The notes under the pieces: model-generated
What the model saw: only the letters and a program-made list of their open reading frames with translations
The model's database searches: none
What the model was told of the DNA's origin: nothing
Source: Candidatus Omnitrophota bacterium
GTDB lineage: Bacteria; CAIJMQ01
Length of the DNA stretch: 64,000 nucleotides
Reading direction: 5' to 3'
Assembly (NCBI GenBank): GCA_018812925.1
Contig: JAHJCU010000008.1
Coordinates: 70,744 to 134,743, forward strand
Shown here: piece by piece, positions 1 to 64,000 of the stretch
Layout: every line of letters begins with the position of its first letter
Position numbering within the stretch: the first letter of the stretch is position 1
Translations under genes and position numbers: made by a program

Positions 1-312
1 TTTATTTACATACGCAGAAGCGCCATTTCGCATCGCTTCCGTAGCACTATCTAACGTACCATATCCTGTAATCATTATTATTTCAATATCTTCATCTATT
101 GTTTTTAATTTTTTTAAAAGTTCTATCCCGCTTATTCCCGGCATTTTTATATCCAATAAAGCCACATCAGCCATATCTTCTTTAAATTCTTTTAATATTT
201 CGTCACCTTTGGTAAAAACCGATAAATCGTAATAGTCCTTTAGAATCATTTTTATGGATTCTCTGACACTTTTCTCATCATCCACAATAATTATTTTGTT
301 CTTCTTTTTCAT
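1..312 (-). CDS. response regulator receiver (CheY-like) domain protein; only the N-terminal 104 aa are in the window
   Basis: Manual translation from ATG (complement of 310-312): MKKKNKIIIVDDEKSVRESIKMILKDYYDLSVFTKGDEILKEF...LLDIKMPGISGIELLKKLK. This is a receiver-domain pattern. It is absent from the ORF track because no stop lies in the window. Confidence 0.8.
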   Translation of the reverse strand, partial: MKKKNKIIIVDDEKSVRESIKMILKDYYDLSVFTKGDEILKEFKEDMADVALLDIKMPGISGIELLKKLKTIDEDIEIIMITGYGTLDSATEAMRNGASAYVNK

Positions 313-397
313 CCATTTCCCCTTTCTTGTAGTATATGAGTGTCTTCTTCTATTAACCGCCCCCTTACATTTTATAACATTGAACCAGAGTATTTTC

Positions 398-2794
398 TCA
401 TTTTATACCAAGCTTTTCCATTTTATATGAGAACATTCGTCTACTTATGTTTAATAATTTTGCAGCTTTAATTTTAACTCCACCTGTTTTTTCCAAAGCA
501 TCGATTATCAATTTTTTCTCCATTGAAGACACTTCTTCTTCCAAAGATAGTTGCTTTTTAGAAGAAACGTCTATAGCTTTTGGCTCATTGGGCTTATCTG
601 TCGGTTTAGGGGGAGAAACATCCGTCGGTTCTTGTTCAGACTTACCTTCCAATTTAGAGTTTGAACTTTCTTTTTTTACATCTTCACGTTCTATATCGGG
701 AGCTATCCAACCGTCGGAATATTTTTCGGTTACAGGCAAATTCTTGGGAGAATAAATAGGCACTGCTTCGGATTTATAAACAGGTATAGGAACTTCTTCT
801 TTTTCTGTGGCAATGGGAATAAATACGTCAAAGGTTGTTCCTTTATTAGGCGTTGAGGATATATTACTGCTTCCGCCGTGTTTTTCGACAACCTGTTTTA
901 CAATAGGAAGTCCCAACCCCAACCCTTTTGTTCCTGTCGTAAAAAACGGGGAATAAACTTTTGACATATCTTCAAAATCTATGCCTTTACCGTTATCTTT
1001 AAATGTTATTTGAACCTGTTTCTTGCTATCATCATATGAAGTCTTGACATTTAATCTTCCGCCTGTCGGCATAGCAGACAAACTGTTTTGCATGAGATTT
1101 GAAAAGGCTTCTTTCAATTTATCGCCGTCAAGCAAACACATCGGCACAGAACTAGCAATATTTTTATTAAGATTTATGTTTCGTTTTTTGAACTCTTCTT
1201 GGAATTCTCCCATAGCTTCTTCCAAAATAGAATTGATGTTTTCCATAGAAAGATTAAGTTTCGAAGCGTCAGAAAGTTTTTCTAATCGGTCAACAATCTG
1301 ATTTAACTTGGAAACACTGTCTAAAACCGTTTCGTGGTAATCCTTCACAAAACTTTTGTCTTGGTTTTTTTCAGGCAAAAGTTGAGCAAATGTGCTGATA
1401 GAAACAAGCGGATTCCTTACTCCGTGAGCCATTCTTCCTGCAAGTTCCCTCCAGAATTCTTCTTCTTTTGTTTTGTTCAATTCTTTTTCCAATCTTTTAA
1501 CTTCCGATATGTTCTGGAAAACCATCAAAGCACCTTTGATTCTGTTAGCTTCATCTTTTAAAGGAACTGTGCTGATACCCAGAGAAATATTTTTCCCCGG
1601 ATACACTACCTCATGTCTGTTATAAACTTTTTCATCATAAAGAGTTCTCAACATAATGTCGGCAATTATAGAACCGGCTCTTTGAATATTCTTGCCTATT
1701 AAATCGTCTTTTATTCCAAAAATGTCTTTTGCAGATTTATTTATCGAGGTTATTTTACCTTCCTTATCTATAGTTAAAACTCCCGAAGAAATATTTTTCA
1801 TTATGTCGCAAAGGTGTTCCCTATGTTGAATAATTTCCCTATAAAGGCAGGAGTTTTGAATAGCCAATGCTGTATAGTTGCTCATCATGTATAAAAATTT
1901 CAATTCACCGACAGTAAAATCTTCGCCGGTAATTTTTTTACCCAAACTTAAAAAACCCAAAAGTTCGCTATCGTCAAATAACGGAATACATATCTCCGCT
2001 TCTAAAAGTTCCATTTCTTCTTTAACATAAGACGGAATCAGCTTGTTTTGTTTTGTCAATATTTGACCGTTTTTTAAAAGCCAGCCTGCAATTCCGTCTG
2101 CATCCTTAACTCTAAAATCTTCCACAATATCCTTCTTCATTCTCAAAGCATTTTTGATTTTGTAAAAAGAATTACCCTCTTCTTTTAAGAGAATTGCCAT
2201 TTTCCCTACTTCAAAAACTTCAGACAATGTGGTTACAATCATTCCAAATAATTCTTCCGGCTTAAATATATGGGTCAAAATGCGGGAAAATTTCCTGAAT
2301 GTCTCCTGATAGTAATAGAACAGACGCCGAAATTCTTCCTCGGGTAAGAAATCCTTGTTTTCGGTAAAAATTTCCCTTGATTCCAAATTAGGCTGATTTT
2401 TTTCATTTTCCAAAACCTTGATTTTCTTCATAAGCTGAATTCTTTCATTTGCTCTGGAAATAAGATAAGCAAGTTCTTTTCTTTGGAAAGGTTTGACGAG
2501 CCATTCATAAACTTTGTTTTCCATAAGCTCTTCTCTTGTTCTTTCGTCAGACGTAGAAAGAAGAACTATTGGAATAATTTCCGAAGCAATACTTCGCGCC
2601 TGCTGAATAAATTCCAAAACATCTATCCCTTTTATGGGAGTGTCTAAGATTAAAACGTCAATCTGTTTTTCGTTTATTATCCGCAGCGCTTCTTGAGGAT
2701 TTAAAACGGAAAACAGAAAAAATTTATCATCAAGTATTGCCTTTAATGACTCTTTTATCTGTTTTTGCTCTGCAACAATTAGTATATTTTTCAT
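398..2794 (-). CDS. hybrid sensor: REC-GAF-PAS-HisKA-HATPase_c plus C-terminal Fis-type HTH
   Basis: 798-aa ORF. N-terminal receiver (ILIVAE..DVLILD), H-box MAHGVRNPL, G-box GLGLGLPIV, a P/K/E-rich linker, and a C-terminal LIIDALEKTGGVKIKAAKLLNISRRMFSYKMEKLGIK that resembles the NtrC/Fis HTH_8. Confidence 0.85.
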   Translation of the reverse strand: MKNILIVAEQKQIKESLKAILDDKFFLFSVLNPQEALRIINEKQIDVLILDTPIKGIDVLEFIQQARSIASEIIPIVLLSTSDERTREELMENKVYEWLVKPFQRKELAYLISRANERIQLMKKIKVLENEKNQPNLESREIFTENKDFLPEEEFRRLFYYYQETFRKFSRILTHIFKPEELFGMIVTTLSEVFEVGKMAILLKEEGNSFYKIKNALRMKKDIVEDFRVKDADGIAGWLLKNGQILTKQNKLIPSYVKEEMELLEAEICIPLFDDSELLGFLSLGKKITGEDFTVGELKFLYMMSNYTALAIQNSCLYREIIQHREHLCDIMKNISSGVLTIDKEGKITSINKSAKDIFGIKDDLIGKNIQRAGSIIADIMLRTLYDEKVYNRHEVVYPGKNISLGISTVPLKDEANRIKGALMVFQNISEVKRLEKELNKTKEEEFWRELAGRMAHGVRNPLVSISTFAQLLPEKNQDKSFVKDYHETVLDSVSKLNQIVDRLEKLSDASKLNLSMENINSILEEAMGEFQEEFKKRNINLNKNIASSVPMCLLDGDKLKEAFSNLMQNSLSAMPTGGRLNVKTSYDDSKKQVQITFKDNGKGIDFEDMSKVYSPFFTTGTKGLGLGLPIVKQVVEKHGGSSNISSTPNKGTTFDVFIPIATEKEEVPIPVYKSEAVPIYSPKNLPVTEKYSDGWIAPDIEREDVKKESSNSKLEGKSEQEPTDVSPPKPTDKPNEPKAIDVSSKKQLSLEEEVSSMEKKLIIDALEKTGGVKIKAAKLLNISRRMFSYKMEKLGIK

Positions 2795-5292
2795 GGTTTT
2801 ACGGTTAAAAATTTGTGACTATACGCTTTTAAGAATATCGGCAAATAGATTAAAAAAGTAGTTCCTTTACCCGCTTCGCTTTCGACCGCTATATTACCGC
2901 CATGGTCAATTACAGCGCGATAAACAATAGCCAATCCCAATCCCGTTCCATTATCTTTTGTGGTAAAGAAAGGGTCGAATACCCGCGAAAGATTTTCCGC
3001 AGGAATTCCAATTCCGGTATCCTGAATTTTTAAAAGAATTTGCCTGCCGTTTTCGGTTTTTTCATAAGATGTCGTTATATATAATTTCCCTCCGTTTTCC
3101 ATTACTTCTATCGCGTTAAGTAAAAGATTTAACAGGATTTCGTCAAATCTTGTTTTATCTATGTAATTTTCCGGAATATCGGGGGCATATTTTTTAATTA
3201 TTTTTATACCATAACTGTTAAGTTTTGTGCTCATAAATTTCAAATTTTCATCAATACATTTATGAATATGATTTAGGGTAAAATTAGGAGATTTTGGTTG
3301 GGCAAAATTAAGAAGCCGATGGATAAGGTCATCTATTTTTTTCACCTCTTCGCAGGCAGAAGCGGAAAACTCATTCCTAAATTCAGAGTCGTCATATTTT
3401 TGCGGCAGTAATTCAAAAAAAGTATTGATGGCAACCAAAGGATTTTTAATTTCATGCGCCATACCCGCCGCCAAAGTCCCCACAGTAGCAAGTTCTTCGG
3501 CTCTATTTAACTGGCGCTCCAATGTCCTAATTTCCGTAAGGTCAGCAAGAACCAAAATTACACCATTTATTCTGTTATTCTTTCCCTTTATCACCGCAGT
3601 CCCGACGCCGAGTATCATTGGTTTTACTTTATCCGCATCCGCTTTTTTCTTGTCCCTAATATATTCTATTTCATAGCTGGAAAAACCTTTACCGAATTCT
3701 TCTACATCGACTATAGCTTGAGAAAACTCATCAGGAAGAATCTTTTTATAATTCTTTCCTATAGCTAAAGAAGCTGAAATCCCTGTCATTTGTTGCGCTT
3801 TTTCGTTAAATATACGAATCTTGTCCTCTTTATCCGTAACGATAACCGCATTCGCAAGATTTTTTAAAATATTTTCCTGATATAACTTTGCTTGTTCCAC
3901 CTGAGTATAAAGACGCGCATTTTCAATGGCAACGCCCGCATGATTGGCAAGAGTAAGCAAAAGGTCTATATCTTCTTCCGTAAACATATCCCCTGAAGAC
4001 TTGTTCTTAAGAAAAATTATCCCTGTCAAGATATCTTCTCTAATTATCGGCATTGCCAGGTCTGCTCCGATTTTACCAAGAGAATTTTTCATATCCTGGA
4101 ATTGCTTATCTTCACTTATCCTTTCCCATTCATCTTTAATAACTGCATCCTTTTTCTGTGTCATCCAAACAATAAGGGAATCATTTTTAGAAAGCGCTAT
4201 ACTTTTGTTGGAAAAATTGCCCAATAAAGACTTTACTTTAAATTTATTTGCCTCGCGCAAATAGATAACACCGCCGTCTATACCCATTGTATCCGTTATA
4301 TTCTTTAAAATATATTTCAGTAATCTTGGTAAAGGTAAAACTCTGCTTAATTCCCTACCCATTTGTTTGAGAACTCGTTGATATTCATATTTTTTCTTGC
4401 CGAACATTTTATCAACCAAAGTTTGAATTTTTTCCCTTAATGGCAAAAATATAAATGTTACCAGTAAAGCTGCAAAAACAGCGGAAAAGAAGAAAGTCTG
4501 ATGACCCATAAACATTCTAAATATGCGTTCTGCTAAAAGAACTCCTAACAACAAAACAGCAGTTACTGAACCTGTAAGAAGAGTATATATAGCTGTTTTT
4601 TTGACTATTATGGTAATATCGAATAACCTGTATCGAACAATTGTATAGGTAGTAAATCCTATGATAACCACAGTCACTGTAGGTCCTAGATATATCATTG
4701 CGGAAATATTAAACATAGGCAGAATAACAGTGCCTATTAAAGCAATAGAAGTCGCAATCAGAAATCCGAAAAAATTAAACTTTACCTGTAATTGTTCATA
4801 TTTATTATTTGAAAGTTTCCACTTTTTATACAAAAACCAAAGACAGTAGATCATGCCTATTCCCTCATATACAGCAAATAGAAGATACCAAGAACCCAAT
4901 ACGGGTCGCAGACCTATTTCTGTTATTTGTACACTCTCTTGTATTAATGAAGTAAAACTAAGAATTATAAACAAAACAGACCCAGCACAAAGTAAATATA
5001 AGGGTTTTGTAGATATATTTTTATTTATTTGGGGGAAAACATAAATGAATATAGCAAGTGCTACAGGAATTATAGAGCCAATAGCATAAGCAAATTTACC
5101 AAATGTTGTTACTACTTCTACGTTGTGAGATATAGATATAAGAAAATTAATAAAACTCCATATTACAAGAACAAAAATAAATAATGAAAAAACTCTATTC
5201 TGCAATTTTTTAGGATTTTGCCATATAATATAAATACCAAATCCTAAATTTATTATTATGCACAATAAAAGAAATAAACTTTTAAATTCCAT
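2791..5292 (-). CDS. membrane sensor histidine kinase (multi-TM N-terminus, GAF, PAS, HisKA, HATPase_c)
   Basis: 833-aa ORF with about 7-8 N-terminal hydrophobic helices, H-box MAHEIKNPL and a GTGLGLAIV ATPase motif. ATGA overlap with the downstream kinase gene. Confidence 0.85.
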   Translation of the reverse strand: MEFKSLFLLLCIIINLGFGIYIIWQNPKKLQNRVFSLFIFVLVIWSFINFLISISHNVEVVTTFGKFAYAIGSIIPVALAIFIYVFPQINKNISTKPLYLLCAGSVLFIILSFTSLIQESVQITEIGLRPVLGSWYLLFAVYEGIGMIYCLWFLYKKWKLSNNKYEQLQVKFNFFGFLIATSIALIGTVILPMFNISAMIYLGPTVTVVIIGFTTYTIVRYRLFDITIIVKKTAIYTLLTGSVTAVLLLGVLLAERIFRMFMGHQTFFFSAVFAALLVTFIFLPLREKIQTLVDKMFGKKKYEYQRVLKQMGRELSRVLPLPRLLKYILKNITDTMGIDGGVIYLREANKFKVKSLLGNFSNKSIALSKNDSLIVWMTQKKDAVIKDEWERISEDKQFQDMKNSLGKIGADLAMPIIREDILTGIIFLKNKSSGDMFTEEDIDLLLTLANHAGVAIENARLYTQVEQAKLYQENILKNLANAVIVTDKEDKIRIFNEKAQQMTGISASLAIGKNYKKILPDEFSQAIVDVEEFGKGFSSYEIEYIRDKKKADADKVKPMILGVGTAVIKGKNNRINGVILVLADLTEIRTLERQLNRAEELATVGTLAAGMAHEIKNPLVAINTFFELLPQKYDDSEFRNEFSASACEEVKKIDDLIHRLLNFAQPKSPNFTLNHIHKCIDENLKFMSTKLNSYGIKIIKKYAPDIPENYIDKTRFDEILLNLLLNAIEVMENGGKLYITTSYEKTENGRQILLKIQDTGIGIPAENLSRVFDPFFTTKDNGTGLGLAIVYRAVIDHGGNIAVESEAGKGTTFLIYLPIFLKAYSHKFLTVKP

Positions 5293-5299
5293 TTTCTAT

Positions 5300-6544
5300 T
5301 TAACCCATATATTTTTTCACCACCATACTTGAGTTATTCCCTCCCAAACCATGGGAATTTATAACTACTACACCAACATTATTCTTCCTTGCTTTATTAG
5401 GTACATAGTCTAAATCACATTCCGCATCAGGAAATTCATAATTAATAGTCGGAGGCATAATTCTATCCTTCATAGCCATTAAAGAAGCAATCAATTGCAT
5501 AGGACCCGCAGAAGCTAATGGATTTCCTGTCATTGATTTAATTGAGCTTATAGGAACTTTATACGCATAATCACCGAAGACTTCCTTAATTGCAATCGTT
5601 TCTGCTCTATCTCTTACAATATCTGAAGGAGCATGAGCGCAAATGTAATCTATATCGTCCGGTTTCAAAGAAGATTGTTCTAAAACTTGCTTCATCTCTT
5701 TAACAAATCCTTTACCATTTATATCGTTTTCAAATAAACTAGAAGTTTTTGTATTATCACTATAACCCTTTATTTCTCCGTATATAAAAGCATTTCTATT
5801 AACAGCATGTTCAATTTCCTCTAAAATTACAATTCCTGCGCCTTCACTTAAAACACCACCGCTGCGCTTTGCGTCAAAAGGGCGACTGGTTTTAGCAGGA
5901 TTTCCGTTGTGCGTGGAAAGAATTCCTGTTGCGCATAAACTCCCTAATGTTAAAGGCGTTACAGAGCCGTCCGTTCCTCCTGCAATTGCAGTATCTATTT
6001 TACCTGATTTAATCTCTTCAAATGCAGTTCCTATTGCATCTAACCCACAGGTGCATCCTGTAGATATAGTAATAACCTTACCACTAAAATCTAACTCAAT
6101 TGAAACTTCAATAGCCGCAGAATTCGGGAAATAGGCAACTGAACCAAAAGGGCTCATTTTATGAACACTTTTTTCTCTAAGAACTATATGTTCTCTTTCA
6201 AAAATATCCATTCCCCCCGAAGAAGAACCTATATAAATACCTGCTCGGTTATTATTTAAGGATCCCTTTTCTATTTTAGCATCTTTAACAGCCATCTTTG
6301 CCGAAGCAACCGCAAAATGAGCAAATCTTCCGGTTCTTCTTACTGTTTTAAAATCTAGATATTCAGAAGCATCGAAATTTTTAATCTCACCTGCAATTTG
6401 AATTGGGAAAGAAGAAGCGTCAAATAAGGTAATCTTGCCAATACCGGATCTTCCATTTATTAAAGCATTCCAGAAAGCGTCCTTACCTATACCATTGGGA
6501 GCCACAACTCCGAGTCCTGTTACAACAATTCGCCTTTTACCCAT
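5300..6544 (-). CDS. fabF: beta-ketoacyl-ACP synthase II
   Basis: RRIVVTGLGVVAPNGIG start, active-site Cys context ISTGCTCG, and a C-terminal NSHGLGGNNSS. The start was moved to the MGKRR Met at 6544 (the ORF extends to 6595). Confidence 0.9.
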   Translation of the reverse strand: MGKRRIVVTGLGVVAPNGIGKDAFWNALINGRSGIGKITLFDASSFPIQIAGEIKNFDASEYLDFKTVRRTGRFAHFAVASAKMAVKDAKIEKGSLNNNRAGIYIGSSSGGMDIFEREHIVLREKSVHKMSPFGSVAYFPNSAAIEVSIELDFSGKVITISTGCTCGLDAIGTAFEEIKSGKIDTAIAGGTDGSVTPLTLGSLCATGILSTHNGNPAKTSRPFDAKRSGGVLSEGAGIVILEEIEHAVNRNAFIYGEIKGYSDNTKTSSLFENDINGKGFVKEMKQVLEQSSLKPDDIDYICAHAPSDIVRDRAETIAIKEVFGDYAYKVPISSIKSMTGNPLASAGPMQLIASLMAMKDRIMPPTINYEFPDAECDLDYVPNKARKNNVGVVVINSHGLGGNNSSMVVKKYMG

Positions 6545-6730
6545 ATCGATTGGACAATTTTGTACACTCAAAACAATAGGGTACCATTTTAGCACATTCC
6601 TGTCAAGGAAAATTACTATTCTAATTCCGATGTAACATCAAGATAAGAATAGAGATTTCTATAGGTTTTCTCACAGGTAAGATAGTTTCCTCAAAAAGGC
6701 TTTCTGAAGGAACTTTGTTTGATTATTAGA

Positions 6731-8365
6731 TTAGGATGAAAAGATTCCGTTGTTTATATCTATAACTTCTTTTCTTATTGCTTTTTCGTCTCCGCTTAAG
6801 AAAAGAACTCTATTTTCGTCTCTGAACTGTCTTGGAGACTTTCCCGCATATTTCGCCAATAGAGCCAAATCATCGGAGACAGCAGTAAGTAATCCATTTT
6901 TCTCTAAATTGTCCGTCATTTTTCCTGTTTGAGCAGAGAATTCTTTGAAATTTTTACCGTTGACTTTGTATGGAAGAGGGCTCCAAAATCTTGGAGGAGA
7001 AAATAATTTGATTTTATAATTCATTACTTTTAAAGGATAGGATTCTTTATCAAGCTGTATATTAAAATCAGAAGGATTATTAGCCCATTCGGTTTGAGGA
7101 TAAACTCCGGGAATTTGAACAAGCACCGAATCAGGACAAACTCTGAGGAGCATATCCAGGGTTTCTTTTCCTGTGTCCTCTGTTTCAAAAGGCGCAGGAA
7201 ATATTATACTAACTATAGTAAACAGACCTGATTTCTTAGTTTGCATAAGAACATGTTCAATGTTTTTAGCTTTTACATTTTTGTTCATTGCATCAAGGAT
7301 TTTTTGACTGCCCGATTCCATACCATAAAAAACTGCAAAACAACCTGACTTTTTTAATATTTGAAGGATCTCAGAATCCATACTCCTTATATGAGCAAAA
7401 GATGAATACTCAACTCTTAATTTTCTTTTTATAATTTCTTCAGCAATACCTTTTAACAACTGTGGAGGTGTAGAAGAACCTGCAAATCTAAAAATAGAAA
7501 TTTTTTCTTTATTTAGAAAGTGTACTATTTCGTCCACCAATCTATTGAAAGATTTCATACGCAAATGTCCACTCTTAATAGGATGGATACAGAAATGGCA
7601 TTTATTAGGACATCCCCTACTCTCATCAAGAACAAGCATTTTAATCTTTTCTTCATTTCCTCCCATTGCCTCATACACAGAAGAATCATAAACAGGAAAC
7701 GGCATAGAATCCAAATCCTTTATCCTCTGAATAGGATTGGTAACCATTTGCCTGCCCTTCTTGAAAATCACATTGGGAATACTCTCTAATTTTCTCTTGC
7801 CCTCGACATATTCGGCAAGCATCACTATCGTTTCTTCGCCTTCGCCATACACCAAACAATCAAACGCATCTGTCACCTTGTGAATATTATCTAAAAACAT
7901 GTCTACCTGAGGGCCGCCTGCAAAAACCGGCATATTGGAAAAGTTTTTTTTGATAAGATTCGCAATTATTTTTGACGCTGTGAAACCGTCACCATTCCAT
8001 AGTTTCAAACCGACAAAATCTATCTTGTTAGATTTTATATAAGAAACAATTTCTTCGGCTATTTTATAAAATTCCCGTCTTTGAAAATTTTCCAACTGCC
8101 TAACCGAGAAAAGATAAGGAATAATATAACGTAGCCCTTTTTTCTCTTCAATCAGAATATTCTCGATGTTTTTTTTCATTTTCTTGTGGAATTGTTCCGG
8201 AACAAGTCTTCCTATCATAGAAGTAGTATTCAAATCCATAATTTTTGTAGTATGTCCGTGCTTTAACAAAGATGCGGCTAAATTGGCCAGTCCGTTATCG
8301 GGGAGTAGGCTTGAAGGAGTATATGGGTAACCTGCGAATGTTATAAGAAGACTGTTAGTGCTCAT
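6731..8365 (-). CDS. B12-binding domain radical SAM protein
   Basis: 544 aa. The N-terminal Rossmann-like region is typical of class B rSAM enzymes, followed by the CxxxCxxC cluster motif in ESRGCPNKCHFCIHP. Confidence 0.8.
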   Translation of the reverse strand: MSTNSLLITFAGYPYTPSSLLPDNGLANLAASLLKHGHTTKIMDLNTTSMIGRLVPEQFHKKMKKNIENILIEEKKGLRYIIPYLFSVRQLENFQRREFYKIAEEIVSYIKSNKIDFVGLKLWNGDGFTASKIIANLIKKNFSNMPVFAGGPQVDMFLDNIHKVTDAFDCLVYGEGEETIVMLAEYVEGKRKLESIPNVIFKKGRQMVTNPIQRIKDLDSMPFPVYDSSVYEAMGGNEEKIKMLVLDESRGCPNKCHFCIHPIKSGHLRMKSFNRLVDEIVHFLNKEKISIFRFAGSSTPPQLLKGIAEEIIKRKLRVEYSSFAHIRSMDSEILQILKKSGCFAVFYGMESGSQKILDAMNKNVKAKNIEHVLMQTKKSGLFTIVSIIFPAPFETEDTGKETLDMLLRVCPDSVLVQIPGVYPQTEWANNPSDFNIQLDKESYPLKVMNYKIKLFSPPRFWSPLPYKVNGKNFKEFSAQTGKMTDNLEKNGLLTAVSDDLALLAKYAGKSPRQFRDENRVLFLSGDEKAIRKEVIDINNGIFSS

Positions 8366-8455
8366 TTGATCTTAATTCTAAACTCATCCTGCGACTGTTT
8401 CGAAAGAAGCAAGAGGTATTGTAAAACAGAATGTTAAAACTAAATTTTTACAGAT

Positions 8456-8531
8456 TGGTGGCGAGACCCAGAATCGAACTGGGGACGCCAGGATTTTCAG
8501 TCCTGCGCTCTACCGACTGAGCTATCTCGCC
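8456..8531 (-). tRNA. tRNA-Phe (GAA), CCA encoded
   Basis: Hand-folded cloverleaf: GGCGAGA acceptor, anticodon loop CTGAAAA, T-loop TTCGATT, 3' ACCA. Confidence 0.95.
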
Positions 8532-8568
8532 ATTTCTTTATTTGATGCTTACCATAAACCAAAAATCT

Positions 8569-8593
8569 CTGTCCGCTTTGCAAGCAGGCGGGG
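8569..8593. repeat. GC-rich palindromic element copy (CTGTCCG-CTTTGCAAG-CAGGCGGGG) between two tRNAs
   Basis: Matches the arms and loop of the copies at 16934 and 18059. Confidence 0.8.
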
Positions 8594-8633
8594 ATAACCA
8601 TTTGTCATTAAACGTCATTATATCAAATACTAG

Positions 8634-8707
8634 CGCGCCTGGCAGGAATCGAACCTGCAACCTACGGATTAGAAATCCGTTGCTCTATCCGATTGAGCTA
8701 CAGGCGC
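8634..8707 (-). tRNA. tRNA-Arg (TCT)
   Basis: Hand-folded cloverleaf: GCGCCTG acceptor, anticodon loop TTTCTAA, T-loop TTCGATT. CCA is not encoded. Confidence 0.93.
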
Positions 8708-8754
8708 AGTATTTAACTGGGAATTTTAAAGCAAAATCTCGAATATTTCAATTT

Positions 8755-9387
8755 TCACAAGAAATTAAATATTTCTTGGAGATTGGAAATACTGAAATCC
8801 TTTGTCTTTTCTTCTCTCTGGATAAGAATACTTTTATACCCTGCTTCAAGAGAAAACTCATAATCCAATGTATGATGGTCGCCTATATGCAAAATATCGG
8901 ATGGAGAGGATTTAATAAGGTTCGAGACATGAAGATAAATTTCAGGGGATTTGACTTGCTTAAAATCACTTACCGTTGAAAAGACTTCATCGAAATGGCG
9001 GTCAAATTTTTGGATTTTTTCTTTCAGAAAAATTCGAGGCATACAGGTAATAACGATTATTTTAAATCCCTGTTTTTTTAGTTTTTCCAGAACAGGTAAA
9101 ACATCGGAATATACCTTGATTGATTTTTCTCTTTTCTTGAATATCTCTTTGGCTGATATTGGGATATTGAACTTCTCAAGCCAATATTCAACATTATACC
9201 AGCGCAAATCTTTGTCTCCCAACTTCGCGTATTCGCTAAGACAAAAATCTTTTGCTTGCTTGAAATCCCATTTCCTGCTTTCGGCAACCAAAACAGGAAT
9301 ATCATTTTCCCATATGAGTTCGTTAAACTTTTGTTCAACTAATGTGCCATCTACATCAAAGGAGACAACGCGAATTTTCTTACTCAT
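8755..9387 (-). CDS. HAD-superfamily hydrolase
   Basis: N-terminal motif I VVSFDVDGTLV and a C-terminal HIGDH motif. Confidence 0.8.
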   Translation of the reverse strand: MSKKIRVVSFDVDGTLVEQKFNELIWENDIPVLVAESRKWDFKQAKDFCLSEYAKLGDKDLRWYNVEYWLEKFNIPISAKEIFKKREKSIKVYSDVLPVLEKLKKQGFKIIVITCMPRIFLKEKIQKFDRHFDEVFSTVSDFKQVKSPEIYLHVSNLIKSSPSDILHIGDHHTLDYEFSLEAGYKSILIQREEKTKDFSISNLQEIFNFL

Positions 9388-9461
9388 AGTTTTTCTGGTA
9401 GATATTCTCTCATACTTCTTATAACATTTTCTTTACAGCTTCTAAATTCACGCTCTCAAAT

Positions 9462-10367
9462 CTATGCTCGTGGATGTGTCTTATCATAAATTTTCTTCAG
9501 TCTTTTTGTGGTCAGATGTGTGTATATTTGTGTCGTTGATAAAGAAGCATGTCCGAGTAATTCCTGCACTGCCCTTAAGTCAGCGCCTCTTTCCAAAAGA
9601 TGAGTTGCGAAACTATGGCGAAAACTATGAGCAGATACATTTCTTTTAATAGCAGCTTCTTTTATATATTGGTGCGCAAATTTTTTTACACTTCCTGCAG
9701 TAAGCCTTCCTCCCCAATTATTTAAAAATAGAGCTTCTTTATTTACGCTTAAATCTTTTCGAAGCGAATCGAAAAACATATTTCTTTTATTAAAGTAAGC
9801 GCTTATTGCTTCAAGAGCTTTATCTCCTATAGGGATTATCCTTTCTTTTCTCCCCTTACCTTTTACCTTTATTGTTCCTCCTACAAAATCTATACTGTCA
9901 ATATTCATACCTGTAAGCTCAGAAACACGTATTCCTGTTGAATACAAGGTTTCTAAAATAGCTCTGTTTCTTATGCTTAAATGGTCACTGCCCGGCAAAG
10001 ACAGAATTGTCTCAATTTCTTCTACACTCATAGGTTCAGGCAATGTGCCTTTCTTTTTTGGGCTTGAAATAAGAGAGCAGGGATTGGAATCGAGCCATTC
10101 ATTCCTAATGGCAAATTTAAAAAATGAACGTAATGTTGCTATTTTCCTGCCTATTGAACTTGAACTATAACCGTCACTATAAAGAGTAGTCAGAAAATCT
10201 CTGATATGCGTAGTTTCAATTCCGCTCAATGTTATAGTCGTATAATGTTCGTTCAAAAACTTATTAAATTGAATAAGGTCGGTTCTATAACTTGTTAAAG
10301 TGTTTTCCGATAAATTTTTTTCTACTTTGAGGAATTTGAGAAACTGTTCTATTTTTTCTTTTTGCAT
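9462..10367 (-). CDS. tyrosine site-specific recombinase, XerC/XerD type
   Basis: 301 aa with an N-terminal SAM-like domain and the catalytic region HSFRHSFATHLLERGADLRAVQELLGHASLSTTQIYTH. Confidence 0.9.
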   Translation of the reverse strand: MQKEKIEQFLKFLKVEKNLSENTLTSYRTDLIQFNKFLNEHYTTITLSGIETTHIRDFLTTLYSDGYSSSSIGRKIATLRSFFKFAIRNEWLDSNPCSLISSPKKKGTLPEPMSVEEIETILSLPGSDHLSIRNRAILETLYSTGIRVSELTGMNIDSIDFVGGTIKVKGKGRKERIIPIGDKALEAISAYFNKRNMFFDSLRKDLSVNKEALFLNNWGGRLTAGSVKKFAHQYIKEAAIKRNVSAHSFRHSFATHLLERGADLRAVQELLGHASLSTTQIYTHLTTKRLKKIYDKTHPRA

Positions 10368-10401
10368 ATTGCTTCTAACCTAATACAACTTACATTCTCT
10401 T

Positions 10402-10869
10402 CTACTGCCAGTTTGCCAAAGCTTTCTGGGCCTCGTTAATAAATTCATCCATTCTTAATGGAGATATTTGAATTAGGAACATTCCCCTTTTGAGTTTCAC
10501 TACAATAGTATTCGTAAAGCTAGTTTGAAGGGTTACTGCCCGAAATGCACAGTTTATAATGGAATAAAAAAATGAAGTTTCCATTATAGAATCTATATTC
10601 TTGTATGGAATATCTTTAGTGAAGCAGTTACACTTAATTCTGATTCTATCTTCCAAAACCGAATATTCTCTTGGAAGCCAAATTACAAAAACTATTGGTA
10701 CAATTAACCAAAGAACTATCCTAAGTATTATATGAGAAGTCAATCCACTCACCCATATCAGAAAAGCCCATCCCACCATCCAGTAGATTCCTGCTCCTAT
10801 ATCCATGCGATTGGGCCTGTCAGAAAATATTACTTTTGTCTCACGCATCATGTCTTTTCTCTCTTCCAT
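10402..10869 (-). CDS. hypothetical membrane protein (two TM helices plus a small soluble domain)
   Basis: The start was set at the Met preceded by GGGGAGG-6 nt. No recognisable catalytic motif. Confidence 0.55.
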   Translation of the reverse strand: MEERKDMMRETKVIFSDRPNRMDIGAGIYWMVGWAFLIWVSGLTSHIILRIVLWLIVPIVFVIWLPREYSVLEDRIRIKCNCFTKDIPYKNIDSIMETSFFYSIINCAFRAVTLQTSFTNTIVVKLKRGMFLIQISPLRMDEFINEAQKALANWQ

Positions 10870-10892
10870 TTTATACCTCCCCCTTTGTTCTT

Positions 10893-12956
10893 TCATTCCT
10901 TGGTTCTTCCGTTTTCTGTATTCTGTTCTCCGTTTTCTGTTGGCTGTTCCTTGTCTTCTGTATTCTGTGTTTTTTCAGACGGCAAATAAGAAGCAATCCA
11001 TCTGCATTGAGGATAGTTACTACATCCGTAGAATACCCTGCCTCTTTTATTTCTCATTTCTACTATTTCGCCGGAACAATTCTGATTTGGACACTTTACG
11101 CCGACTTTTTTCAATATTCGTTTTGTGTATCGGCACGTGGGGAAATTCAAACATGCTATAAACGGTCCGAATCTACCTTCTTTTATCATTAATTTCCCAT
11201 CGCATTCGGGGCATTTCTCGTCGGTAATTATTTCTCTTTCTTTTTTTATATTTTTCATATCCACCGATGCTTTATTCAAAACTGGTTCAAAAGACGTATA
11301 AAAATCTTTCACTATATCCGACCATTTTTTCTTGCCTTCTTCAACCTCATCGAGGCTTTGTTCCATTTCGGAAGTGAATTGTTCGTAAAATATTTTGGGG
11401 AAATTCTCAACAAGCAATTCAACCACAACTATACCAAGTTCCGAAGGATGAAGTGCACCTTTCACGCTTCTTATATAATCCCTGTCTTTAATAGTATTCA
11501 TTATCGGAGCATAAGTCGAAGGACGACCTATACCTTCTTCTTCCAATTTCCTGATAAGCGTTCCTTCACTGTAACGCTGAGGCGGTTGTGTAAATTTCTG
11601 CTCGAGATTAATATCTAATAAATTTACTTTTTCCTGTTCTTTTAAAATAGGCAACACATTTACTTCTTCCTCTTCTTTTTTAAAAAGAACTGTATAGCCA
11701 TCAAACTTTGTTTTTCTACTTTCGGTTGCAAATATATAATCTCCGCCTAATAGTTTTATAGTATTCACTTCTGTTATCTTTTGAGTCATTTGGGAACCTA
11801 AAAATCGGGTGTATATCAGTGTGTATATTTTTAATTGAAAAGGGTCTAAATATTCTTTTATTTTTTCAGGGGAAAGCTCAACATTCGTTGGGCGTATAGC
11901 TTCATGCGCTTCCTGAGCGCCCTTTTTTGCCTTGAATTTGGGGGGAGAAGAAGGAAGATATTCTTTGCCGAAATTTTTAAGTATCAATTCTCTCGCTTTA
12001 TCTTGAGCACTTTTACTAATATTAAAAGAATCTGTTCTCATGTAAGTAATAAGCCCCGTCAACTCATCTCCGACGTTAACACCTTCGTATAATTGCTGCG
12101 CTATTCTCATCGTCCTTTGAGCAGAAAATCTAAATATGCTGTGAGCTTGCTGTTGCAATGAACTTGTAATAAAAGGGGGAGGAGCATTTCTTTTTTCTTC
12201 TCTGGTAGTAATACTTTTTACAATAAAGTTTTGTTTTTCTATATCGGTTTTTATATCAAAAACTTCATCCTTAGGAAATTTTGTAATCTTTTTACCTTTA
12301 AATTCTTTAAGTTGAGAAGAAAATTCTTCATTGTTTTGCGTAGAAAATTTGCCAAGAACCAAATAATATTCTTCCGGAACAAATGCCTGTATTTCTTTTT
12401 CTCTATCCACAACGATTTTCAAAGCAACTGTTTGAACCCTACCCGCAGATAATCCTTTTCTTACTTTTTTCCACAACAAAGGTGAGATTTTATAACCTAC
12501 GAGTCGGTCCAGAACTCTCCTTGCCTTACCCGAATCAACTTTGTTTACATCTATTGCAGTAATATGTTCCAGTGATTCTTTGATAGCAGAAGAAGTAATT
12601 TCGTGAAACAAAATTCTGGAAATATTTTTATTAACAGGGCTTATTTCTTCAGCTAAATGGGCACAGATTGTTTCCCCTTCCCTATCAGCATCAGCCGCAA
12701 GAAGAACTTGTGAATATTTTTTAGCCTCGCTTTTTAGCTCTTTGAGGATTTTCTTTTTTCCTTTGATAACAGTATAAGTGGGTTCAAAATCATGCTCAAC
12801 ATCAACCCCTAATTTGCTATTCGGTAAATTTTTTATATGCCCCATGCTCGCGCTAACTTTATATCCTTTCCCAAGAAAAGATTGAATAGTTCGCGCCTTT
12901 GCAGGAGACTCAACAATTATAAGCGAATCTTTTATAAGCGACTTTTTCTTTGACAT
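10893..12956 (-). CDS. topA: DNA topoisomerase I with C-terminal zinc ribbons and a heptamer-encoded tail
   Basis: TOPRIM start LIIVESPAKARTI, active-site region ITYMRTDS, and Cys4 ribbons (CPECDG..C..C, CPNQNCSG). Confidence 0.95.
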   Translation of the reverse strand: MSKKKSLIKDSLIIVESPAKARTIQSFLGKGYKVSASMGHIKNLPNSKLGVDVEHDFEPTYTVIKGKKKILKELKSEAKKYSQVLLAADADREGETICAHLAEEISPVNKNISRILFHEITSSAIKESLEHITAIDVNKVDSGKARRVLDRLVGYKISPLLWKKVRKGLSAGRVQTVALKIVVDREKEIQAFVPEEYYLVLGKFSTQNNEEFSSQLKEFKGKKITKFPKDEVFDIKTDIEKQNFIVKSITTREEKRNAPPPFITSSLQQQAHSIFRFSAQRTMRIAQQLYEGVNVGDELTGLITYMRTDSFNISKSAQDKARELILKNFGKEYLPSSPPKFKAKKGAQEAHEAIRPTNVELSPEKIKEYLDPFQLKIYTLIYTRFLGSQMTQKITEVNTIKLLGGDYIFATESRKTKFDGYTVLFKKEEEEVNVLPILKEQEKVNLLDINLEQKFTQPPQRYSEGTLIRKLEEEGIGRPSTYAPIMNTIKDRDYIRSVKGALHPSELGIVVVELLVENFPKIFYEQFTSEMEQSLDEVEEGKKKWSDIVKDFYTSFEPVLNKASVDMKNIKKEREIITDEKCPECDGKLMIKEGRFGPFIACLNFPTCRYTKRILKKVGVKCPNQNCSGEIVEMRNKRGRVFYGCSNYPQCRWIASYLPSEKTQNTEDKEQPTENGEQNTENGRTKE
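10906..10975 (-). repeat. 10 tandem degenerate heptamers (sense ACAGAAN) encoding the topA C-terminal tail
   Basis: Plus strand reads cttccgt tttctgt attctgt tctccgt tttctgt tggctgt tccttgt cttctgt attctgt gtttttt. The encoded tail is KTQNTEDKEQPTENGEQNTENGRTKE. Confidence 0.85.
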
Positions 12957-12969
12957 AAGTTTTTCACCT

Positions 12970-13680
12970 CTATATTGTTACTGCTTCTTCCAATTTTATT
13001 CTACCTTCATACAACGCCTTACCTATTATAATCCCTTCAATTCCTTTTATAACTGAAAGATGTTTTATATCCTCCAAAAAAGAAACTCCACCTGCTACTA
13101 TAATAGGAACGGGACTTATTTTGCAAATTTTAGTAAAGAATTCAACATTCACACCTTCAAGCATTCCATCTTGTTGAATATCGGTAACTATCAAGGAAGA
13201 CACCTTCATTTCGCCAAGTTTTGTAATAAATGAAAAAACATCTAAAGATGAACTTTCTTCCCATCCCTTAACATATATCTTCTCGTTTTTAATATCGACC
13301 GAAACAATAATTTTATCAGGGAAAGAAGACATGATTTCTTTTAAAAATTTTTCATCTAAAAGCGCGTTTGTTCCCAATACAAGCCATCTTGCTCCACAGT
13401 CCAAAACTTTTCGAGCCATACAAAAACTTCTTATCCCGCCCCCTAACTGCACAGGGATTTTAAGTTCTTCAGTTATTTTTTTTACAGCATCTAAATTCTT
13501 GCATTCTCCAGTTTTGGCTCCGTCAAGGTCTACTATATGTATTCTTTTCGCTCCTTTTTCCTGCCAATCTTTAGCAACTGCAACCGGGTCATCGGAATAA
13601 ATTTTGCTTGTAGTGAAATCTCCTTTAGTAAGTCTCACTACTTTGCCATCCATTAAATCTATAGCAGGAATTATTAACAT
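12970..13680 (-). CDS. hisA: ProFAR isomerase (histidine biosynthesis)
   Basis: MLIIPAIDLMDGKVVRL start, with DLDGA and GG motifs typical of HisA. Confidence 0.9.
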   Translation of the reverse strand: MLIIPAIDLMDGKVVRLTKGDFTTSKIYSDDPVAVAKDWQEKGAKRIHIVDLDGAKTGECKNLDAVKKITEELKIPVQLGGGIRSFCMARKVLDCGARWLVLGTNALLDEKFLKEIMSSFPDKIIVSVDIKNEKIYVKGWEESSSLDVFSFITKLGEMKVSSLIVTDIQQDGMLEGVNVEFFTKICKISPVPIIVAGGVSFLEDIKHLSVIKGIEGIIIGKALYEGRIKLEEAVTI

Positions 13681-13698
13681 AATTTCATTAAAGATTTA

Positions 13699-13802
13699 AT
13701 AGAAATATAATTGAAATACATAGAAATATATTGATATATATTGTCTTTCTTCACATTTCTATTTATTTCCACCGCATTTCTACCATATTTCTACTGTATT
13801 TT
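13699..13802. repeat. inverted arrays of an 11-nt-period word (TAGAAATA x3 / ATTTCTA x4-5) between hisB and hisA
   Basis: GAAATA recurs every 11 nt on the left arm. ATTTC recurs every 10-11 nt on the right arm. Confidence 0.75.
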
Positions 13803-13807
13803 AATTT

Positions 13808-14407
13808 TTATAGTGTTCCTTTAGTAGAAGGTATGCCTTTGGTTCTTGGATCTATTCTTGTAGCTTCATCCAAAGCTTTTCCCAATCCTTTAAAAATTGA
13901 TTCTGAAATATGATGAAAATCTTCCCCTTTTAAAATAGAAATATGTAAATTTAATCCGCCTCGCTGTGCAAAACTTTGCAAGAAATGTTTTAAATTCGGT
14001 CCGTCATATTTATCTTTTTCTAAAGGAGCAGGAAATTCTATTTTTTCGGAATCAAGATAAAATGAAGCCCTGCCACTAATATCAACAGCTACTCTAGTCA
14101 AAGCTTCGTCCATGGGAACAAAGGAAGAGCCAAATCTTTTAATCCCTTCCTTATTATTTAATGCTTCTGATAACGCATCTCCAAGACATAACCCTATATC
14201 TTCATTTGTATGATGTATGTCTACGTCTAAATCGCCACCGGCTTTCAATTCTAAATCAAAAAGTCCGTGTTTTGAAAAAAGTGTAAGCATGTGGTCTAAA
14301 AAAGGGATACCTGTAGAAATTTCAGATTTGCCTTCACCATCAATATTTAAAACAAGCGCGATTTTTGTTTCTTTTGTTTCTCTTTCTATTCTACCTATTC
14401 TTGCCAT
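13808..14407 (-). CDS. hisB: imidazoleglycerol-phosphate dehydratase
   Basis: ARIGRIERETKETKI and DIHHTNEDIG motifs. The start was set at the ATG preceded by GGAGGAG (the ORF extends to a TTG at 14443). Confidence 0.9.
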   Translation of the reverse strand: MARIGRIERETKETKIALVLNIDGEGKSEISTGIPFLDHMLTLFSKHGLFDLELKAGGDLDVDIHHTNEDIGLCLGDALSEALNNKEGIKRFGSSFVPMDEALTRVAVDISGRASFYLDSEKIEFPAPLEKDKYDGPNLKHFLQSFAQRGGLNLHISILKGEDFHHISESIFKGLGKALDEATRIDPRTKGIPSTKGTL

Positions 14408-14524
14408 TTCTCCTCCATTATCATCTACTGATTTTTTTATCAATTCCTATTTATCCCCAGAGAATCGGAGATTTTCGGGGACTTAATCCTCGGAATTTTC
14501 TCGAAATTCCAGAGGGCCAATTGC

Positions 14525-14550
14525 AAATTACAACTTACGAATTACTAATT
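14525..14550. repeat. TTAC/GTAA heptamer array abutting the tRNA-Pro 3' end
   Basis: aaattac aacttac gaattac taatt. Confidence 0.6.
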
Positions 14551-14551
14551 T

Positions 14552-14629
14552 TGGTCGGGGTGAGTGGATTCGAACCACCGACCTCTACGTCCCGAACGTA
14601 GCGCTCTAACCAAGCTAAGCCACACCCCG
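14552..14629 (-). tRNA. tRNA-Pro (CGG), CCA encoded
   Basis: Hand-folded: CGGGGTG acceptor, anticodon loop TTCGGGA, T-loop TTCGAAT, 3' ACCA. Confidence 0.93.
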
Positions 14630-14836
14630 TAGAAAAATTAAATATCAAATATCAAAAATCAAAAATAAACTAACAAAAATACTCGCAAAGCTAAACTCTC
14701 TTTTCTTTAATCTCTGTAATCTTTCTTTGAAATCCATGTAATCAGTGTTCCAATTATAGAAGTTTATTGTTTGCTTCTCAACTATATGAATTATGGGTTG
14801 ACTAAAGATAAAGAGATTTGATATAAGAATCTCAAG

Positions 14837-15166
14837 ATGAAAAATTTTTCTTTTATAATTATTTTTATTACAACCCCCACAGAAAAAGAGGCCCAAAAAA
14901 TATCTGATAAATTATTAAAAGAAAAATTAGTGGCTTGTGTAAGTATTGTTAAAAAAGTAAATTCTTTCTTCTGGTGGAAAAATAAAATTGAATTTGCAAA
15001 TGAAATTCTTCTTACGGCAAAAACAGATTTAAAATTTTTCAACGACATTGTAAGAATAGTTAAACAGCTTCACAGCTACGAGGTTCCAGAAATAATTGCT
15101 CTGCCTATAATTGATGGAAGCAAAGATTATTTAGAATGGATAAAAAAAAGTATAAAAAAAAATTGA
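14837..15166 (+). CDS. cutA: divalent-cation tolerance protein CutA
   Basis: 109 aa with ITTPTEKEAQKIS..KLVACVSI..WWKNKIE..YEVPEII, the CutA1 pattern. Confidence 0.85.
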   Translation: MKNFSFIIIFITTPTEKEAQKISDKLLKEKLVACVSIVKKVNSFFWWKNKIEFANEILLTAKTDLKFFNDIVRIVKQLHSYEVPEIIALPIIDGSKDYLEWIKKSIKKN

Positions 15167-15183
15167 TTTTTTTAAAATAATCA

Positions 15184-15212
15184 TTGAATAAATATTTTAA
15201 ATCATTCATAAT
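15184..15212 (+). promoter_or_regulatory. sigma70-like promoter TTGAAT-17-CATAAT upstream of the polybasic micro-ORF
   Basis: Hexamers at 15184-15189 and 15207-15212 with a 17-nt spacer. Confidence 0.45.
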
Positions 15213-15241
15213 GTAAATTATAGAAGGAGGTGATTAAAATA

Positions 15242-15322
15242 ATGGCAAAGAAAAAAGCTAAAAAGAAAGTAGCTAAAAGGAAACCAGCCAAAAAGAAAAA
15301 GACAACTAAGAAGAAAAGATAA
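15242..15322 (+). CDS. 26-aa polybasic micro-protein (MAKKKAKKKVAKRKPAKKKKTTKKKR)
   Basis: ATG 11 nt after AGGAGG (15225-15230), with its own promoter-like hexamers. Too short for the ORF track. Confidence 0.4.
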   Translation: MAKKKAKKKVAKRKPAKKKKTTKKKR

Positions 15323-15469
15323 GGCTGATACAAATAGATAAGTGAATAATTTTTATGTTATTCCAAATTGGGGCTGGATTTAATTTAAATCTTCAAATGT
15401 TTTGCAAAACGAATTAGGTCCAGCCCTAAATATTCAATCCCTCAAAAACTGCGCAGAAAAACACACGAA

Positions 15470-16843
15470 ATGCTCAAAAAATTTTTTAAACAAGATAAAG
15501 ATATTACAACAGGACCTATTCTGCCAAAAATGCTTTCTCTTACCGGTCCTCTGATGGTAACAGCCATTCTCAATTCTACGCTCAATTTAATCGATATGTT
15601 CTGGGTCGGAAAACTCGGCAGCGATTCCATAGCAGCGGTAGCCATAGGCGGAACTATTATGATGGTTGTTTTTGCAACACTTATAGGCATAACCAGAGGA
15701 ACCATTGCGCTTGTTGCCCGATATGTGGGAGCAAAAGATGCAAAAAATGCGGACGCCGTCGCAAGCCAATCCATAATGCTGGGTTTAATTATAGCTTTGG
15801 CTACAATATTAGTCGGGCTTTTATTTACGGATAAACTATTTCTGATATTAGGCGCAAGTCCGGAAGTTTTAAAAATCGGCAGTTCATATCTTAAGATAAT
15901 TCTCATAGGCGGAATAACAATGGTTTTGCTATCCTTCGGAAACTCCATACTACAAGCAGAGGGAGATACGGTAACACCTATGAAATTCATGTTTCTTTCA
16001 AATATTATCAACATTATATTAGACCCCATATTCATATTCGGATTGGGCGTTCCAAGAATGAACACATCAGGCGCCGCTTTGGCAACAGTGCTGTCTCAAG
16101 CTGTGCCCGCTTTTTTAGTGCTTCTTTTACTTTCTAAAAGACGCTCCAAAGTTCATATACACATTTCACAGTTTAAAATTAAACTGACATTTTTAAAAGA
16201 AATGCTCAAAATAGGACTGCCTGCTTCATTGCAGATGTTTTTCAGAAGTATAATGGGCTTAGTTCTAATGGGTATTGTCGCAAGTTTTGGAACAGCGGCT
16301 ATTGCCGCTTATGGAATCGGCATGAGACTACAAATGCTTGTTCTTATGCCGGCCTTTGCCTTTGGCGGCGCCGCCGCTACCCTGGCAGGACAAAACTTGG
16401 GCGCCAAACAGCCCAAAAGAGCCCAAAGAAGCGCATGGACAGCAACAACTCTCGATATGTTTCTAATGATTTTAGTAGCCATTCTATTCTTTATTTTTGC
16501 TCCGCAAATTGTCGGATTTTTTATAAAAGATAAAAATGTAATTTCTATTGGAACTCAATTTTTAAGAATAACCGCGCCTTTCTATTTATTTATTCCGCTG
16601 GGTGTTGTGCTTGGACAATCATTAGCCGGCGCAGGAGATACAATAACGCCGATGTTTATCACATTGTTGTCGCTTTGGGGATTTCAGATACCTATGGCAA
16701 TATATCTTTCCCAAGCAACTATGTGGGGAATTAACGGCATTTGGTGGACAAACGCTTTTGCTTCAGTTCTGCACGGACTTCTCATAATGGGTTGGTTTAC
16801 AACAGGAAGATGGAAGAAAAGAATAATATCTTCTATAGTATAG
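15470..16843 (+). CDS. MATE family efflux transporter
   Basis: 457 aa, about 12 TM helices, with the two-fold repeat pattern typical of NorM/DinF-type MATE pumps. Confidence 0.88.
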   Translation: MLKKFFKQDKDITTGPILPKMLSLTGPLMVTAILNSTLNLIDMFWVGKLGSDSIAAVAIGGTIMMVVFATLIGITRGTIALVARYVGAKDAKNADAVASQSIMLGLIIALATILVGLLFTDKLFLILGASPEVLKIGSSYLKIILIGGITMVLLSFGNSILQAEGDTVTPMKFMFLSNIINIILDPIFIFGLGVPRMNTSGAALATVLSQAVPAFLVLLLLSKRRSKVHIHISQFKIKLTFLKEMLKIGLPASLQMFFRSIMGLVLMGIVASFGTAAIAAYGIGMRLQMLVLMPAFAFGGAAATLAGQNLGAKQPKRAQRSAWTATTLDMFLMILVAILFFIFAPQIVGFFIKDKNVISIGTQFLRITAPFYLFIPLGVVLGQSLAGAGDTITPMFITLLSLWGFQIPMAIYLSQATMWGINGIWWTNAFASVLHGLLIMGWFTTGRWKKRIISSIV

Positions 16844-16915
16844 ATATACAATAGATATATATGAAAACATAGTAGATATAAATGGATATATATAGAAATA
16901 CGTAGTAAAAACAGG
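16844..16915. repeat. 11-nt-period TAGATATA word array after the MATE gene
   Basis: tagatata recurs at 11- and 22-nt spacing. Confidence 0.6.
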
Positions 16916-16933
16916 CAAAAGGTAACGGTAACG

Positions 16934-16958
16934 CCCGCCTGCTTGCGAAGCGGGCAGG
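16934..16958. repeat. GC-rich palindromic element copy (CCCGCCTG-CTTGCGAAG-CGGGCAGG)
   Basis: Its reverse complement is nearly identical to the intragenic copy at 18059-18082. Confidence 0.85.
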
Positions 16959-16960
16959 AA

Positions 16961-17070
16961 GCCCGTATCGGTTAATTTACGTAACCCGTAACTCGTAATT
17001 GGTAATTTTTAAAATTACGGATTACGATTTACAGATTACCGATTACGAAAAAATGGGCATCGTAACCTTA
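16961..17070. repeat. GTAA/TTAC heptamer-periodic inverted array (long imperfect hairpin)
   Basis: cgtaacc cgtaact cgtaatt ggtaatt ttt aaaattac ggattac gatttac agattac cgattac. Confidence 0.8.
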
Positions 17071-17100
17071 ACCGTAACCTATTTAAATGGAGGTTTCATT

Positions 17101-17613
17101 ATGAACGTATATGAAGCAATAAATAAAAGAAGAAGTGTTCGTGCTTATCAAGATAAGCCGATACCTGAAAATATCTTAACAAAAATTTTAGACGCCGCAA
17201 GAATAGCTCCCTCTGCCAAAAACAGACAACAATTCAAACTTATAGTTGTCAAAGATAGCCAAACGCGGAAGAAACTGGTAGAAGCGGCTAACAATCAACA
17301 ATTTGTTGGGGAAGCTCCTGTAGTAATCGCTGCCGTTGGCCTTACGCCAAACGATAAAATGCGCTGTGATATTCCTACCGACCCGGTAGACGTTGCTATA
17401 GTCATGGACCATATAACTCTTGCAGCGGTAGAAGAAGGTTTGGGAACATGCTGGATTGGTTCATTCTATCAGGACAAGGTGCGTGAAATTTTAGGAATTC
17501 CTTCTTCTTGTAAAGTTGTTGAACTTCTCACATTGGGATACCCGTCAGATTCACCAAAACCCAAATCCCGAAAATCTTTAGACGAGATAGTTTGTTATGA
17601 AAAATTTTGTTAA
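17101..17613 (+). CDS. nitroreductase family protein
   Basis: MNVYEAINKRRSVRAY start and an ARIAPSAKNRQ motif. The ATG follows GGAGG. The upstream ORF extension is just translated heptamer repeat. Confidence 0.85.
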   Translation: MNVYEAINKRRSVRAYQDKPIPENILTKILDAARIAPSAKNRQQFKLIVVKDSQTRKKLVEAANNQQFVGEAPVVIAAVGLTPNDKMRCDIPTDPVDVAIVMDHITLAAVEEGLGTCWIGSFYQDKVREILGIPSSCKVVELLTLGYPSDSPKPKSRKSLDEIVCYEKFC

Positions 17614-17696
17614 AGCGAGTTATAATCAAATATCGTCTTTAGTCGTTGCGAGATAGATTCCTCTCCCTTGTTCTTGTGAGCAAATATAGTGAGTAC

Positions 17697-17715
17697 GGCA
17701 ATCTATGAGATTGCC
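17697..17715. repeat. perfect 8-bp hairpin GGCAATCT-ATG-AGATTGCC
   Basis: Read directly. The stem resembles hairpin 3 of the 65-nt element. Confidence 0.7.
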
Positions 17716-17747
17716 TGTCCGCTTCTTGCAGAAACAAGCAGGCGGAC
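17714..17747. repeat. GC-rich palindromic element copy with a long loop (CCTGTCCG-N18-CAGGCGGAC)
   Basis: Arms match the family consensus with 1-2 changes. Confidence 0.7.
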
Positions 17748-17767
17748 TTCGTCGTTTTCACTCCTCG

Positions 17768-17832
17768 CCCCTAGAAATTGCGAATGCAATTTCAGGGACC
17801 AAAGTCCCGGAAATCCTATGGATTTCATGGGG
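17768..17832 (-). repeat. 65-nt three-hairpin element, copy 3 (divergent)
   Basis: Minus-strand read: CCCC AT [GAAATCC ATA GGATTTC] C [GGGAC TTTG GTCCC] T [GAAATTGC ATTC GCAATTTC] TA GGGG. Lies 46 nt after the uvrC stop. Confidence 0.8.
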
Positions 17833-17877
17833 CAATGACAAAAGAAGACAGGAATACCTATTTTGGGCTTTTGTTCG

Positions 17878-19590
17878 CTAATGAGAAGAATTCTGGACTT
17901 CTTTTTTCTTCAGTTTTCCATAATAAGAATGTGCAAATCTATGTGCTTCGTCACGGACACGCGCAAGAAAACGGAAAGATTCCATGCGAGGATTTAAGAT
18001 TATCATTCTGGAAGAATAAGATAAGTGAATTTTGTTCTCACCTCTTGACCCGTATAGACCTGCCCGCTTCGCAGCAGGCGGGAATCCATTTCTAACGGGT
18101 TTAGCTATTCCTACAATTGGCATATTCTCTATGCCTAACTCGTTGAAAACTTGTTTGGCAATGTTAACTTGTCCTTTACCTCCATCTACGAGGACTAAAT
18201 CAGGCAATTTAGTTTTTTCGTTAAGTATTCGCTTATATCTTCTTTCAATTATTTCCCCCATCATCATATAATCATCCGACGTATCAATGCTTTTAATTTT
18301 GAATTTTCTCCATTCATTTTTCTTGGGAGAACCCTTCTCAAAGACAACTACGCTTCCGACCGCATTCTTCCCCATTATATTTGAAATATCTATTCCTTCT
18401 ATTCTAAAAGGAACCGAAGGAAGATTTAATCTCTCTTTAAGGTCTGTAAGCATATTTATGGGTTCAGATTTTAATGAGAATCCCTCCATTAATTTATATT
18501 GCGCATTATCGCTTGCCATCTTGAGCAATCTCTTCTTATCACCCCTTTGGGGAACGGAAATCTTTACGGTTTTGCCTTTGGTTTTTTTCAGCCATTTTTC
18601 CAAAAGATTCTTTTCTTTCAGAATAACCGGAACAAATATTTCATCGGGAATACCTGCCCGACAATATTCAGCAGGCGGGAGAGAACTCAATGAATAATAT
18701 TGTTCTATGAAAGATAGAACAGCTTCTTCTATTTTAGAATCTATTATCACTATCAAGTTGAATTTTTCCTGCGCCGATAATTTCCCATTTCGCACCTTAA
18801 ATAAAACAATTAAAGCTTTATTTTTAGATCTCGCATAACCTATGAAATCCTGATTTTGTCCGTCTAATTTCGAAATTGTTTGAAGGGAAAACATTTTATG
18901 GATTGATTCTATTTGGTCTCTAAATTTTGCGGATTTTTCATACTCTTTAGATGCGCTCGCCTCATTCATTCTATTTTTAAGGTAAGAAAGCAACTTTTGG
19001 GTTTCCCCCGAAAGAAACATAGAAACATTTTCAATCATTTCCATATAATCTTCTTTTGAAACCTTACCCGTGCAGGGACCTACACATCTTGCAATATGAT
19101 AATTAAGACAGGGTTTGCCGTCTATTTTGGTTTTCTTACAAGTCTTAAAAATAAAAGTCTTTCGCAGCAGCAATAGAGTCTTTCTTAAAGATTTTGCATC
19201 GGTGTATGGACCAAAATATTTTGCTTTTCCATCCTCCAGGTCACGCGTTATATAAACCGTCGGAAACTGTTCTTCCCGAGCTATCTTTATATAAGGATAA
19301 CTTTTATCATCTCTCAACATTATGTTGTATCTGGGTTTGTGTTCTTTGATTAGATTGCATTCAAGTATCAATGCTTCAACTGCAGATTGAGTAATGAGGT
19401 AATCTATTGATACTGTTTTTTTTGTTAAGACAGCGTCCTTGCCGAAAAAATCGGGATTTTGAAAATGCGACTTTACTCTGTTTCTTATATTCCCTGCTTT
19501 GCCTATATAGAGATAATTGCCGTTTCTATCTTTGAAAATATAAACGCCGGCAGAAGTCGGAAGTGCGTTTACCTTTTCTCTAATTTCCAT
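17878..19590 (-). CDS. uvrC: excinuclease ABC subunit C (apparently lacks the C-terminal HhH2 domain)
   Basis: GIY-YIG N-terminus GVYIFKDRNGNYLYIGKAGNIRNRV, a UVR domain, and the endonuclease region LVDGGKGQ...RDEAHRFA. The ORF ends about 25 aa later. Confidence 0.9.
   Translation of the reverse strand: MEIREKVNALPTSAGVYIFKDRNGNYLYIGKAGNIRNRVKSHFQNPDFFGKDAVLTKKTVSIDYLITQSAVEALILECNLIKEHKPRYNIMLRDDKSYPYIKIAREEQFPTVYITRDLEDGKAKYFGPYTDAKSLRKTLLLLRKTFIFKTCKKTKIDGKPCLNYHIARCVGPCTGKVSKEDYMEMIENVSMFLSGETQKLLSYLKNRMNEASASKEYEKSAKFRDQIESIHKMFSLQTISKLDGQNQDFIGYARSKNKALIVLFKVRNGKLSAQEKFNLIVIIDSKIEEAVLSFIEQYYSLSSLPPAEYCRAGIPDEIFVPVILKEKNLLEKWLKKTKGKTVKISVPQRGDKKRLLKMASDNAQYKLMEGFSLKSEPINMLTDLKERLNLPSVPFRIEGIDISNIMGKNAVGSVVVFEKGSPKKNEWRKFKIKSIDTSDDYMMMGEIIERRYKRILNEKTKLPDLVLVDGGKGQVNIAKQVFNELGIENMPIVGIAKPVRNGFPPAAKRAGLYGSRGENKIHLSYSSRMIILNPRMESFRFLARVRDEAHRFAHSYYGKLKKKEVQNSSH
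18059..18082. repeat. GC-rich palindromic element inside uvrC, in-frame (encodes PPAAKRAG)
   Basis: cctgcccgcttcgcagcaggcggg. Coding strand reads CCG CCT GCT GCG AAG CGG GCA GGT. Confidence 0.85.
18653..18679. repeat. GC-rich palindromic element inside uvrC, in-frame (encodes PPAEYCRAG)
   Basis: cctgcccgacaatattcagcaggcggg. Coding strand reads CCG CCT GCT GAA TAT TGT CGG GCA GGT. Confidence 0.85.
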
Positions 19591-19672
19591 GTTTTGGTTA
19601 GCCAGTTTGCCAGTTAGTCGGTTTATCAGTTTAATAATTCACTATTAACTTGTTTACTCGTTAACCCGCTAA
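19591..19672. repeat. heptamer-periodic inverted array (GGTTAGC/CAGTTNN words versus NNAACTG/GCTAACT) between uvrC and murJ
   Basis: ttagcca gtttgcc agttagt cggttta tcagttt ... ttaactt gtttact cgttaac ccgctaa ct. Confidence 0.7.
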
Positions 19673-21196
19673 CTAAGTTTTTCTTGTTTTTAACCAATCC
19701 CACAGTTGCTGCATTTCTTTTACCTGGAAAACAAAACAAAAAGAAATATAAGACAATCCCCCGATAAGAATTATAAGAAATAAATTGAAAGATTTAAACA
19801 GATAACATACTACTCCCATCCCGACACTTGCCAAAAGAATGCGCAAGAAAGAATAAACTATCTCATTTGCATTAAAAGGTTCAATCTTTTTCTTAAGTAT
19901 GAAAAACAACATGAAGAAGGTAATTATTCCTGAAATAGATGTAGCCAAAGCTATTCCCCCCAATTTCATGGGGAAAATAAGAACGGCATTCAAAGCTATA
20001 TTCATAACTAAGGCAACAAAAGCAATTTTTGCAGGAGTTGCAGTATCTTTTAAGGCGAAAAAACAGGACTGTAATATTCTTTTAGCTCCGTAGGCAAATA
20101 AACCGATACTGTAAAAGAATAAAACGCTCGCAGTTATATTAGTAGCATAGGCATCAAATTTGCCGCTTTTAAATATAGTAGAAATAATCGGGTGAGCTAA
20201 AACCATAAAGCCAATCGATGCCGGAAGCATTACAAAAAATGTTGCGCGTAGTCCAAATGAAAGCGTATGCTTCAACTTATCATAATTATCTTCCAAAGCC
20301 TGCGTAGAAAATGTCGGCAGTATCGCCTGCGACAGCGCAGTGCTAAAAATACCCAAAGGGAAAAGAATCAAACGATACGCAAAATATAGTCCCGCCACTC
20401 CTCCTTCGCCTACAATAGCCAAAGAACCAAATATCGTGTCCACGAAATTGTTTAATTGATAAACACCCGAACTTAAGACCCGTGGAACCATCAGTTTGCC
20501 GATAGTTTTAGCCGCTGGGTGATTGAAATTGTGAGGAAATTTTAAACGAAAGCCCTTTTTATAAAGAATAGGAATTTGGAAAAAAAGTTGTAAAGCGCCG
20601 CCGACAAGAACGCCCAGCGACAAACCTTTGATATTCTCTCCAAAAATAAGGGCAAAGATAATTATCGAAATATTCAAAAGACACGGCGCAAATGCAGGGA
20701 TAGAAAAATGTTTCAGAGAATTAAGAACTGCCATAGCATAAGCCGCTAATCCAACCAAAATAATATACGGAAATATAATGCGGGTTAAGGTAATAGTGGT
20801 TTGTAATTTATATGGGTCGGCAGTAAAACCCGGCGCTATAAGCCGCACGATAACGGGAGAAAATACTATCCCCAGAAACGTAATTAAAGTCAGGGCTACC
20901 AAAAGCAGATTTAAAACAACATTTGCCAATTGCCAGAATTCTTCTTTGGAATGTTTTACGGTATATTCGCTGAATACGGGGACAATCGCGGCATTGGCAG
21001 CGCCCTCGCCGACAAAATCTCTGAACAAATTGGGGATTTTAAAAGCAATGACGAAAGCTTGAGCGTATACGCCTACGCCAAATAATTTAGCAATAATAAC
21101 ATCGCGGATAAAACCCAATATGCGTGATATAAAAGTCGCAAAACTTATAATGCCTGCTGATTTAGTAACAGCTTTGTTTATTGAAGTGGTTTTCAT
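19673..21196 (-). CDS. murJ: lipid II flippase MurJ (MviN family)
   Basis: 507 aa, about 14 TM helices. N-terminal GIISFATFISRILGFIRDVIIAKLFG is typical of MurJ. Confidence 0.9.
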   Translation of the reverse strand: MKTTSINKAVTKSAGIISFATFISRILGFIRDVIIAKLFGVGVYAQAFVIAFKIPNLFRDFVGEGAANAAIVPVFSEYTVKHSKEEFWQLANVVLNLLLVALTLITFLGIVFSPVIVRLIAPGFTADPYKLQTTITLTRIIFPYIILVGLAAYAMAVLNSLKHFSIPAFAPCLLNISIIIFALIFGENIKGLSLGVLVGGALQLFFQIPILYKKGFRLKFPHNFNHPAAKTIGKLMVPRVLSSGVYQLNNFVDTIFGSLAIVGEGGVAGLYFAYRLILFPLGIFSTALSQAILPTFSTQALEDNYDKLKHTLSFGLRATFFVMLPASIGFMVLAHPIISTIFKSGKFDAYATNITASVLFFYSIGLFAYGAKRILQSCFFALKDTATPAKIAFVALVMNIALNAVLIFPMKLGGIALATSISGIITFFMLFFILKKKIEPFNANEIVYSFLRILLASVGMGVVCYLFKSFNLFLIILIGGLSYISFCFVFQVKEMQQLWDWLKTRKT

Positions 21197-21347
21197 AGGG
21201 TTCGATTATTATGCTAACATATCTATTGTTCTGTCTCAATATATCATATATCCAGAAATTGTCTTTGACAAAGCCCCATTAGAAATAAAGCTATGACATT
21301 AAATCGCTTATGGAAAAATATAGTACAAATAAGAATTGAAAATCCCC

Positions 21348-21362
21348 AAATTTCTAACGGGG
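21348..21362 (+). promoter_or_regulatory. 15-mer AAATTTCTAACGGGG upstream of mtnA (identical 15-mer upstream of cysE)
   Basis: Exact match to the complement of 46610-46624. Lies 38 nt before the mtnA ATG. Confidence 0.4.
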
Positions 21363-21400
21363 TAAATTTATGATAAAATGTGAAACTTGGAGAAACTAAA

Positions 21401-22435
21401 ATGCCTTCTACCCCAATAGAATGGAAAAATAATAAGGTCAAAATAATCGACCAGAGCCTACTACCCAACAAGCTCAATTACATCTACATCGAAACCTGTG
21501 AAGAAATGTTCGATGCGATAAAAAACTTAAAAATAAGGGGTGCGCCTGCTCTAGGCATAGCTGCGGCTTTTGGGCTGTATTTGGGAATCAAAGATTTTAA
21601 AACAACAAGTTTTAAACGGTTTGAAAAGAAACTGAACGAAGTCATAAAACACTTAAGCAATTGTCGCCCTACCGCACGCAATTTGTTTTGGGCTCTTGAA
21701 AAACTCAAAGATAAAGTCGACCAGTTGAAAAAATATCCGATAAACAGCATAAAAGGCGCTCTTTTAGAAGAAACGCTTAAGATACAAATGGAAGACAATA
21801 AAACCTGCCAGCTCATCGGAGAAAAAGGCGCCAATCTCATAAAAGACGGCGATACGATCCTTACTCATTGTAATGCCGGCGGACTTGCCACATCCGGTTA
21901 CGGAACAGCATTGGCAGTAATATTTAAAGCCAAAGAACAGGGCAAAAAAATAAAAGTGTATGTTGGCGAAACAAGACCTTTGCTTCAAGGAGCAAGACTC
22001 ACCTGTTGGGAACTTCTTCAAGAAAAAATCGATGTTACTCTTATATGCGACAGTATGGCAGGTGAAGTAATGAAAGAAGAAAAAATAAAGAAAGTTATAG
22101 TAGGAGCCGACAGAATAGCTCTAAACGGCGATGTTGCCAACAAAATAGGCACTTATTCGCTCGCTGTTTTAGCCAGTTTTCACAATATCCCCTTTTATGT
22201 CGCTGCGCCTATATCGACTTTTGACCCCAAAATAAGAAAGGGAGAAGACATACCAATTGAACAAAGAGAAGCAGGCGAAATAGAAAATTTTGCAGGCAAA
22301 AGAACCGCCCCTGAAGGCGTTAAAGTTTATAATCCGGCTTTTGATGTTGTGCCGAATTCCTTGATTACTTGCATAATAACCGAGAAAAAATTAGTTTATC
22401 CTTCTTACAGGAAGAATATAAAAAAGGTGTTATAA
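21401..22435 (+). CDS. mtnA: S-methyl-5-thioribose-1-phosphate isomerase (eIF-2B alpha/beta/delta family)
   Basis: RGAPALGIAAAFG and VGADRIALNGDVANKIGTY motifs. The ATG at 21401 follows GGAGA. Confidence 0.85.
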   Translation: MPSTPIEWKNNKVKIIDQSLLPNKLNYIYIETCEEMFDAIKNLKIRGAPALGIAAAFGLYLGIKDFKTTSFKRFEKKLNEVIKHLSNCRPTARNLFWALEKLKDKVDQLKKYPINSIKGALLEETLKIQMEDNKTCQLIGEKGANLIKDGDTILTHCNAGGLATSGYGTALAVIFKAKEQGKKIKVYVGETRPLLQGARLTCWELLQEKIDVTLICDSMAGEVMKEEKIKKVIVGADRIALNGDVANKIGTYSLAVLASFHNIPFYVAAPISTFDPKIRKGEDIPIEQREAGEIENFAGKRTAPEGVKVYNPAFDVVPNSLITCIITEKKLVYPSYRKNIKKVL

Positions 22436-22454
22436 AAGCTTAGTAAGGAATAAA

Positions 22455-22985
22455 ATGTTAAAGAGAATTTTAAAATCCAAAACAGGTTTTACTCTCACCG
22501 AATTATTATTAGTAACTTCTATATTGGGAGCTGTATCTCCGGCCGCATACATCGGAGTAAAAAACAAAGCATACGAAATCAGTTGCATGAACAACTTAAA
22601 ACAAATCGGCACAACACTTCAAATGTTCGAATTGGAACAAGGGAAATTACCCGATGCGAAGTTTTTCCCGAACAATCCCAACACCGACCCAAGAAGCATT
22701 AAAGTCATCCTCAAAAATTACGGCATGCCCAATGAAATATTTATTTGTCCGACTGCCCCCCAGCAATTGAAAGATTTGGGATTGACTTATTTATGGAACG
22801 ACGAAGTAAACGGGAAAAGCTTATATTCTATTGACAATCCTTCGCAAACATGGTTAATGGTAGACATGACTGCTGCCTACGAAGAAGCAACATCCCATAG
22901 AAACGGATACAATATACTTTATGCAAATTTTCAGGTAAACTGGAGTGCTTCTCCTCCTTTTAACCCTAAAACCGTGGAGAAATAA
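22455..22985 (+). CDS. prepilin-type N-terminal cleavage/methylation domain protein (pseudopilin-like)
   Basis: KTGFTLTELLLV N-terminal motif and a C-terminal SHRNGYNILYANFQVNW, as seen in DUF1559-type proteins. Confidence 0.75.
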   Translation: MLKRILKSKTGFTLTELLLVTSILGAVSPAAYIGVKNKAYEISCMNNLKQIGTTLQMFELEQGKLPDAKFFPNNPNTDPRSIKVILKNYGMPNEIFICPTAPQQLKDLGLTYLWNDEVNGKSLYSIDNPSQTWLMVDMTAAYEEATSHRNGYNILYANFQVNWSASPPFNPKTVEK

Positions 22986-22986
22986 A

Positions 22987-24285
22987 ATGATTAAAAGATA
23001 TACTTTTAAAGAAATGGGAGATATCTGGGATGAAAAAAACAGATATGCAAAATGGCTGGAAGTGGAATTAGCGGCTTGCGATGAAATGCAAAAAGAAGGG
23101 CTGGTCCCAAAAGGGATTACAGAAAAGATAAAGAAAAAAGCAAAAGTAAATCTTGATATGATCCACGCTTTTGAAAAATCAAATAATCACGAAGTTATCG
23201 CCTTTCTAGATTCATTGGCAAAAATTGTAGGCGATGAAGCAAAATATATACATTTAGGTTTGACCTCTTCAGACATAATGGACACCGGACTTGCTCTGCA
23301 AATGAAAGATGCAAGTAAAATCATACTGAAAGATTTAGATGTTTTAATAACGATATTAAAAAAGCAGGCGTTGAAGCATAGAAATACCGTGATGATAGGA
23401 AGAACTCACGGCATCCACGCTCAACCAATAACATTGGGCTTAAAATTTGCGCTATGGTGGGAAGAAATAAAGAGAAACAGGCTAAGATTTGAAAATGCTA
23501 TGGAATCAATAAGTTACGGAAAAATTTCAGGCGCCGTGGGAACGTTTACTCATACTTCGCCAAAATTGGAAGAATCTACCCTAAATAAATTGGGCTTAAA
23601 ACCGGAGCCAATTGCCACGCAAGTTGTCCAAAGAGACAGACACGCCCAATTTCTCCTAACATTGGCTTTAATATCTTCATCAATAGAAAAATTCGCGTTA
23701 GAAATAAGACACCTGCAACGAACAGAAGTGCGCGAAGCCGAAGAACCTTTTGGTAAAACTCAAAAGGGCTCTTCAGCTATGCCTCATAAACGAAATCCGA
23801 TTCTTTGCGAAAGGATATGCGGTTTGGCAAGAATAATAAAATCAAACGGAATAGTATCTTTAGAAAATATTCCTCTGTGGCACGAAAGAGACATTTCGCA
23901 TTCTTCTGCAGAAAGAGTAATTATCCCGGATTCTTGTATTCTTATCGATTACATTCTGCAAAAATTTATCTTTGTAATTGAAAATTTATCTATATTCCCT
24001 GCAAGGATGAAACAGAATTTGGCGATAAGCGGAGGGCTCATTTACTCGCAGAAAATAGTTACGGCGCTCATAAATAAGGGGATGAATAGAGAAAAAGCAT
24101 ATAATGTAGTCCAAAAATATGCTTTGGAAAGTTACGACACAAAAAAAGATTTTAAATCCTTGATTTGTAAAGACAAAGAAATAAACAAACGCATAAGTAA
24201 AAAAGAGTTAGATGTATGCTTTGATTTCTCATCTCTTCTTAAAAATGTAAACAAAATATTTCAAAGATTGGGCATTGAAAAATAG
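22987..24285 (+). CDS. purB: adenylosuccinate lyase
   Basis: MIKRYTFKEMGDIW start and the fumarate-lyase signature SSAMPHKRNP. Confidence 0.92.
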   Translation: MIKRYTFKEMGDIWDEKNRYAKWLEVELAACDEMQKEGLVPKGITEKIKKKAKVNLDMIHAFEKSNNHEVIAFLDSLAKIVGDEAKYIHLGLTSSDIMDTGLALQMKDASKIILKDLDVLITILKKQALKHRNTVMIGRTHGIHAQPITLGLKFALWWEEIKRNRLRFENAMESISYGKISGAVGTFTHTSPKLEESTLNKLGLKPEPIATQVVQRDRHAQFLLTLALISSSIEKFALEIRHLQRTEVREAEEPFGKTQKGSSAMPHKRNPILCERICGLARIIKSNGIVSLENIPLWHERDISHSSAERVIIPDSCILIDYILQKFIFVIENLSIFPARMKQNLAISGGLIYSQKIVTALINKGMNREKAYNVVQKYALESYDTKKDFKSLICKDKEINKRISKKELDVCFDFSSLLKNVNKIFQRLGIEK

Positions 24286-24300
24286 GCAAACAAATTTAAG

Positions 24301-24378
24301 TATCGTGATTGGTAACTGGTAAAGCGTAATTTTTTAAAATTACCATTTACGAATTACTATTTACGGATTACGGTTTTC
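24301..24378. repeat. GTAA/TTAC heptamer-periodic hairpin (the 'empty' version without the 65-nt element)
   Basis: ttggtaa ctggtaa agcgtaa tttttt aaaattac catttac gaattac tatttac ggattac. Confidence 0.85.
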
Positions 24379-24387
24379 ATAAAACAA

Positions 24388-25074
24388 ATGGATAATTTCG
24401 ACGATATTGTTAAAAATATAAAAACATGCACCAAGTGTCATCTCGCGAAAACCCGCACAAATGCCGTTCCTGGCGAAGGGGATAAACAAACAGAAATTAT
24501 CTTCATAGGCGAAGCGCCCGGACGCAATGAAGACATTCAGGCAAAGCCCTTCGTGGGACAAGCGGGAAAAATTCTCGATAATCTTCTCAGAGAAATCGGG
24601 CTTGATAGAAAAAAAGTATATATAACTAATATCGTGAAATGCCGTCCTCCCGAAAATCGCGACCCGCAACCGGAAGAAATCAACACCTGCATACCTCACT
24701 TATTTAAACAGATAGCAGCCATTAAACCAAAAGTTATATGCACATTGGGAAGATTTGCCTTTGCCGAAATTATGGAAAGAAAAGTATTTATTAGCTCCGA
24801 ACACGGCAGACCGTTTAAAACAGAACATGGGAACAGAATCGGTGAAGGAATAAATGTTTTCCCTCTTTATCATCCTGCTGCGACTTTGCACCAACCAAAC
24901 TTGATGAGTGCTTTAAAAGAAGATTTTGCAAAACTACAAAAATTCCTAACTTCTCCCCCACCCGAAGAAAAAGAAGTTCCAAAAGTAAAAGAAAATCCGC
25001 TTGCTTCTGTGTACAACAAAAAACAGACAAAAGACCAAATAGAGAAAAAAGATAAACAATTAGGACTTTTTTAA
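24388..25074 (+). CDS. uracil-DNA glycosylase, family 4
   Basis: CxxC..FIGEAPGRNEDIQAKPFVGQAGKIL and HPAA motifs, plus a K/E-rich C-terminal tail. Confidence 0.88.
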   Translation: MDNFDDIVKNIKTCTKCHLAKTRTNAVPGEGDKQTEIIFIGEAPGRNEDIQAKPFVGQAGKILDNLLREIGLDRKKVYITNIVKCRPPENRDPQPEEINTCIPHLFKQIAAIKPKVICTLGRFAFAEIMERKVFISSEHGRPFKTEHGNRIGEGINVFPLYHPAATLHQPNLMSALKEDFAKLQKFLTSPPPEEKEVPKVKENPLASVYNKKQTKDQIEKKDKQLGLF

Positions 25075-25158
25075 ATAGTAAAGCGTTTTTACATATTCTC
25101 TCCCTAACACCACATAAAAACCTCAAGCAAAAACCTCTAAATTAAGCTATAATATTAA

Positions 25159-25326
25159 CCGTAATTGGTAACTCGTAAAGCGCCCCGTGGAATCTAAAAG
25201 ATTCCCGGGACCAAAGTCCTTGAGATTGTTCATCAATCTCTAAGGGTAATTCGTAACTTTTTTTAATTACCAATTACCATTTACGGATTGCTGTTTACCA
25301 TTTTCGTAATTAGTAATTACGAAAAT
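25159..25326. repeat. GTAA/TTAC heptamer-periodic hairpin carrying the 65-nt element in its left arm
   Basis: cgtaattggtaactcgtaaagc [65 nt] gtaattcgtaac ttttttt aattaccaattaccatttacgg... Confidence 0.8.
25182..25246 (+). repeat. 65-nt three-hairpin element, copy 1
   Basis: GCCCC GT [GGAATCT AAA AGATTCC] C [GGGAC CAAA GTCC] TT [GAGATTG TTCAT CAATCTC] TAA GGG. Confidence 0.85.
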
Positions 25327-25399
25327 GCCGAGATAGCTCAGTTGGTAGAGCAGGGCATTCGTAATGCTCAGGTCGCCAGTTCGACTCTGGCTCTCGGCT
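25327..25399 (+). tRNA. tRNA-Thr (CGT)
   Basis: Hand-folded: GCCGAGA acceptor, anticodon loop TTCGTAA, T-loop TTCGACT. Confidence 0.93.
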
Positions 25400-25403
25400 C
25401 CCA

Positions 25404-25520
25404 AGCTAGAAATCAAAAAACGGATGCTAGATGCTTGATACTAGATACTCGTAGAAGCAAACGAAAATAATTTTATTAACGAGCATCCAGAATCTAGTAT
25501 CGAGAATCGAGTAATTCTGA
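25404..25520. repeat. CTAGAT-word palindromic repeat, copy A
   Basis: Shares tagatactcgtagaa..aataatttattaac.agcatc.agaatctag.atc with the copy at 37099 and arms with the copy at 34342. Confidence 0.8.
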
Positions 25521-25535
25521 ACAAAGTGAGGATAT

Positions 25536-26783
25536 ATGTCCGCAGAAATTATAAATGTAGGTGATGAGCTTTTAAACGGGGAAACAGTGAATACAAATGC
25601 GGCTTATTTAGCCGCGAAACTTCAGGAATTCGGCATAGAACTTCACTATCAGACTACTGTAGGCGATGATTCTTTGAGAATACAAAAAAATCTTAAAAGA
25701 GCGCTTTCCCGCTCGTCCATTATAATTATTACCGGCGGACTGGGCCCAACCAAAGACGATATTACCAAAAAAGTCGTAGCCGATGTTTTAGGAAAACAAC
25801 TGGTATCACACGAACCCACTCTTTCCAAAATACACAACAAACTTAAAGATTTGACATCCTCAATAAGCAAGACAAACGAAAAAATAGCACTATATCCCGA
25901 AGGAGCGCAAATTATCGATAATCCGATAGGAACCGCTCCCGGAATTATAATCTCCGAAAACGGAAAAAGAATAATTCTTCTGCCGGGTGTCCCTAAAGAG
26001 CTAAAAGCTATTACTGAGAGAAATGCAATTCTTTGTTTTTCCCAAAGCAGAGAAAAAAATTATGTGATTAAACATCAAATACTCAAAGTTTGGGGAACAC
26101 CAGAAGCAAAAGTCGGCGAAGTGCTTGAAGACATTATGGGAGAGAATAAAAATCCTCTTGTAGGTCTGCGCGTAGATGTAGAAGAAGGAGTTAAAGTCAG
26201 CATTACAGCAAAAGGGGGCTCTGTAGCAATCGCGCAAAAACTTATAGAAGATATGGAAAATATCGTTAAACAGAAACTTGGCGATGCCGTATATGCTACA
26301 GGAGAAACATCTATGGAGAAAGTCATAGGAATGCTGCTTTCCATAAACAAAAAAACTATTGCTATAGCCGAATCAATAACCGGCGGATTAATTTCAAAAA
26401 AAATTACGGATATTCCGGGAAGCTCAAATTATTTCTTGTCGGGCATGGTGACTTATTCCAATGAATCCAAAATAAAAGATTTAAAAATTCCTGAAGAATT
26501 AATCAAAGAAAATGGAGCAGTAAGCGAACAAGTCGCAAAAGCAATGGCATTAGCTGTAAAAAATATATCCTCCGCCAATATAGGGTTGTCTACTACAGGG
26601 ATTGCAGGACCATCAATCGGAACAACCAACAAATCTCTGGGACTTGTTTTTATCGGATTGGCAACCGACAACAAGGGATGTCAAGTAGAGAAATATCAGT
26701 TTTCAGGCACGCGTTCTATGATTAGGACCAAAACCGCTCAAACCGCTCTTGATATGGTGAGAAGACATTTAATAACGATATAA
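25536..26783 (+). CDS. cinA: competence/damage-inducible protein CinA (MoCF-like domain plus nicotinamide-nucleotide amidase domain)
   Basis: MSAEIINVGDELLNGETVNTNAAYLA start, IIITGGLGPTKDDITK, and a C-terminal PncC-like AESITGGL. Confidence 0.9.
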   Translation: MSAEIINVGDELLNGETVNTNAAYLAAKLQEFGIELHYQTTVGDDSLRIQKNLKRALSRSSIIIITGGLGPTKDDITKKVVADVLGKQLVSHEPTLSKIHNKLKDLTSSISKTNEKIALYPEGAQIIDNPIGTAPGIIISENGKRIILLPGVPKELKAITERNAILCFSQSREKNYVIKHQILKVWGTPEAKVGEVLEDIMGENKNPLVGLRVDVEEGVKVSITAKGGSVAIAQKLIEDMENIVKQKLGDAVYATGETSMEKVIGMLLSINKKTIAIAESITGGLISKKITDIPGSSNYFLSGMVTYSNESKIKDLKIPEELIKENGAVSEQVAKAMALAVKNISSANIGLSTTGIAGPSIGTTNKSLGLVFIGLATDNKGCQVEKYQFSGTRSMIRTKTAQTALDMVRRHLITI

Positions 26784-26790
26784 AACAAAT

Positions 26791-26862
26791 GTAAGTTGTA
26801 AGTCTTAAGTTATAAGTTACAAGTTTATACTTACTACTTACAACCTAAAACTTAGAACTAGT
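26791..26862. repeat. TAAGTT/AACTTA heptamer-periodic hairpin after cinA
   Basis: gtaagtt gtaagtc ttaagtt ataagtt acaagtt tatactt actactt acaacct aaaactt agaac. Confidence 0.8.
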
Positions 26863-26865
26863 TAA

Positions 26866-27432
26866 ATGCGTTGCTTTATTGCTATTCCTTTATCCGATAA
26901 TATTCATAAAGAACTTTTCAAAATACAAGCTCAATTAAAAGAAGTCGCAGCAGACGTTAGATGGGTGAAAATTGAAAATGTACATCTTACTTTAAAATTT
27001 TTGGGTGAAGTTGATGAATCGAAAATCAAAACAATTTCCGAAGAATTAAAAAAAATAGTCAGAGAACATACAAGTTTTGAATCCTGTATTGGAAAACTCG
27101 GAACATTCCCTACTCTATTAAATCCTAAAGTAATCTGGATGGGTATAAGAAAAAATGAAGATAAGATAAATAAATTACAACAGGCAATAGAAGAGATTAT
27201 GGAACCGTTAGGATTAAAGAAAGAAATACGCGCATTTTCCCCTCACCTTACACTGGGAAGAGTGCGAAGTAAAAAAAACATTCAAAAGTTAACGGAAAAG
27301 TTAAAAACATTATCATTACCACACTTAATACCCTTTACTGTATATGAAACAATATTTTTCCAGAGTATATTAAAACCCAGCGGAGCAGAATACACCGTTT
27401 TAGATAAATTTTCACTCAAGGTTGAATCTTAG
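26866..27432 (+). CDS. thpR: RNA 2',3'-cyclic phosphodiesterase (2H family, LigT/ThpR)
   Basis: Two HxTx motifs: HLTLKFLG and HLTLGRV. Confidence 0.85.
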   Translation: MRCFIAIPLSDNIHKELFKIQAQLKEVAADVRWVKIENVHLTLKFLGEVDESKIKTISEELKKIVREHTSFESCIGKLGTFPTLLNPKVIWMGIRKNEDKINKLQQAIEEIMEPLGLKKEIRAFSPHLTLGRVRSKKNIQKLTEKLKTLSLPHLIPFTVYETIFFQSILKPSGAEYTVLDKFSLKVES

Positions 27433-27488
27433 CTGGGAATATGATAATTTTGACAAGTCTTATAATATGATTACAGATGTTTTTTAAT

Positions 27489-27497
27489 TGCTATAAT
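27489..27497 (+). promoter_or_regulatory. extended -10 (TGcTATAAT) upstream of recA
   Basis: Read directly, about 20 nt upstream of the GTG start and its GGGAGG RBS. Confidence 0.45.
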
Positions 27498-27517
27498 CAT
27501 TCTAACGGGAGGATAAA

Positions 27518-28567
27518 GTGACGGAAAAATCAGAAAAGAATACGGAAAAGATTAACAAAGATAAAGCGCTTGAGTTGGCTTTAAGTCAAATAGAAAAACA
27601 ACACGGTAAGGGTTCTATTATGCGCCTCGGTGACGCAAGAGCATATATTCCGGTTGAGGTTATATCTACCGGAGCACTCACTCTTGATTTGGCATTAGGC
27701 GTTGGAGGTCTCCCTCGAGGTAGAGTGACCGAAATATACGGTCCCGAATCAAGCGGTAAGACAACGCTTTCTCTTCATGTAATAGCGAACGCGCAAAAAA
27801 TGGGAGGGAAGGCCGCATTTATTGATGTTGAACATGCCTTAGACCCCAAATATGCCAAAATTTTGGGGGTTGACCTGGACAATCTATTGGTTTCCCAGCC
27901 CGACACAGGCGAACAGGCGCTGGATATTACTGAAGTTTTAGTCAGGTCCAATACAATGGATGTAATTGTAATTGATTCGGTAGCAGCTTTAGTTCCAAGA
28001 GCAGAACTTGAAGGAGATATGGGCGATTCTCACATGGGACTTCAGGCACGGCTTATGTCACAGGCGTTAAGAAAACTTACATCTTCTATAAGTAAATCCA
28101 AAACTGTATGTATTTTCATTAATCAGATAAGAATGAAAATCGGCGTAATGTGGGGCAATCCCGAGACCACTACAGGCGGGAAAGCATTAAAATTCTATTC
28201 ATCGGTAAGATTAGATATACGAAGAACAGGTAAGATAACCGGAGAAAACGACACTATCACCGGAAGCACAAACAGAGTAAAAGTAGTAAAAAATAAAGTT
28301 GCTCCGCCTTTCAGACAAGCTATGTTGGATATTTTATATAATCAAGGCATATCATGGGAAAGCAGTGTAATAGAAGCCGCCGCAGAATATGGCATCGTAG
28401 AAAAAGCCGGTTCATGGTATTCATATAAAGGAGAAAAAATAGGGCAAGGAAAAGAAAACGCTACAAAATACTTAAAAGAACATGCGGATATCACCGAGGA
28501 AATAGTAACAAAAGTTAAAGAAAAGGCAGGGATACTCAAATCTCCAGCAAAAGAGAGGAATAAATAA
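27518..28567 (+). CDS. recA: recombinase RecA
   Basis: [17 protein letters not shown] Walker A plus highly conserved L1/L2 regions. GTG start after GGGAGG. Confidence 0.97.
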
Positions 28568-28568
28568 T

Positions 28569-29012
28569 ATGAAATTAATATTAACTAAAGATGTAGAAAA
28601 CCTGGGTCAAATCGGTGATATAGTAAACGTAAAGGAGGGATATGCTCGTAATTATCTTATCCCTAAAAAGTTAGTTTTTGAAGCAACACCAGCAAACGAA
28701 AAAATCATACAAAAGGAAAAAATAAAAGCGGATAAGAGAAGAAAAGAAAATAGAAAAGCAATAGACGAACTGTGTGAAAAATTAGAAAAACTTTCTTTAA
28801 CTGCGCCTGTTCAGGTGGGAGAAAAAGATAAATTATACGGTTCTGTAACCACACAGGATATTTCGGACCTTTTGAAAAAAGAAGGCTTTGATATAGACAA
28901 AAGGAAAATAGAAATTTCCAATCCGATAAAAGCATTAGGTATATACAGCGTAAAAATCAAACTTGACCTTGAAGTTACTGCCACTACAAAAGTTTGGGTG
29001 GTGAAAATGTAA
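28569..29012 (+). CDS. rplI: 50S ribosomal protein L9
   Basis: MKLILTKDVENLGQIGDIVNVKEGYARNYLIP is the canonical bL9 N-terminus. Confidence 0.93.
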   Translation: MKLILTKDVENLGQIGDIVNVKEGYARNYLIPKKLVFEATPANEKIIQKEKIKADKRRKENRKAIDELCEKLEKLSLTAPVQVGEKDKLYGSVTTQDISDLLKKEGFDIDKRKIEISNPIKALGIYSVKIKLDLEVTATTKVWVVKM

Positions 29013-29013
29013 A

Positions 29014-29085
29014 TCGGTTTGCGGTATTCGGTTATCGGTTATCGCGAAAACCGACAACCGTTTTTTTCTTTTCCGATAACCATTA
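29014..29085. repeat. CGGTTAT/CGAAAAC heptamer-periodic hairpin, copy 1
   Basis: cggtttg cggtatt cggttat cggttat cg cgaaaa ccgacaaccg ... ccgataacc. Confidence 0.8.
29029..29067 (+). terminator. intrinsic terminator of rplI
   Basis: CGGTTATCGG - 12-nt loop - CCGACAACCG (9/10 bp) followed by TTTTTTT. Confidence 0.7.
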
Positions 29086-29091
29086 ATTCAT

Positions 29092-29895
29092 ATGGATAGA
29101 GCCAAAGTTCTTGCAAATGCCAAGCGCATAGTCGTAAAAATCGGCAGCCGCGTTATAACCTCATCCAAAAACGAACTGGATTCATCCCTAATAAACGCTT
29201 TAGTTAAGGATATTGAAGCGCTATACAGAAAAAAACATCAGATTTTAATTGTAACTTCCGGCGCAATAGTGGCGGGGCTAAAAGATTTAAAACTCGGCTC
29301 AAGACCTACCGACCTGCCTTTAAAACAAGCCGCATCCGCAGTGGGACAAGTAAAACTAATGCACAGTTACGTTACCGCATTTAAAAAATATGATATCCCT
29401 GTTGCGCAAATTCTTTTGACACAGGAGGATTTGCACAACGGCAAGAGATATTTAAATGCAAAAAATACCTTGCGTCGTCTTTTAGACAAAGGTGTTATAC
29501 CTATCATTAACGAAAACGATACGGTTGCCGTGGAAGAAATAAAATTCGGGGACAACGACACACTTTCAGCTTTAGTTTCTCTTATGATGGATGTGGACTT
29601 ATTAACAATCCTTACAAATACAGACGGTTTATATACCGACATCCCTTGCGACAATAAGAGAGCTGAATTCGTGCCTTATGTAAAGAAGATTACACCTGCA
29701 ATAGAAAAAATGGCTAAAGCTAAAGGCGACGGCGCAGGCGGGATGGAAACAAAAATTAAAGCGGCTAAAATGCTAACTCAATCAGGAATACCCGTTGTTA
29801 TTGCTAACGGTAGAGAAAAACAGATATTAAATAAGATAATTTCAGGTAAAGAAATCGGCACATTCTTCGCTGCGATTGAAAAGAAGAAGAAATAA
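29092..29895 (+). CDS. proB: glutamate 5-kinase (no PUA domain)
   Basis: IVVKIGSRVITS, VTSGAI and INENDTVA motifs. 267 aa. Confidence 0.92.
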   Translation: MDRAKVLANAKRIVVKIGSRVITSSKNELDSSLINALVKDIEALYRKKHQILIVTSGAIVAGLKDLKLGSRPTDLPLKQAASAVGQVKLMHSYVTAFKKYDIPVAQILLTQEDLHNGKRYLNAKNTLRRLLDKGVIPIINENDTVAVEEIKFGDNDTLSALVSLMMDVDLLTILTNTDGLYTDIPCDNKRAEFVPYVKKITPAIEKMAKAKGDGAGGMETKIKAAKMLTQSGIPVVIANGREKQILNKIISGKEIGTFFAAIEKKKK

Positions 29896-29932
29896 ATATT
29901 GAAACATAAAGCTTAAGACGAGGTCATCCACA

Positions 29933-29954
29933 GAGATAATTTGGTTGTGATGTA
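29933..29954 (+). promoter_or_regulatory. conserved 22-nt motif GAGATAATTTGGTTGTGATGTA, 19 nt before the ankyrin gene ATG
   Basis: One of three near-identical copies (also 32166 and 32456). Contains a -10-like GATAAT. Confidence 0.6.
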
Positions 29955-29973
29955 AAAAAAGGGAGGAGAGAAG

Positions 29974-31050
29974 ATGAAAAAATTAGGTGTCTTGGCTGTA
30001 ATTATTGTTGCTATTATTGTTGTTCTGTTTTCTATAAAAAATTTTCGCAAGGATACAAAAGATGTTATTCCCAACGAGATAAATAAGCAGATAAATGAAG
30101 AATTATTAAACGCTTCAATTCGTGGGAATATAGAAACTGTTCAAACACTTCTCGATAAAGGAGCAGACGTAAATGCGAAAAATAATGGCGGCTATACTGC
30201 ATTATGGTGGGCTTCCTTTAACGGACACGCTGATATAGTGAAACTACTCATTGAAAATGGTGCAGATATCAATGTGAAAGCAAAAAAGGATGGTTGGACA
30301 GCATTAACTGTAGCTTCCTTTGATGGACATCTAGATATGGTAAAAGTGCTCGTCGAAAATGGGGCTGATATCAACGCGAAAGATAATGAACAAGCTACTG
30401 CACTAATACAAGCTTGCCGAAATGGAAAAATTAATATAGTTAAATTGCTGATTGAAAAGGGAGCGGATATTGATACAACAGACAATGAAGGTTATACCGC
30501 ATTAATGACAGCTTTCGAAAACGGATGGACCGACATAGCAAGCCTTCTTAAACAGGCAGGAGCAAACATGAAGATAGGCATAAAGGAAGAATTGTTGATA
30601 GCATTGAGAGAAGGAAATGTAGAAAACATCCTATCTCTTCTCGAAAAAGGAGCAGATGTGAATACAAGATATCATAGCGGCAGGACTGCATTAATGCAAA
30701 CATATCAAATTGAAGTAATTAAACTGCTTATTGATAAAGGGGTGGATGTCAACGCGAAAACAAATAACGGCAGTACTGCACTAATAGGAACTTCCATGAA
30801 TGGACAAAATGATATAGTAAAACTGCTTATTGAAAAAGGGGCAGACATTGATGCAATGAACAATAACGGCTATAGCGCGTTAATTATAGCTTCTTCAATG
30901 GGACATACCGATTTAGTTGAATTGCTTATTGATAAGGGCGCATATGTCAATGCAAAACCCAAGAATGGCTGGACTGCGTTAAAGTGGGCTTCCCAAGACG
31001 GACACGCAGATATAGTAGCACTACTTAAACAAGCAGGGGCAAAAGAATAA
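29974..31050 (+). CDS. membrane-anchored ankyrin-repeat protein (about 9-10 ANK repeats)
   Basis: N-terminal TM helix, then repeated G.TALM.A...GH.DIVKLLIEKGADVNAK units. Confidence 0.9.
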   Translation: MKKLGVLAVIIVAIIVVLFSIKNFRKDTKDVIPNEINKQINEELLNASIRGNIETVQTLLDKGADVNAKNNGGYTALWWASFNGHADIVKLLIENGADINVKAKKDGWTALTVASFDGHLDMVKVLVENGADINAKDNEQATALIQACRNGKINIVKLLIEKGADIDTTDNEGYTALMTAFENGWTDIASLLKQAGANMKIGIKEELLIALREGNVENILSLLEKGADVNTRYHSGRTALMQTYQIEVIKLLIDKGVDVNAKTNNGSTALIGTSMNGQNDIVKLLIEKGADIDAMNNNGYSALIIASSMGHTDLVELLIDKGAYVNAKPKNGWTALKWASQDGHADIVALLKQAGAKE

Positions 31051-31055
31051 AGAAA

Positions 31056-31139
31056 ATGAATACTAAATCTCAAATTCTGAAAATAGCTCAAGAGGCGAAT
31101 ACACTCCACCACTATAAAACATTGATACAGCATATATAA
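31056..31139 (+). pseudogene. duplicated 5' fragment of proA (first about 15 codons, then divergent, stop after 27 codons)
   Basis: ATGAATACTAAATCTCAAATTCTGAAAATAGCTCAAGAGGCGAA versus proA ATGAATATAAAAACTGAAATTCTGAAAATAGCTAAAGAGGCGAA (33085-33128). Confidence 0.65.
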
Positions 31140-31231
31140 GCTGGGCTATGCTATAATATAGAAGTTTATTAGGACATCCGAAGTGCATTCCGCTTAAATC
31201 AATTGACACAAAGTTCTCAGGAGGCTAAATC

Positions 31232-31999
31232 ATGGAAAAAATTCGCGTTGGACTATTTGGGTTCGGAAGAACCGGCAAAATCGTTGCCAATGAATATTTA
31301 CAAGACAGCATTTTCTCTTTAGAATGGGTCGTCCGCAAAACCCACCGAGACAAGCACAAATTCGCTTCAGACCTTCTTGGGTATGAATATGAAGCCGGAA
31401 AAATATTTTCCATTGCCGAAATAGATGATTCCTTTTTCAAAAATAATCCCGTAGATATAATTGTTGATTTTGCCAGTTCCAAAGCTGTAAACTATTATGA
31501 AAAAGCCGCATTTTTAGGCATTAAAATAATTTCGGCAATTTCTAACTATAAAAAGCAAGATCTAGACAAACTCTTGTCGTTAAAATCGCGGACAGCTGTA
31601 CTTTATTCACCCAATATAACCCTCGGTATCAATTTCCTCCTTATTGCATCTCAAGTCCTTCAGGAGATAGCTCCTCACGCAGATATAGAAATTGTAGAAG
31701 AACACTTTAGGGAAAAACAAGGTGCATCCGGCACTGCAAAAAAACTCGCTTCTATCCTAAATCTTAATGAAAAGACAAATGTTAATTCAATCCGTGTCGG
31801 TGGAATTGTCGGAAAACACGAGATAATTTTCGGTTTACAGAACCAAACCATAAGATTGGCGCATGATAGTATAAGCAGAGCAGCGTTTGGTCAAGGAGCC
31901 ATTTTTGCGTCAAAATGGCTTATAAAAAAACATAAAGGTTTATACTCAATGGAACAGGTAATTACAGAAATGTTCAAAAAACATCTGCCTGTTTACTAA
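31232..31999 (+). CDS. dihydrodipicolinate reductase (DapB) family protein, divergent
   Basis: N-terminal GLFGFGRTGK, IVDFASS, SPNITLGINF, EIVEEHFREKQGASGTA (DapB consensus is E.HH..K.DAPSGTA) and GLYSME. Confidence 0.7.
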   Translation: MEKIRVGLFGFGRTGKIVANEYLQDSIFSLEWVVRKTHRDKHKFASDLLGYEYEAGKIFSIAEIDDSFFKNNPVDIIVDFASSKAVNYYEKAAFLGIKIISAISNYKKQDLDKLLSLKSRTAVLYSPNITLGINFLLIASQVLQEIAPHADIEIVEEHFREKQGASGTAKKLASILNLNEKTNVNSIRVGGIVGKHEIIFGLQNQTIRLAHDSISRAAFGQGAIFASKWLIKKHKGLYSMEQVITEMFKKHLPVY

Positions 32000-32165
32000 A
32001 AACGCTCTTTATAATAAAAATCGTAATCTATCCACCTTCCTCAAATTCTCTGCAAAATAACATTTCAATAAGTATAAATACTCGTTGGAATCATCTTGGA
32101 ATCCGTGATATTATTAGTTTGAAATAGTGAGGGTAAACAGAAAAACTACGACGAAGTTATCCATT

Positions 32166-32187
32166 GAGATAATTTGGTTGTGTTGTA
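32166..32187 (+). promoter_or_regulatory. conserved 22-nt motif GAGATAATTTGGTTGTGTTGTA, 21 nt before the ATG at 32209
   Basis: Second copy of the motif. Confidence 0.6.
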
Positions 32188-32208
32188 GGATAAAGGAAGA
32201 GGTATTTT

Positions 32209-32442
32209 ATGCGATGGATAGATGATGTAAAAAATGCTCTTGTTGAATTGGGAGGAGAAGCACATCTCTCACAAATATATGAAATAGTAGAGAAAAATCG
32301 ATCTAAACGAGGTGATACAATGGGAAAACTCAAATCGTGGGTACGTAATACCCTACAACAAAATTCGAGAGAAAAAGGAAAGAACATTTTTAAGTCTGTC
32401 TATCCAGTTGAGATGAGAAAAGGGATATGGAGGTTATTGTAA
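32209..32442 (+). CDS. small (77 aa) putative winged-helix protein
   Basis: Pattern LSQIYEIVEK...WVRNTLQQNS...G.WRLL resembles stand-alone wHTH modules. This is a weak call made by eye. Confidence 0.45.
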   Translation: MRWIDDVKNALVELGGEAHLSQIYEIVEKNRSKRGDTMGKLKSWVRNTLQQNSREKGKNIFKSVYPVEMRKGIWRLL

Positions 32443-32455
32443 CGTTAGAACCATA

Positions 32456-32477
32456 GAGATAATTTGGTTGTTTTGTA
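32456..32477 (+). promoter_or_regulatory. conserved 22-nt motif GAGATAATTTGGTTGTTTTGTA, 20 nt before the ATG at 32498
   Basis: Third copy of the motif. Confidence 0.6.
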
Positions 32478-32497
32478 AAATATAAAGAGAAATCCTT

Positions 32498-33088
32498 ATG
32501 CAATCCGATTTCATTGATACATATTTTCAACGAGTCTCACGGTTACCTTTTACTGAGGATCAAATGAAAACTCAATTTGGGTTGAAAGAAGATGAGATCA
32601 AAACTTTTATCAGTCTTAGAGAAGGTATCAACAGTATTCTTAAATTAGTTGTAGACCAATGGAAACTGATTGACCCTAATGCACAAAAAATTGATCCCAA
32701 TGAAATTTCTCAGAAGTATATTGAGATTCGACTCGGCGGATTGAAAGATATGTCAGCGGAACTTGCTGATTTCATACAACAATCAGCTTTACAGTACTTC
32801 GGTCTTCTTGCAGATGCCAATAAGCCGGGATGGTTGCCAAAACAAATGATAAGAATATGTCCAGATTTGGAGAAAGATATTAGACTGTTCATAAAGCAGA
32901 TAGCAAAATTGGAAAGTTTTATGCGAACATTTCCAGTACTTATCCAAGCAATAAGACAGAGCAAGCCAAGCGAGAAACAATATTTAATCAACTATACACT
33001 CGATGAATTAAAATATGGCATCAAGAATGCTGACAAAAAACCTGCGTTCTGGCGCAAAATTGAACGACAATTCAAAATTACTAAATGA
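32498..33088 (+). CDS. hypothetical protein (196 aa, predicted all-alpha), stop overlaps the proA start (ATGA)
   Basis: Clean ORF with no motif I recognise. Translationally coupled to proA. Confidence 0.55.
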   Translation: MQSDFIDTYFQRVSRLPFTEDQMKTQFGLKEDEIKTFISLREGINSILKLVVDQWKLIDPNAQKIDPNEISQKYIEIRLGGLKDMSAELADFIQQSALQYFGLLADANKPGWLPKQMIRICPDLEKDIRLFIKQIAKLESFMRTFPVLIQAIRQSKPSEKQYLINYTLDELKYGIKNADKKPAFWRKIERQFKITK

Positions 33089-34341
33089 ATATAAAAACTG
33101 AAATTCTGAAAATAGCTAAAGAGGCGAAAAAAGCTTCGTATAAGCTGGCTATGGCTTCTACCAAAGATAAGAATAAAGCTTTGGAGAAAATGGCTGATGG
33201 ACTGTTAAAAGAAAAAGACGCCATTATCAAGGTTAACAAACAAGATGTAGCAAATGCCAAAAAGAAAGGACTTTCGTCCGCACTTATTGACCGGCTCACT
33301 CTTAATGAAGAAAGAATTGAGAAGATGGCATCCGATATAAGAGACATCGTTAAACTTGAAGACCCAGTTGGCGTTATTATAAAAACTTGGGAAAGACCAA
33401 ACGGCCTTAAGATAAGCAAAAAAAGAGTTCCGATTGGTGTAATTGGGATAATATATGAATCAAGACCGAATGTTACAAGTGATGCTGCAACGCTGTGCTT
33501 AAAAGCAGGCAATGCCGTAATTCTAAGAGGCGGTAGTGAATCTTTTAATTCTAATAAAAAGATAGCGGAAATACTGAGGTTATCATTGAAAGGAACAGCA
33601 ATACCCGAAGAAGCTATTCAGTTTATCCCGACAATAGACAGAAAAGCTGTAGATGAACTTCTTAAACTAAACGCTCATATAGACCTCATAATTCCAAGAG
33701 GCGGCGAAGAATTAATAAGAAAAGTTACGGAAAATTCCTACATTCCGGTAATCAAACATTATAAAGGTGTATGCCACGTATATGTTGACAGATTCGCCAA
33801 CTTAAAAATGGCAGAAGATATATGCTTTAATGCTAAAGTACAAAGACCGAGCGTATGCAACGCTATGGAAACAATGCTTGTTGATGAGAAAATTGCCAAA
33901 GAATTTTTGCCGTCGATGTTCAAGAAATTCAAGTCAGCAGGAGTTGAGATTAGAGGATGCGCTAAGACAAGAAAAATAGTTAAAGGCATAAAATCCGCAA
34001 ACGAATCCGACTGGTATGCAGAATATCTTGACCTTATTCTTGCTGTTAAAATAATTCCGGGGGTAGATGACGCGATTGAACACATCAATACTTACGGCAC
34101 GCATCTTTCGGATTCTATAGTAACAGAAGATTACTCGAAATCAATGAAATTCCTGAATGAAGTGGATTCTGCTTGCGTATATGTAAATGCTTCCACAAGA
34201 TTTACCGACGGCGGCGAGTTTGGTCTCGGCGCAGAGATTGGTATATCAACCGATAAAATCCATGCGCGCGGCCCGATGGGGCTTGAGGAACTTACGACTT
34301 ATAAGTATATCGTGTTTGGCGATGGACAAGTAAGGAAATAA
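33085..34341 (+). CDS. proA: gamma-glutamyl phosphate reductase
   Basis: 418 aa. Contains IYESRPNVT, the catalytic Cys context RPSVCNAMETMLV, and a C-terminal ASTRFTDGGEFG. Confidence 0.95.
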   Translation: MNIKTEILKIAKEAKKASYKLAMASTKDKNKALEKMADGLLKEKDAIIKVNKQDVANAKKKGLSSALIDRLTLNEERIEKMASDIRDIVKLEDPVGVIIKTWERPNGLKISKKRVPIGVIGIIYESRPNVTSDAATLCLKAGNAVILRGGSESFNSNKKIAEILRLSLKGTAIPEEAIQFIPTIDRKAVDELLKLNAHIDLIIPRGGEELIRKVTENSYIPVIKHYKGVCHVYVDRFANLKMAEDICFNAKVQRPSVCNAMETMLVDEKIAKEFLPSMFKKFKSAGVEIRGCAKTRKIVKGIKSANESDWYAEYLDLILAVKIIPGVDDAIEHINTYGTHLSDSIVTEDYSKSMKFLNEVDSACVYVNASTRFTDGGEFGLGAEIGISTDKIHARGPMGLEELTTYKYIVFGDGQVRK

Positions 34342-34428
34342 CCGATTCTAGATACTTGATGCTGGATACTAGTAGAAACATAATAAAAAAGTTTTAACTA
34401 GAATCAAGAATCTAGTATCCTTTTTTTT
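34342..34428. repeat. CTAGAT-word palindromic repeat, copy B
   Basis: aaccgattctagatacttgatgctggatactagtagaaaca... The same 5' end occurs in the copy at 37099. Confidence 0.8.
34364..34428 (+). terminator. probable intrinsic terminator of proA
   Basis: GGATACTAG ... CTAGTATCC followed by TTTTTTTT. The loop is long (39 nt), so alternative pairings exist. Confidence 0.55.
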
Positions 34429-34442
34429 AGGTAACCAAATCC

Positions 34443-35543
34443 ATGAAAAAATTAATTCTGCCCACGCACCAGTATCACCATTACCACAATGGCAAACGAT
34501 GTGGGGTTTCGCCACAATATAAAACAACACATAAAAAAACACTGTGTATCTTAAACCTTGTGGCTACACTTTTACTGCTTCCTATCATCCTATTAGGATT
34601 TGGATTCTCTAAAAAGACATATCTTCTTATGGGAACTTTTGTGGAAATAACTCTTCCGCAGAAAAACAACAAAGTCATCAATGAAACCTTAGAAGCAATG
34701 CATGCACTGGAAGATGAGCTAAGCATTTATAATAAGGAAAGCCAAATAAACCGCATAAATTCTCTGAAAAAAGACAACCTGCAGAAAACTTCTCCCGAAG
34801 TTTATGAAGTTATCCAAAAAGCCATTTATTTCAGTAAACTGACAAACGGCGCCTTTGACATAACGGTTTCCCCTCTTCTTAAACTCTGGGATTTTGAAGG
34901 AGGAGAATTAAAAGAAATACCATCACAGGAAAAAATAGACGAAGCGCTAAGAAATATCGGCTGGCAAAACCTAATATTTACTAAAGACGGGAAAATTGGT
35001 TTTGCAAAAGATAATATGAGCATAAACCTCGGCGGAATTGCAAAAGGGTATATTGTGGATAAGGCTATATCCTATTTAAATGCAAAAGGAATAAAATCAG
35101 CACTCATAAATGCGGGAGGAGATGTTTATTGTCTCGGCGAAAAAGAAAATGGGGAATCTTGGAATGTCGGCATACGTCATCCAAGAAAAAAGAAGGGAGT
35201 TATAGGAATATTAAAACTAAAAAATAAAGCAGTAGCCACTTCAGGCGATTACGAAAAATTTTTCACTTTGAAAGGAAAAAAGTTTTGTCATATAATTAAC
35301 CCTCAAACTGGCTATCCTGTAGATAGCGCCATAATTCAAGTCACAGTAGTTGCGGAAACTTGCATCGATGCAGACGCGTTGGCAACGGCTTTAATGGTTA
35401 TGGGAAAAGAAAAAGGAATAGAATTGATAGAAAAACTCGCCAATACCGAGGTCGTTATAATAGAGGAAAAGGAAGGAAAACTCGATATAAGTTATACTAA
35501 AGGGTTGGAAGAAATTATTGAAATAAACAAGGGTAATTGGTAA
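34443..35543 (+). CDS. apbE: FAD:protein FMN transferase (ApbE family)
   Basis: MGTFVEITL, GAFDITVSPL, GGIAKGY, SGDYEK and DALATA motifs. N-terminal TM/anchor. The last codons (GNW*) lie inside the GTAA repeat. Confidence 0.88.
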   Translation: MKKLILPTHQYHHYHNGKRCGVSPQYKTTHKKTLCILNLVATLLLLPIILLGFGFSKKTYLLMGTFVEITLPQKNNKVINETLEAMHALEDELSIYNKESQINRINSLKKDNLQKTSPEVYEVIQKAIYFSKLTNGAFDITVSPLLKLWDFEGGELKEIPSQEKIDEALRNIGWQNLIFTKDGKIGFAKDNMSINLGGIAKGYIVDKAISYLNAKGIKSALINAGGDVYCLGEKENGESWNVGIRHPRKKKGVIGILKLKNKAVATSGDYEKFFTLKGKKFCHIINPQTGYPVDSAIIQVTVVAETCIDADALATALMVMGKEKGIELIEKLANTEVVIIEEKEGKLDISYTKGLEEIIEINKGNW

Positions 35544-35738
35544 CTTGTAAATTGCCCCGTGGAATCTACAAGATTCCCGGGACCAAAGTCCTTGAGATTG
35601 CTCAGCAATCTCTAAGGGTAATCCGTAATTTTTCTATTGTTAGTTATTTGTTTATTACTATTTATGAATTACTGATTACTGTTTACGATTCTTGAATTAC
35701 CATTTACCAATTACTATTTACGCTTTACGATAAATACT
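35531..35738. repeat. GTAA/TTAC heptamer-periodic array carrying the 65-nt element
   Basis: gggtaattggtaacttgtaaatt [65 nt] gtaatccgtaattttt ... gaattac tgattac tgtttac gattctt gaattac catttac caattac tatttac gctttac. Confidence 0.8.
35554..35618 (+). repeat. 65-nt three-hairpin element, copy 2
   Basis: Differs from copy 1 at only three positions, all in or closing the hairpin loops. Lies 11 nt after the apbE stop. Confidence 0.85.
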
Positions 35739-37040
35739 ATGTTTAAATTACGTCCTTTTATAGGCGGTGTTCATCCGCCGGAAAACAAACATTTAAGTTG
35801 TGATAAAGAAATAATACCCATTCCCGCGCCTGAAATATTGTTTTTTCCTTTAAGCCAACATACAGGCGCACCGTGCCAGCCCGTAGTTCAAAAAGGCGAC
35901 AAAGTAAAAAGAGGAACCTTAATAGGAACTTGTGAAAAACTTATATCAAGCCCTATTCATTCGTCTGTTTCGGGAACTGTAAAATCTATAGAGAATAGTT
36001 CGCATCCCGTAATCGGAAGATTTCAATCCATTGTAATAGAAAACGATAAACAGGATTTAACCGAAGAATCTATTTCTCCTAAAAAAAACACCGAGAATCT
36101 TTCGGCAGATGAAATAATAAAAATCGTAAGAGATGCCGGCATAGTCGGACTCGGAGGCGCGGCATTTCCCACACACGTTAAGTTGTCCCCGCCAAAAGAA
36201 AAGGTTATCAAAACCTTCATAGCAAACGGTGCTGAATGCGAACCATATTTAACCTGCGACCAACGCCTTATGCAGGAAATGGGGAAAGAAATAGTCGAAG
36301 GCATCAAGTTAGTAAGAAAGATTCTAAACTCCGAAAGATGCATTATTGCAATAGAAAACAATAAACCTGACGCAATAGAACAGATAAAAGAATTAACTCG
36401 AAACGAGAATATAGAAGTAATAGCCATAAAAGTGAAATATCCTCAAGGCGGAGAAAAACAACTTATTAAGACGGTTTTAGGCAAAGAAGTCCCGTCGGGT
36501 GGACTACCTATGGATGTGGGTGTTGTAGTTCATAATGTCGGAACTCTGTTGGCTATTTACGAAGCTGTTAACTTTGGTAAACCATTATATGAAAGGGCAA
36601 TAACCGTAACAGGCGCAGTAAAAAATCCAGGCAATTATTTAGTTAGAATTGGAACACCCGTAAAAGATATTCTTGATTTCTGCCAAGTAGATTGGGATAA
36701 CATAGGTAAAATAATTTTAGGCGGGCCAATGATGGGCATATCCCAACAAGACATCCAAACTCCCATAATAAAAGGAACAAGCGGAATACTTGTCCAAACT
36801 AAAGACGAAATAACGCAAGACGAAGAGTTTTCGTGCATAAGATGCGCAAAATGCATAGAAGTTTGCCCCGCATATCTTCTTCCCACACAGATTGCAAAAG
36901 TGGTAAAAGCCGAAAAATGGGAAAGATTAAGCCAGTTACATATAAAAGATTGTATAGAATGCGGTTGCTGCACTTATGTATGTCCTTCCAAAATCCCCCT
37001 AGTTCAATATATTAAATTAGGAAAAATCAAGACAAAATAA
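35739..37040 (+). CDS. RnfC-like electron transport subunit (SLBB domain plus two 4Fe-4S motifs)
   Basis: GGVHPPENK start, GLGGAAFPTHVK, CIRCAKCIEVCP and CIECGCCTYVCPS. No other rnf genes are adjacent. Confidence 0.82.
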   Translation: MFKLRPFIGGVHPPENKHLSCDKEIIPIPAPEILFFPLSQHTGAPCQPVVQKGDKVKRGTLIGTCEKLISSPIHSSVSGTVKSIENSSHPVIGRFQSIVIENDKQDLTEESISPKKNTENLSADEIIKIVRDAGIVGLGGAAFPTHVKLSPPKEKVIKTFIANGAECEPYLTCDQRLMQEMGKEIVEGIKLVRKILNSERCIIAIENNKPDAIEQIKELTRNENIEVIAIKVKYPQGGEKQLIKTVLGKEVPSGGLPMDVGVVVHNVGTLLAIYEAVNFGKPLYERAITVTGAVKNPGNYLVRIGTPVKDILDFCQVDWDNIGKIILGGPMMGISQQDIQTPIIKGTSGILVQTKDEITQDEEFSCIRCAKCIEVCPAYLLPTQIAKVVKAEKWERLSQLHIKDCIECGCCTYVCPSKIPLVQYIKLGKIKTK

Positions 37041-37098
37041 TCCCCTATCCACTTCTTTTGATGTTTAACGAGTTTTTAGATAAACTTATAAATAATAA

Positions 37099-37182
37099 AC
37101 CGATTCTAGATGATAGATACTCGTAGAAACAAATAATTTATTAACAAGCATCAAGAATCTAGAATCAAGTATCTAGTATTCT
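37099..37182. repeat. CTAGAT-word palindromic repeat, copy C (in the ribD leader)
   Basis: aaccgattctagatgatagatactcgtagaaacaaataatttattaacaagcatcaagaatctagaatcaagtatctagta. Confidence 0.8.
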
Positions 37183-37202
37183 ATTTTCAAATTCCAGATT
37201 AT

Positions 37203-38345
37203 ATGAAGAATAAAACGGACACCAAATTCATTAAAGAGGCATTGGCTCTCGCAGTAAAAGCCGAAGGGCTCACGTCCCCCAATCCTTTGGTCGGCGCTGT
37301 TATCGTAAAGGGGAACAAAATTATCGGAAGAGGTTATCATAAAAGAGCAGGTTCTAAGCACGCTGAAATCCTTGCCCTTGAATCAGCAGGAAAGCCTGCC
37401 CACCAGCCCGCTACGAAGCTGGCAGGCAACCGAAAGGCAGGCGGGAAAACAAAAGGAGCTACTCTGTATATCAACCTTGAGCCATGCGCTCATTACGGTA
37501 AAACACCGCCCTGCGCTCCCGAAATAATAAAAGCAGGTATAAAAAGAGTTGTAATAGCTATGCCGGACCCAAATCCTTTGGTCAATGGTAAGGGGATAAA
37601 GAAACTTAAATCCGAAGGGATAGATGTACAAGTCGGTATCCTTGAACAGGATGCTAGAAAAATAAACGAAACATATATCAAATATATGACTAAAAAAATG
37701 CCGTTTGTAGTTTTGAAATGGGCTATGAGCTTAGACGGTAAAATAGCCACTCGTAAAGGCAATTCAAAATGGATTTCAGGGAAGGCTTCCAGAGAATTCA
37801 CACAAAAATTAAGAGGTAAATTCGATGCGGTTCTAATAGGGATAGAAACACTTCTTAAAGATAACCCTCAACTTAACACTCACGGTTTGGAAATAAAAGA
37901 ACCAAAAAGAATAATTATTGACAGTAAAGGAAGAATCCCTTTGGATTGCAATCTGTTAAAAACTAAAGGTGGACAGATTATAATTACCACAACAGATAAA
38001 ATAAGCAAAAAGAAAATAAGAGATTTGAAGGAAAAAGGAGCAGAGATTATAGTTATTTCTTCAAAAGAAGGCAGAGTCGACTTAAAGAAACTTATGATAG
38101 AATTAGCCAAACGAGAAATTACATCTATATTGGTTGAAGGCGGCGGAACAATAAATGCTTCATTTATAGAAAATGCCTTGGCAGATAAATTTGTGGCATT
38201 TTTATCTCCTATGATAATCGGCGGTAAAAACGCAATTTCCCCTGTAGAAGGAAAAGGAATAGAAAAAATAGCCAATGCTGTAAGAATCCGCGACTTATCT
38301 ATAAGGAAAATGGGAGAAGATGTAGTAATGGAAGGATATTTATAA
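37203..38345 (+). CDS. ribD: bifunctional riboflavin biosynthesis deaminase/reductase
   Basis: HAEILAL ... LEPCAHYGKTPPC zinc motif and a C-terminal reductase domain. Carries an about 17-20 aa insert between the two halves of the deaminase motif. Confidence 0.92.
   Translation: MKNKTDTKFIKEALALAVKAEGLTSPNPLVGAVIVKGNKIIGRGYHKRAGSKHAEILALESAGKPAHQPATKLAGNRKAGGKTKGATLYINLEPCAHYGKTPPCAPEIIKAGIKRVVIAMPDPNPLVNGKGIKKLKSEGIDVQVGILEQDARKINETYIKYMTKKMPFVVLKWAMSLDGKIATRKGNSKWISGKASREFTQKLRGKFDAVLIGIETLLKDNPQLNTHGLEIKEPKRIIIDSKGRIPLDCNLLKTKGGQIIITTTDKISKKKIRDLKEKGAEIIVISSKEGRVDLKKLMIELAKREITSILVEGGGTINASFIENALADKFVAFLSPMIIGGKNAISPVEGKGIEKIANAVRIRDLSIRKMGEDVVMEGYL
37395..37445. repeat. nested GC-rich palindromic elements inside ribD, in-frame (51 nt)
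   Basis: cctgccca ccag [cccgctacgaagctggcagg] caaccgaaagg caggcggg, encoding PAHQPATKLAGNRKAGG. Confidence 0.8.
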
Positions 38346-38360
38346 ATCGTCAGAAAAATA

Positions 38361-38424
38361 ACGGTTATAGGTTATCGGTTATCGTAAAAAAACGAAAACC
38401 GAATACCGAAAACCGCTAACCGAT
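38361..38424. repeat. CGGTTAT/CGAAAAC heptamer-periodic hairpin, copy 2 (ribD-ribE spacer)
   Basis: cggttat aggttat cggttat cg taaaaaaa cgaaaac cgaatac cgaaaac cgctaac cg. Confidence 0.8.
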
Positions 38425-38434
38425 TAGTTGAAAC

Positions 38435-39067
38435 ATGTTCACCGGAATAATTGAAGAAATAGGTAAAATATCTAAAATAGAAAAGAGCGGCAATGTTTGG
38501 ACCTTTACCGTTAACGCGCCCAAGATATGCAAAGACGGTAAAAACGGTGACAGCATATCCGTTGACGGAGTTTGTCTTTCCGTAACGGATATACAAAAGA
38601 ACACGTTCAAAGTGCAAGCTATACGCGAAACATTAGAAAAAACTACGCTTTTAAGTTTTAAAGAAAACAGGAGCGTAAACCTTGAAAGAGCGGTAAAACC
38701 TACAGACAGATTGGGAGGACATATTCTCACAGGACATATTGACGCGATAGGAGAAATAATTGAAAAAAGCAAAGGGGAAACTTTTAGTTTGAGAATAGAA
38801 TCTCCCCTACCCCTAATGAAATATATAGTCCCAAACGGCTCTATAGGAGTCGACGGAATAAGCTTAACCATAAAAGAAGTAGAGACTTCTTCGTTCAAAA
38901 TTACTATAATTCCATATACAACATCTTTTGCTACGATAGGAATAAAAAAGATAAACGATAAAGTAAACCTCGAAGTAGATATACTGGCAAGATATGTAGA
39001 AAAGGCCATATCTGAGAAAAGAGAAATAATTACATCTGAATTTCTAAAAGAAAAAGGATTTCTATGA
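38435..39067 (+). CDS. ribE: riboflavin synthase
   Basis: MFTGIIEEIG start and an internal duplicated lumazine-binding repeat (GDSISVDGVCLS / NGSIGVDGISLT). Confidence 0.92.
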   Translation: MFTGIIEEIGKISKIEKSGNVWTFTVNAPKICKDGKNGDSISVDGVCLSVTDIQKNTFKVQAIRETLEKTTLLSFKENRSVNLERAVKPTDRLGGHILTGHIDAIGEIIEKSKGETFSLRIESPLPLMKYIVPNGSIGVDGISLTIKEVETSSFKITIIPYTTSFATIGIKKINDKVNLEVDILARYVEKAISEKREIITSEFLKEKGFL

Positions 39068-40272
39068 AATTTACAAAGGTTAAAGACGCGGCAGAGCAAC
39101 TCAAAAAAGGCAACTTCGTTATCATTGTAGATGATGAGGACAGAGAAAATGAAGGAGACCTTATAATAGCCGCAGAGTTTGCGACAGCTGAAAAGATAAA
39201 TTTCATGACAAAGTACGGCAGAGGTATGATATGCATGCCAATAACAAAACAGAGGGCGACAGAGCTGAATCTGCACCAGATGGTTCCAGAAGACAAGAAC
39301 ACAGAAGTCACCCGGTGTAAGTTTACTGTTTCTGTTGATGCAAAAAAAGATACAACTACAGGCATATCTGCACATGACAGAGCAACAACTATAAAAACAA
39401 TTCTAAATCCAAAAACAAAACCGGATGACCTTGCAAGACCCGGACATATATTCCCTCTTCAAGCAGAAGATGGAGGAGTTCTAAAAAGAGCAGGCCATAC
39501 AGAAGCAACAATTGACCTTGCCAAACTACTCGGGCTTAAACCAGCAGGGGTTTTGTGCGAAATTATGAACGACAATGGCACAATGGCGCGCCTGCCACAG
39601 CTTCAGAAATTTTCCGAACAATTTAATATTCCATTATGCACAATAAAAGATTTAATAGCATTCAGAATAAAGGAAGAAAAATTAATAAAAGAAGTGCTTA
39701 CGACTAATCTGCCGACACCACATGGAGACTTTAAACTTGTCCTTTATGAATCTCTCATTAATCAGGAAAATTATCTTGCACTTATAAAAGGAGATGTAAA
39801 AGGCAAACAAGATGTTCTTGTAAGAGTTCACTCACAGTGTCTTACAGGAGACGTTTTTGAGTCATTAAGATGCGATTGTGGCAACCAACTTCGAGATGCT
39901 CTGACAATGATATCCAAAGAAGGCAAAGGCGTTTTACTTTATATGCCGCAGGAAGGAAGAGGTATAGGATTAGCCAACAAATTAAAAGCCTATGTTCTGC
40001 AGGATAAAGGAAGAGATACAGTAGAAGCAAATGAAGATTTGGGTTTTAAAGACGATTTAAGAGATTATGGTATGGGTGCGCAAGTTCTGGTAGACTTGGG
40101 GCTTTCTACTATAAGACTCTTAACAAATAACCCGAAGAAAATTGTGGGTTTACAGGGGTATAAATTAAAAGTTACACAAAGAGTTCCAATAGAAACACCC
40201 ATTAACAAACGCAATATTTCCTATCTCAAAACAAAAAAAGAAAAAATGGGACACTTATTGAAAAAGATATAG
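39064..40272 (+). CDS. ribBA: bifunctional 3,4-dihydroxy-2-butanone-4-phosphate synthase / GTP cyclohydrolase II
   Basis: [19 protein letters not shown] and [17 protein letters not shown] motifs. Confidence 0.93.
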
Positions 40273-40312
40273 TAAAATAACTAAAAACGAGTATAAAAAA
40301 AGGGAGGTTAAA

Positions 40313-40780
40313 ATGATTAAAACATATAAAGCTGATTTAGTGGTTAAAGGTAAAAAAATTGCTCTGATATGTTCTCGTTTCAACGAATTTATTACGGGCA
40401 AACTCCTTGACGGCGCAATAGACACACTTACACGACATGGCGCAAAAGAAAACGAGCTCGAAGTGTTTTGGGTCCCGGGTTCATTTGAAATCCCATATCT
40501 CGCCAGCAAACTTGCACAGAAGAAAAAATACGATGCGATTATCTGCTTAGGCACAGTAATAAAAGGTGACACATCACACTGGGAACACATAGCGAAAGAA
40601 GTGACTAAAGGCATAGCTCAAATTTCTCTTGCAACAGGTATACCTGTGATTTACGGAATACTCACTCCTGATACACTCGAGCAGGCAATTGAAAGAGCAG
40701 GAACAAAATCTGGCAACAAAGGCAGAGACGCCGCATTAGCAGCTATTGAGATGGTTAATTTGTTCGGACAGATAAAGTAA
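40313..40780 (+). CDS. ribH: 6,7-dimethyl-8-ribityllumazine synthase
   Basis: 155 aa with [21 protein letters not shown] and [12 protein letters not shown]. Confidence 0.93.
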
Positions 40781-40819
40781 AGCAGTTTTAAGTCATAAGT
40801 AATAAGTTTTAAGTAACTG
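40781..40819. repeat. TAAGTT heptamer array after ribH
   Basis: cagtttt aagtcat aagtaat aagtttt aagtaac tg. Confidence 0.65.
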
Positions 40820-40863
40820 ATAAAAAACTGTTAATAAACGGTCTTTGATTTGATGGGAAACAT

Positions 40864-41310
40864 ATGAGCTCAAGACGAAAAGCAAGAGAATTGGCTTTGA
40901 AGGTTCTTTATCAGAATGATTCTATGCCCCATGATGGGACAGAACCACTTTCTACTTGGAAAGACACATTCAAGTATCTGACTGATATTATGGATATTGA
41001 TAAAGAAGAGAAGAAGTTTGCAAAAGAACTGGTAGAAGGAACTTTAAAAAACATTGAGTTGATTGATCCCAAAATCTCCGAATTTTCTAAACATTGGAAA
41101 ATCTCGAGAATTTCCGTAGTTGACCGAAACATTATGCGTATTGCCTGTTACGAGATGCTATTTTCAGAAAAAGTCCCCCATGCAGTATCTATCGACGAAG
41201 CAATAGAGCTAAGCAAAAAATATTCTGCAACAGAAAGTAAATCATTCATAAACGGCGTTTTGGATGGGATATGTAAGGACTTACAAAAAAAATCAAAAAT
41301 AAAAAATTAA
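40864..41310 (+). CDS. nusB: transcription antitermination factor NusB
   Basis: SRRKARELALKVLYQ start and a DRNIMRIACYE motif. Confidence 0.9.
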   Translation: MSSRRKARELALKVLYQNDSMPHDGTEPLSTWKDTFKYLTDIMDIDKEEKKFAKELVEGTLKNIELIDPKISEFSKHWKISRISVVDRNIMRIACYEMLFSEKVPHAVSIDEAIELSKKYSATESKSFINGVLDGICKDLQKKSKIKN

Positions 41311-41350
41311 AATGTAAAATGACAAATTAAAATTCAAAATTTTACATTTT
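41309..41350. repeat. AT-rich 12-bp hairpin AAAATGTAAAAT / ATTTTACATTTT built from heptamer words, nusB-mutS spacer
   Basis: Read directly. Confidence 0.6.
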
Positions 41351-41362
41351 GATATGTAATTT

Positions 41363-43978
41363 ATGGAAGATAAAAACTTCACCCCCATGATTCAGCAGTA
41401 TCTTACGCTGAAGAGTAAATATCCAAGCGCCATACTTTTTTTCCGTCTTGGGGACTTCTACGAAACATTCTTTGAAGACGCTAAAATCGCTTCAAAAACC
41501 CTGCAAATTGTCCTCACAGCAAGAGACGGAGGCAATAAAAAAAAGGTTCCAATGGCCGGTATTCCACACCACGCAGTTGAAGGATATCTGGCAAAACTCA
41601 TACGAGCCGGGCATAAAGTTGCAATATGCGAACAGATGGAAGACCCCAGAAAAGCAAAAGGATTGGTCAAAAGAGAAGTAGTGCGAGTTATTACTCCCGG
41701 AACAATAGTCGAATCGTCTCTGTTGGAAGATAAAGGCAATAATTACATTCTTTCTTTCCGCCCCGACAAAGATAAAGTAGGTTTCTCTTTTCTTGATTGT
41801 TCCACAGGCGAATTCAAAGTTTCCGAAGTTTCACTTGATGAATTCATAATAGAAGTTTCCCGTCTTTCTCCGTCAGAATGTCTACTACCTGAATCGATCG
41901 CAAAAGATAATGATTGGCAAAACAATCTCAATCATAAAATACGCACCTTTACACCCTACCCCGATTATAATTTTTCACCCGATGTCGCCACACAAACACT
42001 AAAAGAACATTTCAACGTTTATTCTTTGGACGGACTTGGACTCCGCGGGTTTAATTTAGGCATCGCTTCGGCAGGCGCGCTTTTGGATTATGTAAAAGAG
42101 ATGGAGAAAACAAAACTGGAACATATAACAAATATAGAACTTTATTCTCCTTCTGACTTTATGCTTCTTGACGAAGACACACAACGTAATTTAGAACTTT
42201 TAAGAACATTTGCGGGAGAAGAACGCAAAGATACCCTTTATTCAATACTCGACTCCACACTCACGCCAATGGGAGGACGGCTCTTAAAAAGATGGATGCT
42301 TAATCCTTTACTGGATGTAAGAACCATAAACAAGAGACTGGAGAGTGTAAAAACTTTTACAAAAAATACACCACTATTAGAAGAATTAAGACAGAACCTA
42401 AAAGAAGTATACGACCTGGAACGTATCATAAGCCGTCTTGATACAAATGTAGCAAAAGGTAAGGACCTTATCGCATTAAAACAATCGTTAAATAAAATCC
42501 CGCAAATCAAACAAGTACTTAAAGAATGCAAGTTGCCACCGTTGTTAAAGGAACTTGCTTCTAATCTTGACGATGTTAAGGAAATCCGCGAACTCATAGA
42601 AAAAGCAATCGTTGATAATCCGCCATATATTTTGACCGAAGGCGATGTCATAAAAGAAGGATATGACAGCGAATTGGACAAGTTAAAAATTGCATCCCGA
42701 GAAGGCAAAACCTGGATTGCAGGGCTTCAGACAAAAGAAAGAGAACGGACAGGAATCAAATCACTAAAAGTAGGTTTTAATAAAATTTTCGGATATTACA
42801 TCGAGATAACATCATCAAATATTTCACAAGCACCATCTGATTATATCCGCAAACAAACTTTAGTTAACTGCGAAAGGTTCATAACTGAAGAACTCAAAGA
42901 CAAAGAATCCCTCATTATCGGCGCAGAAGAAAAAATGAGAGAGCTGGAGTATGAAATTTTTCTACAGGTCCGGCTTCTAATCTTAAAAGAATTAAGCAGA
43001 ATAAAAAATACTGCATCGAACATAGCAAATTTGGATGTTCTTTCTTCACTCGGAGATATTGCGTTAAAAAATGATTACTGCTGTCCCGAAATAACCGAAA
43101 CAGGAAAAATCCAGATAAAAGACGGCAGACACCCCGTGCTGGAAAAAGTTATGCCCAACAACCCTTTTATTCCAAATAACACACTACTTGATGGCAAAGA
43201 CCATCAGTTGATTATCATCACGGGACCCAATATGGCGGGAAAATCTACATACATACGCCAGATTGCTTTAATAGTTTTAATGGCGCAGATGGGCAGTTTC
43301 ATTCCCGCAAAAGAAGCATCAATTTCTGTTGTAGATAGATTATTCACAAGAGTCGGCGCAACCGACGATTTAGCAAGGGGCAGGTCAACATTTATGGTCG
43401 AAATGAACGAGACCGCGCAGATACTGCGAAATGCCACACCTAAAAGTTTAATAATACTTGATGAAGTCGGCAGGGGCACATCTACCTATGACGGCGTATC
43501 AATAGCGTGGGCTGTTGCCGAATATATTCATAATAACCCGAAAATTGCCTGCAAAACATTATTTGCCACACACTATCACGAACTCACCGGTTTGGTTGAT
43601 TTCTTAAAGAAAGCCCAAAACTACAATATTGGTGTAAAAGAATCGGGAGGGAAAATAACATTCATAAGAAAAATACTTCCCGGCGCGCAGGATAAAAGTT
43701 ACGGAATTCACGTGGCCGCTTTGGCAGGAATGCCAGACGAGGTTATAAACAGAGCAAACGATATCTTGAAGAGTTTAGAAAGAGAAAAATTTATATCTTC
43801 AAAGAAAGGTTCGACAAGAACACCGAAAATTAAAATAGACCAACTGACATTCTTCTCTCCTAAAGAAACAAGTCATCCTATAATTGAAGAGATTAGAAAT
43901 TTAAAAGTTGAAGAACTCACCCCGCTGGAAGCCCTGAACAAGTTGAGCGAACTAAAGAAAAAAGCAAAAGAATCGTAA
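41363..43978 (+). CDS. mutS: DNA mismatch repair protein MutS
   Basis: TPMIQQYL..FFRLGDFYE N-terminus, Walker A GPNMAGKST, and DEVGRGTSTYDG. Confidence 0.96.
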   Translation: MEDKNFTPMIQQYLTLKSKYPSAILFFRLGDFYETFFEDAKIASKTLQIVLTARDGGNKKKVPMAGIPHHAVEGYLAKLIRAGHKVAICEQMEDPRKAKGLVKREVVRVITPGTIVESSLLEDKGNNYILSFRPDKDKVGFSFLDCSTGEFKVSEVSLDEFIIEVSRLSPSECLLPESIAKDNDWQNNLNHKIRTFTPYPDYNFSPDVATQTLKEHFNVYSLDGLGLRGFNLGIASAGALLDYVKEMEKTKLEHITNIELYSPSDFMLLDEDTQRNLELLRTFAGEERKDTLYSILDSTLTPMGGRLLKRWMLNPLLDVRTINKRLESVKTFTKNTPLLEELRQNLKEVYDLERIISRLDTNVAKGKDLIALKQSLNKIPQIKQVLKECKLPPLLKELASNLDDVKEIRELIEKAIVDNPPYILTEGDVIKEGYDSELDKLKIASREGKTWIAGLQTKERERTGIKSLKVGFNKIFGYYIEITSSNISQAPSDYIRKQTLVNCERFITEELKDKESLIIGAEEKMRELEYEIFLQVRLLILKELSRIKNTASNIANLDVLSSLGDIALKNDYCCPEITETGKIQIKDGRHPVLEKVMPNNPFIPNNTLLDGKDHQLIIITGPNMAGKSTYIRQIALIVLMAQMGSFIPAKEASISVVDRLFTRVGATDDLARGRSTFMVEMNETAQILRNATPKSLIILDEVGRGTSTYDGVSIAWAVAEYIHNNPKIACKTLFATHYHELTGLVDFLKKAQNYNIGVKESGGKITFIRKILPGAQDKSYGIHVAALAGMPDEVINRANDILKSLEREKFISSKKGSTRTPKIKIDQLTFFSPKETSHPIIEEIRNLKVEELTPLEALNKLSELKKKAKES

Positions 43979-44043
43979 GAGAATTAGACAAATATTTTCT
44001 TATTCAAAAGTAAAAAACTTTTTATTGTAGTTCTTGAATATTT

Positions 44044-44379
44044 TCAACTATGTATTTCGGGAATTTTCTTATTCTGTGCCTTAACCACACCAACAACAAG
44101 AACCCTATCACCAAACCAAATTTTATCCTTCCCGATTTTTTCCATCATTGTTGATCCATTGAATTTCAATAGTACAATATTACGAGTATTACCAACGGTA
44201 TGGCTGGTAACTTCTAATACGGGCTCAGCATATTCAAGATAAATACCTTCGATTTTAATCTTGTGTCCCTCAAAATCTTCGATAGCACTTTTAGTTACTA
44301 AGGTTTTCGGACTATTATTCTCACGAATACAGCCACTAACCAAAATAGAAAAGGCAATTAATGAGAATAGATATTTCAT
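44044..44379 (-). CDS. putative lipoprotein, hypothetical
   Basis: Signal peptide ending LVSGC (lipobox-like). Confidence 0.55.
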   Translation of the reverse strand: MKYLFSLIAFSILVSGCIRENNSPKTLVTKSAIEDFEGHKIKIEGIYLEYAEPVLEVTSHTVGNTRNIVLLKFNGSTMMEKIGKDKIWFGDRVLVVGVVKAQNKKIPEIHS

Positions 44380-44451
44380 TTATATTTTATTCATTAATAT
44401 TCTCTTACAACTTCTTCAAAACCAATTCAGTTGTTATTTTACCTCAACTAC

Positions 44452-44814
44452 TCACCTGGCAAATATCATCTTTAACGCAATCAACAATAACGCCACACCG
44501 AATACCTTTTCTAAAACTACACTTGGTAAATTGGTTGCTATTTTTGCGCCGAATAAACCGCCGATAAAAAAACCCATACAAATAAAGGATGCTATTTTAA
44601 GGTCGACATATCCGTGTTTGTAATATGTCCATGCGGCGAGTATACCGATTGGAGGAACAAGCAAGGCAAGTGTTGTGCCTTGTGCTTGATGCTGGGAAAG
44701 TCCGAATAGAAAAATTAAAGCTGGAACAATAATTACTCCACCGCCTATTCCGATTACTCCGCTTAAAGCTCCTGCAAATAACCCTAAAGCAATATAAAGT
44801 AAAATATTATTCAT
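44452..44814 (-). CDS. TauE/SafE (TSUP) family membrane protein, half-size
   Basis: GALSGVIGIGGGVIIVP motif, 4 TM helices. Confidence 0.78.
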   Translation of the reverse strand: MNNILLYIALGLFAGALSGVIGIGGGVIIVPALIFLFGLSQHQAQGTTLALLVPPIGILAAWTYYKHGYVDLKIASFICMGFFIGGLFGAKIATNLPSVVLEKVFGVALLLIALKMIFAR

Positions 44815-44817
44815 ATT

Positions 44818-45591
44818 TTATAATTTCTTCAAAACTAATTCTGCAACTTTTTTACCCGATAGAAGCATTCCGCCGAAGATAGGACCCATTCTTGGACCAC
44901 CGAATACAGCGTTGACCGCCATACCCGTAACCCAAAGGCCGGGATATACTTCTTTTGTATTTTCTACGATAAGTTTTTCGCCGACTTCCGCCCACATTGG
45001 TTTTTCACCGAGCATACCGCCGGTGGAAGTGTTGAGTTTTACACCCATTTTCTTTTCCATACCTCTTACCACTTCGCAAGGGTGTCCTGTTGCGTCTATG
45101 ATTATTTTTGCGCCGATTGTTATAGGGTCAATATGCAGTTTTGCCATTTCTACGGGAGACCAGTTAATTACAATCCCCGTAATTTTGTTTTCCCGTATCA
45201 TTACATCTTCGCAGGAGATAAGATTAAAAATCATAGCGCCTGCTTTCTTTGCATTGAAACATAAACCCGATGCCATTTCTACGCAATCAACAATATAATA
45301 GTTTTCCTTATATTTCTTTAACCGGATATTCTGTTCTTCAAGGATTGGCTTTGCTTCTTCCTGAATGACCGCTTTGTTGAACATCATACCACCGCCCCAC
45401 ATACCGCCGCCGATGGAAAGTTTTCTTTCAAACAGGGCGACTTTTTTGCCGGCTTTAGCCAGATAATATGCGGCGATAAGACCAGAAGGGCCGCCGCCAA
45501 CAATAGCGACATCAAGTTCTGTTGCAGTTCTTAGTTCTTTTGAGTATTCTTCAATAATCGCTTGGGAAATCAGGATTTCGTTCAGTTCCAC
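44818..45591 (-). CDS. thi4: thiazole synthase, Thi4 type
   Basis: [12 protein letters not shown] dinucleotide motif and Thi4-like [10 protein letters not shown]. The GTG at 45591 lies 7 nt after AAGGAG. The ORF track starts at the TTG at 45609. Confidence 0.85.
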
Positions 45592-45973
45592 GCTTCTTCT
45601 CCTTCTCAAGTTGTTCGATACGATAGTTTAAATCCTTTATTTCATCCTGCAGGGAATTAACTTCTTGCGAAGGAGCAACTTCCTGCCCTGTTACTTCCTT
45701 CTTATCGTTTTCTATTTTTTCGATGTGTTCTTTTAAGCCCTTTATTTCATCTTTCAGGGAATTAGTTGTTTGTGAGAACTCAACCTCCTGTTCTGTCTGG
45801 CCCTTTTTATCTTCCTGCGCCTGCTTGATGTATACCTTTAATTGTTTTATTTCACCTTTCAGCGAATCGATTGTCTGTGTGAAATCTACTTGGGATGGGT
45901 TTTTCTTATCTTCTTCGGACTGTTCCAATTTGTTGCTCAAACCTTTTATTTCGTCTTTTAGAGCATTAATGGT
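45551..45973 (-). repeat. four tandem coding repeats of about 100 nt ([18 protein letters not shown]....QEV.FSQ)
   Basis: Residues 196-335 of CysE. The last repeat overlaps the thi4 start by 41 nt. Confidence 0.85.
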
Positions 45974-46558
45974 TTGCAATACCGGGTCAGGAAGTTTCCC
46001 GTGTTCCAGGTCAATTGTTGCTTTTGCGTGTTTCTTATGTTCCTCGACTGTTCTTCCTGGAACACCCACTACAGTACTATCGGGAGGAACGGATTTTATT
46101 ACAACAGAGCCCGCACCTATTTTAGAACCTTCGCCTATATTAATTGGGCCAAGAATTTTTGCGCCTGTGCCGATTACAACGTTATCTTCAATAGTCGGAT
46201 GTCTCTTTCCTTTCTTAAGACTTGTGCCGCCAAGAACAACTCCCTGATACAGAAGAACATCATCACCTATATCAGTCGTCTCACCGATAACCACACCCAT
46301 ACCATGGTCTATAAAAAATCTTCTGCCGATTTGAGCGCCCGGATGAATTTCAATTCCGGTCATAAATCGGTTAAAGTGGGAAAGAAGCCGCGCCAAAAAT
46401 AAATAACCATGCTCCCACATAATATGGGCGATTCTGTGCAGCCATAAAGCGTGCAGTCCCGGATAGCAAAGTACAACTTCCATAGTTGACCTTGCTGCTG
46501 GGTCCTCTGCAAAAACGGTTCTTATATCTTCTTTTAACAAAGATTTTAAATCTATCAT
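45551..46558 (-). CDS. cysE: serine O-acetyltransferase with a 140-aa tandem-repeat C-terminal tail
   Basis: N-terminal SATase helix domain, hexapeptide repeats ([19 protein letters not shown]..), [10 protein letters not shown], then 4 repeats of about 33-37 aa. Confidence 0.88.
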
Positions 46559-46608
46559 TTAGGATACCTCCGATTTGATATGTTATACGGTTGTCGGGTT
46601 TAATTCAA

Positions 46609-46712
46609 CCCCCGTTAGAAATTTAAAAAACGCTAAAATAATTATTAACCAGATAAGCACCCATTGTTCTGCATAGCATCTTAAAAGCAAGTCATTAAAT
46701 TTCTTTACGGGG
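46609..46712. repeat. long-range inverted repeat CCCCCGTTAGAAATTT ... AAATTTCTTTACGGGG (72-nt spacer) in the cysE leader
   Basis: About 14 bp of pairing with one mismatch and one bulge. The arms belong to the CCCCGTTAGAA family. Confidence 0.75.
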
Positions 46713-46720
46713 TCAACCCT

Positions 46721-47044
46721 TTATATCTTTAATTTTAGCAGACCCAAAAGTTCCTTTATACTCTCAATAATATCTATTTTCAGTATAAAACGGGCTACAA
46801 TCCATAAAACAACAAACCAGATAATAAGTTTAACAATTGTCGGAATTCTTTTTTGTTTAATAATAGGTCTTTCTTCGTCTATTTCCTTGATTCTCTCAAC
46901 GTGCGACTCCATCTTTTTGCCGCATTCTTCCGAACAGAATATTCCGCTGGGAGCTGATATACCGCAATCCTCGCAAATCGGCCTATGGCACATCTTGCAG
47001 CGCAAAGTAGCTTCTTTTTTAAGACACTTTGTACAGGTGGACAT
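46721..47044 (-). CDS. zinc-ribbon (B-box-like) protein with a C-terminal TM helix
   Basis: CTKC..C.MCHRPICEDC...FCSEEC cysteine pattern and a hydrophobic C-terminus. Confidence 0.62.
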   Translation of the reverse strand: MSTCTKCLKKEATLRCKMCHRPICEDCGISAPSGIFCSEECGKKMESHVERIKEIDEERPIIKQKRIPTIVKLIIWFVVLWIVARFILKIDIIESIKELLGLLKLKI

Positions 47045-47063
47045 ATTTCACCTCCTTTAAAAC

Positions 47064-47130
47064 TCGGTGTTCGGTTATCGTAAATAATTTTTAACGCAAA
47101 CCGAAAACCGTTTTATCTTTACGCTAACCG
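47064..47130. repeat. CGGTTAT/CGAAAAC heptamer-periodic hairpin, copy 3
   Basis: tcggtgt tcggttat cg taaataatttttaa cgcaaac cgaaaac cg ... cgctaac cg. Confidence 0.75.
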
Positions 47131-47134
47131 TCTT

Positions 47135-48415
47135 TTATTTATATATCAGATACTTCTCTCTTTTTTCATTAAATTCGTTTAATTCTATTTCCCATTTTTT
47201 TATAATTTCGTCAACATTTTTACCTTCTCTTATTTCATCTAATATATAATCTACCCCCCAGATTTCATTAAAATCTTTGGACGGAATATATTTGCCGGGA
47301 TATAATGATTCCAATGAAGTTAAAATCTCCAATGCCGTTTTAACAGGCTTAAAAGTTCTTTTGTCAGTAAGCACTAACCTTATGCCTCCAAGCTCCTTAT
47401 CTTTAAACGAAAAATAAAACGGTTTAAACCAGTAGGGCTGGAATTTTACACCGGGAATATTCTTAGCATTTAATTTTTCCGCAAATTTATTCGGGTCAAT
47501 CCATTCGCTGCCAATCAACTCAAACGGGAGAGTATATCCCACACCGTTACACAAATTAGCGCTACCGATAGTTCCTGTCGTAGCGTATAGAAAAGCGGAC
47601 TCAACTGTGGGAATATGCGGAGAAGTTGGAACCCAATCAAGACTGGTATCATCCCAAATCATATTTCTCGTCCAGACTTTCATAGGCACAACAGTCAGTT
47701 TAAGTTCAATTTTATATTCTTCTCTTATAAATTTCGCCATCTCGCCTATAGTCATACCATGAACCAAAGGAATATCGAACAAACCAATGAAACTTTTATG
47801 CTCTTCTTTTATTATGGGTCCTTCTATATTAAACCCGCCCAAGGGATTTGGCCTATCTAAAACCACAAATTCCTTTCCATATTTTGCGGCTGATTCCATA
47901 GCATAAAACAATGTTGAAATATAAGTATATGTTCTGGCGCCTATATCCTGAATGTCAAAAAGTAAAACATCTATTTCGGATAACATCTCTTCGGTAGGGC
48001 AACGGGTCTTTCCATAAATTGAATATACCGGCAGTTTTGTTTTTTCATCTACAATTTTACTTACATGTTTTCCGGCTAATACTTCGCCTCTTATACCGTG
48101 TTCGGGAGCAAAAAGAGCAACAAGATTGAAGGCAGGATTTTCATAAAGAATATCGGTTGTTGATTTTAAATTTGAATCTACGCCCGTGGGATTGGTTATA
48201 AGTCCTAATCTTTTATTTTTGAGAATTTCCACATAGCCTGTGTCTTCCTTCAACACTTCTATGCCTAATTTTACCCCGTTAGAAGTTTTCAACACAATTT
48301 CTTTAGTATCATTCAAACTTTCCGTATTACTTCTAACGGGGCAAAAAACAGAATTAACGAATAGAAAAAAGGGCATAATCGCAATTACAATGAAGAGTCG
48401 TCTTGATAAACGCAT
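47135..48415 (-). CDS. DUF1343 family protein (exo-beta-N-acetylmuramidase NamZ-like), secreted
   Basis: Signal peptide, then KRLGLITNPTGVD, FAPEHGIRG and FDIQDIGARTYTY motifs. Confidence 0.85.
   Translation of the reverse strand: MRLSRRLFIVIAIMPFFLFVNSVFCPVRSNTESLNDTKEIVLKTSNGVKLGIEVLKEDTGYVEILKNKRLGLITNPTGVDSNLKSTTDILYENPAFNLVALFAPEHGIRGEVLAGKHVSKIVDEKTKLPVYSIYGKTRCPTEEMLSEIDVLLFDIQDIGARTYTYISTLFYAMESAAKYGKEFVVLDRPNPLGGFNIEGPIIKEEHKSFIGLFDIPLVHGMTIGEMAKFIREEYKIELKLTVVPMKVWTRNMIWDDTSLDWVPTSPHIPTVESAFLYATTGTIGSANLCNGVGYTLPFELIGSEWIDPNKFAEKLNAKNIPGVKFQPYWFKPFYFSFKDKELGGIRLVLTDKRTFKPVKTALEILTSLESLYPGKYIPSKDFNEIWGVDYILDEIREGKNVDEIIKKWEIELNEFNEKREKYLIYK
48274..48341. repeat. perfect 13-bp inverted repeat CCCCGTTAGAAGT - 42 nt - ACTTCTAACGGGG inside the NamZ-like CDS
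   Basis: Read directly. Encodes CPVRSN...KTSNGV between the signal peptide and the conserved domain. Confidence 0.85.
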
Positions 48416-48485
48416 AGCTTAATTTTACACGCAAGATACTTATGTAGCAATAGGTGGATTTTTCCGCATGATATAATTATAAGTT

Positions 48486-49037
48486 ATGTCAAATATAATT
48501 TTTTATACTTTCCTTGACTCATTTTTAGGAACAATAGGGCTCGCTTCGTCTTCTTCGGGCGTGGTATATGTGGATATGGGAATAAAAAAAAGAGCTTTTT
48601 TATGTAAACTAAAGCAAAAATTCCCGACCTGTAAACTAATAAAATCGGAAAAGAAAAACTCTAAAGCGATATGTGAATTAAACTCTTATCTGAAAGGAAA
48701 TATGAAATCGTTTGAAAGTAAGCTGGATTTAAAAGGCCCGCCCAAATCATGTCGGGCAGGTCCTCCAAAATCTCGGCGGGCAGGCACGCCTTTTCAGATT
48801 AAAGTATGGAATTGTTTAAGAAAAATTCCTTACGGTAAAATGTATTCATATAAATTTATTGCCTGTAAAATAGCAACATGCTCCCATTCGCGCGCGGTCG
48901 GCAATGCTGTCGCTAAAAATCCTGTTGCGATATTTATTCCCTGTCATAGAGTAATCAATTCCAACGGGGATTTGGGGAATTATGGCCCCGGCAAGAACTT
49001 CAAGAAAATGTTATTAAAGATTGAAAAAGCAATATAA
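48486..49037 (+). CDS. ogt: methylated-DNA-protein-cysteine methyltransferase
   Basis: TPFQIKVW, IPYGKMYSY, and active site IPCHRVI. Confidence 0.88.
   Translation: MSNIIFYTFLDSFLGTIGLASSSSGVVYVDMGIKKRAFLCKLKQKFPTCKLIKSEKKNSKAICELNSYLKGNMKSFESKLDLKGPPKSCRAGPPKSRRAGTPFQIKVWNCLRKIPYGKMYSYKFIACKIATCSHSRAVGNAVAKNPVAIFIPCHRVINSNGDLGNYGPGKNFKKMLLKIEKAI
48737..48784. repeat. two tandem GC-rich palindromic elements inside ogt, in-frame (48 nt, PPKSCRAG PPKSRRAG)
   Basis: cccgcccaaatcatgtcgggcagg tcctccaaaatctcggcgggcagg. Splits the conserved G-TPFQ junction. Confidence 0.85.
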
Positions 49038-49071
49038 TAGAACAAAACCGCGTAAAGAAAATGGAATGGGT

Positions 49072-49100
49072 TTGATAGAGCTGAATTGCTATGGTAGAAT
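49072..49100 (+). promoter_or_regulatory. sigma70-like promoter TTGATA-17-TAGAAT upstream of hsp20
   Basis: Hexamers at 49072-49077 and 49095-49100. Confidence 0.5.
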
Positions 49101-49129
49101 TTTTTAACTAAAAGATATAAGGAATAATT

Positions 49130-49588
49130 ATGCCATTATTTAAGGATAAAATTTCCAAAAATATAAAGCAAATGGAAGATGAGATGGAAAAGGTCTTCCG
49201 TCATCTTTCTACTTTTCGCAATTGCTTCTTTCCCTCTCCACTTCACAAACCCTGGCATCCGTATACCGATGTATATGAAACCAAGACAGATTTAGTAATA
49301 AAAGTGGAATTAGCCGGAGTTAAAAAAGAGGATATTAAAATTTTCACCCGAGAAGACAATATTATAATCCACGGAACCAGAAAAGAAACTTGTACAGAAG
49401 GAAAAACTGCCTATAGGCAAATGGAAATAAATTACGAAGCTTTTGAAACGATCATTTCTCTTGGTATCCCCGTTGATGCAAAAAAACCGTTAAAAGCTAC
49501 CGCAACCAACGGGATTTTGGAAATTAGATTGCCGAAAACAAAGAAAAATCAAGTTAAGAATATAAAAATAAAAATTAAGGGAGAATAG
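49130..49588 (+). CDS. Hsp20/alpha-crystallin family small heat shock protein
   Basis: 152 aa with PYTDVYETKTDLVIKVELAGVKKEDIKI ... GILEIRLPK. Confidence 0.9.
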   Translation: MPLFKDKISKNIKQMEDEMEKVFRHLSTFRNCFFPSPLHKPWHPYTDVYETKTDLVIKVELAGVKKEDIKIFTREDNIIIHGTRKETCTEGKTAYRQMEINYEAFETIISLGIPVDAKKPLKATATNGILEIRLPKTKKNQVKNIKIKIKGE

Positions 49589-49637
49589 AATCGTTTAATC
49601 CGGGTAAAGTAAGACACTTATATCCGAACAAAAAATT

Positions 49638-51965
49638 ATGGATATAGAATTGAAAACTCCGAAGGAAATTCCGGTCCTGCCTTTAAGGGATACGGTTGTT
49701 TTTCCGGGTATGACCGTCCCTATAACCATAGGCAAACCCGCCAGTATAAAACTCGTAGACGATGTGTCTATCGGGGATAAATTCTGCTGCTTAGTCCTGC
49801 AGAAGAAAAAATTGGATGAAGACCCCCAGCCTGAAAATTTATATAGAGTCGGGACTTTGGCGCGGATCGTAAAAATGTTTAAACTGCCAACAAATACCGT
49901 CTACCTATTGGCGCAGGGAATCGAAAGAATAGAGATAAAAAATTTCACTCAAAAAGAACCCTATATAAAAGCTCACGTAAATAATATACAAGAAGAAAGC
50001 AGCGGAAAGACTCCGGAAATAGAAGCCCGGATGAGAAACCTATTGCACCAATTTAAAAAAGCGGTGTCTTTATCGCCCAAAATTCCGGAAGAAGAAAGTT
50101 ATATCACCGCAATTAACATTAAAGAACCCGGGAGATTGGCTGATTTTATTATCGCAAATCTTTCTCTTAGCCCCAAAGAACAACAAGACATATTGGAAAC
50201 TTTGGACCCAATAGAAAGATTAAATAAAGTAGCCAAATTCTTAAACAATGAATTGGAAGTTCTCATGTTGCAGTCCAAAATCCAAGAAGAAACAAAATCG
50301 AAACTCGGCAAAGCGCAGCGTGAATATTTCTTGAGGCAACAGCTTGAATCTATAAGAAAGGAGCTGGGAGAAGGGGACGAAAATGCGATAGAAATAAAGG
50401 AACTAAGAAAAAAGATAGAAGAAGTGGGAATGAGCCAAGAAGCGATGAAAGAAGCAAAGAGGGAACTCAACAGATTAGACAAGTTGCCTCCGCAAGCCGC
50501 AGAATATCACGTTATACGCACATATTTAGATTGGCTCGTTTCTGTTCCTTGGAACAAAAGTACAAAAGATAATCTCGATATTAATCAGGCGGCAAAAGTA
50601 TTAGACGAAGACCATCACGATTTGGAAAAAGTAAAAGACAGAATTTTAGAATTTTTAGCCGTAATGAACCTAAAGAAAGATGCAAAGGGACCAGTTCTAT
50701 GTTTTGCGGGTCCGCCAGGAGTGGGGAAAACATCCCTAGGTCAATCTATTGCCAGAGCGTTAGGCAGAAAATTTGTCCGGTTGTCTCTTGGGGGCATAAG
50801 AGATGAAGCAGAGATAAGAGGACACAGAAGAACATATATAGGAGCCCTACCCGGCAGAATAATACAAGGATTAAGAAGAGCAGGAACAAACAACCCCGTG
50901 TTTATGTTAGATGAAGTAGACAAGATTGGTACCGATTTTAGAGGCGACCCGTCATCTGCCCTATTGGAAGTTTTAGACCCCGAACAAAATAATTCTTTCA
51001 GCGACCATTATTTAGATGTTTCCTTCGACCTTTCAAAAGTAATGTTTATTACCACGGCAAATATCTTAGACACTATTCCGCACGCTTTACGCGATAGGAT
51101 GGAAGTTTTGGAATTACCCGGCTACCCGCAAGAAGAAAAACTTATAATTTCCAAAAAATTCTTGTTACCTCGTCAGATAAAAGAGAACGGTTTAAAGCCG
51201 GAAAATGTAAAAATAACTGATCCTGCCATTAGGAAAATAATCCGAGAATATACTCGTGAAGCGGGTGTAAGAAATGTAGAAAGAGAAATTGCCAATATTC
51301 TTCGCAAAGTTGCAAAAAAGTTCGTTAAAGGTAAAAAAGATTCTTTTGAAATCAATGAAAAAAATATTGCTTTATATCTAGGTCCTATTAAGTTTTTCTC
51401 CGAAACAGCTGAACGCACATCTGAACCGGGAGTAGCAACTGGACTGGCATGGACGCCGCAAGGCGGAGAAATTCTCTTCATAGAAGCAAATAAAATGAGC
51501 GGAAAAAAGGACCTTACTTTAACAGGCCAGTTAGGTCAAACGATGCAAGAATCTGCTAAAGCCGCTTTATCTTATGTGCGTTCCAAAGCAAAGAAACTAA
51601 AAATTGATGAAGGATTTTTTGAAAAATATGACATACATATACATGTTCCGCAGGGAGCAGTACCGAAAGATGGTCCTTCGGCAGGAGTTGCCATAGCTAC
51701 CGCGCTGGTATCTCTATTAACCAATAGACTGGTAAAATACAATGTGGCTATGACAGGGGAAATCACATTAAAGGGGAAAATTTTGCCTGTGGGTGGTATT
51801 AAAGAAAAAGTGCTTGCCGCTTCCCGCGCAGGAATAAAAGAGATAATTCTACCTGCAAGAAACAAAAAGGATTTGGAAGAGATTCCTGCTCATGTCAAAA
51901 AGAGTTTGAAATTTACATTTGTCAAAACACTGGACGAAGTTTTTGCGCACGCCCTTAAAAAATAG
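49638..51965 (+). CDS. lon: ATP-dependent Lon protease
   Basis: LON N-domain (IPVLPLRDTVVFPGM), Walker A GPPGVGKTS, and catalytic PKDGPSAG. Confidence 0.96.
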   Translation: MDIELKTPKEIPVLPLRDTVVFPGMTVPITIGKPASIKLVDDVSIGDKFCCLVLQKKKLDEDPQPENLYRVGTLARIVKMFKLPTNTVYLLAQGIERIEIKNFTQKEPYIKAHVNNIQEESSGKTPEIEARMRNLLHQFKKAVSLSPKIPEEESYITAINIKEPGRLADFIIANLSLSPKEQQDILETLDPIERLNKVAKFLNNELEVLMLQSKIQEETKSKLGKAQREYFLRQQLESIRKELGEGDENAIEIKELRKKIEEVGMSQEAMKEAKRELNRLDKLPPQAAEYHVIRTYLDWLVSVPWNKSTKDNLDINQAAKVLDEDHHDLEKVKDRILEFLAVMNLKKDAKGPVLCFAGPPGVGKTSLGQSIARALGRKFVRLSLGGIRDEAEIRGHRRTYIGALPGRIIQGLRRAGTNNPVFMLDEVDKIGTDFRGDPSSALLEVLDPEQNNSFSDHYLDVSFDLSKVMFITTANILDTIPHALRDRMEVLELPGYPQEEKLIISKKFLLPRQIKENGLKPENVKITDPAIRKIIREYTREAGVRNVEREIANILRKVAKKFVKGKKDSFEINEKNIALYLGPIKFFSETAERTSEPGVATGLAWTPQGGEILFIEANKMSGKKDLTLTGQLGQTMQESAKAALSYVRSKAKKLKIDEGFFEKYDIHIHVPQGAVPKDGPSAGVAIATALVSLLTNRLVKYNVAMTGEITLKGKILPVGGIKEKVLAASRAGIKEIILPARNKKDLEEIPAHVKKSLKFTFVKTLDEVFAHALKK

Positions 51966-52167
51966 CGGTCAATTATCAGTGACCAGAGTTTAGCAAAAAC
52001 CAACTGACCACTCATCACTATCCACTAGGAACTATTCTTACGATACTTTGCTCATTCCGGGGAGTTTGCGATGGCTTGCCTTTTTGGAACTCCATCTCAA
52101 TTTATTTTTTCTCTTCTTGCGATTTCTATTTTTTCTTCCCATTTTAGTATTGGTTGTTAGTTATTGT

Positions 52168-53766
52168 TTATTTTTTCTTGTCTTCTTCCTCTTCTTTTAC
52201 TTTTTCGGTTATTAAAGTTTCGGTAGTAAGTATGAGAGAAGAAATCGAAGCCGCATTTCTTAAAGCCGAATGCGTAACTTTTACCGGGTCAATTATACCA
52301 GCTTTTATCATATCCACAAATTCGCCTTTTTCAGCATCAAAGCCTTCATTAGCTTTAGAATTTTTAATTTTGTTGACAATAACAGAGCCGTCAAATCCGG
52401 CATTAACAGCTATTTGCCTTATAGGTTCTTCCAAGGCTCTTTTTATTATATTTAATCCGATAGCTTCATCGCCTTTAAGCGTCATTTTTTCCAAAGCGGG
52501 AATACATCTTAAAAGAGCCACTCCGCCGCCTGGAACAATGCCTTCTTCGACAGCCGCTCTTGTTGCATGTAACGCGTCCTCTATCAACGCCTTTTTGGAT
52601 TTCATCTCTATTTCCGTCGCAGCGCCCACCCTAATTACCGCGACTCCGCCCGCTAATTTTGCAAGACGCTCTTCTAATTTTTCCTTGTCATAATCCGATT
52701 TTGTATCTTTAATTTCTTTTCTTATCCGCTCAATTCTTGATTTTATATCTTTTGTATTGCCTTTACCTTCTATGATAGTGGTATTATCCTTATCTATTCG
52801 CACACTCTTTGCTCCACCGAGATTTTTTATACCGACAGATTCAAGTTTTATACCCAAATCACCCGATACAAATTCACCTCCAGTCAGAACAGCAATGTCT
52901 TCCATCATAGCTTTTCTCTTATCGCCATATCCCGGCGCCTTAACTGCGCAACATTGGATAACCCCTTTTAACTTATTGACAACTAATACAGCCAAAGCTT
53001 CTCCTTCAATATCCTCCGCTATTATAAACAACGGTTTTTTCGCATTGCCTATTTTTTCAAGCAAAGGAACAAGGTCTTGAACAGAAGAAATCTTGGATTC
53101 ATGAATCAGAATATAAGGGTCATTCAATAAAACTTCCATGTTTTCCGGGTCATTGATAAAATAAGGCGAAAGATATCCTCTGTCAAACTGCATACCTTCC
53201 ACAACGTCCAATTGCGTTTCGAGTTTCTCTCCTTCCTCTACTGTAATTACACCTTCTTTGCCAACCTTTTCCATAGCATCGGCAATAAGTTCTCCCACCT
53301 TTTTATCGTTATGAGCCGAAATAGAAGCAACCTGAACCATTTCGTCCTTTTTTTCCACTTTTTGGGCAATTTTTTTAAGTTCGGATGCAACCGTATCAAC
53401 CGCTTTTTCAATACCTCTTTTCAAAATCATAGGATTTGCGCCCGCTGTAATATTCTTCATACCTTGCTTGAATATTGCCTGCGCCAAAACAACTGCGGTA
53501 GTGGTTCCATCCCCTGCAATATCAGAAGTCTTTTCTGCAACTTCTTTAAGCAACTGCGCTCCCGCATTTTCATAAGGGTCTTTTAAATCGATTTCTTTGG
53601 CAATGGTAACTCCGTCGTTTGTAATAGTAGGCGAACCCCATTTCTTTTCAAGGACTACATTCCTTCCTTTAGGACCAAAACTTGCCTTAACCGCTTTTGC
53701 CAGAAGATTAATTCCTCTTTCTAACGCTTGTCGTGCTTCTTCTTTATAAATTAATTGTTTAGCCAT
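52168..53766 (-). CDS. groEL: chaperonin GroEL (no GroES gene adjacent; the tail lacks a GGM repeat)
   Basis: [12 protein letters not shown].., AGDGTTTA and VAAVKAPG-like motifs. C-terminus [11 protein letters not shown]. Confidence 0.97.
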
Positions 53767-53877
53767 ATAAAACTACCTCCTTTATAATCCGGCGAATGAC
53801 GAATTTACTACATTAAAATATGTACCTGCCTGCATAAACAGACGGAAATAATAGGAAAATTCTGAATTTGGATGTGT

Positions 53878-53906
53878 ATTATAAGCAGTTGACTATGTAA
53901 TGTCAA
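53878..53906 (-). promoter_or_regulatory. consensus sigma70 promoter TTGACA-17-TATAAT for groEL
   Basis: Complement of 53901-53906 is TTGACA and complement of 53878-53883 is TATAAT, with a 17-nt spacer. About 110 nt upstream of the ATG. Confidence 0.7.
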
Positions 53907-53950
53907 AAATCATTTTAATACGGATGGAAATTTTAACAGGGATGTATATT

Positions 53951-54018
53951 AAAAAAACACCCCGCCAGAAGTCAGTGCCACAAGGACAGCACATCTCAAA
54001 CACTAACTTCTAACGGAG
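53951..54018 (-). terminator. intrinsic terminator of the pilin gene
   Basis: Minus strand: CUCCGUUAGAAGU - 33-nt loop - ACUUCUGGCGGGG (13 bp including 3 G-U) followed by UGUUUUUUU. The arms belong to the CCCCGTTAGAAGT family. Confidence 0.75.
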
Positions 54019-54051
54019 TCTATACTTTTTATTCTATCCCAAACTTATAAA

Positions 54052-54453
54052 CTATAATCCAGCTACAACTATAGTTCCAGCCTGGTTAATAGATACAGTA
54101 ATACCTGCCGCATCTCCTCCTGCAGCTGCTGTTACTGTAGCAGTGAATGTAGCCGCTGCACCAGTTCCAGCCGCTACAAGCACGGGAGCTGTAGTAAAGT
54201 ATCTGTTTCCAGTAAGGTCTATGCTTCCGCTTATATCAGCCCAAACAGCTGTATATGCATTAGTTTCAGCAAAAACTAATCGCTCAGCCGTTCTAATAGA
54301 ACCGACTAGGGCCTGTCCTTCGCTCGACATCGCTCTTCGGACATTGGCTCTATAAAGCGGAACTGCAACTGCTGCTAAAATACCTACGATAATGACTACC
54401 ACCATCAACTCAACTAGGGTAAAACCCTTTTTACTATGCAATCGCTTTCTCAT
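54052..54453 (-). CDS. type IV pilin / pseudopilin (prepilin N-terminal methylation motif)
   Basis: KKGFTLVELMVVVIIVGILAAVAVP N-terminus and an A/T/G-rich C-terminal half. RBS GGAGGTG. Confidence 0.85.
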   Translation of the reverse strand: MRKRLHSKKGFTLVELMVVVIIVGILAAVAVPLYRANVRRAMSSEGQALVGSIRTAERLVFAETNAYTAVWADISGSIDLTGNRYFTTAPVLVAAGTGAAATFTATVTAAAGGDAAGITVSINQAGTIVVAGL

Positions 54454-54526
54454 TATTCATTCACCTCCCTTTTATTTAGGCCAGAACTTCTTATAGACAT
54501 TCCGACCTTTCTATCCTTGTATTGTA

Positions 54527-54554
54527 ATTATACCCCTGCTTACTGAGAAGTCAA
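54527..54554 (-). promoter_or_regulatory. sigma70-like promoter TTGACT-16-TATAAT for the pilin gene
   Basis: Complement of 54549-54554 and of 54527-54532. Confidence 0.55.
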
Positions 54555-54784
54555 TACCCTGACTGCTTCTAATACATATTTTTAAAATTCAAATTGGAAA
54601 CGAAAAAGTATCCATTCATGCGGAAAATCGCCGCACATAACAAAACTTATAATAGCCCATTTCTTTATAAATTTAAAAGTGATAGAATAATTTTGTTTGA
54701 CAAATTATGTCAGGCGATATGGCATAAAACTTGCCGTGTTACTGGTGTCTACTTAAAAAGTTTTTAAAATAGGAGGAATGAAGC

Positions 54785-55780
54785 ATGAAGAAAAATAGTT
54801 TTGTTGGGAGAGTCGCTTTTCTTTTATTAATCGCTTTGTCTGTTATACTTTTAGCAAATTCAAGTTATGCTTTCGATTTCAATATTGATAAAAGAGCCCC
54901 TAAAGAAGAAAGAAAAAAACAAGAATTAGAAGAGCTTCAAGAACAATTTCAGTGGTGGCCAACCGACGCTATGCCTGGTCCCGTTCAAGACCAAAAACGC
55001 GGCGGTTACTGGTGGTGGCCTACAGAACCCGGAGAAACGGAAACAGAACTTTGGGGTAACAGAGGTTATGTTTATGTGTATAAAATGATTTTCGATTATA
55101 AAGAAGAAGAACTTGCTCCTCCTCAACCGAAAGAATTAAGACCGTCTCTGCTTATAAAGAAAATAATAAGAAACGTAAAGATTCACTTTGACTTTGATAA
55201 ATCAGATTTACGTGAGGACGCTCAAGTTATTTTAAAAGATGCCGTTAGAGTATTAAATAGAAATCTTGAAGCAAGCATCCTAATTACCGGTAATTGCGAT
55301 ATACGCGGACAGGAATCCTATAATGAAAAATTAGGAAGAAACCGCGCTGAATCCGTGAAAAAATTCATGCTCGAAAACGGTATTGCCGAAAACCGCATAA
55401 AAATAGTAAGCCGAGGTAAACTTGACGCAATAGCCCCGATTACTGACCTCGTAGGTATGCAGAAAGATAGGAACGCTCAATTTATGATTGCCGAAGTCCA
55501 GGAGGTAATGCTCCAATATTCAGGAAAACCAAAAGGAATGCAAACAGAACAAATCGAAGAAGGCAAATTTTTAATAGAGACGGAAGAAGAAATAGAATCG
55601 GAAATTAAGGTTTCAATCAGAGAATATGTTGTTCAAAAAGGCGATACGCTTTCCAAAATTGCGCAGGAACAACTTGGTAGAGCATCCCGTTGGAAATATC
55701 TTTATGAACTTAACAAAGACCGAATAAAAGACCCGAATAAACTAAAAGTAGGACAAAAAATAATTATACCAATTGAATAG
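54785..55780 (+). CDS. OmpA-family peptidoglycan-binding protein with a C-terminal LysM domain
   Basis: Signal peptide, W-rich region, OmpA_C-like ITGNCDIRGQESYNEKLGRNRAESV, and LysM YVVQKGDTLSKIA...VGQKIIIP. Confidence 0.85.
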   Translation: MKKNSFVGRVAFLLLIALSVILLANSSYAFDFNIDKRAPKEERKKQELEELQEQFQWWPTDAMPGPVQDQKRGGYWWWPTEPGETETELWGNRGYVYVYKMIFDYKEEELAPPQPKELRPSLLIKKIIRNVKIHFDFDKSDLREDAQVILKDAVRVLNRNLEASILITGNCDIRGQESYNEKLGRNRAESVKKFMLENGIAENRIKIVSRGKLDAIAPITDLVGMQKDRNAQFMIAEVQEVMLQYSGKPKGMQTEQIEEGKFLIETEEEIESEIKVSIREYVVQKGDTLSKIAQEQLGRASRWKYLYELNKDRIKDPNKLKVGQKIIIPIE

Positions 55781-55811
55781 CATATACAAGTTTAGGAATC
55801 CTAAAACGAAT

Positions 55812-56174
55812 ATGTCAAAACCGTTTATCGCCATATTAAAAGTTTTTATAATAATAAGTTTAATTTTAGCGATAATCGTATCATTTACTATTCTTATAAA
55901 ACATCGCATAAATACTCCCAACACCACAGAATTTGCGGATAAAATTCCGATAGAAGAAGAACAGATAATAGGAATAGTTATTGGATATAATTCTCAAGTA
56001 AAAGAGATTCAGCAAATTTTAAAAAACTCTAATTTTGACCCCGGTCCTATTGATGGAAGAATGGGCAACAGAACACGCCAAGCAATAAAAAAATTTCAAG
56101 AAGCAAAAGGGTTGCAACCCACCGGCAAGATAGATGAAGAAACTATGCTTGCATTAAATAAAGAAAAAACATAA
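55812..56174 (+). CDS. membrane-anchored PG_binding_1 domain protein
   Basis: TM helix plus GPIDGRMGNRTRQAIKKFQEAKGLQPTGKID. The start is uncertain (ATG at 55812 or TTG at 55773). Confidence 0.7.
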   Translation: MSKPFIAILKVFIIISLILAIIVSFTILIKHRINTPNTTEFADKIPIEEEQIIGIVIGYNSQVKEIQQILKNSNFDPGPIDGRMGNRTRQAIKKFQEAKGLQPTGKIDEETMLALNKEKT

Positions 56175-56241
56175 ACATGAAAAACAATTTTACATATCAA
56201 TTAACAATTCAAATAATATCCAATAAAGGAGGAAGGAAAAG

Positions 56242-56667
56242 ATGTTTCAGAAAATTATAATAACGCTATTTCTTGTTTTGCTCTTATCAGGTTGCGCAAC
56301 AACTACTCCGACTCCCCAAACCCAAAGGCAACAACTTCAGGAACAAGTAAACGAATTGCAGGGCAAAATATATTTTCTCGAACAAGAATTACAGGCAAAA
56401 GGAAAAGAAATCAGCGAATTGGGAAGAGAACTTGAAAGCATTAAAAATATCAAACAAAAAACAAACAATACTTCCGTAAAACAGTTGTCTTATAGACAAA
56501 TGCAAACGGCTTTAAAAAATGCCGGATTCTATAAAGGCCCAATTGACGGCAAATTGGGGAAACAGACCCAAAAGGCAATAGTACAATTCCAAAAGGCAAA
56601 CGGACTTAAAGCCGACGGAGTTATAGGCGAAAAAACGACTGCTGCATTGAGCCAGTACTTGAAATAA
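56242..56667 (+). CDS. lipoprotein with a coiled coil and a PG_binding_1 domain
   Basis: Lipobox LLSGC and GPIDGKLGKQTQKAIVQFQKANGLKADGVIG. Confidence 0.75.
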   Translation: MFQKIIITLFLVLLLSGCATTTPTPQTQRQQLQEQVNELQGKIYFLEQELQAKGKEISELGRELESIKNIKQKTNNTSVKQLSYRQMQTALKNAGFYKGPIDGKLGKQTQKAIVQFQKANGLKADGVIGEKTTAALSQYLK

Positions 56668-56734
56668 ATTTAACTACTATATAAATTTCAAGTTTAAATC
56701 GGGCAAGATATTTCTATTCTTTAATTTTGTAATT

Positions 56735-57067
56735 ATGAAAAGTAAAAAACTCAATTTAAAAGAAAATAGAAATAATTTGTCATCACTATTAAAATATCAG
56801 AATAATGCCGTTGTCAGCAGGGAAATCATAAAAAAAGAAACAGGGACAGTTACATTGTTTGCATTCGATAAGGGGCAAGGACTGAGTGAACACACCGCAC
56901 CTTTTGATGCTTTAGTTTACATAATTGACGGCGCCGCCGAAATTGTCATTTCGGGCAAATCCCACACAATAAAAAAAGGCGAAATGATTATTATGCCTGC
57001 AAACAAGCCACATGCACTAAAAGCAATTAAAAAGTTCAAGATGTTGTTAGTTATGATAAAAGATTAA
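56735..57067 (+). CDS. cupin domain protein
   Basis: 110 aa with G.SEHTAP...G...I..G....I..GE.I.MPANKPHAL, the cupin motif pattern. Confidence 0.72.
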   Translation: MKSKKLNLKENRNNLSSLLKYQNNAVVSREIIKKETGTVTLFAFDKGQGLSEHTAPFDALVYIIDGAAEIVISGKSHTIKKGEMIIMPANKPHALKAIKKFKMLLVMIKD

Positions 57068-57093
57068 TATTAAATATTTCGTAAGGATAACAA

Positions 57094-57558
57094 ATGAAGA
57101 AATCTCAACTGATAATGTTTTGGCTACTGCCGATTATTGTAATAGGTGGTTTATTCATACCAGTTTTGGGCTATTTAGTTATAGCAATGATGGCCTTCTT
57201 CCTTATACTCTCATTCTTTAGGGGTCGATATTGGTGCTGGAACCTGTGTCCAAGAGGCGCTTTCCTAGACGGTGTATTATCAAAAATCAGCACCGAAAAA
57301 ACTGTGCCCCTATTTTTCACCAAGCAATGGTTCCGCTGGTTCATATTCGTTTTACTTATGGGTTTTTTAGTGTTTCGCATAATCTCTACAGGGGGCAACC
57401 TTCTTGCGATAGGTGTCGTTTTCGTAACAATGTGTCTGGTAACAACTATCATTTCAATTATTCTAGGAACAACAATGAAACACCGCGCCTGGTGCACAAT
57501 ATGTCCTATGGGCATGCTTCAGGAAAAAATAGGTAAAATAAAACATAAAAAAAAGTAA
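57094..57558 (+). CDS. membrane protein with 4Fe-4S-binding-type Cys motifs
   Basis: RYWCWNLCPRGA and WCTICPMG motifs flanking TM helices. Confidence 0.65.
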   Translation: MKKSQLIMFWLLPIIVIGGLFIPVLGYLVIAMMAFFLILSFFRGRYWCWNLCPRGAFLDGVLSKISTEKTVPLFFTKQWFRWFIFVLLMGFLVFRIISTGGNLLAIGVVFVTMCLVTTIISIILGTTMKHRAWCTICPMGMLQEKIGKIKHKKK

Positions 57559-57562
57559 GAAT

Positions 57563-57997
57563 ATGAAAATAAAAAGCTCAACTTTCCAAAACAATCAACT
57601 TATGCCCAGCAAATTTACTTGTGACGGAGACAACATTAATCCTGCTTTAGTCATTGAAAATATTCCTGATGGAACAAAAAGCTTGGCTTTGATTATGGAT
57701 GACCCGGATGCGACAATCGGCACTTTTGTGCATTGGGTAGTATTTGATATGCCTGTAATTTCAGAAATTAAAGAAAACAGTATCCCCCAAGGAAAACAGG
57801 GAAATAATAGCGCCGGTCAAAAGAAATATCACGGTCCCTGCCCGCCCTCTGGAACACACCGTTATTTCTTCAAAATATATGCGCTTGATACAATGTTAAA
57901 TTTAAACGAGAATACAAATAAAGCACAATTAGAACAAGTAATGGCAAATCATATAATTGACAACGCAGAATTGATTGGGTTATATAAGAGAAGATAA
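57563..57997 (+). CDS. YbhB/YbcL (PEBP/Raf kinase inhibitor-like) family protein
   Basis: CDGDNINP, DDPDA, FVHWVVFD and GPCPPSGTHRYFFKIYALD. Confidence 0.88.
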   Translation: MKIKSSTFQNNQLMPSKFTCDGDNINPALVIENIPDGTKSLALIMDDPDATIGTFVHWVVFDMPVISEIKENSIPQGKQGNNSAGQKKYHGPCPPSGTHRYFFKIYALDTMLNLNENTNKAQLEQVMANHIIDNAELIGLYKRR

Positions 57998-58022
57998 GAA
58001 AGGGAAAAAGAGAGGTGGAAAA

Positions 58023-58781
58023 ATGAAAAAATTAGGCATAGTAATTTTAATTATATTAGTTTTATTGATTGCTGTTGTTCTTGCCAGAAACACCATAGCC
58101 AAAAATGTAATATCAGCAGGTGTCAAAGCAATAACGGGATTGGATTTAAATATTGGAAGTATGGATGTGGGAATATTAAAAAGTATAGTCAGTATAAAAG
58201 AAATAAAGTTATACAATCCGCCCGAATTCAGCGATAAACTAATGGTAGTTCTGCCGGAAATTTATGTTGATTATGATTTGGGCGCATTCCTTAAGAAAAT
58301 TGTGCACATTGAAGAAATGAAACTTAACTTGAAAGAATTTGTTGTCGTGAAAAATGAAAAAGGCGCGCTTAACCTTGATTCTTTAAAAGTGGTAAAAGAC
58401 AAAAAAGGAGCCCCATCTCAAGAAGAAAAGACAAAAAAAGGAGAATTTAAAATCGATGTTCTCCAATTAAAAATAGGAAAAGTTATATTTAAAGATTATT
58501 CTCAAGGCAAAAACCCCAAAACAATAGAGGTTAAATTGGATATTGACGAAAAATACGAAAATATAACCGATGCCAATAAACTTGTGAGTTTGATTGTAAC
58601 CAAGGCGCTTATGAACACCGCAATCACAAAACTTGCCGATTTTGATTTGGGTTCCTTGCAGACAGAAGCAGGCAACCTTCTAAAAGACGCAAATAAATCG
58701 GCTCAAGATGTCTTTGATAAGGCAAAAGAAGAAGGCGAAAAAGCTATGGATAAAATAAAGGATATCTTACAACCTAAATAG
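58023..58781 (+). CDS. hypothetical membrane-anchored protein
   Basis: ATG at 58023 and an N-terminal TM helix. No motif recognised. Confidence 0.6.
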   Translation: MKKLGIVILIILVLLIAVVLARNTIAKNVISAGVKAITGLDLNIGSMDVGILKSIVSIKEIKLYNPPEFSDKLMVVLPEIYVDYDLGAFLKKIVHIEEMKLNLKEFVVVKNEKGALNLDSLKVVKDKKGAPSQEEKTKKGEFKIDVLQLKIGKVIFKDYSQGKNPKTIEVKLDIDEKYENITDANKLVSLIVTKALMNTAITKLADFDLGSLQTEAGNLLKDANKSAQDVFDKAKEEGEKAMDKIKDILQPK

Positions 58782-58827
58782 AAAGACCAATGTACGGTCT
58801 CATTTCTTGGGAAAAGGAGAGTTTATT

Positions 58828-59016
58828 ATGAAGCCTAAAGTTATTTTTGCGCTTGTCTTAGCAGGTTTATTCTTGATTCTTTTGATTCAAAATACGCAGG
58901 TTGTTGACGTAAAACTTTTCTTTTGGACAATCAGTATGTCACGGATTATCTTATTACCTCTAATGATACTTATTGGTTTTATAATCGGATTCTTTGTAGG
59001 AAGAAAATACTGGTAA
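58828..59016 (+). CDS. small two-TM protein, LapA/DUF1049-like
   Basis: ATG 8 nt after GGAGA. Two hydrophobic helices separated by NTQVVDVKLFFW. Confidence 0.55.
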   Translation: MKPKVIFALVLAGLFLILLIQNTQVVDVKLFFWTISMSRIILLPLMILIGFIIGFFVGRKYW

Positions 59017-59051
59017 ATAGCTACTATTGTATCCCCTAGTATGAGTACAGA

Positions 59052-59777
59052 ATGGAAATCAAAACTATAGAATCGTTTGATAAAACGAAAATCGCTCTAA
59101 ATCATTTCAAAAAAGACGGTAGAGATACCGTCTTAATTATTTGTCACGGGTTTGCGATGTCAAAAGATTCGAAACCTTTTATAGACCTATCAAATGACTT
59201 TTTTAAATCATACGATATTATTGTGATGGACCAGCGCGGACACGGAGATAGTGAAGGTGTTTTTACTTTTTCTGCAAAAGAACACGAAGATATCAAAGCA
59301 GTCGTTGAATACGCCAAAGAAAATTATACCTGTATTTACCTAATGGGCTTTTCACTGGGAGCGGCTTCTTGCATAATCGAGGTAGCTATTAATAAAAACG
59401 TCAATGGGTTGATTGTCATAAGCGCGCCAATTAGTTTCGAGAAGATAGAAAACCGATTCTTGTATAAAGACGCTCTTATACCGGGAATTCAAAAGTTTGG
59501 TGAACATACCCTTAAAATGCGCTTGGGTAACATCTTTGAAAAAAAAGAAAAACCTATTGACCTCATTGATAAAATCTCTCCTATCCCGACTTTATTAATA
59601 CAAGGAGAAAATGACCCGATTATTTTCAAACATCATGCAGAAGAACTTTACGAAAAAGCCAAAGACCCCAAAAAATTAATAATGATAGACAAAGGATTGC
59701 ACGCAGAAGATTTGTATATAAATAACCCTAAGGAATTTGTTTCTTTGTGCAGTTCGTGGTTAAGTGGATTGTTGTAA
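59052..59777 (+). CDS. alpha/beta hydrolase
   Basis: HGFAMS oxyanion region, nucleophile elbow GFSLGA, and a C-terminal GLHAED. Confidence 0.8.
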   Translation: MEIKTIESFDKTKIALNHFKKDGRDTVLIICHGFAMSKDSKPFIDLSNDFFKSYDIIVMDQRGHGDSEGVFTFSAKEHEDIKAVVEYAKENYTCIYLMGFSLGAASCIIEVAINKNVNGLIVISAPISFEKIENRFLYKDALIPGIQKFGEHTLKMRLGNIFEKKEKPIDLIDKISPIPTLLIQGENDPIIFKHHAEELYEKAKDPKKLIMIDKGLHAEDLYINNPKEFVSLCSSWLSGLL

Positions 59778-60869
59778 TACTTCAAATATAATTTTTTCTT
59801 TTACGGAAACGTCAATTGCAACTTTACCAACCTTCAACGGAAGAACATAATTGGTTTTTCCTGCCGTATTTTTCTTATCAAAAAGAGTGTTTTTAACAAT
59901 GTCTCTTATATCGACATCCGAAAACTTTATTTTTATATCAAGTTTTGTTAGTAAATCAATAATCCTTTGACTTTCAATAGAAGAAATCATATTTAGCCTT
60001 TCTGCAATTTTAGTTTCTACAACGAGTCCCATACCTACAGAAATACCGTGACTAAATTTATATCCCGACGCTTTTTCTATCGCATGTCCTATGGTGTGCC
60101 CCAAGTTAAGCATCTTTCTGATATTTTTTTCTTTCTCATCTTTTTCAACAACCTCTTTTTTTATCTGGCAGCTGCGTTTGATTGCTTTAATTAATATCTT
60201 TTCTTCAAGTTTATAGATCCTGTCTATATTATCCCGCATAAAAAGAAAATATTTTTTGTCCGCAATAATACCGTGTTTTACCATTTCGATAATGCCGTTA
60301 AGCATTTCTTTTCTGTCAAGAGATTTAAGCAATTCAACGTCTATGAAAACGGTTTCGGGCTGGTAAAACGCTCCTATAAGATTTTTACCGTAGGCAGTAT
60401 CAATTCCTGTTTTACCTCCTGTACTGCTGTCCACCATAGCAAGCAAGGTTGTCGGAATCTGAATAAACGGCACTCCCCGCATATAAGTAGACGCAACAAA
60501 TCCCGCCAAATCGCCCACAACACCACCGCCCAGAGCAATAACAACACAATCCCTCTTAAATCCTTTAAGAGTTAATGCATCTTCTATTTTCGCTTTTACT
60601 TCCCGCGTCTTGCTTGCTTCCCCCGCCCTAAAACTGAAGAGTTCTGCCGGAACTTTTTTAGCTTTAAGAATTGAAAGGAGTTTTTTTCCGTAAAGTTTGC
60701 TTACATTTGTATCTGTTATTACGGCTACTTTTCCGTAGTTAGAATCTGCAATATATTTTACTATCTGCGGAAAAAGCCCCTTGCCAATTGTTATACGGTA
60801 GGAATTATCCACTTTTTTAAGGAGTTCTACTTTGACTGTTTCCATATATTCCCTATCACTCAATTTCAT
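59760..60869 (-). CDS. aroB: 3-dehydroquinate synthase
   Basis: GEASKT, ALGGGVVGDLAGF, TLLAMVDSS and NLGHTIGHAIE motifs. Confidence 0.9.
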   Translation of the reverse strand: MKLSDREYMETVKVELLKKVDNSYRITIGKGLFPQIVKYIADSNYGKVAVITDTNVSKLYGKKLLSILKAKKVPAELFSFRAGEASKTREVKAKIEDALTLKGFKRDCVVIALGGGVVGDLAGFVASTYMRGVPFIQIPTTLLAMVDSSTGGKTGIDTAYGKNLIGAFYQPETVFIDVELLKSLDRKEMLNGIIEMVKHGIIADKKYFLFMRDNIDRIYKLEEKILIKAIKRSCQIKKEVVEKDEKEKNIRKMLNLGHTIGHAIEKASGYKFSHGISVGMGLVVETKIAERLNMISSIESQRIIDLLTKLDIKIKFSDVDIRDIVKNTLFDKKNTAGKTNYVLPLKVGKVAIDVSVKEKIIFEVLQQST

Positions 60870-61827
60870 CTGCTGTTATCTTTTTATAAAAATCCAGATA
60901 ATCATATTTTTCTTTGGAATCATCCGGCAAATCCATAAGTTCCATTGCTATTTTAGGATGTAAATTAAGTATACCCGTTATCATATAGGGAATAGAATAT
61001 CCCCAGGTAATCTCTTTTGTAAGCGGTAATATATCCTTACCGATAACTTTCAGTAACGGCATAATATTGAATTTCGGATTTTTCAGGAAAGATACCAGTA
61101 GTTCCAGAGGACAATTTCCAGCCGCTCTGCCAAACCCGTAAAGCGTCCCGTCAAGATAATTGGCTCCTCTTATTATGCCCGTAATTGTATTCGCAAACCC
61201 CAGCTGTTGATGGTTATGAGCATGCACGCCTATTTCCTTAGTCTTAAGAAATTTTTTATATTTATCAACATAAAAATTAATGTCGTCACTGTATAAAGCG
61301 CCGAAACTATCTACGATATATACAGCCATTACTTTCGTTTCATTTTCAATCTGCTGGAGCGCTTCGTCCAATTCCCATTCAATAGTCTGTGAAATAGACA
61401 TTATATTTATAGTCGCTTCATAACCCTTCTCAGTGGCGTTATTTGCGAGTTTAATTGCTTTATCGATATCTTTTACATAAGTAGCTACTCTTATGACATC
61501 AACGACACTGTCTTTTTTGGGCAGGATATCTTCCGCTACGGCTTTATGTGAATCCTGCATTATAGCTATTTTGGTTTTAGTGTCCTTTGTTTTGATTCCT
61601 TCCGTAACTTTTCTTAGATTTTCTTCATCGCAAAAACGCCATGCTCCGTATTCTTTTACCGAGAACATCTCTTTACTGTTTCTATATCCTAACTCTACAA
61701 TATCTACCCCTGAATCACATACGGCCTTGTAAACTTTGCGGACAAGGTCAATTGAAAACCGGGATTTATTCATTAATCCGCCGTCGCGGATAGTACAATC
61801 GATAACTTTTATTTCAGGTCTATACAT
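60856..61827 (-). CDS. HMGL-like (DRE-TIM metallolyase / pyruvate carboxyltransferase family) aldolase
   Basis: VIDCTIRDGG and GVHAHNHQQLG metal-ligand motifs. 14-nt overlap with aroB. Confidence 0.75.
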   Translation of the reverse strand: MYRPEIKVIDCTIRDGGLMNKSRFSIDLVRKVYKAVCDSGVDIVELGYRNSKEMFSVKEYGAWRFCDEENLRKVTEGIKTKDTKTKIAIMQDSHKAVAEDILPKKDSVVDVIRVATYVKDIDKAIKLANNATEKGYEATINIMSISQTIEWELDEALQQIENETKVMAVYIVDSFGALYSDDINFYVDKYKKFLKTKEIGVHAHNHQQLGFANTITGIIRGANYLDGTLYGFGRAAGNCPLELLVSFLKNPKFNIMPLLKVIGKDILPLTKEITWGYSIPYMITGILNLHPKIAMELMDLPDDSKEKYDYLDFYKKITADEIE

Positions 61828-61945
61828 TTATAACTCCTTTGTAAATTTGATATGCATTATACCAAAACAAAAAAATATTCTGTAAGTTTTTGCCTACCTC
61901 ACAAACTCATAAGATATTGTTATAATAATTTATTATTTTAAAAAA

Positions 61946-62218
61946 ATGAAGAAACGCACCGGTAAATATTACGTTTATATTGTTAAATGTCAGAAAGGGA
62001 CATATTACATCGGTTATACAAATGATATTAAAAATCGGCTTAAACTACATAACAGGGGCCTTGGCGCTAGATACTTAAGAGGTAAATCGCCTATAGAATT
62101 AGTCTATGTTAAAAAATATAAGTATTATAAGAGTGCGATTAATAAAGAAATATCACTTAAAAAACTAACAAGGAAACAGAAAGAGGAATTGATTAAAACT
62201 TATGAAAAAACAAAATAG
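61946..62218 (+). CDS. GIY-YIG nuclease domain protein (UPF0213-like)
   Basis: YYVYIVKCQKGTYYIGYTNDIKNRLKLHN. Confidence 0.85.
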   Translation: MKKRTGKYYVYIVKCQKGTYYIGYTNDIKNRLKLHNRGLGARYLRGKSPIELVYVKKYKYYKSAINKEISLKKLTRKQKEELIKTYEKTK

Positions 62219-63674
62219 TAAGTTATCCCCCCTTGATTCTGCTCATTGCATTCGCAAAATCAAAACAGGGGGGACGGCACCGAAAGTTTTCATTCAAACT
62301 TTCGGGTGCCAGATGAATAAATACGACTCAGAGATTATGAAGTCGCTTCTCTTACAAGAAGGATATGAATTTACCGACAATTGGCAAAAGGCAGATGTAA
62401 TACTGGTTAATACCTGTAGTGTAAGACAACATGCGGAAGAAAGGGTATATGCGCATTTATGGAAATGGAGCAGATATAAGCAAGAATCAAAACCCAATTT
62501 GATAATCGGTATATGCGGATGTATGGCGCAGAAAGAAGGAATAAATATTCTAAACAAAATACCTCATTTAAATCTTGTATGCGGAACTTACAGTATTCCT
62601 AAAATTCATGAATTTGTAAGGGATTTACTTAAAACCGGCGGCAGGCGCATTGAAACTTCAGAAGATTACACTGATTTCCCTGCGCCTATTTATGAGATAA
62701 GAGACAGCAAAATTTCTGCGTGGGTGGCAATTATGAGGGGATGTAATAACTATTGCGCCTATTGTGTCGTGCCGTATGTCAGAGGTAAAGAAATAAGCCG
62801 TCCTGTAGAAGAAATAGAAACGGAAATCAAGGAACTTGCCCGCAAAGGCATAAAAGAAGTAACGCTTTTGGGGCAGAATGTTAACTCATACGCATCTCAG
62901 AAGACAGAAAACAGAAGACAGAGGACAGAAAAAAATAAAAATGATTTTGCACACTTGCTGAAAAGAATAAATGACATAAAGGGGATTGAACGGATAAGAT
63001 TCACAACTTCGCATCCGAAAGACATGTCTATCGTTACTATTGAAGCTATAAGAGATTTGCCAAAAGTTTGCGAGCATATTCATCTGGCATTACAGTCTGG
63101 TTCCGACAGGATTTTGAAACTGATGAATAGAAAATATACAAGGAGCCAGTATAAAGAGCTTGTTGACAGAATCAGAGCGACTATTCCAGATGTAAGCATT
63201 ACTACCGACATAATGGTTGGATTTCCTACCGAAACCAAAGATGACTTTATGGATACTTATAATCTTGTCAAAGAAATAGGATTTGATGCGTCTTATATAT
63301 TCAAATATTCGACAAGACCCGGAACAAAAGCCGCCGATATGGAAGATGATATACCTGAAGAAATAAAAAAAGAACGACTCAACAAGCTTCTTTCTCTTCA
63401 AAAAAGAATAGTACAGAAGAAAAACGAAAAATTAATCGGTAAAGAAGTTGAAATCCTCGTTGAGGGAATTAATAAAAGAGGAAGTAAATTGTTAAGTGAA
63501 ACCACGTGCATTTCCGAACCCGACGGAGTTCGGAAATGTTACGTGGGGAAGACTCGTAATTTCAAGTATGTCTCTTTCCAAAGCGATAAAAACTTAATCG
63601 GAAAACTGGTAAAAGTGAAGGTTGTAAAAGTAAGAGGTGGGTTGTTTGAGGGAATTTTAGTTGACAAAAGTTGA
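62202..63674 (+). CDS. miaB: tRNA-i6A37 methylthiotransferase
   Basis: FIQTFGCQMN, radical SAM CNNYCAYCVVP, and a TRAM domain C-terminus. Confidence 0.93.
   Translation: MKKQNSKLSPLDSAHCIRKIKTGGTAPKVFIQTFGCQMNKYDSEIMKSLLLQEGYEFTDNWQKADVILVNTCSVRQHAEERVYAHLWKWSRYKQESKPNLIIGICGCMAQKEGINILNKIPHLNLVCGTYSIPKIHEFVRDLLKTGGRRIETSEDYTDFPAPIYEIRDSKISAWVAIMRGCNNYCAYCVVPYVRGKEISRPVEEIETEIKELARKGIKEVTLLGQNVNSYASQKTENRRQRTEKNKNDFAHLLKRINDIKGIERIRFTTSHPKDMSIVTIEAIRDLPKVCEHIHLALQSGSDRILKLMNRKYTRSQYKELVDRIRATIPDVSITTDIMVGFPTETKDDFMDTYNLVKEIGFDASYIFKYSTRPGTKAADMEDDIPEEIKKERLNKLLSLQKRIVQKKNEKLIGKEVEILVEGINKRGSKLLSETTCISEPDGVRKCYVGKTRNFKYVSFQSDKNLIGKLVKVKVVKVRGGLFEGILVDKS
62227..62273. repeat. GC-clamped inverted repeat CCCCCCTTGATT - 19 nt - AATCAA(aaca)GGGGGG in the miaB N-terminal extension
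   Basis: Read directly. Encodes part of SPLDSAHCIRKIKTGG, upstream of the conserved FGCQMN start region. Confidence 0.75.
62898..62932 (+). repeat. five tandem heptamers (CAGAAGA CAGAAAA CAGAAGA CAGAGGA CAGAAAA) inside miaB
   Basis: Same ACAGAAN word as the topA tail. Encodes QKTENRRQRTEK. Confidence 0.85.
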
Positions 63675-63686
63675 TAAAATCTGCTT

Positions 63687-64000
63687 CTAAAACTTATTAA
63701 TAATTTTACAAATCTTTGGCCTTTTAGAAAACACACGGGAATTATTGGATGTAATATTTTTCAGAGAAAAAATTTGCTTCCACTTAAGCCCGTTACCACC
63801 ACGAATAATCACATTTATCTCATCACTATGACTCAACTCTTTACCATGGTAATAACCATCTTTTTTACCGAACCACCATCCATCAAAAACAAAATATTTA
63901 TTTTCAGCATCTTTAACTACTACTGGAACTTTATATTTTCTTTTTAGAAAAAGATTTTGGTAGAAAGTCGCCGGAACTAATTCAGGAATAAATTCATTAA
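63687..64000 (-). CDS. hypothetical protein, C-terminal 103 aa (the gene starts beyond the right window edge)
   Basis: Manual translation: ...EFIPELVPATFYQNLFLKRKYKVPVVVKDAENKYFVFDGWWFGKKDGYYHGKELSHSDEINVIIRGGNGLKWKQIFSLKNITSNNSRVFSKRPKICKIINKF*. The reading frame stays open to the edge. Confidence 0.5.
   Translation of the reverse strand, partial: NEFIPELVPATFYQNLFLKRKYKVPVVVKDAENKYFVFDGWWFGKKDGYYHGKELSHSDEINVIIRGGNGLKWKQIFSLKNITSNNSRVFSKRPKICKIINKF

Follow-up and report, generated by a model that had tools for sequence, protein, structure and literature searches.

The window analysed here, a stretch of 64 kb, belongs to a Candidatus Ratteibacteria-like genome that is AT-rich (36 % GC), and carries a uvrC gene interrupted by two kinds of small element, designated A and B (Table 1). 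The UvrC ORF contains GIY-YIG, UVR and two UvrC RNase-H-like Pfam domains, while a HHH Pfam match representing the C-terminal (HhH)2 domain was found neither in this protein nor in P0002-P0008, all of which end 17 aa past RDEAHRFA. The dN/dS of uvrC against its relatives was 0.13-0.32; when the endonuclease domain was compared with that of the nearest relative it was 0.60, with very few substitutions behind the latter figure. The ORF is intact and under purifying selection despite its inserts, and there may be some relaxed selection on the endonuclease domain.

Table 1 Coordinates of uvrC and of the A and B elements in the window
Feature	Coordinates	Strand	Remarks
uvrC, host gene of B	17878..19590	-	570 aa ORF
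Composite insert, 57 nt, residues 498-516	18043..18099	-	A element with B inside
B element, 24 nt, coding strand CCCGCCTGCTGCGAAGCGGGCAGG	18059..18082	-	residues 503-511
Second uvrC B copy, 27 nt, CCCGCCTGCTGAATATTGTCGGGCAGG	18653..18679	-	encodes (L)PPAEYCRA(G), residues 304-313
Intergenic B copy, 25 nt	16934..16958	+	loop region of host palindrome GGTAACGGTAACG / AAGCCCGTATCGGTTA, adjoins heptamer arrays
B variant, long loop, TCCGCCTGC...GCGGACAGG	17714..17746	-	within composite 17614-17834
220-nt composite of small hairpins	17614..17834		between converging nitroreductase and uvrC stop codons
Degenerate B copy CCCGCCTGCTTGCAAAGCGGACAGA	8568..8592	-	spacer separating two tRNA genes
B-type GC-rich insert in ribD, 51 nt	37395..37445	-	in-frame, antisense to gene, encodes PAHQPATKLAGNRKAGG
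Two tandem 24-nt B-like units in ogt/MGMT	48737..48784	+	in-frame, PPKSCRAG PPKSRRAG

The 24-nt B element in the endonuclease domain of uvrC reads CCTGCCCGCTTCGCAGCAGGCGGG on the forward strand and supplies the third base of F503, the residues PPAAKRA and G511. The initial annotation had described it as a GC-rich palindrome encoding PPAAKRAG in-frame and nearly identical to an intergenic copy; the ORF and its translation agree with the coding claim, the intergenic copy (CCCGCCTGCTTGCGAAGCGGGCAGG on the forward strand) is the reverse complement of the uvrC copy plus one base, and the element is indeed a GC-rich hairpin, but an imperfect rather than a perfect palindrome that has only the terminal CC...GG in common with its own reverse complement. 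B folds into a stem of 9 bp that includes one bulge or mismatch and one G-T pair and is closed by the loop GCGA. Taken alone it has a DNA folding energy (-7.1 kcal/mol, z = -1.7) that is unexceptional for a GC-rich 24-mer, and the 60-nt A+B composite gave a z of -3.6. Stop codons are absent from all six frames.

In 100 shuffles no chance match to B was expected with up to 3 mismatches allowed, and the arms were more than 10-fold over-represented, the 9-mer CCCGCCTGC occurring 6 times (0.16 expected) and CGGGCAGG also 6 times (0.53 expected). An occurrence of CCCGCCTGC at 29734 lies in a kinase motif and was treated as chance. The arms are constant between copies of B and the loops vary. Searches of the whole window against Rfam gave zero matches at gathering thresholds, and none that was meaningful at E values up to 10 between 16800 and 18800, and no match to the B sequence was found in the literature searched.

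The history of the insert can be read from the alleles of related genomes. Most of the 18 relatives aligned (a metagenome scan with UvrC returned just 2 loci) run from GIAK straight into GENKIHLSY, which defines the empty site as GIAK|GENK, and the solved Thermotoga and Bacillus structures are likewise without the segment. The window UvrC has 19 additional residues after GIAK, PVRNGFPPAAKRAGLYGSR, encoded by the 33-nt palindrome CCCGTTAGAAATGGATT|TCTATACGGGTCAAGA (the A element) into which B enters after A position 17, and the closest relative carries A only. Loci L002 and L086, which match the window at 94-98 % in the uvrC DNA on either side, lack precisely the 24 nt of B; L013 is also without B. 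The element is thus an exact 24-nt indel with zero target-site duplication, and its absence from the nearest relatives marks the GC-rich element as a recent gain, as the initial annotation had proposed when it argued for recent spread rather than an ancient protein feature and named alignment with UvrC orthologues as the check. The enclosing older A insert, the second uvrC copy, the ogt and ribD inserts and the cross-phylum occurrence of the 24-mer had been overlooked there.

In L010 the same A element contains another B copy, with the loop CAAATTTTG, at a point 5 nt away, and this different entry point indicates independent hits. The locus was found in five states across relatives: empty, A only, A+B, A+B elsewhere, and A within A. 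Independent alignment with MAFFT yielded indels of exactly 24, 27 and 33/57 nt. The second uvrC copy of B is missing from all 7 orthologous loci and sits exactly between TCTCT and TATT. No target-site duplication was seen in any of three filled/empty comparisons, of which two have true empty alleles and one is inferred from an A-only allele of different A sequence, and every insertion was directly 5' of a T. L002 and L010 have A elements identical at 33/33 positions although their uvrC genes have diverged at 42.5 % of third codon positions, which speaks for a process at the DNA level and not for an old peptide; in a codon-position test, for which A but not B offers orthologous copies, the variation in the enclosing A fell at positions 1 and 2, not 3, so that its conservation is at the DNA level rather than the protein level.

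Identical uvrC DNA is present in two further metagenome-assembled genome (MAG) assemblies, L003 (165-kb contig) and L004, and 4 contigs (NCBI, ENA and Logan) record the UvrC protein of 570 aa, so concatenation or an assembly artefact was ruled out as a source of the full gene. An artefact, or a long-standing UvrC loop of this lineage retained for its function in the protein, would fit the longer loop of Deinococcus UvrC at this position and the break of assembly GCA_018817465.1 exactly at the element edge. Such an origin has a negligible chance of being correct and is largely refuted by the nearest relatives without the segment, by its identity to dispersed non-coding copies, by the concordance of three independent assemblies with the ENA and Logan contigs, and by the codon positions at which the enclosing A varies.

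The longer loop in Deinococcus shows that length variation is tolerated at the GIAK insert position. AlphaFold pLDDT was below 50 at UvrC residues 304-312 and 499-517 and 85-93 in the flanks, and the extra residues are predicted to form a disordered surface loop. The insert is probably translated, and neutral or mildly deleterious. A segment left untranslated through ribosome bypass or mRNA removal, in the manner of the 'byp' GC clusters of Magnusiomyces mitochondria, is suggested by the resemblance of a GC-rich hairpin in an AT-rich genome to byp elements (PMC8811140), but is extremely improbable, since all eight insert lengths (24, 27, 27, 33, 33, 27, 48 and 51 nt) are multiples of 3 and stop-free, which would be needless under bypass or excision (chance ~1.5e-4), and the codon phase is non-random.

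Within the window there are 4 intragenic sites in 3 genes and 3 intergenic sites, so that about half are intragenic, together with ~20 heptamer arrays. Four copies of B cluster inside 1.75 kb (16934-18679). The 220-nt composite next to uvrC is missing in L002, L013 and L086. The ogt/MGMT units share their codon phase with the uvrC copies and correspond to a 16-aa gap against solved OGT structures, the ribD insert corresponds to a 17-aa gap against solved RibD structures, and all five sense-orientation copies are in one codon phase.

The exact 24-mer recurs in multiple copies in other genomes, among them Bacteroidota, Ratteibacteria, and MAGs labelled Deinococcus, Desulfotomaculum or unclassified, and the uvrC copy is identical to the 24-mer of other phyla. 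At the loci examined it was counted 16 times in a Bacteroidia MAG, 12 in a Saprospiraceae MAG, 9 in MAG b2.sp2_bin.59, 8 in a 'Deinococcus' MAG and 3 in another Ratteibacteria MAG. Copies in these genomes are mostly intergenic, within other repeats or in tandem arrays, and those of Bacteroidia are embedded in (TTCGATA)n-type heptamers. Identity of the 24-mer across phyla suggests that these genomes share a mobilising activity or that the element spread horizontally.

Carriage by phages was considered and set aside, the pattern being present in just 2 viral contigs, both of ~66 % GC. BLAST of a B dimer against plasmids gave only partial matches in GC-rich genomes, and the best of these, at 22/24 identity within the ORF of a Deinococcus transposase, was put down to chance. 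Pattern matches in L015, L017, L036, L037, L060, L066, L068 and L083 were in GC-rich coding regions and were also treated as chance.

Invariance across phyla, the common codon phase, and the location of three of the four intragenic window sites in DNA-repair genes (uvrC twice and ogt) could be taken to mean that B is a selected DNA or RNA motif, such as an uptake-like signal, a protein-binding site or an mRNA-stabilising hairpin, whose presence in repair genes is adaptive. This is very unlikely: just 3 genes are involved, ribD among them, the sites are polymorphic in close relatives, the positions of the uvrC inserts vary by lineage, the copies elsewhere have the distribution described above, and the codon phase is explained by tolerance of the peptide (PP..RAG, against Cys- or Leu-rich alternatives).

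The insert at 18059-18082 is most probably a recently acquired copy of B, a selfish and dispersed mini-palindrome of 24-27 nt, that inserted in the apex of an older A element in uvrC. The older 33-nt A would already have interrupted the gene after the conserved GIAK of the C-terminal endonuclease domain. The insertion of B is exact, with no target duplication or deletion and with a length that is a multiple of 3. In-frame, stop-free copies would be those that selection spares in housekeeping genes.

Templated repair or gene conversion, with template switching between nearby hairpins, would instead derive the uvrC B from the copy ~1.1 kb away. The clustering of four copies is consistent with it, as is the A element around B, which differs at 6/33 positions from that of the nearest relative, an A-only allele, although the flanks are ~97 % identical and so resembles a replaced patch, and no transposase was found in the 710 kb searched. 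It is nevertheless unlikely, given that the insertions are base-exact, that donor and target have no flanking homology, that the uvrC copy equals the master 24-mer of other phyla but has an indel relative to the neighbouring intergenic copy, and that unrelated genomes carry multiple copies of this 24-mer.

If B is a selfish mini-palindrome, it may, on tentative grounds, move as a single-stranded hairpin with the help of an HUH/Y1-type enzyme (IS200/IS605 or RAYT) that is specific for hairpins and acts in trans. An enzyme of this type would paste without target duplication into single-stranded DNA rich in A/T, the loops of other extruded hairpins among it, which would account for the nesting and for the four copies within 1.75 kb. 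A tblastn search with E. coli RayT (E < 1) returned nothing in 710 kb, including the 64 kb of this genome. This search result, the lack of REP and RPE tags, and the ordinary folding energy of B count against insertion of a mobile B, as do the constant arms with differing loops, which simple copy-paste leaves unexplained.

More speculatively, B could be a pan-bacterial 24-nt hairpin, invariant in at least 3 phyla, which inserts base-precisely without duplication, prefers hairpin loops, is moved by a conserved trans-acting activity, and remodels UvrC, Ogt, RibD, Der, MurJ and WD40 proteins in-frame. In this tentative proposal A would be site-specific, as identical copies occur at the same uvrC codon boundary in genes more than 40 % different at third positions.

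The origin and movement of very small repeats (REP, SDR) is a long-standing question, partly because clean filled/empty pairs are rare. The graded allele series of uvrC and the second fresh B give the ends of the element to the base, insertion without duplication, and nesting in hairpin apices. Core enzymes of an uncultured phylum gain loops of 8-19 residues from selfish DNA, which matters for annotation, structure prediction and the interpretation of indels in MAG proteins. A shared mobilising activity or horizontal spread of the 24-mer could be searched for by phylogenetic profiling.

In behaviour B resembles the REP, SDR and RPE mini-palindromes, and it lacks the defining tags of REP, RPE and MITE. 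The SDRs of Nostocaceae, studied by Elhai and co-workers, are reportedly 21-27 nt long, with hairpin potential, and lie in tandem heptamer arrays and other small repeats; they are said to be mobile, and no enzyme is known for them. B shares these features, namely dispersed hairpins of 21-27 nt, association with heptamers and nesting in other repeats. Repeated in-frame insertion into core enzymes is not known of SDRs. Reports of SDRs are from heterocystous cyanobacteria only (PMC5861425), whereas the hosts of B are Ratteibacteria, Bacteroidota and others.

REP and REPIN elements are, like B, imperfect GC-rich hairpins of 20-40 nt, multi-copy and sometimes tandem, for which target duplication is not expected, and intragenic REPs are occasionally reported (PMC3733652; PMC3116915). 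REPs are predominantly extragenic and species-specific, whereas B occupies 4 intragenic and 3 intergenic sites in the window and its 24-mer does not change from one phylum to another. Neither GTAG nor CGTC is present as a tag at the ends of B, and its copies are not arranged as REPIN doublets; the master B has neither CGTC nor GACG at either end, and only a Chitinophagales variant starts with CGTCCGCC. RPEs share with B the occurrence of dispersed palindromes in-frame in unrelated housekeeping genes that are left intact, with the peptide placed where the fold tolerates it (PMC10969869; PMC3733652). They are ~100-150 bp long, encode a conserved peptide of 30-50 aa, carry a CGTC tag (PMC3733652) and are confined to Rickettsia, while B is 24-27 nt (8-9 aa; A is 33 nt), untagged and present in several phyla.

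The GC clusters of yeast mitochondria are also short GC-rich palindromes that invade an AT-rich genome, with in-frame polymorphic inserts in protein genes (var1 in their case), fast loop change, conserved stems, tandem arrays and mergers (PMC8811140). They are organellar, their AG or TAG terminal repeats are read as target duplications and some are bypassed in translation (PMC8811140), whereas B has no duplication and all its inserts have lengths divisible by 3. Bacterial MITEs (ERIC, Correia/NEMIS, RUP and others) are, like B, non-autonomous and capable of in-frame fusions (PMC10969869), but are 70-300 bp long or longer, have terminal inverted repeats that match an IS element, and are flanked by target-site duplications, none of which applies to B. 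B is a single hairpin, and the three filled/empty comparisons showed no duplication.

In GCA_018817465.1 the protein P0001 ends at the element edge and contig JAHITW010000038.1 begins at 18081, and the two contigs share a 141-nt overlap. The partial proteins P0122 and P0123 of the cluster revealed no alternative allele. The break resembles a branching of the k-mer graph 2 nt within B, and a population variant could lie behind it, for example a flipped B, which is conceivable because B and its reverse complement match only at their ends.

The host reading frame was identified as UvrC by Pfam and by solved structures, with GIY-YIG, UVR and two RNase-H-like domains, and its nearest named relative is a Candidatus Ratteibacteria UvrC. 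Element B, the 24- to 27-nt GC-rich imperfect hairpin within it, reads CCCGCCTGC-TGCGAA-GCGGGCAGG on the coding strand and lacks stop codons in all six frames. As single-stranded DNA it forms a 9-bp stem that has a bulged A and a T-G pair and is capped by a GCGA loop; the folding energy of -7.1 kcal/mol (z = -1.7) is unexceptional for a GC-rich 24-mer. The core of B contains GCGAAGC, a notably stable DNA mini-hairpin. The initial annotation had described the uvrC copy as in-frame, encoding PPAAKRAG, and as almost the reverse complement of an intergenic copy; translation gave exactly this peptide, and the two copies differ by one extra base. The window has a GC content of 36 %, and a search allowing three mismatches has an expectation of 0 chance matches to B. 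The arm words CCCGCCTGC and CGGGCAGG each occur six times, against 0.16 and 0.53 expected (both >10-fold excess), and four B copies lie inside 1.75 kb around uvrC. In loci L002, L013 and L086 the composite of small hairpins downstream of uvrC is missing, and uvrC lies almost directly beside the nitroreductase gene.

Coordinates of B, related inserts and repeats, and the genes concerned
Feature	Position	Strand	Description
uvrC	17878-19590	-	570 aa
B, first uvrC copy	18059-18082	-	24 nt; + strand CCTGCCCGCTTCGCAGCAGGCGGG
B, second uvrC copy	18653-18679	-	27 nt, loop TGAATATTG; adds PPAEYCRAG after residue 304
B, intergenic	16934-16958	+	CCCGCCTGCTTGCGAAGCGGGCAGG
B, intergenic	17714-17746		inside the 220-nt composite
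B, intergenic, degenerate	8568-8592		in 102-nt spacer between tRNA genes 8459-8531 and 8634-8707 (both minus strand)
Composite of about five small hairpins	17614-17834		220 nt, between converging stop codons of nitroreductase gene and uvrC; includes a B variant
Host palindrome	16921-16975		GGTRACGGTNACG-AAGCCCG-TATCGGTTA
ogt/MGMT insert (gene 48486-49037)	48737-48784		two tandem 24-nt B-like units, PPKSCRAG PPKSRRAG, between conserved LDL(K)G and TPFQ motifs
ribD insert (gene 37203-38345)	37395-37445	antisense	51-nt GC-rich B-type in-frame insert PAHQPATKLAGNRKAGG; deaminase domain, between HAE and PCxxC zinc-binding motifs
Period-7 arrays (examples)	16980-17047, 24338-24372, 25265-25284, 25423-25513, 26792-26825, 29013-29044, 38362-38423		intergenic
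Inverted period-7 pairs	16981-17039, 24304-24365		long hairpins
A-type arm CCCGTTAGA	21353, 27501, 46611		sites among six occurrences
Inverted CCCGTTAGA pair	48275-48340		48-nt loop; N-terminus of namZ-like gene 47135-48415
murJ	19673-21196		
murJ insert of L089 (P0008 lineage)	2096-2146 of L089		54-nt A-type palindrome, in-frame, TPLEIPAKQRNAARFLTG

The database copy of this protein (P0001) has only 503 aa and ends exactly at B, because contig JAHITW010000038.1 (GCA_018817465.1) begins at window position 18081, so that the window might have been a join of two contigs. This artefact was rejected, as the gene is present in full, with the same DNA sequence, on a 165-kb contig of GCA_018824485.1 and on one of GCA_018822305.1; four contigs (NCBI, ENA, Logan) have the 570-aa protein on record. 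In the broken assembly GCA_018817465.1, JAHITW010000038.1 and JAHITW010000042.1 overlap by 141 nt (window 18081-18221), the signature of a k-mer graph branch with its branch point 2 nt inside B, and this may reflect a co-existing allele in that sample, such as B in the opposite orientation.

The alignment with orthologues proposed in the initial annotation was made with 18 relatives, in almost all of which an invariant G-[IL]-A-K runs straight into GENKIHLSY, and the window's UvrC carries 19 extra residues, PVRNGFPPAAKRAGLYGSR, between these motifs. The segment is missing from the Thermotoga and Bacillus UvrC structures. That this site can vary in length is shown by Deinococcus UvrC, whose loop there is longer and unrelated. 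Orthologous DNA presents five states of this one codon boundary: empty, GCC AAA / GGC GAA (L013, L088, L089, L090); occupied by a 33-nt palindrome A, CCCGTTAGAAATAAATTTCTAACGAGGTCAAGA, alone (L002 and L086, the closest relatives); the same A, interrupted after its position 17 by the 24-nt B (window); A with a different, 27-nt B (CCCGCCTGCCAAATTTTGGCGGGCAGG) after its position 12 (L010); and A containing another A-like palindrome of 33 nt (L011). When the syntenic regions (6 kb) were aligned by MAFFT without supervision, the same sites emerged as indels of exactly 24, 27 and 33/57 nt. The element at 18059-18082 is therefore a nested insertion, B inside A, and the B copies in the same A of the window and L010 are independent events. 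The window and L002 share 94-98 % identity over the 3' two-thirds of uvrC, which makes the insertion of B very recent, and the absence of B from L002 and L086 bears out the earlier reading of recent spread rather than an ancient protein feature.

Element A, which encloses B, was subjected to the codon-position comparison that had been suggested for the insert, B itself having no orthologous copies. Gene-wide divergence between distant lineages is 41-43 % at third positions vs 14-18 % at positions 1 and 2, and the few differences in A are located at positions 1 and 2. The A copies of L002 and L010 are identical at 33/33 positions (probability roughly 1e-4 under the gene's own divergence), and on the UvrC tree the window, P0002, P0004 and P0005 have A whereas their sisters P0003 and P0006 lack it. 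Together, the identity, the codon-position pattern and the patchy distribution indicate that A is maintained or re-inserted as DNA, rather than being an ancient peptide kept by selection on the protein. The uvrC gene has dN/dS of 0.13-0.32 vs its relatives; the value of 0.60 for the endonuclease domain vs the nearest relative rests on very few changes. In an AlphaFold2 model built from the alignment, pLDDT is below 50 at residues 304-312 and 499-517, precisely the two uvrC inserts, and 85-93 in the flanking endonuclease-domain elements.

The second B of uvrC is missing from 7/7 orthologous loci, its site changing from TCTCT/TATT (empty) to TCTCT[B]TATT (filled). In all three filled/empty comparisons B was inserted immediately 5' of a T, with no target duplication or deletion. 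All five sense-orientation copies share one codon phase, giving PP..RAG. Every insert length is a multiple of 3, which makes translational bypass of the insert unlikely. The ogt/MGMT and ribD inserts correspond to gaps of 16 and 17 aa, respectively, vs solved OGT and RibD structures. Other uvrC lineages carry GC-rich inserts of 27-36 nt after TRDL (L002, L089, L090), a 27-nt insert after GYA (L013) and a 33-nt A element after EQYYS (L088), and the A-type palindrome in murJ of L089 is missing in the window's MurJ. The A-type arm was observed six times in the window, against 0.26 expected, and its inverted pair in the namZ-like gene encodes CPVRS...TSNGV, directly after the predicted signal-peptide region.

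A scan of 185,579 species-representative genomes with the pattern CCGCCTGC(N)TGCRAAGCGGRCAG matched 72 loci; some single matches within GC-rich coding sequence appear to be due to chance. Several MAGs contain multiple exact copies of the uvrC 24-mer; counted within the fetched loci, it occurs 16 times in a groundwater Bacteroidia MAG (JACREX01), 12 times in a Saprospiraceae MAG (some in tandem arrays), nine times in b2.sp2_bin.59, eight times in a MAG labelled Deinococcus (inside a larger repeat) and three times in the Ratteibacteria MAG CAZNJA01, and it is also present in Chitinophagales, Cyclobacteriaceae and Desulfotomaculum-labelled MAGs. Within long reading frames, B was found in the Der GTPase of CAZNJA01 and in WD40 and other large proteins of Bacteroidetes. 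The unrelated b2.sp2_bin.59 (50-56 % GC; L018, L021, L049, L053 and others) shares with the window the host palindrome that surrounds the intergenic B at 16934-16958; its own B lies on the opposite side of AAGCCCG, making this the second host hairpin that B has entered at two different positions. In Bacteroidia, B lies within tandem heptamers (TTCGATA and similar), and the window holds about 20 intergenic period-7 arrays, often as inverted pairs; these arrays resemble the STRR heptamers of heterocystous cyanobacteria. The initial annotation was right in observation and interpretation, to which the nested elements, the recurrent insertion into uvrC, ogt and ribD, and the cross-phylum 24-mer identity are added.

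These observations fit a selfish, non-autonomous mini-palindrome spreading within genomes, whose copies in genes would survive only if in-frame, stop-free and in a tolerant loop. B might instead serve a selected function, for example as an uptake-sequence-like signal in repair genes, but this reading finds no support in the polymorphism of the insert sites or in the mostly intergenic, nested distribution elsewhere. An enzyme of HUH/Y1 type that recognises hairpins may have inserted B in single-stranded hairpin form, a mechanism demonstrated for IS200/IS605 and proposed for REP/RAYT (PMC3733652, PMC3116915). We hold this account tentatively, as the most economical one, because insertion leaves no target duplication, imperfect arms are strictly conserved around variable loops, and A/T-rich sites and the apices of other hairpins are preferred. 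The 710 kb of sequence examined yielded no such enzyme, and template switching or gene conversion from neighbouring copies is a serious alternative.

Among known systems, B is similar to the SDRs of Nostoc, which according to Elhai (2008; cited in PMC5861425) are reportedly hairpins of 21-27 nt nested in heptamers and in each other. B also works like the GC clusters of yeast mitochondria (PMC8811140). RPEs are in-frame palindromes within housekeeping genes as well (PMC10969869), but at 100-150 bp differ from B in size. REPs are small imperfect GC-rich hairpins, sometimes intragenic (PMC3733652), whereas B has no GTAG or CGTC tag and in the window is not mainly extragenic; unlike MITEs, it has neither terminal inverted repeats nor target duplication. 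As B lacks these testable defining features of REP, RPE and MITE, it is filed as a variant of the mini-palindrome kind, a member of no named family; Rfam gave no match, and none of the papers searched contains its sequence.

Two further features of the host locus were observed. The C-terminal (HhH)2 DNA-binding domain is absent from the UvrC of the window and of P0002-P0008, the window's reading frame stopping 17 aa past RDEAHRFA, and is kept in the next relatives out, from P0009 onward, a pattern suggesting that the whole clade lost the domain while uvrC was otherwise conserved. The neighbouring murJ encodes a protein only 40 % identical to MurJ of L002 and L013, the flanking DNA being 92-100 % identical; the drop in identity extends into the 5' third of uvrC, and murJ seems to have been replaced within a conserved locus.

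Follow-up and report, generated by a model that had tools for sequence, protein, structure and literature searches.

The REP/BIME/REPIN group (for the REPIN concept, see PMC3116915) offers the first point of comparison for the element described here, as its REPs are bulged imperfect palindromes of 20-50 nt that occur in inverted doublets, and TnpA-REP performs cleavage on single-stranded DNA (ssDNA). A conserved GTAG or CGTC stands immediately 5' of the palindrome, and REPs typically flank a RAYT (tnpA-REP) gene in the genome that carries them. REP hairpins have published effects on gene expression, at both the transcriptional and the post-transcriptional level. A second comparison is provided by IS608, whose left end is joined 3' of a tetranucleotide in ssDNA in a reaction that requires folded hairpins and leaves no target duplication; a guide tetranucleotide is needed, and the cleavage sites lie 19 and 10 nt from the foot of the hairpin. 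In IS200/IS605 elements more broadly, the tetra- or pentanucleotide that precedes the left end is specific to the element, and orientation is biased relative to replication (lagging-strand template). Typical PATEs, which are derived from IS200, are much larger than 64 bp. Finally, the small dispersed repeats SDR1-8 of cyanobacteria are said to measure only 21-27 nt and to be confined to heterocystous cyanobacteria, where they reportedly occur in tandem heptamer arrays and as nested copies, with a hairpin that is kept by compensatory mutations. An RNA intermediate is said to have been proposed for the spread of these cyanobacterial repeats.

We consider here a 64-nt element that is present in a 64,000-nt stretch of DNA from an Omnitrophota bacterium (the window). 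It shares features with each of these systems and coincides with none of them, and the question of whether it is constrained as RNA or as DNA bears directly on what it might be.

Copies and fold of the element

The initial annotation of the window had recognised three copies, and all three were borne out (Table 1); they had been placed correctly except for a leading G, which belongs to the flank and not to the element. The covariance-model scan proposed in that annotation, run on the structure described below, matched every copy on both strands and uncovered a fourth, strongly diverged one. Copies 1-3 score 80-85 bits over the window (E about 1e-22), as compared to 54-59 bits on the opposite strand, and no further copies were found in the 10 kb added on each side of the window. 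Locus L011 reproduces copy 1 and its flanks without a single difference.

Table 1. Positions in the window of the element, its parts and the heptamer arrays
Feature	Positions	Strand	Details
Copy 1, 64 nt	25183-25246	+	Covariance model 82.2 bits on +, 57.9 on -
Copy 1, hairpin A	25184-25209	+	CCCG/CGGG base, bulged T, GGAATCT/AGATTCC
Copy 1, linker	25210-25217	+	ACCAAAGT
Copy 1, hairpin B	25218-25245	+	CCTT/AAGG base, GAGATTG/CAATCTC, bulged T
Copy 2	35555-35618	+	61/64 identical to copy 1; model 84.7 bits
Copy 3, diverged, 65 nt	17768-17832	-	Model 80.0 bits on -, 59.0 on +
Copy 4, strongly diverged	14454-14516	ambiguous	Model 56.6 bits on + (E 6e-15), 50.5 on -
Host heptamer array of copy 1	25161-25298	+	(GTAAnnn)3 G^[element]^TAATTC GTAAC T-run (nnnTTAC)n
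Host heptamer array of copy 2	35533-35728	+	GTAATTG GTAACTT GTAAATT G^[element]^TAATCC GTAATTT ... (nnnTTAC)n
GTAAnnn array directly beside copy 4	14519-14550	-
Inverted (GTAAnnn)n/(nnnTTAC)n hairpin array without element	16981-17046
Second inverted GTAAnnn hairpin array without element	24305-24378

The genes upstream of copies 1-3 belong, by Pfam, to UDG, ApbE and UvrC, and the distances from their stops to the element were measured as 108, 11 and 45-46 nt, in agreement with the values first given (108, 11 and 46 nt). Copy 2 is followed after 120 nt by a putative rnfC ORF, judging by its N-terminus; copy 3 is located in the spacer between the convergent uvrC and a nitroreductase-family ORF, and copy 4 between tRNA-Pro and the ORF at 13808-14443. 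Copies 1 and 2 do, as originally described, differ only in or beside loops (at 3 of 64 positions), and alignment confirmed that the paired substitutions in copy 3 preserve the hairpins that had been numbered 1 and 3. Copy 4 also keeps both of its extended hairpins (CCCC/GGGG with GAGAATC/GATTTTC, and CCTC/GAGG with GGAATTT/AAATTCC). As for its strand, the model leans slightly towards +, but its position among the heptamers (G^TA on the GTAA strand) points to -. Compared with shuffles, the folding energy of each copy corresponds to z = -4.9 to -5.7, and the reverse complements fold equally well.

The first proposal for how these sequences fold was a four-way junction, in which a CCCC/GGG stem closes around three hairpins and the central one is an invariant GGGAC/GTCC helix. 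In the competing fold there are only two hairpins, since the C and G runs lengthen the stems of hairpins 1 and 3, each by 4 bp, and we counted the pairs of both folds in an alignment of 89 distinct copies. The two-hairpin fold has 97.9% of its cells paired, with 13 covarying pairs and 261 double-change cells; none of 500 shuffles reached these statistics, and slid controls collapsed. Compensation extends into the extension pairs themselves: pair 4-29 is CG in 69 copies, UA in 17 and AU in one; pair 5-28 is GC in 70, CG in nine and UA in one; pair 42-69 is UA in 59 and CG in 29; and pair 43-68 is UA in 62, GC in 15 and CG in eight. In the counts for the four-way fold, hairpins 1 and 3 are again well supported, but 60 of the 89 copies do not form the closing pair 4-69, and the central helix shows no covariation at all, its outer pair being G·U in 56 copies and unpaired in 17. 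RNAalifold, unprompted, predicted the two-hairpin fold and not the four-way junction. The MFE structure of copies 1 and 2 consists of two long hairpins without such a junction, and across the alignment the two-hairpin fold is the MFE structure for 74/89 copies with RNA parameters (four-way, 9/89) and for 83/89 with DNA parameters (four-way, 2/89). With covariation, RNAalifold and energies all against it, the four-way junction was rejected.

The element is therefore composed of two bulged hairpins of 11-12 bp in inverted orientation, connected by an AC-YWWR-GT linker, and each half measures 26-28 nt, of which a single base is bulged. No covariation is seen for the A, C, G and T of the linker, each of which is conserved in more than 90% of copies. 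The central loop of copy 3 (TTTG vs CAAA) was considered as a possible invertible segment, a reading that we rejected as the difference is ordinary YWWR loop variation across the family.

The wider family and its insertion sites

An exact-pattern scan of GTDB MAGs, at one genome per species, returned 13 true copies under seven different MAG labels, among them Firestonebacteria, Omnitrophota, Ratteibacteria, 'Spirochaetes' and unclassified bacteria; as these phylum labels derive from the binning of short contigs, they indicate host range only with that caveat. The MAG to which the window belongs is labelled Candidatus Firestonebacteria. At least 117 metagenome loci match a looser pattern, and profile searches over the retrieved loci gave about 175-180 non-overlapping copies among the matches listed, of which 126 are full length, with 92 distinct sequences. 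The pattern scan of viral contigs returned no match. The GC content of the host loci ranges from 31 to 53%, one locus encodes a protein assigned by NCBI to Sedimentisphaerales, and a single community contains 15 loci with the same element sequence. Unit length is 63-65 nt across the family, and 125 of 139 copies lie outside ORFs of at least 100 aa. Several other assemblies of the organism studied here end about 136 nt past the udg stop, which is to say inside the element, as is typical of a dispersed repeat.

Empty counterparts of occupied sites were sought by joining the flanks of each copy, and three empty/filled pairs were obtained. In the first, L144 and L093 have flanks that are 99% identical, and the host copy, uninterrupted in L093, has an additional 63-nt copy within its hairpin loop (TCTTT^CAGATTTC) in L144. 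In the second, a copy in L115 occupies the loop of an unrelated 8-bp hairpin (GAGGAGCC GG^AGACT GGCTCCTC) that is empty in L081, and in the third a palindrome at L055, TTGTTTGC-TTATG^CAAACAA, occurs both with and without the element. All three inserts run exactly from CCCC to GGG(G), and target duplication was seen in 0/3. Nested copies, which come to light when each copy is removed and its flanks, once joined, are scanned again, provide seven further non-redundant insertions; hairpin loops account for six of these, a G precedes five, and the orientation of the host copy is shared by all seven (two-sided p about 0.016). Target-site duplication is found at 0/10 resolved insertions. No clean empty site was recovered in related loci for the four copies in the window, and udg orthologues (69-96% identity) are followed by genes that differ from those at the copy 1 locus.

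The flanks of the family have the consensus TTTG^...^CA(A/C)A. A perfect TTTG occupies positions -4 to -1 in 30/112 copies, three or more of its four positions agree in 63/112, and the 3' flank is biased as well. The left TTTG and the right CAAA tend to co-occur (odds ratio 4.9, p = 2e-4), an association that would be expected if the targets are themselves palindromes. The preferred sites resemble TTTG^CAAA and are located in or beside the loops of existing DNA hairpins. A near-palindromic target of this type, in combination with the pseudo-twofold symmetry of the element, would also suit a dimeric enzyme that acts on double-stranded DNA (dsDNA).

A particular kind of target is the inverted heptamer array. 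A (GTAAnnn)n array is broken at G^TAA by the element both within the window and at five related loci; all seven of the Firestone-type copies (7/7) are placed in this way, invariably on the GTAA strand, with one or two heptamers separating them from the apical hairpin (GTAATTTT...AAAATTAC) on their 3' side, and the array is restored when the element is removed. When copy 1 is removed in silico, a seamless GTAAnnn array results, and the region in its entirety takes the form of a long hairpin when folded. The first of the element-free inverted arrays in Table 1 is a candidate for a target of this sort that is not occupied, and the window contains many further heptamer arrays in intergenic positions. 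The targets thus comprise other copies of the element, other palindromic repeats and inverted heptamer arrays, and insertion into them is precise, occurs without target duplication and is fixed in its orientation relative to the target.

It is very likely, given the empty/filled pairs, the nested copies, the assembly breaks inside the element and the diversity of its hosts, that the element is mobile. A structured mobile element had been named last among the possibilities in the initial annotation, and it is this one that the family upholds. The contrary view would be that the element is a site with a function for its host, bound by a nucleoid, gyrase or replication protein, which is needed in many copies, is inherited vertically and does not move. 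Certainly, the core and the ends are highly conserved across diverse hosts, and REP/BIME elements have been credited with roles of this sort. However, an immobile site is difficult to reconcile with insertion polymorphism between 99%-identical backgrounds, with copies inside copies, with the 15 loci of identical element sequence in one community, or with occupied positions that lack a conserved genomic context, and we regard it as extremely improbable.

RNA-level and DNA-level constraint

The initial annotation had favoured a role at the RNA level, and had described the element as always lying in sense orientation 3' of a CDS. Selection at the level of the transcript for a structured RNA, such as a 3'-UTR stabiliser, a processing site or an sRNA, would be in keeping with the strong folding and rich compensatory change, with the intergenic location of nearly all copies (125/139), and with the finding that three of the window copies (four if copy 4 is on the - strand) are indeed downstream of a gene in sense; REP hairpins, as mentioned, are reported to affect expression. 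Yet among the copies of the family that are flanked by two same-strand ORFs, 30 are sense and 31 are antisense, a balance that holds at every orientation-confidence cut-off (21 vs 22 at high confidence), and the uniform placement of the first three copies is thus a small-sample effect. The initial annotation had itself listed a lack of orientation bias relative to genes as counting against an RNA role. In addition, 14 copies are in convergent spacers and 12 in divergent ones, which is near the background spacer mix of the same loci, and the closest relatives of the window copies include two in divergent spacers and two that are antisense.

The pairing statistics point in the same direction. 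Watson-Crick pairs account for 1985 of 2038 paired cells, with 11 cells of G·T/T·G and 19 of A·C/C·A, so that the nominal strand has no excess of wobble pairs and G·U is not favoured over A·C. The 3' flanks from +1 to +12 are A-rich, not T-rich, on both strands of the family; an intrinsic terminator was considered and rejected, as no U-tract follows the element on either strand. Rfam 15 at the gathering threshold found only four tRNAs in the whole window, and in E-value mode only noise in 25100-25330, which agrees with the original statement that the element belongs to no described RNA family. Finally, copies that insert into one another are behaving like parasites and not like regulatory elements. 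The strand-specific selection expected of a cis-acting 3'-UTR element or sRNA is absent from these data (30 vs 31; G·T 11 vs A·C 19), and we consider a structured RNA selected in the transcript to be an improbable explanation. Strict Watson-Crick compensation preserves the stems on either strand, which is a constraint at the level of DNA, and any RNA function is at most secondary. Effects on neighbouring transcripts through hairpins at their 3' ends would, if they occur, be a by-product.

RNA could also enter the picture as an intermediate, if the element were to spread by a transcript that reverse-splices or retro-inserts into hairpin loops. This would accommodate the strand-specific insertion relative to the target (7/7 nested copies and 7/7 heptamer-array copies) and the absence of a target duplication, and the combination of heptamer arrays and nested insertion is what is reportedly seen with the cyanobacterial SDRs. 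However, a route through RNA predicts that copies are co-oriented with genes, which they are not (30 vs 31), and the G·U signature is absent; no reverse transcriptase recurs near the copies in our survey of flanking ORFs, and the 64-nt RNA has no recognisable ribozyme core. To our knowledge, there is no means by which an RNA of 64 nt without such a core could insert itself, and spread through an RNA intermediate seems to us quite doubtful.

Relation to known elements and candidate mobilising enzymes

Like the REP/BIME/REPIN elements, the family is multi-copy, mostly intergenic and non-autonomous, and its structure is kept by compensation; its halves are bulged imperfect palindromes of 26-28 nt in inverse orientation with a short linker, and the inserted unit is always the doublet. 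It differs from them in that it has no GTAG/CGTC tag, the consensus starting with C-CCCG after a 5' flank of TTTG, in that its halves do not pair together into one long hairpin, and in that it enters hairpin loops with a preference for TTTG^CA. Furthermore, no RAYT gene was seen in the flanks or in the 84 kb around the window, and the hosts are Firestonebacteria, Omnitrophota, Planctomycetota and similar MAGs, not Proteobacteria. With the 'peel and paste' elements of the IS200/IS605 family and with PATEs it has in common the lack of a target-site duplication and hairpins at both ends as the main recognisable features, and perhaps also strand-specific insertion beside a short preferred 5' sequence. 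In contrast to these, its hairpins are terminal (positions 2 to 63 of 64), leaving no room for a 5' guide tetranucleotide at the left end, and sequence 3' of the target site is preferred as well; neither tnpA nor tnpB was seen near it. Local GC-skew, a weak proxy for the replication strand, showed no bias relative to the strand of the element (26 vs 30).

The resemblance to the cyanobacterial SDRs, as these are reported to be, lies in the very small size, the heptamer arrays, the nesting and the compensated hairpin, whereas the element is 63-65 nt long with two hairpins as opposed to 21-27 nt, has a different sequence and non-cyanobacterial hosts, and the evidence on it speaks against passage through RNA. 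Classical MITEs (Correia/CREE, RUP, ERIC, Nezha) are also short, non-autonomous and intergenic with inverted-repeat termini, which in the element are CCCCGAGAAAT / ATTTCTAAGGG, but the element is much shorter, makes no target duplication and targets hairpin loops. Integron attC sites are similar in being folded imperfect palindromes with extrahelical bases that come after genes. An attC reading was nevertheless rejected on sequence: the GTTRRRY/RYYYAAC boxes are absent from the 89-copy consensus, there are two hairpins and not one, and there is no cassette array or integrase near the window copies, whose neighbours are housekeeping genes. The element thus fails one defining feature of each group, these being the GTAG of REPs, the end geometry of IS200/IS605, the size and hosts of SDRs, and the duplication of MITEs. 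A limited literature search found no prior description of it. The best reading is that its class is a familiar one, that of miniature non-autonomous palindromic mobile DNA, and that the element type itself is undescribed.

On balance, we favour the view that the element is non-autonomous mobile DNA akin to REP/BIME/REPIN or to IS200-derived PATEs, and that it is probably moved as ssDNA. Its hairpins would then be recognised as folded ssDNA by an enzyme supplied in trans, with the invariant linker and the C/G ends perhaps serving as determinants of protein contact or cleavage. The likeliest enzyme would be a transposase of the HUH/Y1 type (RAYT or IS200/IS605 TnpA-like) that acts by one-strand cut-and-paste. 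The analogy with IS608 and REP/BIME suggests such an ssDNA/HUH route, to which we would give slightly less than an even chance; against it count the absence of the GTAG/CGTC tetranucleotide at both ends, the start of the hairpins 1 nt from each end, a misfit with the geometry of IS608, the lack of a bias in the GC-skew proxy (26 vs 30), and the absence of a recurrent transposase from the flanking DNA described next.

The genomic surroundings were surveyed for a possible partner by clustering 786 flanking ORFs all-against-all and scanning the 13 recurrent clusters with Pfam. In this survey of about 870 kb of flanking DNA, no recurrent transposase of any kind was found, Y1 included, and the recurrent clusters consist of housekeeping families only, apart from HNH_3+AP2. 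No transposase was found in the window with 10 kb on each side (84 kb). The same 84 kb encode a small GIY-YIG protein and, beside the topoisomerase I gene, an ORF of the tyrosine-recombinase family (Phage_integrase, PF00589) that is probably of the XerC/D type.

The HNH_3+AP2 cluster raises the question of whether the element might be moved or copied as dsDNA by a dimeric site-specific enzyme, either a homing-type HNH-AP2 nuclease or a recombinase, that would read the core GGGAC-N4-GTCC and the palindromic target TTTG^CAAA. Indeed, HNH_3+AP2 ORFs are found 32-980 nt from copies at five independent loci, at one of which (L046) the ORF lies between two copies, and both the pseudo-twofold symmetry with a core that is invariant without covariation and the co-occurrence of TTTG and CAAA in the flanks are compatible with an enzyme of this type. 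However, 20 loci with close HNH-AP2 homologues (two distinct sites, Sedimentisphaerales) have no copy of the element, and the gene is absent from the window and its flanks. A symmetric mechanism does not predict that nested copies have the same orientation as their hosts in 7/7, nor does it predict that intra-strand hairpins are kept by compensation, and the palindromy of the flanks may merely reflect the use of hairpins as targets. HNH-AP2 is a weak candidate for the mobilising enzyme, and we assign little probability to a dsDNA route.

It is tempting to speculate that the element and the heptamer arrays are both products of one new mobilisation system that targets the loops of DNA hairpins and is not a classical RAYT or IS200 system. 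While we think this rather unlikely, such a system might depend on a host-encoded or widely transferred enzyme, perhaps one common to the cyanobacterial SDR/STRR repeats, and, if this were true, the element would be among the smallest autonomous-looking mobile DNA units, active across several bacterial phyla.

As non-autonomous mobile DNA, the reading that we prefer, the element provides a sequence-defined family of ultra-small mobile DNA that is easy to search for, and it comes from groups such as Firestonebacteria, Omnitrophota and Sedimentisphaerales that have been seen only in the form of MAGs and whose mobile elements are barely described. Its behaviour is unusually clean, in that the ends are exact, nothing is duplicated, hairpin loops are targeted and the orientation relative to the target does not vary. 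There is also a practical side, as the element breaks short-read assemblies and its covariation can pass for that of a structured RNA. Since the family spans many genomes, phylogenetic profiling could name the mobilising enzyme, and the identity of that enzyme could explain how tiny repeats come to reside in heptamer arrays, as the cyanobacterial SDRs reportedly do as well.

Window copies and a change of gene strand

The initial annotation counted three copies of the element, the two-hairpin palindromic repeat of 63–65 nt read as mobile DNA, but this tally was incomplete, as it overlooked a strongly diverged fourth, copy 4, which lies between tRNA-Pro (14552-14629, -) and an ORF on the same strand (13808-14443). 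The covariance model of the two-hairpin fold slightly prefers the + strand for this copy (56.6 bits vs 50.5 on -); contrary to that preference, the adjoining GTAAnnn array suggests that it lies on the - strand. The copies whose strand is clear match the strand of the genes on each side of position ~21200-21400 (17768 on -; 25183 and 35555 on +), where the sign of the GC skew flips and the long ORFs, all on the - strand to the left, are all on the + strand to the right. This region could be a replication origin, or merely a strand switch.

Of the two hairpins that follow copy 3, the first is GTCCGC...GCGGAC; the second, GGCAATCT-CAT-AGATTGCC, is similar to an arm of the element's hairpin 3, yet scores only ~8 bits with the model.

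Coordinates of the element and associated features (L-numbers, loci outside the window)
Feature	Locus	Position	Strand	Remarks
Copy 4, strongly diverged	window	14454-14516	ambiguous	found with covariance model
Two further G+C-rich hairpins	window	17690-17760	-	directly 3' of copy 3, between convergent genes
Intergenic tandem heptamer arrays	window	10907-10968, 14633-14681, 26792-26825, 29013-29044, 38388-38423, 41288-41341, 62898-62930, and others		units in intergenic arrays: TTCTGTT x9, AAAAATC, TAAGTTA, ATCGGTT, AAAACCG, AAAAATT x8, CAGAAGA
Inverted (GTAAnnn)n / (nnnTTAC)n arrays	window	16981-17046, 24305-24378		without element
REP-like palindrome	L055	1440-1600, 1100-1320
REP-like palindrome	L133	1384-1706
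HNH_3 + AP2 ORF region	L046	3822-4664		with flanking copies
Copies with much longer hairpin	L012	135-222
	L021
	L023
	L100	7251-7333

Heptamer arrays and a REP-like palindrome as host sites

Tandem heptamer arrays of differing units occupy many intergenic spacers of this genome, a likeness to the STRR repeats of cyanobacteria. The two inverted GTAAnnn arrays, which fold as long hairpins with the apex GTAATTTT...AAAATTAC, are unoccupied, although copies 1 and 2 lie in sites of this same type. A second repeat family, the REP-like palindrome CCCCCATTGTTTGCTTATGCAAACAAGCATTGGGGGG, hosts 15 sequence-identical copies of the element scattered across many contigs, and in L133 three such composite units, each an element within the palindrome, stand in tandem at a spacing of ~130 nt.

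Neighbouring genes and arm length

ORFs of ~200 aa with HNH_3 and AP2 domains adjoin element copies in L046, L125, L101, L111/L113 and L139; that of L046 has one copy 32 nt upstream and a second 50 nt downstream. No element was found near close homologues in 20 loci, which represent two other Sedimentisphaerales sites where the homologues' position, upstream of an HMGL-like gene, is conserved. In L172, a contig whose UDG is 96% identical to that of the window, no element copy follows udg and a SocA_Panacea-type gene is present instead; the end of that contig (3051-3151) carries a complex cluster of apparently nested copies. The longer hairpins, such as the 19-bp stem of the L012 copy and the 20-nt additional stem-loop within hairpin 1 of the L100 copy, indicate that the arms of the element are able to lengthen and yet remain paired.

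Follow-up and report, generated by a model that had tools for sequence, protein, structure and literature searches.

Nested 24- to 27-nt GC-rich hairpin modules as the probable source of an in-frame insert in ribD of a Candidatus Omnitrophota bacterium

Introduction

To our knowledge, the way in which very short palindromic repeats multiply (REP elements, small dispersed repeats, organellar GC clusters) is still largely unsolved, and we know of in-frame intragenic examples in bacteria essentially only among the much larger RPEs of Rickettsia. The repeats SDR4, SDR5, and SDR6 of Nostoc and related cyanobacteria, studied by Elhai and colleagues in 2008, are reportedly 21 to 27 nt long, potentially hairpin-forming, noncoding, dispersed, and nested, and their mobiliser is said to be unknown. 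Direct repeats of 7 or 14 nt flank SDRs, which also occur in arrays of tandem heptamers. The term "small dispersed repeats (SDR)" and the 2008 study of Elhai et al. are cited in PMC3116915, which also covers REP/REPIN elements and RAYT transposases; SDR5 is reported to insert precisely into HIP1 (PMC4390886). Genomes with REPs have a RAYT (Y1 transposase) gene, typically with the repeats at its flanks. One end of a REP is marked by a conserved, unpaired GTAG or CGTC tetranucleotide (PMC3733652). In yeast and other AT-rich mitochondrial genomes, palindromic GC clusters measure 18 to 48 nt or more, are bordered by AG or ACT repeats that are taken as target duplications, and include one within the gene var/rps3 (PMC4478555). 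The repetitive hairpin elements of sponges (PMC2800124) offer a further comparison. RPEs (Ogata et al. 2000) are palindromes of ~150 bp that lie in-frame in unrelated metabolic genes and are translated (PMC10969869).

The window discussed here, i.e. the whole 64,000-nt stretch of DNA that was analysed, contains a 51-nt in-frame insert in ribD. We consider it probable (about 0.72) that this insert is selfish filler DNA composed of nested 24- to 27-nt GC-rich hairpin modules, which entered ribD twice and are tolerated there. The modules form a new family among elements of a known kind, set apart by very small units, an unusual frequency in housekeeping genes, and a distribution over several phyla.

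The modules resemble REP/REPIN elements in being imperfect stem-loop palindromes in the 20 to 40 nt range with an unpaired tetranucleotide at one end, a high copy number, and occasional clustering. However, the tag is CCTG and not GTAG or CGTC, copies are also intragenic (ribD, three elements in uvrC, and ogt) whereas REPs are extragenic, and the arrays are direct instead of inverted doublets, with no RAYT among the checked window ORFs. With the RPEs, the family shares the in-frame position of palindromes in unrelated metabolic genes, their translation with the host protein (predicted for the present family), and the argument that the protein fold accommodates them. RPEs are ~100 to 150 bp long, encode a conserved peptide, and are confined to Rickettsia; in contrast, the units described here are 24 to 27 nt long, are read in several frames with no single conserved peptide, nest, and have an identical core in several phyla. 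The mitochondrial GC clusters are similar in that they are GC hairpins in an AT-rich genome, show presence/absence polymorphism, merge or nest, and have an intragenic example, but they are organellar and AG/ACT-flanked, while the present family resides on a bacterial chromosome at defined sites without duplication. PATEs, which derive from IS200/IS605, use a fixed short target, have subterminal hairpins at both ends, and leave no duplication; here, three defined sites also lack a duplication, but there is no fixed tetranucleotide and each unit has one hairpin. The SDRs are alike in several respects: dispersed hairpin units of 24, 25, or 27 nt, empty and filled orthologous sites, and nesting in other repeats. 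The difference is that the present family is hosted outside the cyanobacteria and lies in-frame in housekeeping genes at high frequency, and its sequence is probably different from SDR4/5/6.

The ribD gene and its 51-nt insert

The host gene ribD (37203 to 38345, plus strand) encodes a bifunctional deaminase/reductase, as identified from its ORF, Pfam, a PDB match, and synteny. The ORF is intact with 380 codons and is followed by ribE, ribBA, ribH, and nusB, an order supported by synteny with relatives. Pfam domains PF00383 and PF01872 are found on protein P0001, which is identical to the window RibD, and the best PDB match is 2b3z (E 4e-77). The composite insert occupies 37395 to 37445 on the plus strand and reads CCTGCCCACCAGCCCGCTACGAAGCTGGCAGGCAACCGAAAGGCAGGCGGG; the letters quoted in the first-pass annotation agree exactly with the sequence, as do its statements that the segment is 51 nt long and preserves the frame. 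It encodes residues 65 to 81, PAHQPATKLAGNRKAGG, flanked by ESAGK and KTKGATLY. Its GC content is 70.6%, compared with 37.1% for the remainder of ribD and 36.4% for the whole window. The sequence GCCTGCC (37394 to 37400) is complementary to GGCAGGC both at 37421 to 37427 and at 37436 to 37442, and the mRNA strand is predicted to fold into two hairpins, one enclosed by the other (-22.4 kcal/mol, z -2.0). For the better preserved copy of the insert at locus L001, the predicted mRNA fold amounts to -27.8 kcal/mol (z -2.9).

When 30 RibD homologues are aligned, 26 have a clean gap in place of the 17 residues, and the segment is present in the window protein and three relatives of ~90% identity only; every aligned RibD at or below ~78% identity is without it. 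Two solved structures, Bacillus subtilis RibG (2b3z) and another RibD (9no2), have the 17-residue gap as well. The extra segment is not conserved across RibDs, and the proposal that it was inserted survives this comparison. The AlphaFold model (mean pLDDT 83) has a confident core, and residues 65 to 79 form a loop with pLDDT <50 that joins the HAE helix (54 to 61) to the strand before PCxxC (87 to 92). Moreover, the catalytic residues H53, E55, C95, and C104 are invariant across the alignment. Collectively, the gap alignment, the model, and the invariant ligands place the insert in a surface loop between the zinc ligands, with the motif uninterrupted. The earlier description of a split zinc motif is therefore right insofar as the insert lies between H53/E55 and C95/C104, but only a loop is affected and no motif is interrupted. 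That the insert is in-frame, stop-free, and located in a loop modelled as disordered that separates the ligand pairs H53/E55 and C95/C104 suggests that RibD probably still works.

The corresponding ribD site is empty with codon precision in the syntenic relatives L145, L146, and L147. Codon alignment with these three places the insertion point exactly between AAG (K64) and AAA (K82), and the flank is not duplicated. The insert is common to four independent assemblies, the window and three from different samples (two ENA, one Logan), and the relatives that carry it are ~92% identical to the window in DNA. Three of the 51 nt differ between the window and the other three assemblies. At both of the substituted positions that fall within consensus-defined parts of the elements, L001 is nearer to the family consensus; since the other assemblies keep the consensus base there, the window copy is the more decayed one. 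Two of the three substitutions that separate the window from L001 alter the amino acid (H/R and R/Q). Judged by these comparisons, the ribD insert is old and would predate the split from the relatives at 92% nucleotide identity.

A family of short hairpin modules

The family consensus is CCTGCCCGCTTCGCAGCAGGCGGG. Each module consists of a 5′ CCTG tag, a stem arm CCCGC(C), a loop of 6 to 10 nt, and a second arm (G)GCGGG. The CCTG (CAGG on the other strand) is the conserved 5′ tetranucleotide in all copies, and the unit lengths seen are 24, 25, and 27 nt. Three intergenic copies are present in the window: one of 25 nt between two tRNA genes (8568 to 8592, plus strand), which is conserved in the syntenic relative L032; a second of 25 nt at 16934 to 16958, reading CCTGCCCGCTTCGCAAGCAGGCGGG on the minus strand; and a long-loop copy of 33 nt at 17714 to 17746 (plus strand) with the compensated arms TCCGC...GCGGA. 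In uvrC, a composite insert of 57 nt (18043 to 18099, minus strand) encodes PVRNGF-PPAAKRAG-LYGSR and consists of a 33-nt palindrome with an exact 24-nt consensus element (18059 to 18082) nested in it. The host palindrome is AT-richer and belongs to a CCCGTTAGAAAT...ATTTCTAACGGG family. The same gene carries a 27-nt family element at 18653 to 18679 (minus strand), which encodes PPAEYCRAG and is window-specific. Two tandem 24-nt units are located in-frame in the MGMT gene ogt (48486 to 49037), at 48737 to 48784 on the plus strand, and encode PPKSCRAG and PPKSRRAG.

The proposal that the arms of the ribD insert recur elsewhere was borne out by matches at window positions 8568, 16934, 17714, 18059, 18653, and 48737, and by family copies at 61 loci in public genomes. 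A two-arm pattern gave eight matches in the window, two of them inside the ribD insert and one (16370 to 16389) excluded from the family copies, versus none in the reversed control and 0 to 4 (mostly 0 to 1) in local shuffles. Three compensated arm pairs are clear, i.e. those of the inner ribD copy, the window copy at 17714, and L008 (TCCGC...GCGGA). These variants point to a CCCGC:GCGGG stem after an unpaired CCTG, with a second pairing register as a possibility: in a quasi-palindromic unit whose copies mostly do not differ from one another, the covariation count fits either register. The DNA-level fold z-scores of single 24-mers are weak (-0.8 to -1.4), and the case for the family is consequently built on comparative data and not on thermodynamics.

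The consensus is free of stop codons in all six frames, and the family is read in different frames across genes, for example as PARFAAGG, LPASQQA, and PPAAKRA. All 14 coding inserts have lengths that are multiples of 3, as opposed to two of the 11 intergenic copies listed. This length rule, combined with the stop-free consensus, is what one expects of elements that pass through translation under a selective filter instead of being spliced out. Inteins, introns, and translational bypass were rejected, as the lengths keep the frame, the elements are stop-free, and their size is far below that of any intein or group I/II intron. At gathering thresholds, Rfam returned four tRNAs and nothing else for the whole window.

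Decomposition of the ribD insert

Within this framework the ribD insert can be divided into an outer and an inner element. The outer element begins with the CCTG tag and the left stem arm (37395 to 37402, plus strand; CCTGCCCA in the window). In L001 this arm reads CCTGCCCG and then C, which is the family consensus arm CCTGCCCGC. It resumes with the loop and the right arm, CAACCGAAAG and GCAGGCGGG, at 37427 to 37445 (plus strand). Joining 37395 to 37402 with 37427 to 37445 yields one 27-nt family member, and in the L001 copy the first 9 and the last 9 nt are identical to the consensus arms. Enclosed between the two parts is a 24-nt element (37403 to 37426, minus strand) that reads CCAGCCCGCTACGAAGCTGGCAGG on the plus strand, corresponding to the reverse-complement orientation of the consensus. 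Its arms, CCAGC/GCTGG, are a compensated version of CCCGC/GCGGG. Excision of the inner 24-mer from the L001 copy leaves CCTGCCCGCAACCAAAAGGCAGGCGGG (27 nt), which shares length and arms with the 27-mers at window 18653 to 18679, L150, and L029. Hence, 51 = 27 + 24. In 20,000 shuffles of the 51-mer, no 24-mer with 4 or fewer substitutions relative to the family consensus turned up. A point against this decomposition is the 10-nt loop of the outer element, CAACC(G/A)AAAG, for which the data contain no twin elsewhere.

Compared with the reverse-complement consensus, the inner element matches at 20/24 positions in the window and 21/24 in L001. In the forward orientation the corresponding values are 19/24 and 18/24, i.e. 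4 versus 5 mismatches in the window and 3 versus 6 in L001. Because the family is quasi-palindromic, forward and reverse-complement readings of the consensus can be told apart at just 6 of 24 positions. The earlier reading of an element of opposite orientation inside the loop of another thus holds for the nesting, which is supported by 27 + 24, by the nested cases elsewhere, and by the stepwise series at uvrC (see below), while the opposite orientation of the inner copy is moderately supported by these mismatch counts.

Turnover among relatives

Recent changes can be followed in uvrC, for which the window was compared with L148 (92.2% nucleotide identity), L149 (87.5%), and L150 (75%). Five in-frame presence/absence differences separate these four genomes. 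Three of the uvrC 27-mers are each confined to one of the four compared, namely L148, L149, and the window (18653 to 18679). The 33-nt palindrome is found in three of the four and is missing from L149; it is absent in 14 of 19 aligned UvrCs (L149 and 13 more distant ones). In its loop the window has a 24-mer and L150 a different 27-mer; the loop of L148 is vacant. This gives a series from the empty site (L149) through the host palindrome alone (L148) to the host with the 24-mer (window). Deleting 18653 to 18679 gives back the relatives' codon CTT (CT|T) exactly, and deleting the nested 24-mer gives back TTT (TT|T) exactly. Such exact codon restoration indicates that the uvrC elements inserted without target-site duplication. 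An alignment of UvrC with PDB entries was indecisive at this variable linker, and the question was settled by close homologues. The closest named relative of the window UvrC is from a Candidatus Ratteibacteria MAG (69% identity), and the GTDB relative of the window is GCA_964573245.1.

Other genes vary in the same manner. Relatives have two further variable sites in ribD, one of which is filled in L001 and empty in the window; across the relatives, at least three in-frame sites in ribD are variable. At ribD site 2, L145 carries an exact 24-mer inside another hairpin and L146 is also nested. For the ogt insert, the L147 orthologue has a 16-residue gap at that point. The syntenic L147 has none of the compared inserts (ribD sites 1 to 3 and ogt) and has short spacers at the rnfC-ribD and ribH-nusB junctions. 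Besides the ribD insert, seven nested cases were identified (L029, L012, L046, L145, L146, and the uvrC genes of L150 and the window), and in every one the inner element lies either in the loop of the host hairpin or at the margin of that loop. In L029, for example, the arrangement is CCTGCCCGACAA[24-mer]TATTCTGCAGGCGGG.

The first-pass annotation took the nesting in ribD as a sign of ongoing mobility. The ribD insert is shared with relatives at 92% identity and has accumulated three substitutions, so that on its own it is no evidence of ongoing mobility. The window-specific uvrC inserts do bear out the general idea, and by sequence comparison recent mobility is apparent at uvrC and not at the ribD insert.

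Distribution in other genomes

In public genomes the exact 24- or 25-mer was found at 61 loci, which come from about a dozen MAGs. The record titles of MAGs with the exact 24-mer name at least four phyla and include Bacteroidia, Saprospiraceae, Chitinophagales, Cyclobacteriaceae, Deinococcus, Desulfotomaculum, and Ratteibacteria, in addition to other bacteria; some of these MAGs have a sample or study in common, so that their lineages may not be independent, and binning errors may also contribute. No cyanobacterium is among the 61 genome matches of the 24-mer. GC content across the 24-mer loci ranges from 34% to 62%. In two genomes the module is embedded in repeats of ~140 to 160 nt, and in Saprospiraceae it forms direct tandem arrays within a larger repeat, while in Bacteroidia and in the clade of the window it stands alone. 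None of the papers searched prints the 24-mer sequence.

The flanks of the copies are A/T runs without a fixed tetranucleotide. Seven of 68 copies are flanked by 7- or 14-nt direct repeats or by heptamer arrays, a likeness of this subset to the SDRs, and the lag-7 autocorrelation of the flanks is 0.35 versus 0.27. Heptamer periodicity was dropped as a defining feature of the family, since it is real but present in a subset of copies. A phage vector for the 24-mer was also sought, and just two IMG/VR contigs carry it.

Proposed origin of the insert and its alternatives

In the course that we propose, the first event placed a 27-nt member between ribD codons K64 and K82 without target-site duplication. 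A 24-nt member would then have entered at the 5′ edge of the 27-mer loop, most likely in the opposite orientation. Both entries would have preceded the split from the 92%-identity relatives and been followed by decay through point substitutions. The order of the two entries, and how the modules are copied, we infer. The insert, predicted to be translated with RibD and not removed, would persist since its length is divisible by 3, no frame of the family contains a stop codon, and the site lies in a surface loop at the zinc site that is modelled as disordered.

The claim of at least two insertion events is favoured by the stepwise states at uvrC, where they are seen in separate relatives. It has to be weighed against a single event in ribD, in which the 51-nt composite was pre-formed elsewhere and inserted once, or an insertion of 27 to 36 nt was followed by partial slippage duplication in place. 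The direct repeat GGCAGGC at 37421 and 37436, 15 nt apart, would fit slippage, yet this repeat is expected under nesting anyway, as GCAGG is the end of both elements. Other genomes do contain composite or merged units and tandem arrays (L014, L025, L062, L012, and L029), and yeast mitochondrial GC clusters have been reported to merge and then to spread as new units (PMC4478555). However, neither a second 51-mer nor its junctions were found in ~0.6 Mb of family-rich loci, which together with the uvrC series makes a single event the less likely course, although it is the strongest competitor to two entries. By comparison, there is little to recommend the view that the hairpins are cis elements beneficial to the host (protein-binding sites, pause sites of transcription or translation, or signals for recombination or repair) that were recruited and kept by selection, the ribD copy regulating the rib operon. 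The identity of the 24-mer across distant lineages, the many copies at gene ends or in hairpin-rich intergenic spacers, and a stable mRNA hairpin (-22 to -28 kcal/mol) are what such a function would predict. Against this, presence varies at the same codon between near-identical genomes, copies decay by substitution and show no positional regularity relative to genes, and the syntenic L147 does without the compared inserts and has short spacers; we regard the regulatory explanation as improbable.

An ordinary lineage-specific expansion of the RibD loop, i.e. a GC-rich indel, possibly adaptive, whose likeness to the repeats arose by chance, is less probable again and was rejected. A loop is a permissive place for an indel, and the peptide is rich in Pro, Ala, Gly, and Lys, as are many linkers. 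But chance would have to account for arms that equal the family consensus and an inner 24-mer matching at 21/24 positions, which none of the 20,000 shuffles reproduced, and for a 71% GC segment in a 37% GC gene. In addition, the H/R and R/Q changes argue against constraint on the peptide, and the same DNA family is read in other frames in other genes. Finally, the sequence was assembled from a metagenome and errors are common at GC-rich hairpins, so that a chimeric read or a linker might be suspected; the presence of the insert, with three substitutions, in three other assemblies from different samples, the intact reading frame, and the family copies in MAGs of unrelated studies leave almost no room for such an artefact.

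Candidate mechanisms and implications

 Uvr​C turnover, the lack of duplication, nesting in loops, and the cross-phylum 24-mer constrain the mechanism to one involving recognition of hairpins or single strands and horizontal spread. The mobiliser could be a trans-acting "peel-and-paste" enzyme (HUH/Y1 type), whose substrate would be single-stranded hairpin DNA and which leaves no duplication. The lack of target duplication, the flanking A/T runs, and the preference for hairpin loops fit such an enzyme; we nevertheless hold this identification to be doubtful, and template switching at hairpins is an alternative. Among 57 of the 59 window ORFs (40 scanned with Pfam and 17 named by synteny, the remaining two lying at the right-hand end at 61946 to 62218 and 62202 to 63674), there is no transposase, RAYT, or reverse transcriptase, and the sole recombinase is XerD-like. 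No gene was found to recur beside the copies in other genomes, for which a Bacteroidia MAG was examined. Genes that co-occur with the repeat may offer a route to the enzyme.

As a speculative extension, the CCTG-tagged hairpin of 24 to 27 nt might be among the smallest mobile DNA units, spread across phyla by horizontally transferred machinery and acting as a source of new loops. That machinery would insert the hairpin without target duplication into A/T runs and into single-stranded hairpin loops. If this is true, it would be a steady source of new surface loops of 8 to 9 residues in essential proteins, and the empty, filled, and nested allelic series would make the mechanism discoverable by phylogenetic profiling. 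In this context, uvrC is a compact natural experiment, with five independent gain or loss events among genomes that are 75 to 92% identical and sites that are defined to the codon. RibD, UvrC, and Ogt appear to tolerate much foreign loop sequence, and in MAGs such insertions inflate protein alignments and annotations and distort them.

Inserted elements within uvrC, ogt and ribD

Three inserted elements were found in uvrC (window 17878-19590, minus strand): an AT-richer palindrome of 33 nt (CCCGTTAGAAAT...), an exact copy of the 24-mer that sits within the palindrome's loop (both in window 18043-18099), and a separate, window-specific 27-mer (window 18653-18679). Empty and intermediate states of the uvrC insert sites are visible in relatives. 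In ogt (window 48486-49037), the O6-methylguanine methyltransferase gene, two tandem 24-nt units of the hairpin family (GPPKSCRAGPPKSRRA; window 48737-48784) are present in-frame, and these units are missing in the orthologue from the relative's locus L147 with which the gene was compared.

Further inserts occur in RibD orthologues. At site 3 of the RibD alignment (codon-alignment block 307-324), the relative's locus L145 has a different in-frame insert of 54 nt (CCCGCCCCTCA...TGAGGAGCGGG), which holds the inner palindrome GCCAT-TT-ATGGC. Site 2 carries the insert PLF(R/S)SAKQSSGDK in the homologous proteins P0010, P0011, and P0014, and a fourth site is occupied by PARF.../PARQ... inserts in P0005, P0015, and P0016.

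As a side observation on domain make-up, UvrC of the window's clade is ~550-570 aa long (compared with homologues P0121-P0128) and gave no Pfam match to the C-terminal (HhH)2 domain (PF12826/PF14520); this domain is present in UvrC homologues at ~67% identity and below.

Association of the 24-mer with other repeats

In other phyla, the identical 24-mer is embedded in larger genome-specific repeats of ~140-160 nt, and in a Saprospiraceae MAG a larger repeat has it as a tandem core whose copy number varies. The public-genome loci behind this observation fall into three sets (L005, L020, L022, L023, L036, L048, L051, and L056; L006, L009, L033, L037, L045, L049, L053, L054, and L058; L013, L021, L025, L026, L035, and L047). 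This embedding suggests that the 24-mer is a module that invades other repeats or is common property among them.

CCCGTTAGAAAT itself seeds a second repeat family, with eight matches in the window (18088, 21275, 21350, 23694, 46611, 48275, 48329, and 55686) against 0.4 expected. Members of this family form palindromes, and it is also found in the intergenic DNA of L001, a relative that shares the 51-nt ribD insert.

Intergenic spacers and gene content

Several spacers (window 16976-17050, 25430-25500, 34342-34420, and 37100-37190) are made of the 7-nt "words" GATTACG/CGTAACC and GATACTN/AGTATC, laid out as an array followed by its reverse complement, resulting in long AT-rich inverted repeats. 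Similar word arrays flank the 24-mer at other places, whereas a GC hairpin is lacking from the centre of the spacer that immediately precedes ribD. Other repeats of the window are a 101-nt intergenic repeat (25161-25261 and 35533-35633; 92% identity between copies) and the small hairpin ATTYCNGGGACCAAAGTCCYGGAAAT in four copies (17789-17814, 25201-25226, 35573-35598, and 12598-12623). L001 has a related copy upstream of ribD.

Compared with the window, relatives carry small insertions of gene size in spacers that are otherwise syntenic (L001 13910-14421 versus window 40780-40864; L146 3534-3917; L147 8240-8605; L150 6010-6363). These insertions comprise a PemK toxin pair in the ribH-nusB spacer, together with solitary genes for 23S_rRNA_IVP/bAvd-like four-helix bundles in the apbE-rnfC and hisB-hisA spacers. 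In one variable region, the window (29974-31050) encodes an ankyrin-repeat protein and shows ~100-200 nt repeats within it; two methyltransferase genes take its place in L001 (2756-4147).
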